In this document: positions 1 to 26,209 of the stretch, one piece after another
Layout of the letters: every line of letters begins with the position of its first letter
Numbering within the stretch: position 1 is the first letter of the stretch
Program-made: the position numbers and the translations under genes
The notes under the pieces: model-generated
Told to the model about the DNA's origin: nothing
What the model saw: the letters and a program-made list of their open reading frames with translations, nothing else
Databases searched by the model: none
Assembly: GCA_035289485.1 (NCBI GenBank)
Contig: DATDXA010000010.1
Coordinates: 1-26,209 of the forward strand
Length of the DNA stretch: 26,209 bases
From: an archaeon
GTDB lineage: Archaea; Iainarchaeota; Iainarchaeia; Iainarchaeales; Iainarchaeaceae
Reading direction: 5' to 3'

Positions 1-55
1 TTAGGGCGGAATATAGAAGGTGGGCTTAAAAGGAAAGCTAACCTAAAATCTATTC

Positions 56-124
56 GGGCGATGAAGAAGTTAACACCTAATGATTCCTCACGGAAAATGA
101 TTAGTTAACTCAACAGCTGAGCCC
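56..124 (+). ncRNA. Archaeal C/D box sRNA (2'-O-methylation guide)
   Basis: Terminal stem GGGC(56-59)/GCCC(121-124); C box ATGAAGA 61-67; D' ATGA 80-83; hairpin TTCC-TCAC-GGAA 84-95; C' ATGATTA 97-103; D box CTGA 117-120; 12-13 nt guides; TTAAAA about 25-30 nt upstream; T-run downstream. Confidence 0.8.
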
Positions 125-160
125 ACTTTTGAAATTTAAGTTTAAATGCGAGCGCAGCAT

Positions 161-781
161 TCAAATAGACTTTTCAAGCGCCTGCGCCAGATTCTCAACA
201 ACCGACTTGTCAATTTCCACGTTGCTTTTTATGAAAACGTTTATTTTCGAATTCGTGCCATCGACAAAAATTAGCCTGTAGAGCGAACCGTCATTCGTTG
301 GCTGCTCGAACAGGTAACTTTTTGTGCCGATGGTGTACTGTGCAGATGATTTGCGGAAAAGCTGCTGCTCATATTGTATCGCCTCATCATCAAGCACTTC
401 AACGGCTGTCTCTTTGTTTGGCTGCTCGAGCACATAATAGGTGACCTGGGAAACATTGCCATTTTTCAAAAAACAGTTCGTGGACTGGAATGTCTGGCCA
501 ACAGCTGGCGGACTCTTTACCAATGTATATTCAGTGCCTAACAAAGCAATCACATTCCTTGCAATAATTTCATCGTTGCACAGAATCGGGGATTTCACGA
601 CATTTGCCATCACGGGCGGCTCTGTTTGCTGCCCGGAGCCTATGGGAGGTGCAGGCTCGGCAATATTGTAGTTTACAAAGACATTTTCGTCTTTAGGGGA
701 CTGTTTCAAGGTGCACCCTGAAAGAAGCAAAATCGCTGCAATAGCGGCAATAATGAAATATGATTGTGTGTGATTTACCAT
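161..781 (-). CDS. Hypothetical lipoprotein
   Basis: Hydrophobic signal plus lipobox LLSGC; 206 aa. Confidence 0.8.
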   Translation of the reverse strand: MVNHTQSYFIIAAIAAILLLSGCTLKQSPKDENVFVNYNIAEPAPPIGSGQQTEPPVMANVVKSPILCNDEIIARNVIALLGTEYTLVKSPPAVGQTFQSTNCFLKNGNVSQVTYYVLEQPNKETAVEVLDDEAIQYEQQLFRKSSAQYTIGTKSYLFEQPTNDGSLYRLIFVDGTNSKINVFIKSNVEIDKSVVENLAQALEKSI

Positions 782-907
782 GCATTATTCTTATGCGAAA
801 ACCCGTTTATATTGATTGCGCAAAATGGAATTTCGGAAAAAATTCACCAGTTCAGATTAAAAAGGCAAAGAGCAATCCTTATTCTACTGCAGCAAGGTGC
901 TGGTAAA

Positions 908-1438
908 ATGCGGTTCAAATATCTCATCGGCGGAGTGCTAACAGAAATTTACAGGGCACTACGAATTTTTCCGAACTCCGACCCTATAATGGGGTTTATT
1001 CTCCCCGCTGCAAAAAACGAGCCGCTGTGGAAAGCCCCGCTGTTCGCTTTCACAACAATGTTTGCATTTGATATTTTTACAAGCGGAATCGGGACTTGGA
1101 CTTATGTAACGAGCACAATGTACGCTCTCATCGCCCTTGCGTTCACATTTTATTTCAGAAACAAAAAAGCGTCCATTGCAGGTTACATGAAAGCCGGCGC
1201 TGCGGGAGTTCTCGTGTTTGACTTCATCACAGGCCCGGTAATGAGCTCCGCACTCTTTGGGCAATCATTTGCACTTACGCTGCTTATGCAGATTCCCTTC
1301 ACCATAATGCACTTTGTTTCTGCTGCATTTGCAATTGTTCTCATAACTCCATTCCTTGATGTGCAAATCATGAAGGAAATGGCAGGATATATAAACGCGG
1401 CAAAATACGCACTGCTAAGCCGGAGGATACAAACATGA
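908..1438 (+). CDS. ECF transporter S-component-like membrane protein (DUF6580-like)
   Basis: About 5-6 hydrophobic segments, 'R..PNxxPI' N-terminal motif; start moved to ATG 908; overlaps the next gene (ATGA). Confidence 0.65.
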   Translation: MRFKYLIGGVLTEIYRALRIFPNSDPIMGFILPAAKNEPLWKAPLFAFTTMFAFDIFTSGIGTWTYVTSTMYALIALAFTFYFRNKKASIAGYMKAGAAGVLVFDFITGPVMSSALFGQSFALTLLMQIPFTIMHFVSAAFAIVLITPFLDVQIMKEMAGYINAAKYALLSRRIQT

Positions 1439-1827
1439 AAAAAATGGTGATTGCAATGGCAATGCTTGTGCTTTTGCTTGGATGCTCTTCGCAAATGCAG
1501 CAGGTGCAGCAGCCACAAATGCAGAATGTTGCTGTGGATATAAAGCTCGTCAACAGGGACTCTGAAACACTCTATGAAAAGCAGATAACAGTGCAGAAAG
1601 GCAAATCACTATTTGAAGCAATGATTGAGAATTCCGTTCCGTTCGAGTACAAGGAGTTTTCCTTTGGAGTGATGGTAACAAGCGTTGCGGGAGTATCTCC
1701 TGGCAGCGAGGAATACATCGCAATTTACAAAAATGGCAAATATGCAAGTGCGGGAGTTAAGGATTTTAAGCTTGATGAGGACATGAATGTTGAATTCAGG
1801 CTCGAGGAAATAAAGCCGCCGGCATAA
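1435..1827 (+). CDS. DUF4430 (transcobalamin C-terminal-like) lipoprotein
   Basis: Lipobox LLGC; 'FGVMVTSVAGV...YKNGKYASAGVKDFKL..D.NVEF' pattern typical of DUF4430. Confidence 0.75.
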   Translation: MKKMVIAMAMLVLLLGCSSQMQQVQQPQMQNVAVDIKLVNRDSETLYEKQITVQKGKSLFEAMIENSVPFEYKEFSFGVMVTSVAGVSPGSEEYIAIYKNGKYASAGVKDFKLDEDMNVEFRLEEIKPPA

Positions 1828-1900
1828 AGCGCAAAAGCGCCTTCTTCTAAAAGCCGGCCTTGCCAAAAACCATTAAAAATCCCGCCAGCCCCAATAAATA

Positions 1901-1965
1901 GTCCAATGATGATTCGAGATTTCTGAGCTGTGAAAAGGATGCTGAGACTGGTTCGAGCTGAGGAC
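1901..1965 (+). ncRNA. Archaeal C/D box sRNA; its 3' end is the integration site (attL)
   Basis: Stem GTCC(1901-1904)/GGAC(1962-1965); perfect C box ATGATGA 1906-1912; D' CTGA 1923-1926; degenerate C' within about 1930-1942; D CTGA 1958-1961; TTAAAAA promoter at 1873-1879. Confidence 0.8.
1950..1965 (+). repeat. attL core GGTTCGAGCTGAGGAC
   Basis: Identical to 10676-10691. Confidence 0.92.
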
Positions 1966-2022
1966 GACCTGATATACACAGTTTAGATTGTTCTTTTATA
2001 TGCCAAAAGAGGCAATCTGAAC

Positions 2023-3252
2023 ATGAAAAACGATGCACACTACACCCAAAAACTCAGGGAAAAAGTGCAACAATCCAGCTGGCCCACAGAAAAAAAGAAC
2101 GCCTTTTTGGACTACCAAAACTACTTGGAAGCCACAGGCAAAAGCGCGCGCACCAAAACCCTCTACTCCCTACACGTCCACCGTCTGGGAGAGTTCGCCC
2201 CAAAAAAACAATTCGCAAATTACACCGACAAGGACATCATGGCATACAAAACCAAGCTATCCGAGAAATACGCGCCCAAAAGCGTGCATTGCGAAATGCT
2301 CGACCTCATAACCTTCCTCAAATGGCACATGAAGCTCGAGGGAAAACCCGAATGCATGAAATGGTACGATGTCAGCGAGCAAAACAAAAAGGTTGTGAAA
2401 AAACTGAACCCCAAGGACGTTTTAACGCCCGAAGACATTCTCGCGCTCGTTTCCTCATGTGGAAGCAAACGAAACAAAGCCATTGTATTCTGTTTATGGG
2501 AATCGGGCTGCCGGATACAGGAATTCTTAGATGTCCTCGTGGATGACCTGCAAATAAGCGAAAAGGTTGTTTCCGTTTGGATTCGCAAAGGAAAAACCCG
2601 CGAAGCTGAAAGGCAGGTATTTTTGATTCAATCCGCGCCCGCATTAATGGACTGGCTCGCCGAACATGAATTTAGAAAAAACAAAAACGCAAAACTATTT
2701 TTTTCCATGGGCAACAAACAACCCGGAGGCATACTGCACCACTCAGTAGCTTCCAGTATTCTTTCAAGAGCCGCAAAAAAAGCCAAAATCCAAAAGCCCG
2801 TGAATCCGCACGCACTGAGAAAATCAAGAGCCACTTTCATGGCACAAAAAGGTTACGGTGACCAAATGATGCGGCAAATGTTCGGATGGAGCGCAAACAG
2901 CCCCATGCCAAGCTTCTACTCCTCGCTATCAGGCGATGCCGTGAAAATGGCGCTCATGCAGGATGCGGGAATAATCAAGAAAGAGGAAACGGGGCAGGAG
3001 CTTGCGCCCATACCATGCCCATACTGCAAAACAACAAACAGCGCCGATGCGGCAATATGCAAGAACCTTGTTTGCTCAAGACCCTTGACAATGGAAGGAA
3101 TCACTCAAGACCGCGAGCAAAAAGCCGAAGCAATGCGCCAAATGATGCACGGCGAAATCACCGAAGCGATAGCCGCATACTTGCGCCCATTAGGGGTTAA
3201 AGCACTCGCCGAAATGACTAAAAACCAGAAAAGACTTACTAAGGAGGGATAA
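2023..3252 (+). CDS. int: Tyrosine recombinase/integrase with C-terminal Zn ribbon
   Basis: GCRIQE (R), KGKT (K), HALR (HxxR), FGW, MPSFY (Y); CPYC...CKNLVC. Confidence 0.95.
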   Translation: MKNDAHYTQKLREKVQQSSWPTEKKNAFLDYQNYLEATGKSARTKTLYSLHVHRLGEFAPKKQFANYTDKDIMAYKTKLSEKYAPKSVHCEMLDLITFLKWHMKLEGKPECMKWYDVSEQNKKVVKKLNPKDVLTPEDILALVSSCGSKRNKAIVFCLWESGCRIQEFLDVLVDDLQISEKVVSVWIRKGKTREAERQVFLIQSAPALMDWLAEHEFRKNKNAKLFFSMGNKQPGGILHHSVASSILSRAAKKAKIQKPVNPHALRKSRATFMAQKGYGDQMMRQMFGWSANSPMPSFYSSLSGDAVKMALMQDAGIIKKEETGQELAPIPCPYCKTTNSADAAICKNLVCSRPLTMEGITQDREQKAEAMRQMMHGEITEAIAAYLRPLGVKALAEMTKNQKRLTKEG

Positions 3253-3254
3253 AT

Positions 3255-3683
3255 GTGGCTAAAGAACGATATAAAATACTCGAATCGGTAGAGTGTTTCG
3301 GAATTTACAAATTAATTCTTTATTCAAAAGGTCTTACATACGATGAAGTTTCAGTAAAAACGGGAAAATCAATTCCTGTCATAAGCCAGCAATTAACTCC
3401 ATTAAGAAATGAAGCACTTGTCAAAAATATAACGGGCACAGGAGTGCGGGGTATTCCTGCACGGGTAATCGCATCTCAAATCGGGGCGCAGACATTTTTG
3501 AAAAAGCACGGCTTTAAAGTTACCAATGTGTATAAATTCTATCAGACCAACGAAAACATATTGGAAAGGGCTAGGACGTTTGGCGAGTTTTTTTCTTTAC
3601 TTAAAACGGATAAAGATGCCATTCCAAAAATTTTAACTTTTGATGATAGACTCGGAATGCAAAAAACACAGGGAAAAAATTAA
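3255..3683 (+). CDS. Winged-helix DNA-binding protein (putative repressor)
   Basis: GGAGG before GTG; 'LTYDEVSVKTGKSIPVISQQLTPLRNEALV' HTH pattern. Confidence 0.7.
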   Translation: MAKERYKILESVECFGIYKLILYSKGLTYDEVSVKTGKSIPVISQQLTPLRNEALVKNITGTGVRGIPARVIASQIGAQTFLKKHGFKVTNVYKFYQTNENILERARTFGEFFSLLKTDKDAIPKILTFDDRLGMQKTQGKN

Positions 3684-3730
3684 CTTTGCACGATGCAAAG
3701 GTTTTTAAACTTATAACCCCTTTAATTTGC

Positions 3731-3889
3731 ATGATGCAAAAGAAACTAAAAGCAATTTTCACACGAGTATCAGAGTCGGATTACCGTCGGCTCGAAACTT
3801 TTGAAAAATCCCACGGTTTTCCATCAACCCACTCAGCCGCACGATTTTTGTTATTTCGCGGTTTGGAAGCAGAAGAGGGGAAAACGTGA
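3731..3889 (+). CDS. Ribbon-helix-helix (CopG-like) protein
   Basis: 'KAIFTRVSESDYRRLE...STHSAARFLLFRGL'; TTTTAAA/TTATAA box just upstream of ATG 3731. Confidence 0.7.
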   Translation: MMQKKLKAIFTRVSESDYRRLETFEKSHGFPSTHSAARFLLFRGLEAEEGKT

Positions 3890-3981
3890 CTTTTTCTTCT
3901 TTCCTTTCCGATTTCGCCCGCGAGCAAGGCGTGAGCGTTGAGCAGGCGCGGGATGCAATAATTGGGGGTCTTTTGAAATGA
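3886..3981 (+). CDS. 31-aa micro-protein (MTFSSFLSDFAREQGVSVEQARDAIIGGLLK), absent from the ORF track
   Basis: GTGA overlap with the upstream stop and ATGA overlap with the downstream start; fills the gap exactly. Confidence 0.6.
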   Translation: MTFSSFLSDFAREQGVSVEQARDAIIGGLLK

Positions 3982-4277
3982 AAAATAGCTCCCCCACAAC
4001 CTTGCGAGAAGCAGGGGCACTAACTGATTCTTCTCACCCAGAATATAAGAAATCAGCCGTGCGGCACACTTGCCCCGTTTGTAACACCCCCAACGGCGCG
4101 AAAATGTATAAACTCCGAGCCTCCGGCAACCGCGTAACATGGCTTCACGCCTATTGTATCACCAAGCTTTCAGGGATGCCATCAGCTCTCCAATGGTGCG
4201 AAAAAAATCTTCCATTTAATCTTTCGGCGGTTTCACCCCATCAAGCCGCCGCCCCAAACAAGGAGGCGCGACCATGA
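3978..4277 (+). CDS. Small putative Zn-finger protein
   Basis: CPVC...HAYC; coupled to the rep gene (ATGA). Confidence 0.6.
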   Translation: MKNSSPTTLREAGALTDSSHPEYKKSAVRHTCPVCNTPNGAKMYKLRASGNRVTWLHAYCITKLSGMPSALQWCEKNLPFNLSAVSPHQAAAPNKEARP

Positions 4278-5782
4278 AGCGAGAAAAGCGCGAATCAGGG
4301 CCGCCAACCGAGCAGGTCGCGGCGCTCTACAATTCCGAGGGTCAGCTCCTCTACGAAACCGTGTATGACGGGGAGAAAAGTTTTTTCGTTACGCTCGTGC
4401 AGGGAAAGCCCCGGTATTTGGCTGATGTGTCAATCGGTGATGTGATTTATCAGCCCGCGCTTCAAGAGGCGTTAAAAAAAGGCGCGATTATTCTCCCAAA
4501 AGCGGCGAAGCCATACGAATCCGTGAACATTCTGCTCGATAAGGTGCAAGCCTTTATTCAGAAATACCTTGACGTTTCCCCGGACTATGAAGTGTTTGCC
4601 GCGCACTACATACTTCTATCATGGGTTTATGACCGCCTTAACACAATTCCATATCTGCGCTTCCTCGGCGACTTCTCAACAGGAAAGAGCCGCGCCCTAA
4701 ACGTGGTCGGAGGCCTATGCTACAAACCTATTCGCATGGCCGGAACAGTAACCGCCGCACCAATCTACCGCCTGCAAGGATTCTGGAAAGGAACCCTCGT
4801 AATTGACGAAGGCGACAGAAAAAAAAGCGATGAAGCTGACGAAATAACAAAAATCCTTAACTGTGGTTTTGAGATAAACAACCCCGTCCTTCGCTGTGAT
4901 GTCAATAACCCAAACGATGTCGAAGCGCATGATGTGTTCGGCCCGAAGGTGTTGGGTTCACGCCAGCCATTCTACGACCAAGCTCTTGAATCGCGGTGCT
5001 TAACCGAAGTGATGCGCGAAACTTCCCGCGATGACATTCCGACAATACTTCCACCCGCATTTTACGAGGAGCAAGAAGATTTACGCGAGCAATTGCTTTA
5101 TTTCCGCCTTACTGAGCGCGACCAAATAGACCTCGACCTTGTTTCCAGTGTGGACTTCGGCCAGCTCATTGAACGGAGATTAAGGCAGGCTTTCTCCGGG
5201 TTCTCAATCTTGTTGGCAAATAAGCCCGAACTCCTTCAAAAATTCAAAATTTTTGTTTATGAATATCAGCGCGGTTTAATCGAACAGAGAGAAGCCAGCG
5301 TTGATGGGGCAATTATAGCATATCTTTTCGAGCGCCGCGATGAAATAGATAAGGAAGTTCAATCTACAATTTCCAGCGCGGATATTTTGGAATCTCTTAA
5401 AGGCAGAGCCGGGTTTTCTGAATTAACCCCAGCGGGGGTGGGAAGGAAGTTGAGGGCGCTTGGAATTGCCACGAAAAACGTAAAAGTTGACGGGAAGGTT
5501 CGCCGGGGGATTATTTGGAAGCGCTCGGATATGGAGCAATTGTTTCGTAAATATATTTCGGAATCATGGATGCCCTCCGCTACTACTGCTACAACCGCTA
5601 CTACTGCTACTGAAAATCGCCAAAAAGTAGCGGAGGTAGCGAAGGTAGCGGTAGTAGCGGGGAGTGCGCCTATCCTCAATTGCGTTAAATGTGGCGCTGA
5701 ATTGCAGAACGGCGAGTTCCTTGTTCGGGATGAAAGGCCTTATTGTCCGGGGTGCGCTCCGCAGGTCGGTGGTTCTCCATGA
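4274..5782 (+). CDS. Putative replication protein: P-loop ATPase/helicase (DUF3631-like) with wHTH and C-terminal Zn finger
   Basis: Walker A GDFSTGKS, Walker B LVIDEGD, 'ILNCG', 'ALESRC' Arg finger, 'VGRKLRALGI' wHTH, CVKC...CPGC; GGAGG RBS. Confidence 0.8.
   Translation: MKREKRESGPPTEQVAALYNSEGQLLYETVYDGEKSFFVTLVQGKPRYLADVSIGDVIYQPALQEALKKGAIILPKAAKPYESVNILLDKVQAFIQKYLDVSPDYEVFAAHYILLSWVYDRLNTIPYLRFLGDFSTGKSRALNVVGGLCYKPIRMAGTVTAAPIYRLQGFWKGTLVIDEGDRKKSDEADEITKILNCGFEINNPVLRCDVNNPNDVEAHDVFGPKVLGSRQPFYDQALESRCLTEVMRETSRDDIPTILPPAFYEEQEDLREQLLYFRLTERDQIDLDLVSSVDFGQLIERRLRQAFSGFSILLANKPELLQKFKIFVYEYQRGLIEQREASVDGAIIAYLFERRDEIDKEVQSTISSADILESLKGRAGFSELTPAGVGRKLRALGIATKNVKVDGKVRRGIIWKRSDMEQLFRKYISESWMPSATTATTATTATENRQKVAEVAKVAVVAGSAPILNCVKCGAELQNGEFLVRDERPYCPGCAPQVGGSP
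5579..5658. repeat. Inverted pentamer array (candidate origin of replication)
   Basis: GCTAC at 5579, 5588, 5597, 5606 and GTAGC at 5627, 5636, 5645, 5654 (9-bp period) around a 16-bp A-rich spacer. Confidence 0.85.
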
Positions 5783-5952
5783 CCTCCGAGGTTACCGTTT
5801 CGGTTCGGCTTGGGCCTGTGGCTTTTGAAAATTTAGCCGCGCTTTGCTATCTTTTGGATTTGTCGCCCGAAGACGCTTTGGAACAGGCGTTAAGCAGAGC
5901 CACCGCAGATTTAGGAGAACCTTTATCTAAAAAGGAAAGGGGGCGGTTGTGA
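5779..5952 (+). CDS. Small RHH-like protein
   Basis: ATG overlaps the rep stop; 'VTVSVRL...FENLAALC......SPEDALEQAL'. Confidence 0.6.
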   Translation: MTSEVTVSVRLGPVAFENLAALCYLLDLSPEDALEQALSRATADLGEPLSKKERGRL

Positions 5953-6093
5953 ATGCCTGAAGTGTCCGAGATTGTGATTAATGCGGTGTTTACAGGCGCG
6001 GGAACTGCGGTGGGCGCTTTTCTTGGAACGCGGCTTGTGGTTCACAAGCTGGAGGGTTTGCTTGAGCGGCTCAAAAACGGGGTGAAACCTTGA
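5953..6093 (+). CDS. 46-aa single-pass membrane peptide, absent from the ORF track
   Basis: MPEVSEIVINAVFTGAGTAVGAFLGTRLVVHKLEGLLERLKNGVKP; abuts the upstream stop and overlaps the downstream TTG. Confidence 0.7.
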   Translation: MPEVSEIVINAVFTGAGTAVGAFLGTRLVVHKLEGLLERLKNGVKP

Positions 6094-6398
6094 AACGGCT
6101 TAAAAATTTTAGATTGCCTGATGATATTTGCAGTATTGTTGAGGCGCAGCCGAATCAGGCGGAATTCGTGGAAAAGGCGATTCGACTATATCACAGCACC
6201 GATGCTTTACATTCTGCACCAGCTTTACACGAAAAAAGCGAGGCAGGGGTGCAAAAAACGCATAGCTTTACACAAGTGGGCGAGCGTTTAAGCTCTGTCA
6301 GCGAGGCAATTCCGCAACCTGCACGCCCTTCCGCGTGGTGGACGGTAGAGCTGCGCCCCGGTCTTGTTAAACTATATTTCAGCGAGGTGAACCGATGA
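6090..6398 (+). CDS. RHH-like DNA-binding protein
   Basis: GGTGA RBS; 'KNFRLPDDICSIVEAQPNQAEFVEKAIR'. Confidence 0.65.
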   Translation: MKRLKNFRLPDDICSIVEAQPNQAEFVEKAIRLYHSTDALHSAPALHEKSEAGVQKTHSFTQVGERLSSVSEAIPQPARPSAWWTVELRPGLVKLYFSEVNR

Positions 6399-6658
6399 CC
6401 TCTCGGCAGGAAGCGCATGCAAAAAAGCTTGACAAGTTTTTGACAGCGGTTACTGATGCTGGTATTCGGTTAAAGCTTTCGAGGCAGAATGTTTTTTGGG
6501 CATTGTCAATTTACCTTCTTCGATTGCCTTCGGAACCGTTATTGGATGACGAACTGGGCGAAGGGGAGTATGACGATGACATTCTCGAAGGCGAGGACGA
6601 ATCGCTCGCGCCTGTCAAAGGGCCGCAAGAACCAAAACACTATCCGGGGGTGGCGTGA
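6395..6658 (+). CDS. Hypothetical protein with acidic C-terminus
   Basis: GAGGTGA RBS, ATGA coupling. Confidence 0.65.
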   Translation: MTSRQEAHAKKLDKFLTAVTDAGIRLKLSRQNVFWALSIYLLRLPSEPLLDDELGEGEYDDDILEGEDESLAPVKGPQEPKHYPGVA

Positions 6659-6737
6659 TGCTTTCCACACACAGGGGTAGGGCGCATAAAATTATGATAT
6701 ATGTATTGTTCGGAAAACTGGGCAGGAGGTGCTGGTT

Positions 6738-7169
6738 ATGAAAGGCAACGAAGAACAGTATGAGGACGAGGAGGAACCAGAGGAGGAGCCAACGTATGTG
6801 CTTTATTCGCAAAGGGTGGACATAGCGAATGATGCTCCGAGCTTCGGTTCGGAGAAGGAAGCGTTTGCGTTCAGGGAGAATGTCGAGCGTACGACAGGCA
6901 ACGAGTATGTGGTCGTTCAGCTAAACCCGAATGAGTTCCGGGTGGGTGAACTATCCTGTGGCTTAACAGGCCGTGCGCTCATACCACTAGCACTTGGGGA
7001 CAATCCAAAGTATTATGCCTTCCATGATGAGGAGCTGGCAGAGCAGGCGGCAAGGATGCTTAAAGCATGGTCGCCTTACGCGCAGGTCTTTGTAAAGAGC
7101 GCGCGACCTGAAGAGTTTGGTGTTAGGTCGGAGGATTGCCTGTGGGATGTTTTGCCGGGAAAAGGATAA
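6738..7169 (+). CDS. Acidic hypothetical protein
   Basis: GGAGGTG RBS before ATG 6738; Glu-rich. Confidence 0.7.
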   Translation: MKGNEEQYEDEEEPEEEPTYVLYSQRVDIANDAPSFGSEKEAFAFRENVERTTGNEYVVVQLNPNEFRVGELSCGLTGRALIPLALGDNPKYYAFHDEELAEQAARMLKAWSPYAQVFVKSARPEEFGVRSEDCLWDVLPGKG

Positions 7170-7251
7170 GATGCCCCCACTCTATCATGGAGGGGGATGG
7201 GATTTCGGGCTTTTTCTTTCCAAATCTGGAAACCGTTCAAGGTGATATACA

Positions 7252-7467
7252 ATGGCAGTAAGGAAAAAGAGGTTTGGCAGGGCGCTTATGATTCGCATGA
7301 ATGAGAATCTTTGGCGGCAGCTGGATACTGAATGTGGCTCTGGTTCTTTGACTAAAGCTAGGTGGGTTCGCACAGCCATACGCCATTGCCTGCATTGTGA
7401 ACAGGCAAAGCTCGAGCTGAGTCAGCAGGTTTATTCGAGGGTTATGAAATGGTCTGAACCACGCTAA
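7252..7467 (+). CDS. RHH-like protein
   Basis: AGGTGA RBS; 'LMIRMNENLWRQLD......TKARWVRTAI'. Confidence 0.7.
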   Translation: MAVRKKRFGRALMIRMNENLWRQLDTECGSGSLTKARWVRTAIRHCLHCEQAKLELSQQVYSRVMKWSEPR

Positions 7468-7603
7468 TGATTAAATAATTAGTATGAGGTTTTTGTTCGT
7501 TTGCCCCTGTCGTTGGCAAAAGACTTTTTCCGATATACCGCTTAAAATTCTCTGCGAGCTATGCTGAAAACAATTGGATTGTTGTTATTAATAGAATTAG
7601 GAT

Positions 7604-7966
7604 TTACATTCCGCCGTATGCGCCGCCGGAGTATTCGACATTGCGTCGGGCAATCAAAAGATACGCGAATGAGAAAACTACAAGGATGTAGAACCAGCCA
7701 TATTTTCCAACACTCTCGACAATCGATTGGCTTCCAGCTGAGGCGTTTTGTTGGTCGGCAATTACCCTGCCTGTTTCGTTTTTGATTGTTCCGGGTGCGA
7801 GGTTGCCGATGTTTGCGTTTGTGTCGGATAGGATTGCGTTGGATTCGTCAAACATTCCTGTAATGAAACTGTTTAAAATCGGGTTTTGCACGGAGAACAT
7901 GAACGCCATCAAGCCCACGACTATTGCGAAAACAAAAACGTATGAGAAAACTCCGCGCTCATTCAT
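7604..7966 (-). CDS. Two-TM small membrane protein with class III-like signal peptide; candidate major virion protein
   Basis: MNERG|VF followed by a hydrophobic helix, Asn-rich linker with NET/NAS sequons, second hydrophobic helix; GAGGTG RBS. Confidence 0.7.
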   Translation of the reverse strand: MNERGVFSYVFVFAIVVGLMAFMFSVQNPILNSFITGMFDESNAILSDTNANIGNLAPGTIKNETGRVIADQQNASAGSQSIVESVGKYGWFYILVVFSFAYLLIARRNVEYSGGAYGGM

Positions 7967-7975
7967 GTGCGCACC

Positions 7976-10198
7976 TCAAAGCCTGATGGCGAAGCGTGGG
8001 AATATTTGCGAGCGCGAGCTGCTCTTTTGTTTTTTTGCTCGCGGAGCTGGGCGGCTTCCAAAGAATTCGTTGAATCCTGCGAACTCGGAGGTTTTGCCGA
8101 AGATTGGCATGGCTCTGCGTGGTGCTGTCCTGCTCCTGCCCGTTTGCCCCCGACTTACAGCTCTGCCTTCGCCAAATGCGTTCCCGAAAGCAGCTGCCCA
8201 TTCATCAAAATACCCTAGTCGTGTCCGTCTGGTTCCTACTCCGCCTTCTGCGCCTAGTCTTCCGGGTGGGAAGAATGGCAAGCCCGTGGGTACTAGGGTG
8301 GGGACGTTTACCATGCTTGGAACGTTAATGTTTGTTGCGGTTGGCACGGTTGTTTCTGTCGTAGTTTCAGCCGGCCCTAAGATGTCTGTTATTTCTGGGA
8401 TATTTGTTTTTGTCGGGATTTGGGTTATGCTTGGTGTTTCTGTTCTGCTCGGCGTTTGCGTTGTGGTGAACGTGGGCAGTCCGAATTCGTCCACCAGCAC
8501 GCTGCGCCCGCCAATGTTTACCGTGCGCGAAGGCGTGAACACATCCGAAAAAAACGTAGTACCCGTTTTTGCTTTCCCTTTTGGCGCGGCTTTCTGTGTA
8601 ACCACAGGAGTTCCAGAACCCGATACGCCCATCGTGAGAACAGGTATACGCAATCCGGCTTCACGCCCAACCGCACGACTTATAAGCTTTTCAGCAACAT
8701 CACCTCCCGGTTCACCCGGAAAATCAACACCATAACCCACTCCTTGGATCACCCTTCCAAAACCATAAGGAACAGCCACCGCTTGAAGACCGGAGAATGT
8801 TGCACCACTCACACCGCCAATCGCCGCGCCAAAAAACACTCGCGACCAATCGGCTTCTCTTTTGGTAAGAGTTTCTATGTTATACGTTTGCCCCCCGCCT
8901 TCAACAACAGCAACGGCACCGATACGAGGAACGGTTAATGCTCCAAGTGCAAGAGCCTGTTTGGCAGGAGTTTTTGCGGCTCGAAGTGCCGCAGAACTTC
9001 CGCGTGTCCATTGGCTGCCGATAAATTCGCTTCCCGTTTCACTTGCGATTATACCAAGCGATGACCAAAAGCCTACAGATTCACCGCTCTTGATTACCGC
9101 GCTTATGTTCTGCGAGGTTATAGGATAGCCTTGTGATTGCAGGGCTTTTGTCGCGGCTGTTTTTTTTGATTCTTCGGATATAAAAAAACTTGTCAAACCC
9201 TGTATTCCTGATAAACCAAAACGTTGTCCCATTCCAAGCAAATCGTCTCCTCCGACTTCAGGGCGTATGATTTCGCTCGAAATCACTTTCCCTGTTTCAT
9301 CCACCGATTGATTAATGCGACCTGAAAGACCGGTGCTTATGGATTCGGAATGGTATGTTTCCAGCACTCCGAGCCTTTGTTCTCTTTGCCCGCCAAGTAT
9401 TTTTTGCAAAGTTGTTGCTTCGCTTTCTTTTGCCCCCTGCGTTGCTGTTGCACCCCACAAATGCAAACCAATCCCAGTGCCATAAACAGCCCCACTTTTA
9501 ACAGAACCGGGCACACGAGAAACAACCCCGCCACCTTTTTGAATTGCCCGTTCTGTCGTTTGAACTGCAGCAGTTCCACCCGGAACGCGAGAAGCAACAC
9601 GCGAAACCACAGGAGCCGCGCGTTCCAACAACCCGGCTAAACCGCCAACTAAAAATCTTACACCTCTGGCGATAGGATAAACAGAACCGGCTTCCGCGGC
9701 CATGGCAGACACCGGTCGACCTATGACAGCATCATATTGCGCCCGTTGTTCTTTAGGAATCAAACGTCTGGCTTCCAGTATCGGCCCGATAATAGGAACG
9801 TTTCCACTTGTCCCGATTTTATCTTGCGTGTTCGCAAACTGTTGATAAGCTGTAGCTCCAAGACCTCCGAAAATGCCATAATCCTGTTGCGGTTTTTGAA
9901 TTTCTACCTTGCGAACAGGAGCCGGAGTTATTGGCGCTCTTGAAACCGGTTCTGTGGGAATATTTCTATTAACCAAGCTAGCCTGAGCCTGAACCTCCGC
10001 AGGAGTAGGCGCAACCGCACCCCCACCCGAAGAACCGCCACCGCCGCCGTATCCGGCAAAATGTTTTTTTGCGGCTTCAGGGCCTTGTTGCCAAAAAACC
10101 TTTTTAGTTTCATCAAATTGCTTTTGAGCTTCTTGCCTCGCTGCTGATTGCCGAGCGAGAGCAGAAGCCGCCGAGTTAAGCTGGGCTTGCGTTGCCAT
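7976..10198 (-). CDS. 740-aa Gly/Ala-rich membrane-associated protein with Thr/Pro-rich and basic C-terminus; candidate virion/DNA-entry protein
   Basis: Long ORF, GAGGTG RBS, TAATG coupling; several GxxxG hydrophobic segments. Confidence 0.75.
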   Translation of the reverse strand: MATQAQLNSAASALARQSAARQEAQKQFDETKKVFWQQGPEAAKKHFAGYGGGGGSSGGGAVAPTPAEVQAQASLVNRNIPTEPVSRAPITPAPVRKVEIQKPQQDYGIFGGLGATAYQQFANTQDKIGTSGNVPIIGPILEARRLIPKEQRAQYDAVIGRPVSAMAAEAGSVYPIARGVRFLVGGLAGLLERAAPVVSRVASRVPGGTAAVQTTERAIQKGGGVVSRVPGSVKSGAVYGTGIGLHLWGATATQGAKESEATTLQKILGGQREQRLGVLETYHSESISTGLSGRINQSVDETGKVISSEIIRPEVGGDDLLGMGQRFGLSGIQGLTSFFISEESKKTAATKALQSQGYPITSQNISAVIKSGESVGFWSSLGIIASETGSEFIGSQWTRGSSAALRAAKTPAKQALALGALTVPRIGAVAVVEGGGQTYNIETLTKREADWSRVFFGAAIGGVSGATFSGLQAVAVPYGFGRVIQGVGYGVDFPGEPGGDVAEKLISRAVGREAGLRIPVLTMGVSGSGTPVVTQKAAPKGKAKTGTTFFSDVFTPSRTVNIGGRSVLVDEFGLPTFTTTQTPSRTETPSITQIPTKTNIPEITDILGPAETTTETTVPTATNINVPSMVNVPTLVPTGLPFFPPGRLGAEGGVGTRRTRLGYFDEWAAAFGNAFGEGRAVSRGQTGRSRTAPRRAMPIFGKTSEFAGFNEFFGSRPAPRAKKQKSSSRSQIFPRFAIRL

Positions 10199-10407
10199 TA
10201 ATCGCACCTCGTTTTATTTGCTTCAAAGTATAATTTTGCTTCCTGCGTGCCAATACTCCAAAAGATATTCCGAGTATCCTCGTATAATGTTTTTTGGCAC
10301 GTTTGGGGAAGATTTTGGTATGCCACAGAATCAGGGATAGGAATTACTACGGCTCCAGCTGCGCTTACAAGCATGAGAACCCCGGCGAGAATTAGCGCCG
10401 GGTTCAT
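10198..10407 (-). CDS. Small secreted or membrane-anchored protein
   Basis: N-terminal hydrophobic signal, two Cys, coupled at both ends. Confidence 0.7.
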   Translation of the reverse strand: MNPALILAGVLMLVSAAGAVVIPIPDSVAYQNLPQTCQKTLYEDTRNIFWSIGTQEAKLYFEANKTRCD

Positions 10408-10580
10408 GTTCCCGCCCCGCTAACGATTATTTGTTTATCCTGCACGCGCCATGTGAGCTTTTGCCCGTTTATGTCCGTGCGAAGCCCCAAGAGGTTCACG
10501 GCGAAGTCATAGGGCACGCTGACTTTGAAATACTTGCGACCCTTCGCCTTTGAGAAAAAAACGCTGGTTTGCTTTTCCAT
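10404..10580 (-). CDS. AbrB/SpoVT-like DNA-binding protein
   Basis: 'YFKVSVPYDFAVNLLGL......LTWRVQDKQIIVS' swapped-hairpin pattern; probably leaderless from ATG 10580. Confidence 0.65.
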   Translation of the reverse strand: MEKQTSVFFSKAKGRKYFKVSVPYDFAVNLLGLRTDINGQKLTWRVQDKQIIVSGAGT

Positions 10581-10675
10581 AAAGAAGGTTGCTAACAGCC
10601 GAGAATAAAAAAACAATGGGCTATAAGGTTAATGAAAGAACAAAAAACTAAACTGTTGGAATCTGGCGCGTTTTA

Positions 10676-10691
10676 GGTTCGAGCTGAGGAC
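10676..10691 (+). repeat. attR core GGTTCGAGCTGAGGAC
   Basis: Identical to 1950-1965. Confidence 0.92.
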
Positions 10692-10783
10692 ACATAATTC
10701 AGATGCCATTGTGAAATAAATGCGCCGAAAGCGGATTAGCTCTTTTTATGAAAATGGATAAAAAGAAATTTTTGAACCGAAGG

Positions 10784-12823
10784 TCATTTTCCGCCAAAGA
10801 GTCCGCCAAGCCGCCCCATGTTGAAAAGGTCCGAGAACTTGCTTGATTCTTCCTCAAGCTGCCTTGACTGCTCATCAAGCGCCGCAAGTGTCTCTTTGTC
10901 ATCAACACCGCTCGCCTCAAGCTTTGTCCTTATTTCCTTAAGCTTGTCAGCCCGCACACGCACCTTTGCCCCATAGTCGCCATCGCCGAATAAATAGCTC
11001 ATGAAACCGAGTTTTTCCTGGTCCTCTGCGGTTTTTTCGACCGTGTCCCCGAGCTGGTTTGCAAGGGCGGGGTCGTCATCAAAAAGTCTTGCAAGGGCGC
11101 CCTGGAAGTTGTCTGTGGCTATCTTGTCGGCTTTTATAACGCCAAAGCGCCTGCACATCTGCGAAACTACCTGTGAAGCCAGCTCTTCCGGATTTTCAAT
11201 CGATGACTGGCAGCTGCTTGCCGCGTCCTGCTTGGCTGAGCAGTTCACTGCTGCCTCTGCCCTGCACATTGCCATGCGCAGCTTCACAGAGCCCAAATCC
11301 CCAATTGCCCTTGAAGCCTCCTGCTTGCACCTCACTTTCATCCTCTCAAACTCGCCTGCCGGGGGACCGCCCTGCTGCGGGGCAAACTGGTCAAGGAGCT
11401 CATCATCGCTCATTTCGCACATCTCTTCCGGACTTGGCCCCGGAGGCCCGTATCCGCCCTGCTGCGGGGGCTGCCCATAATTTTGTTGGTCCGGGCGTTG
11501 GTAACCCTGCTGCTGGCCGTAATTGGGCTGGCCCTGGTTTGGCCCATACTGCTGCCCGGGATAAGGCTGATAGCCTTGGCCCTCAAAGCCCCTTGGCTGC
11601 TGGCCCGAACCATAAGGCTGCTGGCCAAAATCAGGGCCTTCAGTTCCACTGCCAGGCACATAGCTAGACCCTGCACTTGGGAGAACATCTGTGGAGGATT
11701 GCTCTGAACGCTGCACCTCTGTGGAGCTGCCAGGAGAAGATTGCGTTGAATCGGCCTCTTCCAAATTGCCTACTGTAAAAAACCCTGTTGCCGGAAATAT
11801 CCTCTCCATTATCCTTTTTGCGGCGGTTTCAGCGGGGGAATCCTGAGCCGGAGCCTGTTCAGGCTCTGGTGCAGGCGCTGGCTCTTGAGGCGGTGCCACA
11901 GTTTCCTGCGGCTGCGGATTTTCTGAGGGTGTCTCCTCCTGCTGTGGCGCCGAATCTTCATATGGCGCATCCTGCACCGGCATTGGATAATTTTCTTGTG
12001 GCTGGGGTGCCGGCTCGCTGCCCTGCTGATATGGCGGCTGCTCGCAGACCCATCTTCCGGTTGTGCACGAGGACCTTGCACCGCCAGGGCATTGTGGGGG
12101 CTGTGATGAGCACTCGTCCCTATAACCGGGCTGCTGGCCGCCATAGCCCTGTTGCGGCTCCCTGTTTCCCTGGCCTTGCTGCTGCACATTAAATTCCGGG
12201 AAATGGAAGTCGAATGAGCGCTCCTGCATCTGCTTTAAATTCTGCTTGAACTCGGTGCACTTCTGCCTGAACTCAGGAATTTTTGCCTTGATGCTTTCTA
12301 AGAACTCCTCCTCCCTTGCCGCCTGCCTCTCTTTCTGCTCATCTATTTGTGCGATGCAAACTTTTTCTATAACAGTCTCGTTCATTGTCTCAAAAGTGAG
12401 GCTTTCGGCAGTGTACCCTGCCTTTTCGAGGTATCGCTTCATCCCCGGAGGAAATGGGAGGCCGCCCTCGCTAAACGAAGGGCAATATAGGTCCGGAGTG
12501 CATGAATCGGCTTCTGACTTGAGCCTTGCGCACGCGGTTGAAGTCTCCCCAGACTGCCTTATCACCGAAGCTATCTGGGATTGGATAGCGTCCCTCTCGC
12601 CCCTGCAGCCCTGCACGAATGCACCGCTATTTTCCGAAACCCAAGTATAGGCACTGGTCATCGATTCAACTAGTTGCTGGGATGCGACATATTCCTGGTC
12701 CGCATAGCTTGCCTTTTCCATGCCAAAGCCGAAGTCGTTTTCTGCAAAGCCCTGCCCGCCAAATTGGTCATTTTCTGCCGAATAGGAAAATGCTGACAAA
12801 ATTAGTACTGCAAAGCCAATCAA
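10784..12823 (-). CDS. Large secreted Cys-rich protein with Gln/Pro/Gly low-complexity linkers
   Basis: Signal-like N-terminus, many spaced Cys in helical blocks, QQxYG-type repeats; start uncertain. Confidence 0.8.
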   Translation of the reverse strand: MIGFAVLILSAFSYSAENDQFGGQGFAENDFGFGMEKASYADQEYVASQQLVESMTSAYTWVSENSGAFVQGCRGERDAIQSQIASVIRQSGETSTACARLKSEADSCTPDLYCPSFSEGGLPFPPGMKRYLEKAGYTAESLTFETMNETVIEKVCIAQIDEQKERQAAREEEFLESIKAKIPEFRQKCTEFKQNLKQMQERSFDFHFPEFNVQQQGQGNREPQQGYGGQQPGYRDECSSQPPQCPGGARSSCTTGRWVCEQPPYQQGSEPAPQPQENYPMPVQDAPYEDSAPQQEETPSENPQPQETVAPPQEPAPAPEPEQAPAQDSPAETAAKRIMERIFPATGFFTVGNLEEADSTQSSPGSSTEVQRSEQSSTDVLPSAGSSYVPGSGTEGPDFGQQPYGSGQQPRGFEGQGYQPYPGQQYGPNQGQPNYGQQQGYQRPDQQNYGQPPQQGGYGPPGPSPEEMCEMSDDELLDQFAPQQGGPPAGEFERMKVRCKQEASRAIGDLGSVKLRMAMCRAEAAVNCSAKQDAASSCQSSIENPEELASQVVSQMCRRFGVIKADKIATDNFQGALARLFDDDPALANQLGDTVEKTAEDQEKLGFMSYLFGDGDYGAKVRVRADKLKEIRTKLEASGVDDKETLAALDEQSRQLEEESSKFSDLFNMGRLGGLFGGK

Positions 12824-12980
12824 AGCAAACCTGCGCGTGCCAATGCCTCCAAAATTTGTGATATTAAGAACTAAACCCCTATTTATAAGATTGCACTGGT
12901 CCGCCGCTTGATAAAAACACCCAGAAAACGAAAAATCTGGAAAGCCGCAGTAAAAAATTAAAAAAATAAAAACAGCCCCG

Positions 12981-13748
12981 CTACTGCGGGGTGAATGTTA
13001 CATCCGATTTTTTGGACTTGCTTCCTGGCCAGAATGAGCTCACTTTCACGGCAGAATCAACCGTGAATGAGATTGTGCCATCTTTTCCGTTTGGGACGTT
13101 GAAGGTTTCAAATGCGCTGCTGCGAATGTCAGCTCCGCCCCATACCGAATTCTGTGTCCTCTGGTTTATTGTGAGGTTCACAGTGGCGCCTTTTGGGACC
13201 ATGATTTCGCTCACTTTGTTTCCGTCCTGATAGAAGCCCTTATCGTCGCTCTCGAGCATGAAGCTCACGGCATCTGGAGAGGGGCTTGATTGCGCTGGCT
13301 CAACTCGCGTTTGGAGCCGAACTGAAATGCCCGCAGTTTCCCCGCCTTCAATGTCTATTTCACCGGAATTTGCGGCGAAAACGTTTTGCGCATCCGCAGC
13401 TGCCACGTAAATTTCGCCTGAAGTGACATTCTCAAACGTCACTTTGCCTGAAGAATCGGTGTTCTTCATGCCGATTTTTGGGGCATCGGAACTATCGCCC
13501 GCGAAAATCTCAACAACTGCATTTTCAACTGGGTTGCCATCCGGCCCCGTTACAGTGACTTCAAGTTCGCCCTTAGCAGAAGTTCCTGCGCTATTTGACG
13601 GAGTCGTGTCTGCGGGGGCCTGGTTTTCCTGAGCCCCTACAGCAGTGTTTTGCTCTCCCTGAACTGAAGCCTCCGACTGGTACTGTGCGCAGCCAGAAAG
13701 CAGCACCAATGCCGCAACCAGGCATGCAAATAGTATTTTCATATTCAT
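12981..13748 (-). CDS. Lipoprotein with carboxypeptidase-regulatory-like (prealbumin) domain and cupredoxin-like C-terminal domain
   Basis: GAGGTGA RBS; lipobox LLSGC; 'VTGPDGNPVENAVV..TDSSGKV.F'. Confidence 0.75.
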   Translation of the reverse strand: MNMKILFACLVAALVLLSGCAQYQSEASVQGEQNTAVGAQENQAPADTTPSNSAGTSAKGELEVTVTGPDGNPVENAVVEIFAGDSSDAPKIGMKNTDSSGKVTFENVTSGEIYVAAADAQNVFAANSGEIDIEGGETAGISVRLQTRVEPAQSSPSPDAVSFMLESDDKGFYQDGNKVSEIMVPKGATVNLTINQRTQNSVWGGADIRSSAFETFNVPNGKDGTISFTVDSAVKVSSFWPGSKSKKSDVTFTPQ

Positions 13749-13891
13749 TGTTTCACCTCGCAAACCAAAAATAAAATTGGCAAGCACTTTCTGCACCGAG
13801 GTGAATATAAAATTGTTGATGCGGCCACTAACGGAGCATAAGAATTGAAAAATTCGAATTTTTATCAAAAAAACTTAAAAAAGGGGTGGAA

Positions 13892-13914
13892 GGCACGGCG
13901 AAATTTGCCGTGCC
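13892..13914 (-). terminator. GC-rich hairpin followed by a T-run on the minus strand
   Basis: GGCACGGC-N7-GCCGTGCC just after the stop at 13927. Confidence 0.55.
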
Positions 13915-13926
13915 AAAAGGAAAACG

Positions 13927-14091
13927 TCAGTTATTCTTCTGCAGTTCCTTTATCCTTTCTGCAACCCCTTTGGCTTCCTTCTCAAGGGTATCCTGATACT
14001 CCTTGAGCATTTCTATTTTCTCCTCTTTTGTCAGGAATCCCCTGTACGCAGAGTAGTCGCCTGTGCATCCGCACGAACTTGTGCAATTCAT
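13927..14091 (-). CDS. 54-aa Cys-leader coiled-coil protein (DUF5320-like), absent from the ORF track
   Basis: MNCTSSCGCTGDYSAYRGFLTKEEKIEMLKEYQDTLEKEAKGVAERIKELQKNN; GGAGG RBS. Confidence 0.8.
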   Translation of the reverse strand: MNCTSSCGCTGDYSAYRGFLTKEEKIEMLKEYQDTLEKEAKGVAERIKELQKNN

Positions 14092-14119
14092 CCCAAATCC
14101 CTCCTACCTAATTAATTGA

Positions 14120-14177
14120 ATATTGGGTAACCGATATGTAAGAAGTTCTCTTTATATATGTATCGGGCACCCAATAT
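14120..14177. promoter_or_regulatory. Two palindromic operators flanking a divergent TATA box (candidate PadR sites)
   Basis: ATATTGG-GTAA-CCGATAT (14120-14137) and GTATCGG-GCAC-CCAATAT (14160-14177) around TTTATATA. Confidence 0.6.
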
Positions 14178-14192
14178 ATCCGAGGGTTTACT

Positions 14193-14807
14193 ATGCGAAA
14201 TTGGGACAAATTGGCAGAGGATAAAACAATTCAAGCCACCGCCAAGGCAATTGAGGCGAGGGGCATCGAGGTTTTTGTTGTTGATACAAAAGGAGAGGCG
14301 CTTAGAAAAATCAAAGCGCTCATACCAAAAGGCTCTGAAGTGATGAATGGAACATCCACAACACTTCAGCAAATCGGATATTCTGATTATTTGAAGGCAG
14401 GAGAGCACGGCTGGATTGATTTGCATGAAAAAATCGGAAAGGAAGACAACAGGGAAAAAAGATCCGGTTTGAGAAGGCAGGCATCGGCAGCAGAATATTT
14501 CCTTGGCAGCGTGAATGCAATCTCCCAAAACGGGGAGCTTGTGGCGGCTGATGCATCAGGTTCTCGCGTAACGGCATACCCATTTGCCGCAAAGCATGTG
14601 ATTTTGGTTGCTGGGGCGCAGAAAATAATGCCTAATTTGGAAAAGGCAATGCAAAGGGTTCGAGAATATGTATTCCCGCTTGAAAATGAGAGGGCAAAGA
14701 AAGTTTATGGTTCTGGCAGCAACACATCAAAATGGGTGATTATAGAAAAAGAGTCCGTGCCTGGCAGAATGAAACTGATACTAATCAAGGAAAAGCTCGG
14801 GTTTTGA
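14193..14807 (+). CDS. LUD domain protein (LutC/YkgG-like)
   Basis: 'FLGSVNAISQNGELVAADASGSRV...VILVAGAQKI' motif. Confidence 0.85.
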   Translation: MRNWDKLAEDKTIQATAKAIEARGIEVFVVDTKGEALRKIKALIPKGSEVMNGTSTTLQQIGYSDYLKAGEHGWIDLHEKIGKEDNREKRSGLRRQASAAEYFLGSVNAISQNGELVAADASGSRVTAYPFAAKHVILVAGAQKIMPNLEKAMQRVREYVFPLENERAKKVYGSGSNTSKWVIIEKESVPGRMKLILIKEKLGF

Positions 14808-14866
14808 GAAGCTAAATATTAAAAATATGGAAGACAAATACTTTTGGAAAAAAACGGAATACCCAC

Positions 14867-15178
14867 ATGACAAAAAACGAAGAATACGAGGACTGCTGCG
14901 ATATGCGCGGCATGCTCGGCTTTCTGATACTTTTCCTGCTCTCCAAAAAAAGCATGCACGGGCAGGAGATTGCAGATGAACTTGAGAAAAGGAAGGGTTT
15001 CCGGCCAAGCCCTGGAACTATTTACCCAGCGCTAAAGCAGCTAAAGGAAGGCGGGCTTATTGAAGAGAGGAAAGAGGGCAAAACAATAGTTTACACGCTT
15101 ACCAAAGACGGAAAAATAGGGCTCAAGGCGCTGAAACTGAAGTTCTGCAAGATATTTGTGGGCGTTTTTTCGGAATGA
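14867..15178 (+). CDS. PadR family transcriptional regulator
   Basis: 'MHGQEI..EL.....PSPGTIYPALKQL...GLI.....Y.LT..G'. Confidence 0.92.
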   Translation: MTKNEEYEDCCDMRGMLGFLILFLLSKKSMHGQEIADELEKRKGFRPSPGTIYPALKQLKEGGLIEERKEGKTIVYTLTKDGKIGLKALKLKFCKIFVGVFSE

Positions 15179-15445
15179 AACCGGCAGGCTAAATATTAAG
15201 AGAATAAAAATTTTGCAAATTCCAAAAGAAGTGATGGCTCACCCAAAATTTCAGCCCTTTAGGAGCTTACAGTTCCAGGCCCCACCATCGGACATATTTG
15301 CCAATTAAGAGTTTAAAAACTTATCAAAACGCCAGTGCCGGTGCCAAAAGGCACAGTGAGGGAAATGAGAGGAAAGGAATCATTTAATACAACTTTTAGG
15401 CACAATTTAGAAACCTTATTTGACAGCGGAACCGGCGGTGAAAAA

Positions 15446-16615
15446 TTGGAAGAGCAGAGCGCAAAGCACACAATACTCCTTGCAGGAAAACTACTCGCAG
15501 CAGTGGCAGCGGGGGTTTTTCTCTACTTCTATGGGCACCTAATACTTGGAATAATCCCAAAAGAATTCCTAGAGTCGCAGTCCGTTCAGGAAATATGGCC
15601 TCACCTATTCAACATAGCAGCGCTCATAATCGCAACAGAAATATTCCTTGTGCTCACAAGGTTTGCAATTTCCAAATACCTCGAAAACAGGGGCAAGAAA
15701 AAGGAAATCCGGGTAATTCTAACCCTTTACACATACCTCGTATGGGCATTCATGGGCGTTCTGCTCCTCACCACGGTGTTCAAGGACATCGGCGCCCTTT
15801 TGACCTCAATTGGGCTTATAGGATTCGGGATAACTTTCGCCCTGCAAAAGCCGATACTCAATTTTGTTGGCTGGCTTACAATCGTAATCACAAAGCCGTT
15901 CAACATAAGCGACAAGATAGAGGTGAACAATGTAAGGGGGGATGTACTGTCAATACATGTAATGTACACAAAGATACAAGGAACAATGCAGAACGCCCAG
16001 ACAAAAAGTGAGCAGGTAATTTCCGTCCCAAATGAGCTGATGCTCACAAACCCGGTGATAAACCTCTCAAGGCTTGGCGGGCTCTACACTGATGACATTA
16101 CAGTGAGCCTTACATATGAGAGCAACTGGAAAAAAGCCGCCGAAATACTTGAAAGCATTGCGCAAAACGCCATGAAAAAATTCATCAAAAACAACCTGCC
16201 GGCAACTTTTGCGGAGAGGCGCTCATGGCAGGAAGCAATTGACCTTATGCAGGAGGCAACAAAAAGGCTCAGACGAGGGTTTGTAAAGCAGTCCGTGCAG
16301 GAAAAGATAGAAATACTTAAAACCGCAGAAAGCAGTTCCGCAATAAGCATACCAAAGCCTAACATACTGGTGTCGCTTTCCCAATCCTCAATAGACCTAA
16401 ATGTCATGTACAAAACCGACCTATACTCCGTGAGGGACACAAAAAACGAAATAGTGCGCTCATTTATGGAGGCCATTGAAAAGCGCAGTGATATTGAGAT
16501 AGCATACCCGCACATGCAGATAGTTTATAGCGAGCGCCCAAAAAAGCACTCGCGCAACCAGGAAAAACTCTTCAAGCCGCCTGCAGCGGATAGGCAAGAA
16601 CCTGCGGCAAAATAG
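15446..16615 (+). CDS. mscS: Small-conductance mechanosensitive channel family protein
   Basis: TM helices, 'GITFALQ..I.NF..W....KPF...D.I', 'PN', 'IEIAYP'; TTG start after GGTGA. Confidence 0.88.
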   Translation: MEEQSAKHTILLAGKLLAAVAAGVFLYFYGHLILGIIPKEFLESQSVQEIWPHLFNIAALIIATEIFLVLTRFAISKYLENRGKKKEIRVILTLYTYLVWAFMGVLLLTTVFKDIGALLTSIGLIGFGITFALQKPILNFVGWLTIVITKPFNISDKIEVNNVRGDVLSIHVMYTKIQGTMQNAQTKSEQVISVPNELMLTNPVINLSRLGGLYTDDITVSLTYESNWKKAAEILESIAQNAMKKFIKNNLPATFAERRSWQEAIDLMQEATKRLRRGFVKQSVQEKIEILKTAESSSAISIPKPNILVSLSQSSIDLNVMYKTDLYSVRDTKNEIVRSFMEAIEKRSDIEIAYPHMQIVYSERPKKHSRNQEKLFKPPAADRQEPAAK

Positions 16616-16622
16616 CAATCAA

Positions 16623-16856
16623 TTATTCCGAATCTTCCTTTTTTGATTCTGAAGAGCCAGAGCCGAAATATATCAAAAGGCCGAATGCAAATATTGCGAT
16701 TGAATACCATGGGAACTTAATTCCAGGTTCAGAAGCGGAGAGCGGAAAATAGCACAAATTTGAAATCCTCTCCGAGCAAAAGGAAAAAAAGAGCTCATAA
16801 ACTATGAGCGCTATGCCAAATGCGATAACAACTAAACCCACCTGCTTTGAATCCAT
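16623..16856 (-). CDS. Small two-TM membrane protein
   Basis: Two hydrophobic helices with a Cys pair in the loop. Confidence 0.65.
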   Translation of the reverse strand: MDSKQVGLVVIAFGIALIVYELFFSFCSERISNLCYFPLSASEPGIKFPWYSIAIFAFGLLIYFGSGSSESKKEDSE

Positions 16857-16970
16857 AAACTAAAAATCACCCTGAAACTTTATTTAAACCCCCGCAGGCA
16901 CGCCCTTTGGATGCGCATATTAAAATTCGCCACTGAAAAATATTAATAGGCACAAGGATGTAATTATTGC

Positions 16971-17669
16971 ATGCAGGAAACCCTTAATTTTGGCAAAGGC
17001 GAAAAGGAAAATATCCGCAAAATACTCTTCGGGTTTGAACAGGCGCAGACAACAAACTACTTTGAAGAGCAGCGTGTGAAAAGGAACGGGTGCACAATTA
17101 CGCTCTACGAATCCGGAAAGCTCTCAATCCAGGGGCCCAATGCAGCAAAAGTGAAAGATGAAATCCTCTCAATGATGGGGCTTTCGCAAGAGCTCGTAAT
17201 AGGGATGGATGAAACCGGGCGCGGTGAAAAAACCGGCCCGCTTGTGATTACGGGAGTGCTTGCGGACACAAATGAGCTGCGGCAGGTGCGCGACAGCAAG
17301 AAAACAACGGATATTGCCGCTAAAGAAAAAATCGTCTCCGAAAAAATGCTCGGGTCGGTTTCAGTTGTTCTAAATTCAAGGCTCGTGGACCTTGCAAGGA
17401 AGCGCGGGCTCAACCTCAATGAAATCGAGGCCGCTGCAATGGATAAAATATCAGAGTTCCTCTCAATTTTTGGCGAAGCGAAAATAATCGCGGACGGAGC
17501 CCCGATGAAAACCGCGAACAAAAAAATAAACTTCGCACCAAAAGCGGATGATTCGGAGCCTGTTGTGGGCGCGGCAAGCATCGTTGCAAAGCATTTGCGC
17601 AATATTTCCTCGGATAGCGGCGAGCGCAAGACATGGAATACAAAAGAAGGCAAGAAAAACATAGAATAA
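16971..17669 (+). CDS. Type 2 ribonuclease H with RNase HIII-like N-terminal TBP-like domain
   Basis: 'TITLYESGKLSIQG' N-domain; GMDETGRG, RDSKK, IIADG, KAD...VGAASIVAK. Confidence 0.85.
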   Translation: MQETLNFGKGEKENIRKILFGFEQAQTTNYFEEQRVKRNGCTITLYESGKLSIQGPNAAKVKDEILSMMGLSQELVIGMDETGRGEKTGPLVITGVLADTNELRQVRDSKKTTDIAAKEKIVSEKMLGSVSVVLNSRLVDLARKRGLNLNEIEAAAMDKISEFLSIFGEAKIIADGAPMKTANKKINFAPKADDSEPVVGAASIVAKHLRNISSDSGERKTWNTKEGKKNIE

Positions 17670-17686
17670 ATTTGAATTGCCCAGAA

Positions 17687-18181
17687 TCAGGATGAAGAGC
17701 GGTAAATCATCTTGCGCATCTTATCAACCGGAATTTCCTTGCCCTTGGCTGGTTTTTTGTATGTGCGCGACTTTACAGTGATGTTGCTGTTTTGTATTTC
17801 CGCCAAGATTTCCTTAATCCCTATGAGCTCGGATTCTGCAATGGAGCGGAAACTGTCAAGGCGCTCAATTTTCCTTTTCATCAGCTCGTCAGTTGAAAAG
17901 CCGCCGGGGGATTTTGAGGCGCGAAGCTGCGACTCAAGTTCCTGAATGCGCCTATGCGCAAGCTCGACCTTGTTTTCAAGCGGAACAAGGCCCGGGTTTT
18001 GGGAAGTGGCAGAATAGTCATATGAAACGACGGAAGGCTGCGCAATGCGCGCAGCGGAGCTGCCATAAACAGCCTGCGCGATTTTTTGCATGTGAGTTTT
18101 CCGGCCAATAAAAAATAGCAAAACATTGCCTAGAAAAAGCGAAAGTATCAGAACTCCGAGAAAAATTGTTGTTGCACTCAT
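17687..18181 (-). CDS. Membrane-anchored coiled-coil hypothetical protein
   Basis: N-terminal TM from ATG 18181, TATA-like TTAAAAA about 25 nt upstream. Confidence 0.7.
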   Translation of the reverse strand: MSATTIFLGVLILSLFLGNVLLFFIGRKTHMQKIAQAVYGSSAARIAQPSVVSYDYSATSQNPGLVPLENKVELAHRRIQELESQLRASKSPGGFSTDELMKRKIERLDSFRSIAESELIGIKEILAEIQNSNITVKSRTYKKPAKGKEIPVDKMRKMIYRSSS

Positions 18182-18384
18182 GAAATAATCTGCCTGAAAA
18201 CCGTTTTTTAACCTAACGCACAGAGGGTTCTGGTAAATCCTTGGGAGGTAAAGCCTGTTAAAAACAGGAGTTAAAATCGAGAGGGGGAATATGGCAAAAA
18301 GAACCCGCCAGAATTTGGCCAAGGTAGCTATAAAATAGCTGGAAATATATTTGCAAAAATCACTCCCCCCTAACTGACACTACT

Positions 18385-19116
18385 TTAATTTGGTATTTGT
18401 ATCCTTCTAGATATTTTCCAGATAAATTGGAAATATTTTTTGAATCCTTCGTTTATCTCTTTGCTTTCTATGAGTATTGCTAGTGGTTCTTTGGACCAGA
18501 TTACAATTGCGGATTTGTTTGAGTAGAGAAATATTTGGGTTTTTGTTATAAAATTTGAAGGAAGTTTCTTGCTTTTTACATCCCATTCTTTTAGAAAATA
18601 ATCCAAGTGTTTTGCATCAGAATTCCATAATACTTTCATATCAATTTTTTTCTCATTCAACGCCTTAATCCATTTTGGGGTATAGACTCTCAAATATTCA
18701 TATTGAAGACCTGTAGCACCGAGTAGGTATAGGTAATCCGCGTTGCGTACCATATCTTCCCAACAAGCTCTCATTCCTGCCACTCCTTGGAGTACTTTGA
18801 CCTGTTGTCTGGATTTTGACTTTTCATACACTGACATTAAGGAAGGTAGCTCTTGTTGTGCGACTTCAAATTTTTCCTGAATGAGTGAAACCAAATATTC
18901 TGGGCTTGTTGCCTCATAATACCTTTTGTTATCCTGTATAGTCTCAGAGAGTAGCCCCTTGTCGATAAGTCTTGCTAATGCGTCATAGGTGTTTCTTCTA
19001 TGTATTTTAATTTTGTTAATTATTTCCCCGGCTGTACTTGAACCTGAAGAGAGCAAAAATGAGTATATTTTTGATTCATTTTGGGACAAGCCAAGTTCTT
19101 CAAGAATCTTACTCAT
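18385..19116 (-). CDS. TrmB family transcriptional regulator
   Basis: 'LEELGLSQNESKIY..LL..G...A.EI.....IHRRN.YD.L.RL..KGL'; C-terminal PLD-like effector domain. Confidence 0.9.
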   Translation of the reverse strand: MSKILEELGLSQNESKIYSFLLSSGSSTAGEIINKIKIHRRNTYDALARLIDKGLLSETIQDNKRYYEATSPEYLVSLIQEKFEVAQQELPSLMSVYEKSKSRQQVKVLQGVAGMRACWEDMVRNADYLYLLGATGLQYEYLRVYTPKWIKALNEKKIDMKVLWNSDAKHLDYFLKEWDVKSKKLPSNFITKTQIFLYSNKSAIVIWSKEPLAILIESKEINEGFKKYFQFIWKISRRIQIPN

Positions 19117-19148
19117 AAAAATATGTGTGAAGGAAGTGTTTAAAGTAG

Positions 19149-19166
19149 TAGCGGTAGCTACCACTA
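19149..19166. promoter_or_regulatory. Palindrome in the divergent TrmB/ABC promoter (candidate operator)
   Basis: TAGCGGTAGCTACCACTA, 18 bp with one mismatched pair, next to TTTAAA. Confidence 0.5.
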
Positions 19167-19199
19167 GCCCCTAATAACGATGGAATGTCAATATGTATA

Positions 19200-19973
19200 A
19201 TGGAATCAAATCTTCTAAAAAGTTTGGGCCGCCATGTTGCTGGCATAGCCAGTATAATCTTAGGGATTACGGCATGGCAAGCACTCCTCTCTTTTGGATT
19301 GGTTAATGCGAACTTCTTGCCGACCCCATTAGACGTTTTCAAATCGTTAGTAGAATTAATTCAGGATGGAACCTTTATCGGAGACATCTTTTCAAGTATC
19401 ACAAGGGTGTTTCTCGGTTTTTTGGGTGGGGCTATTATTGGGCTAATTATTGCCGCCCTTAACGCTTACTCTGGCATTTCCACTAGAATCACGACTCCTT
19501 GGATAGAAATTATAAGGCCTATACCTCCACTTGCATGGATTCCTATTGCAATTCTCTTTTTTGGTTTAGGAGATAAGCCGGCAATTTTTTTGGTGTCTTT
19601 AGGCTCTTTCTTTCCAATTTACACAAACACTTATCAGGCAATCAAAAATATCCCGGATAAATATTTGCATACTGCCAAGGTGTTGGGGGCAAATACAAAA
19701 CTTTTGCTTTTGGATATAATCATACCTTCTATTCTGCCGCGTGTCATAACTGGTTTGAAAATAGGCCTTGGAATTTCATGGATGATTGTAATCACGGCAG
19801 AACTTGTTGGAGCTACATCTGGGCTTGGCTATTTTATAGAACTGAATAGATTACTGCTCCGCGTTGACAATGTCATAGTAGGGATGCTAGTAATAGGCGC
19901 AATAGGGTATGCTATGAATACTCTAATTTCCTTTGTCGAAAAGAGATTCTTTCATTACCAGGTAGCAGTTTAA
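19200..19973 (+). CDS. NitT/TauT (SsuC/TauC-like) ABC permease
   Basis: 'RPIPPLAWIPIAILFFG', 'AKVLGA', 'SWMIVITAELVG...GLGY'. Confidence 0.92.
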   Translation: MESNLLKSLGRHVAGIASIILGITAWQALLSFGLVNANFLPTPLDVFKSLVELIQDGTFIGDIFSSITRVFLGFLGGAIIGLIIAALNAYSGISTRITTPWIEIIRPIPPLAWIPIAILFFGLGDKPAIFLVSLGSFFPIYTNTYQAIKNIPDKYLHTAKVLGANTKLLLLDIIIPSILPRVITGLKIGLGISWMIVITAELVGATSGLGYFIELNRLLLRVDNVIVGMLVIGAIGYAMNTLISFVEKRFFHYQVAV

Positions 19974-19983
19974 GGTGTAACCT

Positions 19984-20745
19984 ATGGCGCTGAAGAAACT
20001 TGTTATTTCGAATGTCTCTAAAAACTTTGAGGCCGAAGGTTTAGAGAAAGAGGTTCTTGATGGAATAACTTTATCAGTAGAAGAAGGGGAATCTGTTTGT
20101 TTGATAGGGCCAAATGCTTGCGGCAAGAGCACGTTGCTCCAAATAGTTGCCGGCCTAATCGAGCCAACAAAAGGGAAAATACTGCACAACGGGGAGCTGG
20201 TTGACGAGCCTCATTGTTCAAGAACAATAATCTTCCAAGACCTGAATTTGTTCCCCTGGAAAACCATTTCAGAGAATATTGAGTTTGGACTCAGAGCAAA
20301 AGGGGTGGAAGAAGCCAGTCGGGGTATCACATTAGAAAAATACTTGAATCTGCTGAAAATACAAGAGTTTGCAAACTATTACCCAAATCAATTGTCTGGA
20401 GGAACGAAACAAAAATCCGCAATTGCAAGGGCACTTGCAATGGAGCCGGATATACTCCTTATGGATGAGCCATTTAGTTCACTTGACATGCAGACCCGTG
20501 AATTTCTACAAGAAGAACTGCAAAAAATAGTAAGGGAAAAGAATCAAACAACACTCTTTGTATCACATAGCATTGACGAGGCCCTAATTCTTGCGGATAG
20601 AATAGTTGTGCTAAGCAACTCGCCTGCAAGAATAAAATCAGTTGTAAAAGTTCTAAGAAAGCATAAAGAAAATCCTGATTTCAGGCACTCGGAGGATTTT
20701 CTCAGGTATAGAAAACATATCTCAAAGTTACTTAAGGAGGAATAA
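19984..20745 (+). CDS. NitT/TauT ABC ATP-binding protein
   Basis: GPNACGKST, LSGG, LLMDEPF, VSH. Confidence 0.93.
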   Translation: MALKKLVISNVSKNFEAEGLEKEVLDGITLSVEEGESVCLIGPNACGKSTLLQIVAGLIEPTKGKILHNGELVDEPHCSRTIIFQDLNLFPWKTISENIEFGLRAKGVEEASRGITLEKYLNLLKIQEFANYYPNQLSGGTKQKSAIARALAMEPDILLMDEPFSSLDMQTREFLQEELQKIVREKNQTTLFVSHSIDEALILADRIVVLSNSPARIKSVVKVLRKHKENPDFRHSEDFLRYRKHISKLLKEE

Positions 20746-20749
20746 ATCT

Positions 20750-21721
20750 ATGCATAAAGCCATTATCCCTATAGCAATTGCCATAATTTTAGTCCTTGGA
20801 TTCTTGTTTTTATTTTCCACTCCAAAAAATGAAGCAATTAGGGTTGGATGGCAACCGCCCTGGGTAAATCAAGGACAGATATCTGCCATATTGCAAAAAA
20901 CCGATATATTGCAAAAGAACGGTGTTGAAGCAAAATTTACTGGTTTTTCTTTCGGTCCGCCAATGACAGAAGCGGCGCTAAGCGGACAGTTGGATATACT
21001 TTTCCTCGGCGACCAGCCTGCATTCAACCTGATAGCAAAAGATAACTCTTGGAAAATAGTGTCTCCATTAGTAAACTATAAATCTGCAATACTCGTGCCA
21101 ACTGGCTCAGAAATAAAATCGGTACAGGACTTAAGGGGAAAAACAATTGCAACCGGGATAGGTTCAACAACCTACCGAGATACAATACAACTCCTAAACG
21201 ATGAAGAAATAACCGATGAAGAAATCACTGTAAAAAATCTTGATGTAGGAGCACAACTCGCATTTATGCAGTCAGCAAACGGTTCTTGGGGGGAAATAGA
21301 CGCTATGGCTGCCTATGACCCAACAGTAACACTTGCATTATCTAAGGGTCTTGCAAAACCTGTAACGGAATATAAAAGTCTTGGAGTTATAGCTGTGAAT
21401 AACAAATTTTACAATGAACACCCAGAAAAAGTAAAACAATTTATTAACTCTGTAAAAGAGGCATTTGAATACTATCAAAAAAATAGCGAGCAGGCAAATC
21501 AATGGTATTCTGAAATAGCAAGATATTCCCTTTCTACTGCGAATTATGCCGAAATGGCTTCACTAGAACCAAAAATGCAAAAAGGCGTCAAAGTAGAAAT
21601 CGCCTTGACACAAGAAACAAAACAAGAACTGCAAAAACACCTGAATACTGCAATCAGCCTCGGCTTAATAAAAGAAATGAGCTTAAATGAAATTTTATTA
21701 GATTACAATGAATTGTCTTGA
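20750..21721 (+). CDS. NitT/TauT (SsuA-like) substrate-binding protein
   Basis: N-terminal anchor; 'GPPMTEAALSGQLD...GDQP', 'IKSVQDLRGKTIA'. Confidence 0.9.
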   Translation: MHKAIIPIAIAIILVLGFLFLFSTPKNEAIRVGWQPPWVNQGQISAILQKTDILQKNGVEAKFTGFSFGPPMTEAALSGQLDILFLGDQPAFNLIAKDNSWKIVSPLVNYKSAILVPTGSEIKSVQDLRGKTIATGIGSTTYRDTIQLLNDEEITDEEITVKNLDVGAQLAFMQSANGSWGEIDAMAAYDPTVTLALSKGLAKPVTEYKSLGVIAVNNKFYNEHPEKVKQFINSVKEAFEYYQKNSEQANQWYSEIARYSLSTANYAEMASLEPKMQKGVKVEIALTQETKQELQKHLNTAISLGLIKEMSLNEILLDYNELS

Positions 21722-21778
21722 CTGCGCCGGTAGCGATTTTTGTTGAATCTGGAGACATTTTTACTTAAGTGTTAATGG

Positions 21779-22531
21779 CTATTTCCCGAAAAGTGAAGTG
21801 AAGTTATTTCCCGTTGCCTTTGCGACTTCTTCTTGCGAAACGCCCTTTATCTGCGCAACCTTTTTGCACACATCCGCAATCCATGAAGGTTCGGAATTCC
21901 GGCCGCCAAAAGGCACAGGGGCGTCGGTTTCGAGAAGGAGATTTTCAAGCGGGATTGATTTCACGACCTCTGCAGAGGCAGAATCGTGAATTATTATGGG
22001 CCCGCAGGAGATGAAATAACCAAGCAAAACAGCACGTGAAGCGGTCTTTTTGCTGTTTGTAAACCAGTGCATGTGAACCTTCCTTGCGCTCTCCTCTTCA
22101 AGGATATCAAGGCATCTTGTCTCAGCATAGCGCGCATGAACGCACACAGGAAGGCTATTTTTCATTGCAAGGCGGATGAACTCGCGCAAAACACTCTCCT
22201 GCAATGCCCTTTGGGCAGGCGTTTTCGCGTGCTTGAAATCAAGGCCTACCTCCCCTATGGCTGCGGCATTTGAAATGTTCTTTTCTGCGAACGCAATTGC
22301 CCTTTCAATCTCATTTTGTTGCATCGAAAGAATGTTAGATGGGTGAAGTCCAAGAGCGCAGAGGACCTGCGGGAATTTTTTGGCAAGGGAGAGGCACTTT
22401 TGCATTGATTCTGGGCCAGTGGACGCTGTAAGTATGCGCGCAACACCCGCTTTGCGGGCATTTTCAATGGCTTTTAGAGGCGCCTTGAAAGAGTCAAGAT
22501 GGCAATGTGAATCGGCTAACAAAAATATCAC
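21779..22531 (-). CDS. tatD: TatD family deoxyribonuclease
   Basis: DSHCHL, GLHP, IGEVGLD, VHAR, HWF, ETDAP. Confidence 0.95.
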   Translation of the reverse strand: MIFLLADSHCHLDSFKAPLKAIENARKAGVARILTASTGPESMQKCLSLAKKFPQVLCALGLHPSNILSMQQNEIERAIAFAEKNISNAAAIGEVGLDFKHAKTPAQRALQESVLREFIRLAMKNSLPVCVHARYAETRCLDILEEESARKVHMHWFTNSKKTASRAVLLGYFISCGPIIIHDSASAEVVKSIPLENLLLETDAPVPFGGRNSEPSWIADVCKKVAQIKGVSQEEVAKATGNNFTSLFGK

Positions 22532-22590
22532 ACTTTAAAAAAGTTCCCCAATATAACCGCTAATACAAGAAAACCTTTTATGTGATTAAT

Positions 22591-23778
22591 ATGGCGGAAA
22601 AAAAGCAAAAAGCGGCTGAAAGCCCTGAAACAGTGGAAAAAAAGAAGGAATTCCTTGAAAGCGCAATCCCAAAAAAGGGCAAAAAAAATGAAGAAAAGCC
22701 GCCGGCCTATCTCCTTGCAATGCTGATAATTTTAGGGTTGCTTGTCGGGGTTGCGGCAACAATTACGCTCCTAAAGCCCGCGGCAGACAATGGCGGTGCA
22801 CAACCCGACCAGAACCAGACAATAAATGACTCAAATTACAGGCTCGTGCCAGTAACCGTGGTTTATTCTGCAGAATGCAAATCGTGCAGGCAGACAACAA
22901 CGATTGAGGAGCTTTTCAAGGTGAGGCAAATAGCATATTCGCTCAAAAAAGTGGAAGCAAAATCCGCGGAAGGAAAACAGATAATTGGCAAGTTCGGCAT
23001 AGATCGCGTGCCCACTGCCATAGTTGACTCGGAAAAAGTTGCATTTTACCCCAAGACCAAAAGCGATTTTGATTTGGAAGTAAAGAAGGGCTCTCTCGAC
23101 AAAATAGGCTCGGCTTATATTATTCCGGAACAGAACTGGAACAGCAATTTTTATTATCCGCTATATTATCTTGAAAAGGTGCCAGGATTTTGCGAAGCCG
23201 GCAAGCCGACAATCGTGCAGTTCGATGATTATTATGCCCCGGAATACACTTTTGGAAGGAAAATATTCTACGATTTCCTCTCAGACTTCAATGCTACCAC
23301 AGATGTAAAGTTCAGCTATACGCAGACGGCAAATTCCACTGACAACAACTCAGTGACTGGAAATCTGTTCTTGATGTGCGCAAGCCAGCAGGGCAAATAC
23401 ATTGAATTGGAACACTCAATGACCGGAGTATACTGCAACAACCCATTCAGCGGCGACCCTACCATAGTTACGGAACCCGAGGTATTGGGGTGCCGGAGCA
23501 TCAGCAATCATTACGGAACGCCATTGACCCCGGTCGAACTTGATATTGCATCAAACAGGGCTGGCATGGACTCCAATTCACTCAAAAGCTGCTTTGACAA
23601 CAGGGCATTCTATTACAACCAGGCTGAAAAAACTGCAAAAGATTTGCACATAAGCAGGCCAGGAACATTCCTCATTGATTGCGTAGAAACCACGAGCATT
23701 GAGCACCTGAAAGATTCATTCTGCGAGATACACCCAGAGATTTCTGCGTGCGCGGCGGATGCAAATGCCACCAAGTAA
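22591..23778 (+). CDS. Membrane-anchored thioredoxin/DsbA-fold protein
   Basis: TM helix, CKSC motif, 'VPT' cis-Pro loop, second DsbA-like domain. Confidence 0.7.
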   Translation: MAEKKQKAAESPETVEKKKEFLESAIPKKGKKNEEKPPAYLLAMLIILGLLVGVAATITLLKPAADNGGAQPDQNQTINDSNYRLVPVTVVYSAECKSCRQTTTIEELFKVRQIAYSLKKVEAKSAEGKQIIGKFGIDRVPTAIVDSEKVAFYPKTKSDFDLEVKKGSLDKIGSAYIIPEQNWNSNFYYPLYYLEKVPGFCEAGKPTIVQFDDYYAPEYTFGRKIFYDFLSDFNATTDVKFSYTQTANSTDNNSVTGNLFLMCASQQGKYIELEHSMTGVYCNNPFSGDPTIVTEPEVLGCRSISNHYGTPLTPVELDIASNRAGMDSNSLKSCFDNRAFYYNQAEKTAKDLHISRPGTFLIDCVETTSIEHLKDSFCEIHPEISACAADANATK

Positions 23779-24364
23779 GGCTGCGGAATTCTTTTTCAGG
23801 GGCAAAAACTACAATTGCCCTGCGAGCGTTTACTGCCCTTCGGAAGATTCCTATTTTCTTGCAGAAAATGTAAATGTGAAAAAAGGGGCAACTGTTGCCG
23901 ATATGGGGTGCGGCTGCGGGATTCAATCGCTAAATGCCCTCATGAAGGGCGCATCCAAAGTTTATGCGATAGATGTGAATGTGCAGGCGCTAAGGGCAAC
24001 GGAAGAGAACTGCAAAAGCGCGGGATTTTCTGGAAAAGTGAAAGGCATCAAATCCGACCTTTTTGAAAAATTCAAAGGCAAGGCAGATTGCATCATATTC
24101 AACCCCCCTTATGTGGAAAGCGACGGCATAAGATTTGTTGACCTTGACGGAGGCAAAAAGGGCAGGGAAGTGCTTGACAGGTTTTTAGAGCAGATGCCGC
24201 AGCGCCTCTCAAAGAATGGCGAGTGCTGGTTTTTGCAAACTGACCTTAATGGATACGCCAAAACACGGGAAATACTTCGCAAGGCAGGAGTTGAGTCAAA
24301 AATCGTTGCAAGAAAGAGGGGCTTTTTCGAAGAGCTTGCGGTGTTTGGGTGCTGGAAGAAGTAA
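23765..24364 (+). CDS. HemK2/PrmC-like SAM-dependent (release factor Gln) methyltransferase
   Basis: 'VY.PSEDSYFL', DMGCGCG, FNPPY, DGG..GR. Confidence 0.9.
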   Translation: MPPSKAAEFFFRGKNYNCPASVYCPSEDSYFLAENVNVKKGATVADMGCGCGIQSLNALMKGASKVYAIDVNVQALRATEENCKSAGFSGKVKGIKSDLFEKFKGKADCIIFNPPYVESDGIRFVDLDGGKKGREVLDRFLEQMPQRLSKNGECWFLQTDLNGYAKTREILRKAGVESKIVARKRGFFEELAVFGCWKK

Positions 24365-24420
24365 AACCCGCGCACGCCGATTCAATTAATTATTAAAAGG
24401 AACTTTCCAATATTCTTCTT

Positions 24421-25491
24421 ATGACAACAAACCCGGGGCCGGAATATTTTCTTGCACAGGAACGATACGATGCTGCAAAGACAACACAGATGAAAATACT
24501 CGCGCTCACTGACATGATAAAGTTCTGCCCGCGGCACAAGGCAAGCGAAAAACTCCTAGCAGAGCTCACTTATAAATTATCAAGGCTAAAGCAGGAGGCT
24601 GAAAAGGAGAAAGTTCAGCTCTCAAAGCGCGGCGGCGGGAATTCGATTAATGTAAAAAAAGAGGGAGCTGGGCAGGTTGTGATTTTGGGCGCCCCCAATT
24701 CCGGAAAAAGCAGCCTTCTTAAAATGCTCACAGGCGTTGATGTTGAAATTGCCTCATACGCCTTCACAACAACCAAGCCAGAAATCGGGATGATGGCCTA
24801 TAAGGGGGCGAAAGTGCAGCTGGTTGAAGTGCCTGCAATAGTTGAAGGGAGTAGCGAAGGGAAAGCCAACGGAACGCAGCTTCTAAGCCTTGCACGGAAT
24901 GCCGATGCCATAATCATAATGCACCGGGATGAGGCAGAAAAGCAGATGGCAATTAATGAGCTATTGAAAACCGGAATAATTGTCATGCACAAAAAGCCGC
25001 GCATCAAAATCATCCAGAACTCCGAGTACAAGGGAATAACTATCGCGGGAAAACAATTCCTCAAAATGCAGGAAAAGGACCTTGAAGCGGCACTCAAAGG
25101 TGCGGGGATCCACAAAGCGAGCGTGCTGCTTGAGGAAGATACAACAGCCGAGAAACTCGCGGAGGCACTTGATGAGAACCTCGATTATAAGAACGTGCTT
25201 TTCATCAAAACAACTGAAGAGGGCGGCGCTGAGGATTTGAAGGCAAAAGTATTTGCGCTCCTTGGCAAAATAATGGTTTATACAAAAAGGCCTGGCGCGG
25301 AAGCGAACATGGGCGAACCGATAAGCATACATGAAGGCGCAACCATTGGGGAAGCAGCAGAGCTCGTTCACAAGGAACTTGCAAGCGGCATCAAGTACGC
25401 AAGGGTGTGGGGCTCTGCAAAATTTCCAGGGCAGAAGGTTTCAAAAGAGTACATACTCCAAAACGGCGATATAATAGAGATATCCGCTTAA
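24421..25491 (+). CDS. DRG/Obg-family GTPase with TGS domain
   Basis: GAPNSGKSS, YAFTT, EVP; TGS 'VH......YARVWGSAKFPGQKV...L..GDI'. Confidence 0.9.
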   Translation: MTTNPGPEYFLAQERYDAAKTTQMKILALTDMIKFCPRHKASEKLLAELTYKLSRLKQEAEKEKVQLSKRGGGNSINVKKEGAGQVVILGAPNSGKSSLLKMLTGVDVEIASYAFTTTKPEIGMMAYKGAKVQLVEVPAIVEGSSEGKANGTQLLSLARNADAIIIMHRDEAEKQMAINELLKTGIIVMHKKPRIKIIQNSEYKGITIAGKQFLKMQEKDLEAALKGAGIHKASVLLEEDTTAEKLAEALDENLDYKNVLFIKTTEEGGAEDLKAKVFALLGKIMVYTKRPGAEANMGEPISIHEGATIGEAAELVHKELASGIKYARVWGSAKFPGQKVSKEYILQNGDIIEISA

Positions 25492-25510
25492 TTGTTTTCA
25501 GGGAATTTGC

Positions 25511-26209
25511 ATGGATGCGCTCTCAGTTGCCAAAGCCGTGAAAAAATTCAAAGAAAAAAGCGGCACAACCCTTGCGCTTAGCGATGTGAGCCTGAAAATT
25601 TCAAAAGGAGAAATTGTCGGGCTTCTTGGGCCTAACGGAGCTGGGAAAACCACTTTGATTTCTGCAATCTGCGGATTGCTAGAGCTTGATGAGGGCGAAA
25701 TAAGCGTGTTTGGGAAAAACCCGCTCACGCAAAAAGAGAGCGTCTCGCAAGATGTCAACCTTGTGACCGGATTTGCGGGGCTATTGCACGGGCTCAGCGT
25801 GGAAAATCTTCTTGAATACTATTCCATGCTCTATGCAATTGATGACAGGAAAAAAATGATTGGCACGGTGCTTGCGCAAACAGGCCTTGCGGAAAAAAGA
25901 AACCAGACCGCGCAGAATCTCTCTTCGGGCTTCAAGCAGAGATTTTACATAGCAAAAGCGCTTCTCTCAAACCCAAAACTCATACTCATGGACGAGCCAA
26001 CCGTTGGGCTTGATATCCAAAGCGCAATACAAATACGCGCGCTCATAAAAAAACTCTCAAACGAGGGGAAAACAATCCTTCTTACAACGCATTACATGGC
26101 GGAAGCTGAGCAGCTCTGCGATCGCATTGCACTCATAAGGGGCGGGAAAATTATCGCGTTCGGAAAAATCTCCGAACTCAGAAAACTTGCGGGAAAGCCA
26201 AAAGCAAAC
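25511..26209 (+). CDS. ABC-2 type transporter ATP-binding protein (partial, runs off the window)
   Basis: GPNGAGKTT, LSSG, MDEPTVGLD, TTHYM.EAE. Confidence 0.9.
   Translation, partial: MDALSVAKAVKKFKEKSGTTLALSDVSLKISKGEIVGLLGPNGAGKTTLISAICGLLELDEGEISVFGKNPLTQKESVSQDVNLVTGFAGLLHGLSVENLLEYYSMLYAIDDRKKMIGTVLAQTGLAEKRNQTAQNLSSGFKQRFYIAKALLSNPKLILMDEPTVGLDIQSAIQIRALIKKLSNEGKTILLTTHYMAEAEQLCDRIALIRGGKIIAFGKISELRKLAGKPKAN

Follow-up and report, generated by a model that had tools for sequence, protein, structure and literature searches.

Evidence for an integrative element inserted into the 3′ end of a predicted box C/D sRNA gene in an archaeon of the Iainarchaeota

The genes of tRNA and tmRNA are the classical cases of small RNA genes whose tails receive site-specific insertions, and ssrA is a known integration target. 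Archaeal integrative elements reportedly include the pTN3/TKV type and SNJ2, the latter being said to target a tRNA. The int gene of the SSV-type elements contains the att site and is split when the element integrates. To our knowledge, C/D sRNAs are absent from bacteria.

The tRNA genes are not the sole targets in archaea, where attB sites also include intergenic and protein-coding sequences (PMC8371274, section 19); the accessible text of this review mentions neither sRNA, snoRNA nor non-coding. For the thaumarchaeal iMGEs, the part of PMC6563490 that deals with att sites gives 39 in tRNA genes, 15 in intergenic sequences and 14 in protein genes. Bacterial prophages and islands integrate into the ffs 4.5S RNA gene (PMC12540744, in the accessible part), and in the ProBord survey, mostly bacterial, ncRNA and tmRNA accounted for 13.5% and 11.7% of the RNA targets, respectively (PMC13626063, in the accessible part). 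The sRNA genes of Pyrobaculum themselves move, since they are described as MITE-like, duplicated and transposed, and the accessible part of that catalogue never mentions an integrase or integration (PMC6009581). The preliminary description of the present locus knew of no established C/D sRNA attB, but left its novelty unverified. Our literature search likewise found no published case; the supplementary tables of iMGE and provirus surveys, which lay outside the search and could hold one, limit this statement.

The locus lies on a contig of 26,209 nucleotides, here called the window and taken as the whole stretch analysed (contig C10), from a genome assembly of 1.16 Mb in 64 contigs that is 90% complete. 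The host, a groundwater archaeon with a small genome, is a DPANN archaeon of the Candidatus Iainarchaeum/Diapherotrites lineage as judged from its fibrillarin, whose nearest named relatives are in MAGs of this lineage (63–72% identity). The best matches of the fibrillarin, also from MAGs, reach 79% identity.

As in the archaeal elements that use non-SSV tyrosine integrases to target the 3′ part of tRNA genes, an integrase of the PF00589 superfamily lies beside attL, the direct repeat equals the end of a gene for a small structured RNA, the target gene is regenerated, and the site can be hit repeatedly or in tandem. Unlike in these elements, the target is here a predicted box C/D guide RNA gene, the core overlaps the antisense guide including the N+5 position, and the host is a DPANN archaeon. 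The bacterial insertions into ncRNA genes share with our locus the use of a conserved small RNA gene as attB and an att core at the 3′ end; they differ in that the target is here an archaeal C/D sRNA, and no C/D or snoRNA-like target is named in the accessible parts of those papers. With the SSV-type integrases, the locus shares an archaeal tyrosine recombinase and site-specific integration (PMC7253208, as far as its accessible part describes them); it differs by an intact int gene and an att site 57 bp upstream of int. The RNA itself resembles the archaeal C/D families of Rfam (sR2, sR41, sR12) and the accessible entries of the Pyrobaculum catalogue (PMC6009581) in its C, D′, C′ and D boxes, its D guide of 12 nt, its short terminal stem and its predicted targeting of rRNA by the N+5 rule. 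The features of the locus are as follows, the parts of the sRNA gene being read from the sequence.

1435–1827, plus strand: left-flank host gene, 130 aa, DUF4430 (PF14478, E 1.7e-08)
1872–1879, plus strand: TATA-like box ATTAAAAA of the sRNA gene, at a position conserved in relatives
1901–1965, plus strand: predicted box C/D sRNA gene, supported by boxes, conservation, stem covariation and covariance-model matches
1901–1904, plus strand: 5′ stem of the sRNA, GTCC
1906–1912, plus strand: C box, ATGATGA, invariant in 14/14 aligned homologues
1913–1922, plus strand: D′ guide, 10 nt, varying between genera
1923–1926, plus strand: D′ box, CTGA, invariant
1939–1945, plus strand: C′ box, ATGCTGA, with one deviation from the consensus
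1946–1957, plus strand: D guide, 12 nt
1958–1961, plus strand: D box, CTGA, invariant in 14/14 aligned homologues
1962–1965, plus strand: 3′ stem of the sRNA, GGAC
1950–1965, plus strand: attL core, 16-bp direct repeat GGTTCGAGCTGAGGAC, exact
1966–10675, no strand assigned: body of the element between the cores, 8,710 bp (element of about 8.7 kb), around 13 ORFs, absent between homologous flanks in genome G017
1978–1995, plus strand: left-end inverted repeat arm holding ACAGTTTAG, inverted with respect to 10639–10656
2023–3252, plus strand: tyrosine integrase, 409 aa, intact (PF00589, PF13495, phrog_1 integrase)
4274–5782, plus strand: conserved ORFan, 502 aa, with a Walker-A-like motif and homologues in the order
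10639–10656, minus strand: right-end inverted repeat arm (CTAAACTGT on the plus strand), inverted with respect to 1978–1995
10676–10691, plus strand: attR core, exact second copy of the 16-mer
10784–12823, minus strand: right-flank host gene, 679 aa, no family, with homologues near the sRNA in relatives

The 16-mer GGTTCGAGCTGAGGAC occurs exactly twice, at 1950–1965 and 10676–10691, with no mismatch between the two copies, and allowing up to two mismatches revealed no further copy in the window nor in the 1.16-Mb assembly. The identity is restricted to 16 bp because the adjoining bases differ at either side, and two copies were reached in none of 100 shuffles of the window. Within the sRNA, the core covers positions 8 to 1 of the D guide (the N+5 position being 1953), the D box and the 3′ stem, and ARAGORN detected no tRNA gene in the window. 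All three points had been made in the preliminary description, namely that a 16-bp att core is repeated at these positions, that it coincides with the 3′ end of a C/D sRNA including base 1953, and that neither end carries a tRNA; the searches and the coordinates of the boxes and stem bear them out.

The flanks of the segment were then compared with those of relatives. By tblastn, 10 other genomes, with 13 locus rows, have a homologue of the DUF4430 gene immediately before the sRNA. In G017, which belongs to a different genus, the order is a DUF4430 homologue (33% identity, E 2e-27), the sRNA, 0.8 kb with one small ORF, and a homologue of the 679-aa gene; the distance from the sRNA to the right-flank gene is thus 0.8 kb there versus 8.8 kb in the window. 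A metagenome locus, L191, carries a homologue of the 679-aa gene beyond a 1.5-kb islet bounded by repeats. In G001, from the same genus as the host, the 36 nt that follow the sRNA align to the attR flank with a score of 16 (shuffle mean 3.5, none of 1,000 shuffles as good) and poorly to the attL side (score 5); the contig ends after these 36 nt. An empty site, proposed earlier as a check, is therefore seen as an unoccupied site at the genus level and as synteny of the flanks in G017. Taken from the comparison of genomes, these data support the interpretation of 1966–10675 as an insertion bounded by the 16-bp repeat.

The 3′ end of the sRNA appears to have been used repeatedly, and of the evidence added here this recurrence is the strongest. 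Besides the window, four loci carry exact repeats of the sRNA tail, which bound short islets.

G003: 20-bp repeat, islet of 1.17 kb with a DUF1801 gene
G009: 18-bp repeat, islet of 2.5 kb with a Fic/DOC gene
L191 (metagenome locus): 20-bp repeat, islet of 1.5 kb with the homologue of the 679-aa gene beyond it
L188: 26-bp repeat, islet of 0.72 kb

The five exact repeats, including that of the window, measure 16–26 bp, start 8–11 nt before the D box and end 3–14 nt past it, and each of them carries the stem sequence of its own host. Degenerate second copies of the core are present in G016 and L195. Altogether, 8 of 29 locus rows, corresponding to 7 distinct loci, have a second copy downstream with at most two mismatches; none was found in the five loci from other families. 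Just downstream of the sRNA, G015 and L190, its twin from a metagenome, encode a full-length integrase (60% identity over residues 10–387) and have a homologue of ORF 3978–4277, and G004 contains integrase fragments downstream of the sRNA. L188 and L190 share 127 of 127 nt as far as the final base of the core and diverge beyond it, which shows one species with two states of the site. Among the 18 family loci with at least 700 nt of downstream sequence, 9 have a second core or an integrase after the sRNA. The case for site-specific integration therefore goes beyond what had been described at first, since eight more related loci have either a duplicate of the 3′ end of the sRNA or an integrase after it. 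Several of the sRNA loci lie within 0–1 kb of contig ends; such positions would fit heterogeneity of the populations, an observation that is only suggestive.

The integrase scored 71.1 bits against PF00589 (cut-off 27.1) and 31.1 bits against PF13495, both above cut-off, and its residues R, K, HxxR, W and Y align with those of XerA of P. abyssi (4a8e). It has a C-terminal extension, and its gene begins 57 bp inside attL. Two other assignments were rejected. The protein does not qualify as an archaeal XerA, as its score against the equivalog NF040815 was 106.9 bits for a cut-off of 220, and it is a 409-aa, element-borne protein; it is not of the SSV type either, the ORF 2023–3252 being uninterrupted with both cores outside it. 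The ends of the segment carry a second motif. The 9-mer ACAGTTTAG, for which about 8.8 occurrences are expected in the whole genome, is found only in the two end arms, and ACAGTTTAGATT lies likewise downstream of the core in G003. The inverted 9-mers, 12 and 19 bp inside the cores, are probably arm or accessory sites of the integrase.

The other genes of the element are mostly without relatives. Among the 13 ORFs tested against Pfam, PHROGs and NCBIfam, 12 gave no family above cut-off, and besides the integrase we recognised no replication or virion gene and no transposase. The 502-aa ORFan has homologues with 35–49% full-length identity in four other families of the order, whose consensus holds GDFSTGKSR, and weaker matches in 12 more genomes, several of them near integrase matches; it has no relative in Pfam or the PDB, and its AF2 model is poor (pLDDT 53). 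A 743-aa ORF yielded nothing above chance in Atlas. The viral contig collection contained no relatives of the integrase or of the 502-aa ORF, a 15-mer scan of it gave chance matches only, and the sRNA or an element protein was present in none of 80 loci. The genome contig collection, searched for related loci with the integrase, gave no relatives. The GC content of the segment (0.42–0.53) is not distinct from that of the flanks. The promoter and terminator scan was of the bacterial type and is uninformative for an archaeon.

Homologues of the integrase were searched in 196 genomes of the order (E ≤ 1e-10), and matches were obtained in 182 of them, the XerA-like genes of the hosts included. Only those of G015 and G004 are close to the integrase of the window. 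The att sites of the homologues, whose classification had also been suggested, were examined at the best 28 other integrase loci (31–38% identity): ARAGORN found a tRNA in 9 of them, five of which have it immediately upstream with matching orientation (Asn, Leu, Ser, Asn and Met). Among the integrase loci examined, a C/D pattern upstream of int was restricted to the window and G015. The likeliest course is that one lineage of this integrase family adopted the sRNA as its target, perhaps after using tRNA genes as its distant homologues do. We considered whether a T-loop-like core (GGTTCGA...) had eased such a switch. At the tRNA-Met locus L213, the 12-nt repeat is the 3′ end of the acceptor rather than the T-loop, and three other tRNA-linked relatives show no clear repeat; as the tRNA cores are poorly defined, the idea is unsupported.

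Seven public sequencing runs from four studies (groundwater, soil) contain the locus; all are DNA, in the form of contigs. Contigs bridge attL in the run X2, which is a possible source, as well as in X5 from another study, and they bridge attR in X2 only, as counted with a 31-letter rule. One contig of X3 starts exactly where the attR core begins (position 10676); this fork gives a weak hint of a possible alternative left neighbour of attR. No attB or attP joint was present among the contigs of four runs, and contigs drop rare variants.

These observations bear on whether the element is still mobile. It could now be a fixed and immobile relic, the short islets of the relatives being decay products of ancient insertions. 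The missing replication and virion genes mean that the element could be decaying, the run contigs contain no excised form, the viral collection holds no relative, and the integrase pseudogene fragments of G004 as well as the integrase-less islets of 0.7–2.5 kb in relatives would fit such decay. A full-length integrase ORF with all the catalytic residues, repeats that are still identical at 16 of 16 positions, the two states of the L188/L190 locus that diverge exactly at the core end and, as a weak hint, the fork of the X3 contig graph at the first base of the attR core speak for an element that may be mobile at present. We regard the relic as possible, though somewhat unlikely.

The identity of the target gene was evaluated from its conservation. 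With positions 1700–2000 as a BLAST query against 40 relatives (22 other genomes of the family and one genome from each of 18 other families), a 56-nt segment from box to box was found with 80–89% identity in 16 of the 22 family genomes, across six genera, and in none of the 18 genomes that sample the other families; counting the host, 17 of 41 genomes have the sRNA. A covariance model built from 14 copies detected the sRNA in 22 of 151 genomes of the order, including 13 of 15 in the family, and in four other families in total, with E ≤ 1e-9 in 2 of 2 genomes of f26, 2 of 2 of f23 and 2 of 3 of f4.

The alignment of 14 sequences shows no variation in any of the four boxes or in the guide core ACTGGTTC; the spacer from C to D′ measures 10 nt versus the usual 12. 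The terminal stem is paired in 94.6% of the alignment cells versus 20–71% in slid controls, both sides change in three of the four pairs, and the covariation score was reached by none of 500 shuffles. Thus GTCC/GGAC in the window is replaced by GTTC/GAAC, GCCG/CGGC or GTTG/CAAC in relatives. A box of the TTTAAA/TTAAAA type begins 31–36 nt upstream of the C box at 16 of 16 sRNA loci, the other upstream sequence being unconserved; this box may be the archaeal promoter of an independent transcription unit, from which the sRNA would be expressed. The host also encodes the proteins of the C/D RNP, fibrillarin (266.5 bits), Nop5 (202.1 bits) and L7Ae (95.1 bits), all over the Pfam cut-offs, and the genes of Nop5 and fibrillarin are neighbours on contig C34. 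A crude scan for the C/D pattern over the whole genome gave 1901–1965 as the sole candidate, and none in the reversed control.

In the Rfam search, the kind of check proposed for this gene, no family matched the window at its gathering score. In a permissive scan of 1850–2020, 19 of 20 weak matches lay on the plus strand across 1895–1974, 18 of them to box C/D families and one to a scaRNA; the best, sR2, scored 23.4 bits for a gathering score of 42 (E 0.0015). Since no Rfam family reached the threshold, the sRNA would form a new family, and the weak profile is what an as yet uncurated family of guide RNA could give. The minimum free energy fold contains the terminal stem with an energy that is not beyond shuffles (z = -0.49); this value says little because a C/D RNA is scaffolded by proteins.

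Because the assembly contains no rRNA, the target of the guide was searched in the rRNA genes of relatives. The best candidate is the LSU rRNA site UGCGAGCCAGUUU, identical in 8 of 8 LSU genes of the family. The consensus guide forms with it 10 Watson-Crick pairs, two GU pairs and one A.G mismatch (position 2), which was equalled by 13 of 300 shuffled guides. The guide of G012 against its own LSU rRNA forms 12 Watson-Crick pairs and one GU pair with no mismatch, equalled by none of 300 shuffles; two positions are changed in this guide, both restoring Watson-Crick pairs. In the guides of f4 and f23, a C at position 6 turns a U.G wobble into a C-G pair, the LSU site of G082 being identical. The guide of the host itself is the weakest against the site (9 Watson-Crick pairs, three GU pairs and one mismatch), and some variants break a pair through an A, which stands at position 3 in two genomes (G018, G011) and at position 6 in G081, where the LSU site is unchanged.

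No convincing target was found in the SSU rRNA of four relatives; among the 29 tRNAs of the host, the best match has two mismatches plus GU pairs and is not convincing. A 12-mer search of 23 family genomes revealed no recurrent site besides the sRNA gene itself, with counts that resemble those of the reversed control. From these pairings, we lean towards the LSU site UGCGAGCCAGUUU as the target of the guide. The partner of the N+5 position we take to correspond to about A2598 of E. coli, in helix 93, beside A2602 of the peptidyl-transferase centre.

Even with site-specific integration, the conserved 65 nt might be some other non-coding element, or a DNA site, downstream of the DUF4430 gene rather than a methylation guide, in which case attB would simply be intergenic. 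Such a reading would account for the missing match at the Rfam gathering score, for the single C/D-pattern locus in the genome, for the unexceptional fold energy and for the lack of a perfect rRNA or tRNA complement in the lineage of the genome, and the runs that hold the locus are all DNA. It leaves unexplained four invariant boxes at correct spacing, compensatory changes in the terminal stem, a promoter-like box at a fixed distance in 16 of 16 loci, and 19 of 20 weak Rfam matches to C/D-box or scaRNA families on the right strand. The presence of the C/D RNP genes, and a guide that is conserved across five families with several variants that improve the pairing to an invariant LSU site, argue further for a guide RNA. 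We therefore judge the non-guide alternative very unlikely. The preliminary description had called 1901–1965 a C/D sRNA gene, and the conservation across genera, the fixed promoter box, the covarying stem, the RNP proteins and a plausible rRNA target uphold this; taken together, they support 1901–1965 as a conserved C/D sRNA gene of the host.

That the 16-bp repeat is incidental, or was left by duplication, homologous recombination or the target-site duplication of a transposon, with 1966–10675 being ordinary variable chromosome, could draw on the lack of an attP or empty-site junction for the species among the run contigs, on a GC content like that of the flanks and on the many unclassifiable ORFs, but it is hardly credible in view of a second copy reached in 0 of 100 shuffles, an intact integrase adjoining one repeat, genome-unique inverted 9-mers at both ends, five independent exact repeats in the same register of the sRNA, about 0.003 core copies expected per 12 kb (by arithmetic, for a 16-mer with up to two mismatches) versus 7 distinct loci, and the absence of a transposase.

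We thus consider it very likely that an integrative element of 8.7 kb, which may be a virus or a plasmid, was inserted by the site-specific action of a tyrosine recombinase at the 3′ end of a chromosomal gene for a box C/D sRNA. In such a mechanism, attP would carry a 16-bp copy of the sRNA tail, that is positions 8–1 of the D guide, the D box and the 3′ strand of the stem. Strand exchange within the 16 bp of identity, where the crossover would lie, would leave a complete sRNA gene at attL. The last bases of this gene would physically derive from the element, and a free-standing copy of the core would be left at attR. The sRNA would be a conserved guide of the host, most likely for 2′-O-methylation of the invariant site in helix 93 of the LSU rRNA. 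It would play for this integrase the role that tRNA genes play for its distant relatives, being a short, conserved and indispensable target that is not destroyed by integration.

The mechanism is classical; what is new is the class of the target, its overlap with the guide, its repeated use in several genera and a host from the DPANN archaea. A broader proposal, which we offer tentatively and hold to be unlikely, is that C/D guide RNA genes are a general and overlooked class of archaeal attB, that some intergenic att sites are unannotated sRNA genes, and that the crossover takes place inside the D guide. An element that recombines there would contribute the terminal guide bases together with the D box and 3′ stem to the conserved host guide for the peptidyl-transferase-centre region, so that element and guide would have to co-evolve. 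If this is true, the species-specific stem would set the host range, and incoming elements could bring other forms of the guide, for instance with the A/G difference beside the D box, and so alter the methylation of rRNA.

The finding suggests that the intergenic att sites of archaea deserve a scan for sRNA genes. Combined with the cognate integrases, the cores of 16–20 bp are candidates for orthogonal integration tools in archaea, and the locus would offer a natural system where the recognition site of an integrase and an antisense guide overlap. For the biology of the family, the data point to a new, deeply conserved family of C/D sRNA in organisms that seemingly have very few guides. A C/D guide RNA gene as a recurrent attB would represent a new class of integration target in the Iainarchaeota, a barely studied lineage of the DPANN archaea.

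The consensus att core, as read from the D guide in the sRNA homologues of relatives, contains a perfect 8-bp palindrome, GTTCGAAC, the counterpart of which in the window is GTTCGAGC. Tyrosine recombinases need dyad symmetry of this kind. In the predicted minimum free energy fold of the sRNA, the energy of which is no better than that of shuffles, the D′ guide is able to pair with the D guide through its conserved first bases (U-N-CGAG). The tail of the sRNA at locus L024, in a genome of another genus (G021), is identical to the att core of the window at 16 of 16 positions, GGAC stem included. Judged by this sequence identity, the G021 host could in principle be used by the element of the window as well.

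Three of the element's long reading frames are listed here:

4274-5782, + strand: 502-aa ORFan with homologues in the order and a Walker-A-like motif in the consensus
7782-8735, + strand: long candidate ORF, overlapping the opposite-strand ORF 7976-10207
7976-10207, − strand: long candidate ORF, overlapping the opposite-strand ORF 7782-8735

The 502-aa ORFan has full-length homologues (35-49% identity) in four further families within the order and weak homologues in 12 other genomes, and several homologues lie a few kb from integrase matches (genome:contig G184:C14, G084:C4, G149:C74, G139:C40 and G071:C5). The motif in the consensus reads GDFSTGKSR. The protein probably serves this family of elements as its core ATPase for replication or packaging. 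Close to the 3′ end of its ORF, positions 5577-5660 carry a 35-nt inverted repeat of 9-nt tandem units (CCGCTACTACTGCTAC...). No family and no Atlas relative was found for either of the two overlapping ORFs. Among relatives, genes of defence or toxin-antitoxin type occur in the cargo of islets or remnants located behind the sRNA (L020, 2404-3369; L019, 2334-3452): one with a Fic/DOC domain in G009 and a DndB-like one in G004.

In the public run X6, the 3′ end of the integrase and the ORF 3255-3683 were matched (window 2972-3648) at about 96% identity on a contig of 6,087 nt. The depth of this contig was 19-22, whereas that of the host flanks was 3-4, showing that a related element is more abundant there than this host. 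Contigs of X6 (depth 3.8) and of the possible source run X2 (10.1) also link position 13883 back to 10632 via 34 letters. The palindromic part, 20 of these 34 letters, has no match in the window at up to 3 mismatches; CACATAATT is common to the joining letters and the attR flank. This joint may reflect a different arrangement, or it may stem from a related element carried by a sibling strain.

A search of the whole host genome revealed no rRNA gene in the assembly, and a crude pattern scan of the same scope fitted a C/D sRNA at one locus only. Nop5 and fibrillarin are nevertheless encoded, and this lineage may get by with a very small set of guides.

Follow-up and report, generated by a model that had tools for sequence, protein, structure and literature searches.

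Does an 8.7-kb segment in the genome of a small DPANN archaeon of the Iainarchaeaceae represent a mobile element, and if so, is it a virus, a satellite or a plasmid? To our knowledge, only a handful of viruses and plasmids from DPANN archaea have been characterised gene by gene, and for almost none are the borders known exactly, the attachment site defined, and recent mobility evident. The segment lies within a 26,209-nt stretch of DNA, which is called the window below (contig DATDXA010000010.1, assembly GCA_035289485.1).

A preliminary description of this DNA had proposed a discrete 8.7-kb element with an integrase, and this proposal holds: the integrase is intact, and the segment is bordered by an exact, unique 16-nt direct repeat, GGTTCGAGCTGAGGAC, present on the plus strand at 1950-1965 (the attL core) and 10676-10691 (the attR core). 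When up to three mismatches were allowed, these two copies were the only matches to the core in the window, compared to 0.11 expected, and two or more matches were obtained in 0 of 100 shuffles of the window. With up to one mismatch, the same two matches were the only ones across the entire 1,156,387-base assembly. The coding density between the borders is 94% and all 15 ORFs are open, in agreement with the earlier statement that every frame is intact. The ORFs form a plus-strand operon (2023-7467) and a convergent minus-strand operon (10616-7604). The element is missing from all six congeners, and its gene for a 743-aa protein is found in one of 41 related genomes, which is the element's own; a profile of this protein matches 2 of the 215 genomes of the phylum. 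Rightward extension of the element over two genes encoding proteins of 679 and 295 aa was considered and rejected, and these genes were left outside because there is no further copy of the core, even with three mismatches allowed.

The core coincides with the last 16 nt of a predicted host C/D box sRNA gene (1901-1965, plus strand). This gene is composed of a 5' stem GTCC (1901-1904), C box ATGATGA (1906-1912), D' box CTGA (1923-1926), C' box ATGCTGA (1939-1945), a 12-nt D guide (1946-1957), D box CTGA (1958-1961), and 3' stem GGAC (1962-1965). All four boxes are present, with 10 nt separating ATGATGA from the first CTGA and 12 nt separating ATGCTGA from the second; the copy from one relative (G021) has the consensus TGATGA as its C' box. 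The sRNA was located in 11 genomes of the host family, and among same-genus genomes this stretch is 84-89% conserved, compared to ~70% for the neighbouring gene. In the terminal stem, 41 of 44 cells are paired and three of the four pairs show compensatory changes on both sides, a degree of pairing and covariation that was equalled in 0 of 500 shuffles (slid controls were 30-66% paired). Rfam gave 17 matches at 1901-1965, all under the gathering scores of their families, of which 15 were to snoRNA-type families on the plus strand; the best was sR2 (E 0.0027, 23.4 bits, gathering score 42). At gathering scores, Rfam returned nothing in the window. Genes for fibrillarin (PF01269, 6.9e-80) and Nop5 (PF01798, 4.1e-60) adjoin each other on another contig of the same genome (C34). 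The assembly contains no rRNA gene, and the guide was compared instead with the 23S genes of four relatives, where 11 of the 12 guide positions (3 of them as G-U) pair with a conserved site, with equally good chance sites occurring several times per locus. Two other identities for the target were rejected: a tRNA, since ARAGORN finds none in the window, and a small minus-strand ORF, because of the C/D boxes, the covariation, and the conservation across the family.

From these sequence features, the att repeat is the 3' end of a family-conserved gene of the C/D box sRNA type. The attP sequence duplicates its last 16 nt, that is, 8 nt of the guide, the D box, and the 3' stem. The element's integrase recombined attP with the sRNA gene, such that attL keeps the whole sRNA and attR keeps a 16-nt stub that partly duplicates the 3' end of the sRNA. 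Integrases of temperate phages and archaeal elements are known to target tRNA and tmRNA genes. PMC12540744 describes the 4.5S RNA gene (ffs) as a further target. As with those integrases, the tyrosine integrase gene adjoins attL, related elements re-use the site, and the gene of a small structured RNA is rebuilt upon integration because attP carries a copy of its 3' end. The present case is different in that the target is a C/D box methylation-guide sRNA. Targeting of the sRNA end follows a logic analogous to that of tRNA-gene targeting. Within the portions of the literature that were searched, we found no earlier report of a C/D box sRNA gene as an integrase attachment site.

The same sRNA has been visited by other elements. 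In one relative (G004), a broken integrase with 48-65% identity lies directly 3' of the sRNA, and in a second (G015), an integrase fragment with 60% identity has the same geometry and is cut by the contig end. A congener (G003) has a 1.17-kb segment between copies of a 19-nt repeat of the sRNA end, which is a repeat-bounded remnant at this site. In another congener (G006, contig C5), the sRNA is followed by ordinary genes with no element, representing an empty site, and the contigs of two more genomes (G001 and G005) stop at the sRNA. Public sequencing runs gave a similar picture. In run X3, a contig enters the core from the left flank and leaves it with 14 letters identical to the sequence right of attR; this is an empty attB junction, and the element is polymorphic in natural populations. 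In run X1, the contigs break at the core, and the flanks have depths of 19.4 and 17.1 compared to 8.82 for a 6,076-bp internal contig, which places the element at about half the flank depth by a crude measure taken from contigs and summed over strains. In run X2, unbroken contigs cross both attL and attR. No circular attP junction was present among the 24 of 44 loose contig ends listed from the public assemblies. This last result is what one would expect of a dead remnant, or of a chance repeat around ordinary host genes; yet such an explanation is very improbable, given the open frames and high coding density, the intact integrase motifs, a repeat that is statistically unexpected, the absence from the congeners, and the empty junction and unequal depths in the public runs. 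Because of the att repeats, the empty site in both a congener and public assemblies, and the related integrases at the same target, it is nearly certain that 1950-10691 is a discrete, intact, integrated and recently mobile element.

The tyrosine integrase (409 aa; 2023-3252, plus strand) is XerA-like with a C-terminal Cys4 extension. Its gene begins 57 nt past attL and is intact when integrated. Matches were obtained to PF00589 (E 1.3e-19), PF13495 (3.2e-07), phrog_1 (7.2e-23), and the NCBIfam XerA-type model (1.2e-30, under the equivalog cut-off), and the catalytic motifs R166, K190, H263-x-x-R266, W289 and Y299 can be read in the sequence. Unlike the case in Fuselloviridae, the gene lies wholly inside the element and is unsplit by integration, and therefore the element is not of the SSV type. 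The start of the next gene (3255-3683, plus strand), which encodes a basic 142-aa protein and putative winged-helix regulator, overlaps or abuts the end of int; this protein has no family match in Pfam, PHROGs or NCBIfam. Of the 'integrase plus repressor' proposed earlier, the integrase is established by its PF00589, phrog_1 and XerA-type matches, and we only infer a repressor or regulator role for the 142-aa protein. A basic 67-aa protein (3686-3889, plus strand), possibly of the ribbon-helix-helix type, has only sub-threshold Pfam and PHROGs matches, and a 99-aa Cys-rich, zinc-ribbon-like protein (3978-4277, plus strand), whose gene overlaps the start of rep with its end, has no family match in Pfam, PHROGs or NCBIfam.

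Rep (502 aa; 4274-5782, plus strand) is a P-loop replicative helicase/initiator according to its predicted fold. Its ATPase core is preceded by an N-terminal beta domain and followed by a winged-helix-like part at the C-terminal side and by a Cys4 tail. The homologues number at least 624; among 120 of them that were listed, 15 also carry the primase-type domains PF09250 and/or PF01807, and Walker A (GxxGKS) and Walker B (DE) are invariant across 30 homologues. At the sequence level, Rep has no Pfam match, and a profile search of PDB chains gave nothing under E 0.26. The AlphaFold2 model (pLDDT 82.7) was compared with the PDB using Foldseek, and the best match was the C-terminal helicase region of NrS-1 (E 2e-7), followed by MCM2-7 subunits, SaPIbov1 Rep, PriRep1, and SCCmec Cch; these matches, which include 8tch, 7pds and 5dgk, range from E 2e-7 to 7e-5 with probability 1.00 and TM values of only 0.30-0.42. 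The predicted structure supports the assignment of Rep as an MCM/Cch/SaPI-Rep-like helicase-initiator and bears out the earlier 'rep' call. Rep had two weak matches in phage records and none in 72,556 plasmid records, a set that is mostly bacterial, and a single-protein search of IMG/VR with Rep gave nothing.

The 3' end of rep contains a candidate replication origin (5577-5660), in which opposed arrays of a 9-nt unit, CCGCTACTA x3.9 and GTAGCGGAG x3.8, form a ~33-bp hairpin. The DNA fold of this iteron hairpin is -28 kcal/mol (z -5.65; equalled in 0 of 200 shuffles). The preliminary pairing of 'rep and ori' is therefore upheld for rep by its fold, with the iteron hairpin as a candidate ori. 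In SaPIs, an iteron array adjoins rep. The element shares this arrangement, and it shares the predicted Rep fold with SaPI/PICI Rep, SCCmec Cch, NrS-1, and archaeal MCM. It differs from them in that its Rep has no sequence-level PDB or Pfam match and its helicase stands alone.

Downstream of rep, the plus-strand operon continues with six small ORFs: one of 69 aa (5743-5952), without known family in Pfam or PHROGs; a hydrophobic one of 46 aa (5953-6093); one of 102 aa (6090-6398), without known family in Pfam, PHROGs or NCBIfam; an acidic one of 87 aa (6395-6658) and a strongly acidic one of 146 aa (6729-7169; 29 D+E vs 14 K+R), both without known family; and a basic one of 71 aa with a ribbon-helix-helix-like reading (7252-7467). 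The 46-aa ORF is kept in an IMG/VR contig discussed below (L023; 63% identity over 41 aa), where the 71-aa ORF also occupies the same position (64% identity over 69 aa).

The minus-strand operon starts with a basic 70-aa ORF (58 aa from an internal ATG; 10404-10616), which has no known family in Pfam, PHROGs or NCBIfam. A 69-aa protein with one N-terminal hydrophobic helix, either a signal or an anchor (10198-10407), follows, and the end of its gene overlaps the start of the gene for the 743-aa protein (7976-10207). The last gene encodes a 120-aa membrane protein (7604-7966) with hydrophobic helices at residues 6-24 and 88-106. This operon had been described as one of membrane proteins, which is partly right because strong hydrophobic helices are present only in the 120-aa and 69-aa products; the 743-aa protein is basic and largely disordered or helical, with one marginal hydrophobic segment.

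The gene for the 120-aa protein always follows the gene for the 743-aa protein. An invariant R-G stands just before helix 1 of the 120-aa protein, and together these look like a class III (prepilin-type) signal. Only 7 homologues were found in 5.8 billion clusters. The nearest ESM Atlas clusters are 91-100% viral, and the nearest of all (250 members, 93% viral) has a feature score of 0.92 and a TM of 0.77; we take this as a lead, not proof. The 743-aa protein has a Gly-rich N-terminal linker, a helical core, a Thr/Pro-rich C-terminal part, and a basic tail; it lacks a strong transmembrane helix and, by sequence reading, an N-terminal signal peptide. Its family comprises 20 proteins among 1.84 billion representatives, and there was no match among 50,697 GenBank records of phages and archaeal viruses. 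Structure prediction of the large protein had been suggested as a check on its nature, and the resulting AlphaFold2 model (mean pLDDT 55, with 70-94 in the helical core at about 240-520) matched no known fold: BFVD yielded 0 matches at E<=1e-3, and a wide VIA search gave a best Z of only 6.8. Neither the tape-measure and minor-tail look-alikes (E>=0.03, TM<=0.13) nor the mixed helical bundles (Z<=6.8) were read as homology. In the ESM Atlas, the 743-aa protein also matches a viral PT-TG cluster (score 0.86), which is only a lead.

Genes like those for the 743-aa and 120-aa proteins adjoin each other in the window, at a further locus (L003), in L023, and on contig C10 of a related DPANN archaeon (G028:C10), and are on one contig in two other cases (P0122/P0147 and P0124/P0151). 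The pair was found only on mobile replicons, namely L023 and the circular episome G028:C10. The latter has an exact 55-bp terminal repeat and is therefore a circular replicon of 21.8 kb. L023, a fragment (CheckV 31%), also holds genes for PrimPol, an SF1 helicase, VRR-NUC, a Sak4-like protein, and SSB. It was retrieved from IMG/VR with a 7-sequence alignment of the 743-aa family; IMG/VR searches with the 743-aa protein by itself, a 3-sequence profile, or the family members P0126 and P0131 gave nothing, as did two scans of species genomes. The absence of any virome homologue had been named beforehand as an argument against a virus, and L023 and G028:C10 now supply such homologues of the pair. 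With G028:C10 the element has only these two genes in common, and with L023 it shares the two genes plus the 71-aa and 46-aa ORFs and nothing else. In G028:C10 and L003, the pair is followed by a gene for a large secreted protein (856 aa and at least 641 aa, respectively), which is missing from the element. A BLAST search with the element against the 215 genomes of the phylum for CRISPR spacers gave only matches of 22-39 nt; five of these were inspected, and they were non-repetitive sequence with no CRISPR array.

Is the element then a virus? As the preliminary description had stated, the element's ORFs have no match to a terminase, portal, capsid, packaging ATPase, relaxase or T4SS in Pfam, PHROGs and NCBIfam, and this includes the Caudoviricetes hallmarks (HK97-fold capsid, portal, large terminase). 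A relaxase, coupling protein or VirB4/TrbE-type ATPase is likewise without a match in the element (Pfam, NCBIfam). In neither the element nor L023 nor G028:C10 was a capsid, portal, terminase, packaging ATPase, or any known archaeal-virus structural family detected. We favour the reading that 1966-10675 is a complete integrated DPANN replicon and most likely a temperate non-tailed virus or satellite of an undescribed group, with a probability of about 0.55, and we place this ahead of an integrative plasmid.

An integrative plasmid or cryptic integrated element is the less probable but serious competitor. Here the selfish unit would consist of int-rep alone, and the 743/120 operon would be cargo with, for example, a surface, exclusion or vesicle-related function rather than a virion module; if transferred at all, the element would move passively, in vesicles, or through contact of the DPANN cell with its host. 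The backbone argues for this: two other contigs (G185:C14 and G120:C100) have the same type, with an integrase plus a Rep that is 48-51% identical, and in the first of these, from a DPANN relative, type III restriction-modification cargo occupies the convergent position, which is plasmid-like or island-like behaviour. Furthermore, the element has no recognisable structural gene, the 743-aa fold has no match, and the Rep fold class is common to SCCmec Cch and plasmid PriRep1. However, the 743/120 pair occurs with three different replication modules, in 2 of 215 phylum genomes, and on mobile replicons only, which counts against cargo because one would expect to find ordinary cargo on chromosomes as well. 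It is also the sole large non-replicative coding block of an 8.7-kb element with little non-coding DNA; one relative, L023, is filed in IMG/VR and has strong phage-type replication genes; and the weak matches of Rep were to phage records, with none in the mostly bacterial plasmid set. pTN3 and TKV types are archaeal integrative elements or plasmids. PMC6563490 treats thaumarchaeal iMGE, which are cryptic integrated elements. Like such elements, the one studied here has an integrase, a replicative helicase, and variable cargo, and G185:C14 fits this type; it departs from them in that its non-replicative block is the rare pair of a virus-classified contig and a circular episome.

Within the viral reading, a helper-dependent satellite is unlikely. 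Such a satellite would have retained int, the regulators, Rep and ori. Besides these, it would have only two to four genes, in common with larger viruses of which the 21.8-kb circular element is an example, and those viruses would supply the remaining parts of the particle. The small gene overlap with G028:C10 and L023 and the lack of the large secreted protein would fit, and the order int, regulators, rep, ori together with the SaPIbov1-like Rep fold recalls phage-inducible chromosomal islands. pSSVi and pSSVx of Sulfolobus are a comparable archaeal precedent; pSSVi combines an integrase with a helicase Rep, as the element does. Against this, no helper was found in the same genome, where the 743 profile matches the element alone, and small size by itself needs no helper because pleolipoviruses manage with about 7 kb.

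The Pleolipoviridae (HRPV-1, SNJ2) are small temperate membrane-vesicle-like archaeal viruses of 7-17 kb, and they are similar to the element in size class, integration by a tyrosine recombinase (the SNJ2 integrase is the subject of PMC5861418), the lack of classical capsid genes, and the combination of variable replication modules with a conserved module of a small membrane protein and a large protein. The element is unlike them in having no second NTPase and a reversed gene order, and its 743-aa protein is unlike their spikes in having neither a signal peptide nor a C-terminal anchor. No homologues of the VP3, VP4 or VP8 type were found at the sequence level (PHROGs/Pfam), and Rep is the sole P-loop protein. 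The 120-aa protein resembles the VP1 class of SSV1 in being small with two hydrophobic helices; it differs in having no family match and an inter-helix loop of ~60 aa.

Should the favoured viral reading be correct, the excised circle would replicate through Rep, with Rep working as a hexameric helicase-initiator of the MCM/Cch/SaPI-Rep type on the 9-nt iteron hairpin within the 3' end of rep itself, and both convergent operons would be under the control of the small basic proteins. A particle or transfer module would be encoded by the minus-strand operon (70, 69, 743 and 120 aa). In this module, the 120-aa two-helix protein may be the main membrane or coat component, possibly cut by the host prepilin peptidase, and the 743-aa protein may be a large structural, DNA-associated or entry protein. 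We tentatively suggest that the element could be the first integrated member of an undescribed family of non-tailed DPANN viruses with a two-gene particle module and a C/D box sRNA attB.

The 3' end of a C/D box sRNA gene is apparently a new integration target, which extends the rule of small structured RNA genes beyond tRNA, tmRNA and 4.5S RNA. As the sRNA is conserved family-wide and re-used by related integrases, it provides a search key for more DPANN elements. If the pair is ordinary cargo, what is left is an integrative plasmid that is well characterised and has an unusual att site. In either case, a precisely bounded, intact 8.7-kb replicon is small enough for synthesis. The rare 743/120 pair marks otherwise unrelated mobile replicons and is a candidate for a new particle or transfer apparatus. 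If the proposed virus family is real, its hallmark would be a helical basic protein of 650-880 aa followed by a ~120-aa two-helix protein with a prepilin-like leader, and this particle module would join freely with unrelated replication modules. One integrase lineage would then be specialised on a C/D box sRNA attB as a new target class, and the use of this site would couple a mobile element to the rRNA-methylation guide repertoire of its host.

The preliminary description had read 1950-10691 as intact ORFs, with an integrase and an early operon carrying rep facing a convergent operon of membrane proteins, and our ORF map agrees with this gene layout. The plus-strand operon begins with the gene for a 409-aa tyrosine integrase, continues with small ORFs and the gene for a 502-aa protein, and reaches 7467; the convergent minus-strand operon has products of 70, 69, 743, and 120 aa. 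Coding density of the element is 94%, and its GC content is 48.4% compared to 43.6-43.7% for the flanks. The integrase is the sole element ORF with an above-threshold family match in Pfam, PHROGs, or NCBIfam. On visual comparison, the 69-aa protein (10198-10407, minus strand) has at its C terminus a stretch (FWSIGTQEAKLYFEANK) resembling residues ~37-52 of the 743-aa protein (FWQQGPEAAKKHFAGYG), whose gene overlaps its own; this may represent a small duplication.

An exact 16-nt repeat, GGTTCGAGCTGAGGAC, is present at both ends of the element. We found no further copy in the window at up to 3 mismatches (0.11 matches are expected, and two were reached in 0 of 100 shuffles) and none in the whole assembly at 1 mismatch. 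This assembly is 1.16 Mb with a completeness of 90%, and the window lies on its contig C10, with ordinary archaeal genes (RNase HII, TrmB, ABC transporter, TatD, and a DRG-type GTPase) in the right-hand part.

The conservation of the left flank was examined by BLAST against six genomes of the same genus. Over the 60 nt up to and including the repeat, identity to these relatives is 84-89%, compared to ~70% for the adjacent protein gene. This conserved stretch at attL has the layout of a 65-nt archaeal C/D box sRNA, with, in order, stem GTCC, C box ATGATGA, a 10-nt guide, D' box CTGA, a loop, C' box ATGCTGA, a 12-nt guide, D box CTGA, and stem GGAC. A permissive Rfam scan gave 17 matches, 15 of them to snoRNA-type families on the same strand and at the same place; all scored under their gathering thresholds, the best being sR2 (E = 0.0027). 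Each of the six genera of the host family has the sRNA gene. Within an alignment of 11 genomes, 41 of the 44 cells of the four-pair terminal stem are paired, and three of the pairs have changed on both sides (stems GTCC/GGAC, GCCG/CGGC, and GTTC/GAAC); none of 500 shuffles did as well, and slid controls were 30-66% paired. Genes for fibrillarin and Nop5 are present in the genome that carries the element. The assembly contains no rRNA genes, and the best guide site in the 23S rRNA of relatives, with 11 of 12 pairs including three G-U, is no better than chance sites.

The att core consists of the final 8 nt of the D guide, the D box, and the 3' stem. Because the core is the 3' end of the sRNA, a complete sRNA remains at attL after integration, just as tRNA-targeting integrases leave their target gene whole. 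In the part of the literature covered by our search, we found no earlier report of an attachment site in a C/D box sRNA gene; a 2025 study reported ffs (4.5S RNA) as an integration target (PMC12540744).

Contigs assembled from four public sequencing runs (X1-X4) were aligned to window 1500-11200; two of these runs may be the source of the assembly and are therefore not independent. Long contigs from X2 cross both attL and attR unbroken. The contigs from X1 break at the core, with a depth of 19.4 and 17.1 for the flank contigs versus 8.82 for a 6,076-bp internal contig. In X3, a contig ending at 1965 goes on with ACATAATTCAGATG, whose 14 letters are the 14 found to the right of attR; this junction is the k-mer-graph pattern given by an unoccupied attB. 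An attP junction was absent among the loose ends listed for the run contigs, which drop rare forms. In addition, a 4,660-bp internal fragment of the element has an identical copy in a second metagenome record. It is close to certain that the element is an integrated, recently mobile replicon.

The sRNA site has been re-used again and again among relatives. In one congener, G006, the sRNA is followed by ordinary genes, representing an empty site. In another, G004:C13 (L026:222-2552, from ~14520), the sRNA is immediately followed by an integrase gene that is frameshifted and truncated (48-65% identity to that of the window); this locus holds a decayed element, at the site that is occupied in the window. 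After the broken integrase, the G004 contig encodes a 372-aa protein with a DGQHR motif and ends in transposase-like fragments. A genome of another genus, G015, carries part of an integrase (60% identity) at the equivalent place and in matching orientation, up to where the contig ends. In G003:C21 (~9357-10543; L024:158-1344), a 1.17-kb segment with a 142-aa gene and a gene for a 162-aa membrane protein, and with no integrase, is flanked by an exact 19-nt direct repeat, GGTTCGAACTGAGAACGCT, which is the 3' end of G003's own C/D sRNA. This segment appears to be what remains of a previous insertion into the same att site. The contigs of G001 and G005 end at the sRNA. A contig from run X4 departs from the window at the att core (10687) and then matches a G004-type sRNA end and its downstream DNA, so that sample also contains a G004-like relative whose own site is occupied.

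Between attR and a conserved LUD gene lies a block with a GC content of 52%, encoding a 679-aa acidic, Gln/Pro/Gly-rich low-complexity protein (10784-12823, minus strand) and a 295-aa lipobox protein with a CarboxypepD_reg-like domain (12981-13868, minus strand). This block is not at the corresponding place in the congeners, and a partial DNA match is found on another contig of G002; it is a variable region adjoining the att site. Upstream of the LUD gene, a 54-aa ORF (MNCTSSCGCTGDY...KELQKNN; 13927-14091, minus strand), whose DNA is 79-82% conserved in the same-genus genomes and has no Rfam match, appears to encode an ordinary conserved protein of small size.

Homologues of the 502-aa protein number at least 624 and come from both bacteria and archaea; neither Pfam nor PDB yielded a sequence match. 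Among the 120 homologues listed, 15 also carry PF09250 (Prim-Pol) and/or PF01807 (primase zinc finger). An AlphaFold2 model built from a 30-sequence alignment (pLDDT 82.7) gave Foldseek matches to the C-terminal helicase region of the NrS-1 primase-polymerase, MCM2-7 subunits, SaPIbov1 Rep, PriRep1, and SCCmec Cch, with E values of 2e-7 to 7e-5, yet with TM scores of only 0.30-0.42. These predicted-fold matches back the earlier rep call and support the protein as a replicative helicase-initiator. Inside the 3' end of rep, a ~33-bp iteron hairpin, formed by two opposed arrays of a 9-nt unit (z = -5.65), is a reasonable candidate for the replication origin. In all four runs, only 32 nt of rep (4822-4853) are common to contigs of other organisms, with divergence on both sides; several co-occurring elements have this conserved Rep ATPase core in common.

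The family of the 743-aa protein (7976-10207, minus strand) is very small, with 20 proteins at E ≤ 1e-3 among 1.84 billion representatives, and its profile matches 2 of 215 genomes of the phylum. The 120-aa protein (7604-7966, minus strand) has 7 homologues. The two genes are adjacent wherever context is visible: in the window, in the retrieved loci L003 and L023, in G028:C10, and on the contigs shared by relatives P0122/P0147 and P0124/P0151. L023 is a linear IMG/VR record (CheckV completeness 31%) with genes for a PrimPol-helicase, an SF1 helicase, VRR-NUC, a methylase, a Sak4-like protein, and SSB, together with the window's 71-aa ORF (64% identity) and 46-aa ORF (63%). G028:C10 (L031 and L066; 21,861 bp, GC 28.6%) belongs to the bin of a DPANN genome from the same order and, given its exact 55-bp terminal direct repeat, is probably circular and complete as a 21.8-kb replicon. 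Apart from an integrase, a DNA methylase, and a weak AAA+ (DnaA/DnaC-like) match, nearly all of its genes are ORFans, and its module encodes proteins of 644, 124, and 856 aa. A large secreted-looking protein follows the pair in both G028:C10 and L003 and is missing from the window element.

In the 120-aa protein, an invariant Arg-Gly ahead of the first of two hydrophobic helices looks like a predicted class III signal, and the neighbours of this protein in the ESM Atlas are viral clusters (feature score 0.92, TM 0.77). For the 743-aa protein, the model is confident in a helical core (residues 240-520) and disordered elsewhere, and fold searches with it gave no match. According to PMC13573593, Wu et al. 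2024 names seven DPANN virus families, with which the 743/120 family may overlap.

The int-Rep backbone swaps cargo. In G185:C14 (L067:2208-13502), an integrase and Rep (48% identity) are arranged as in the window, and the convergent block consists of the two genes of a type III restriction-modification system (Mod, 682 aa; Res, 966 aa) plus one that is RNase H-like. Because this backbone carries restriction-modification cargo and the window element lacks a recognisable structural gene, the element could be an integrative plasmid, a reading to which we give a substantial minority chance, with a small remainder for other readings. Against it, the 743/120 pair was seen solely on mobile replicons, in combination with replication modules of three unrelated kinds, and one relative is classified as viral. 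These same observations favour a role for the pair in a particle or in transfer. We consider the element more likely to be a virus or satellite, with a probability of about 0.55.
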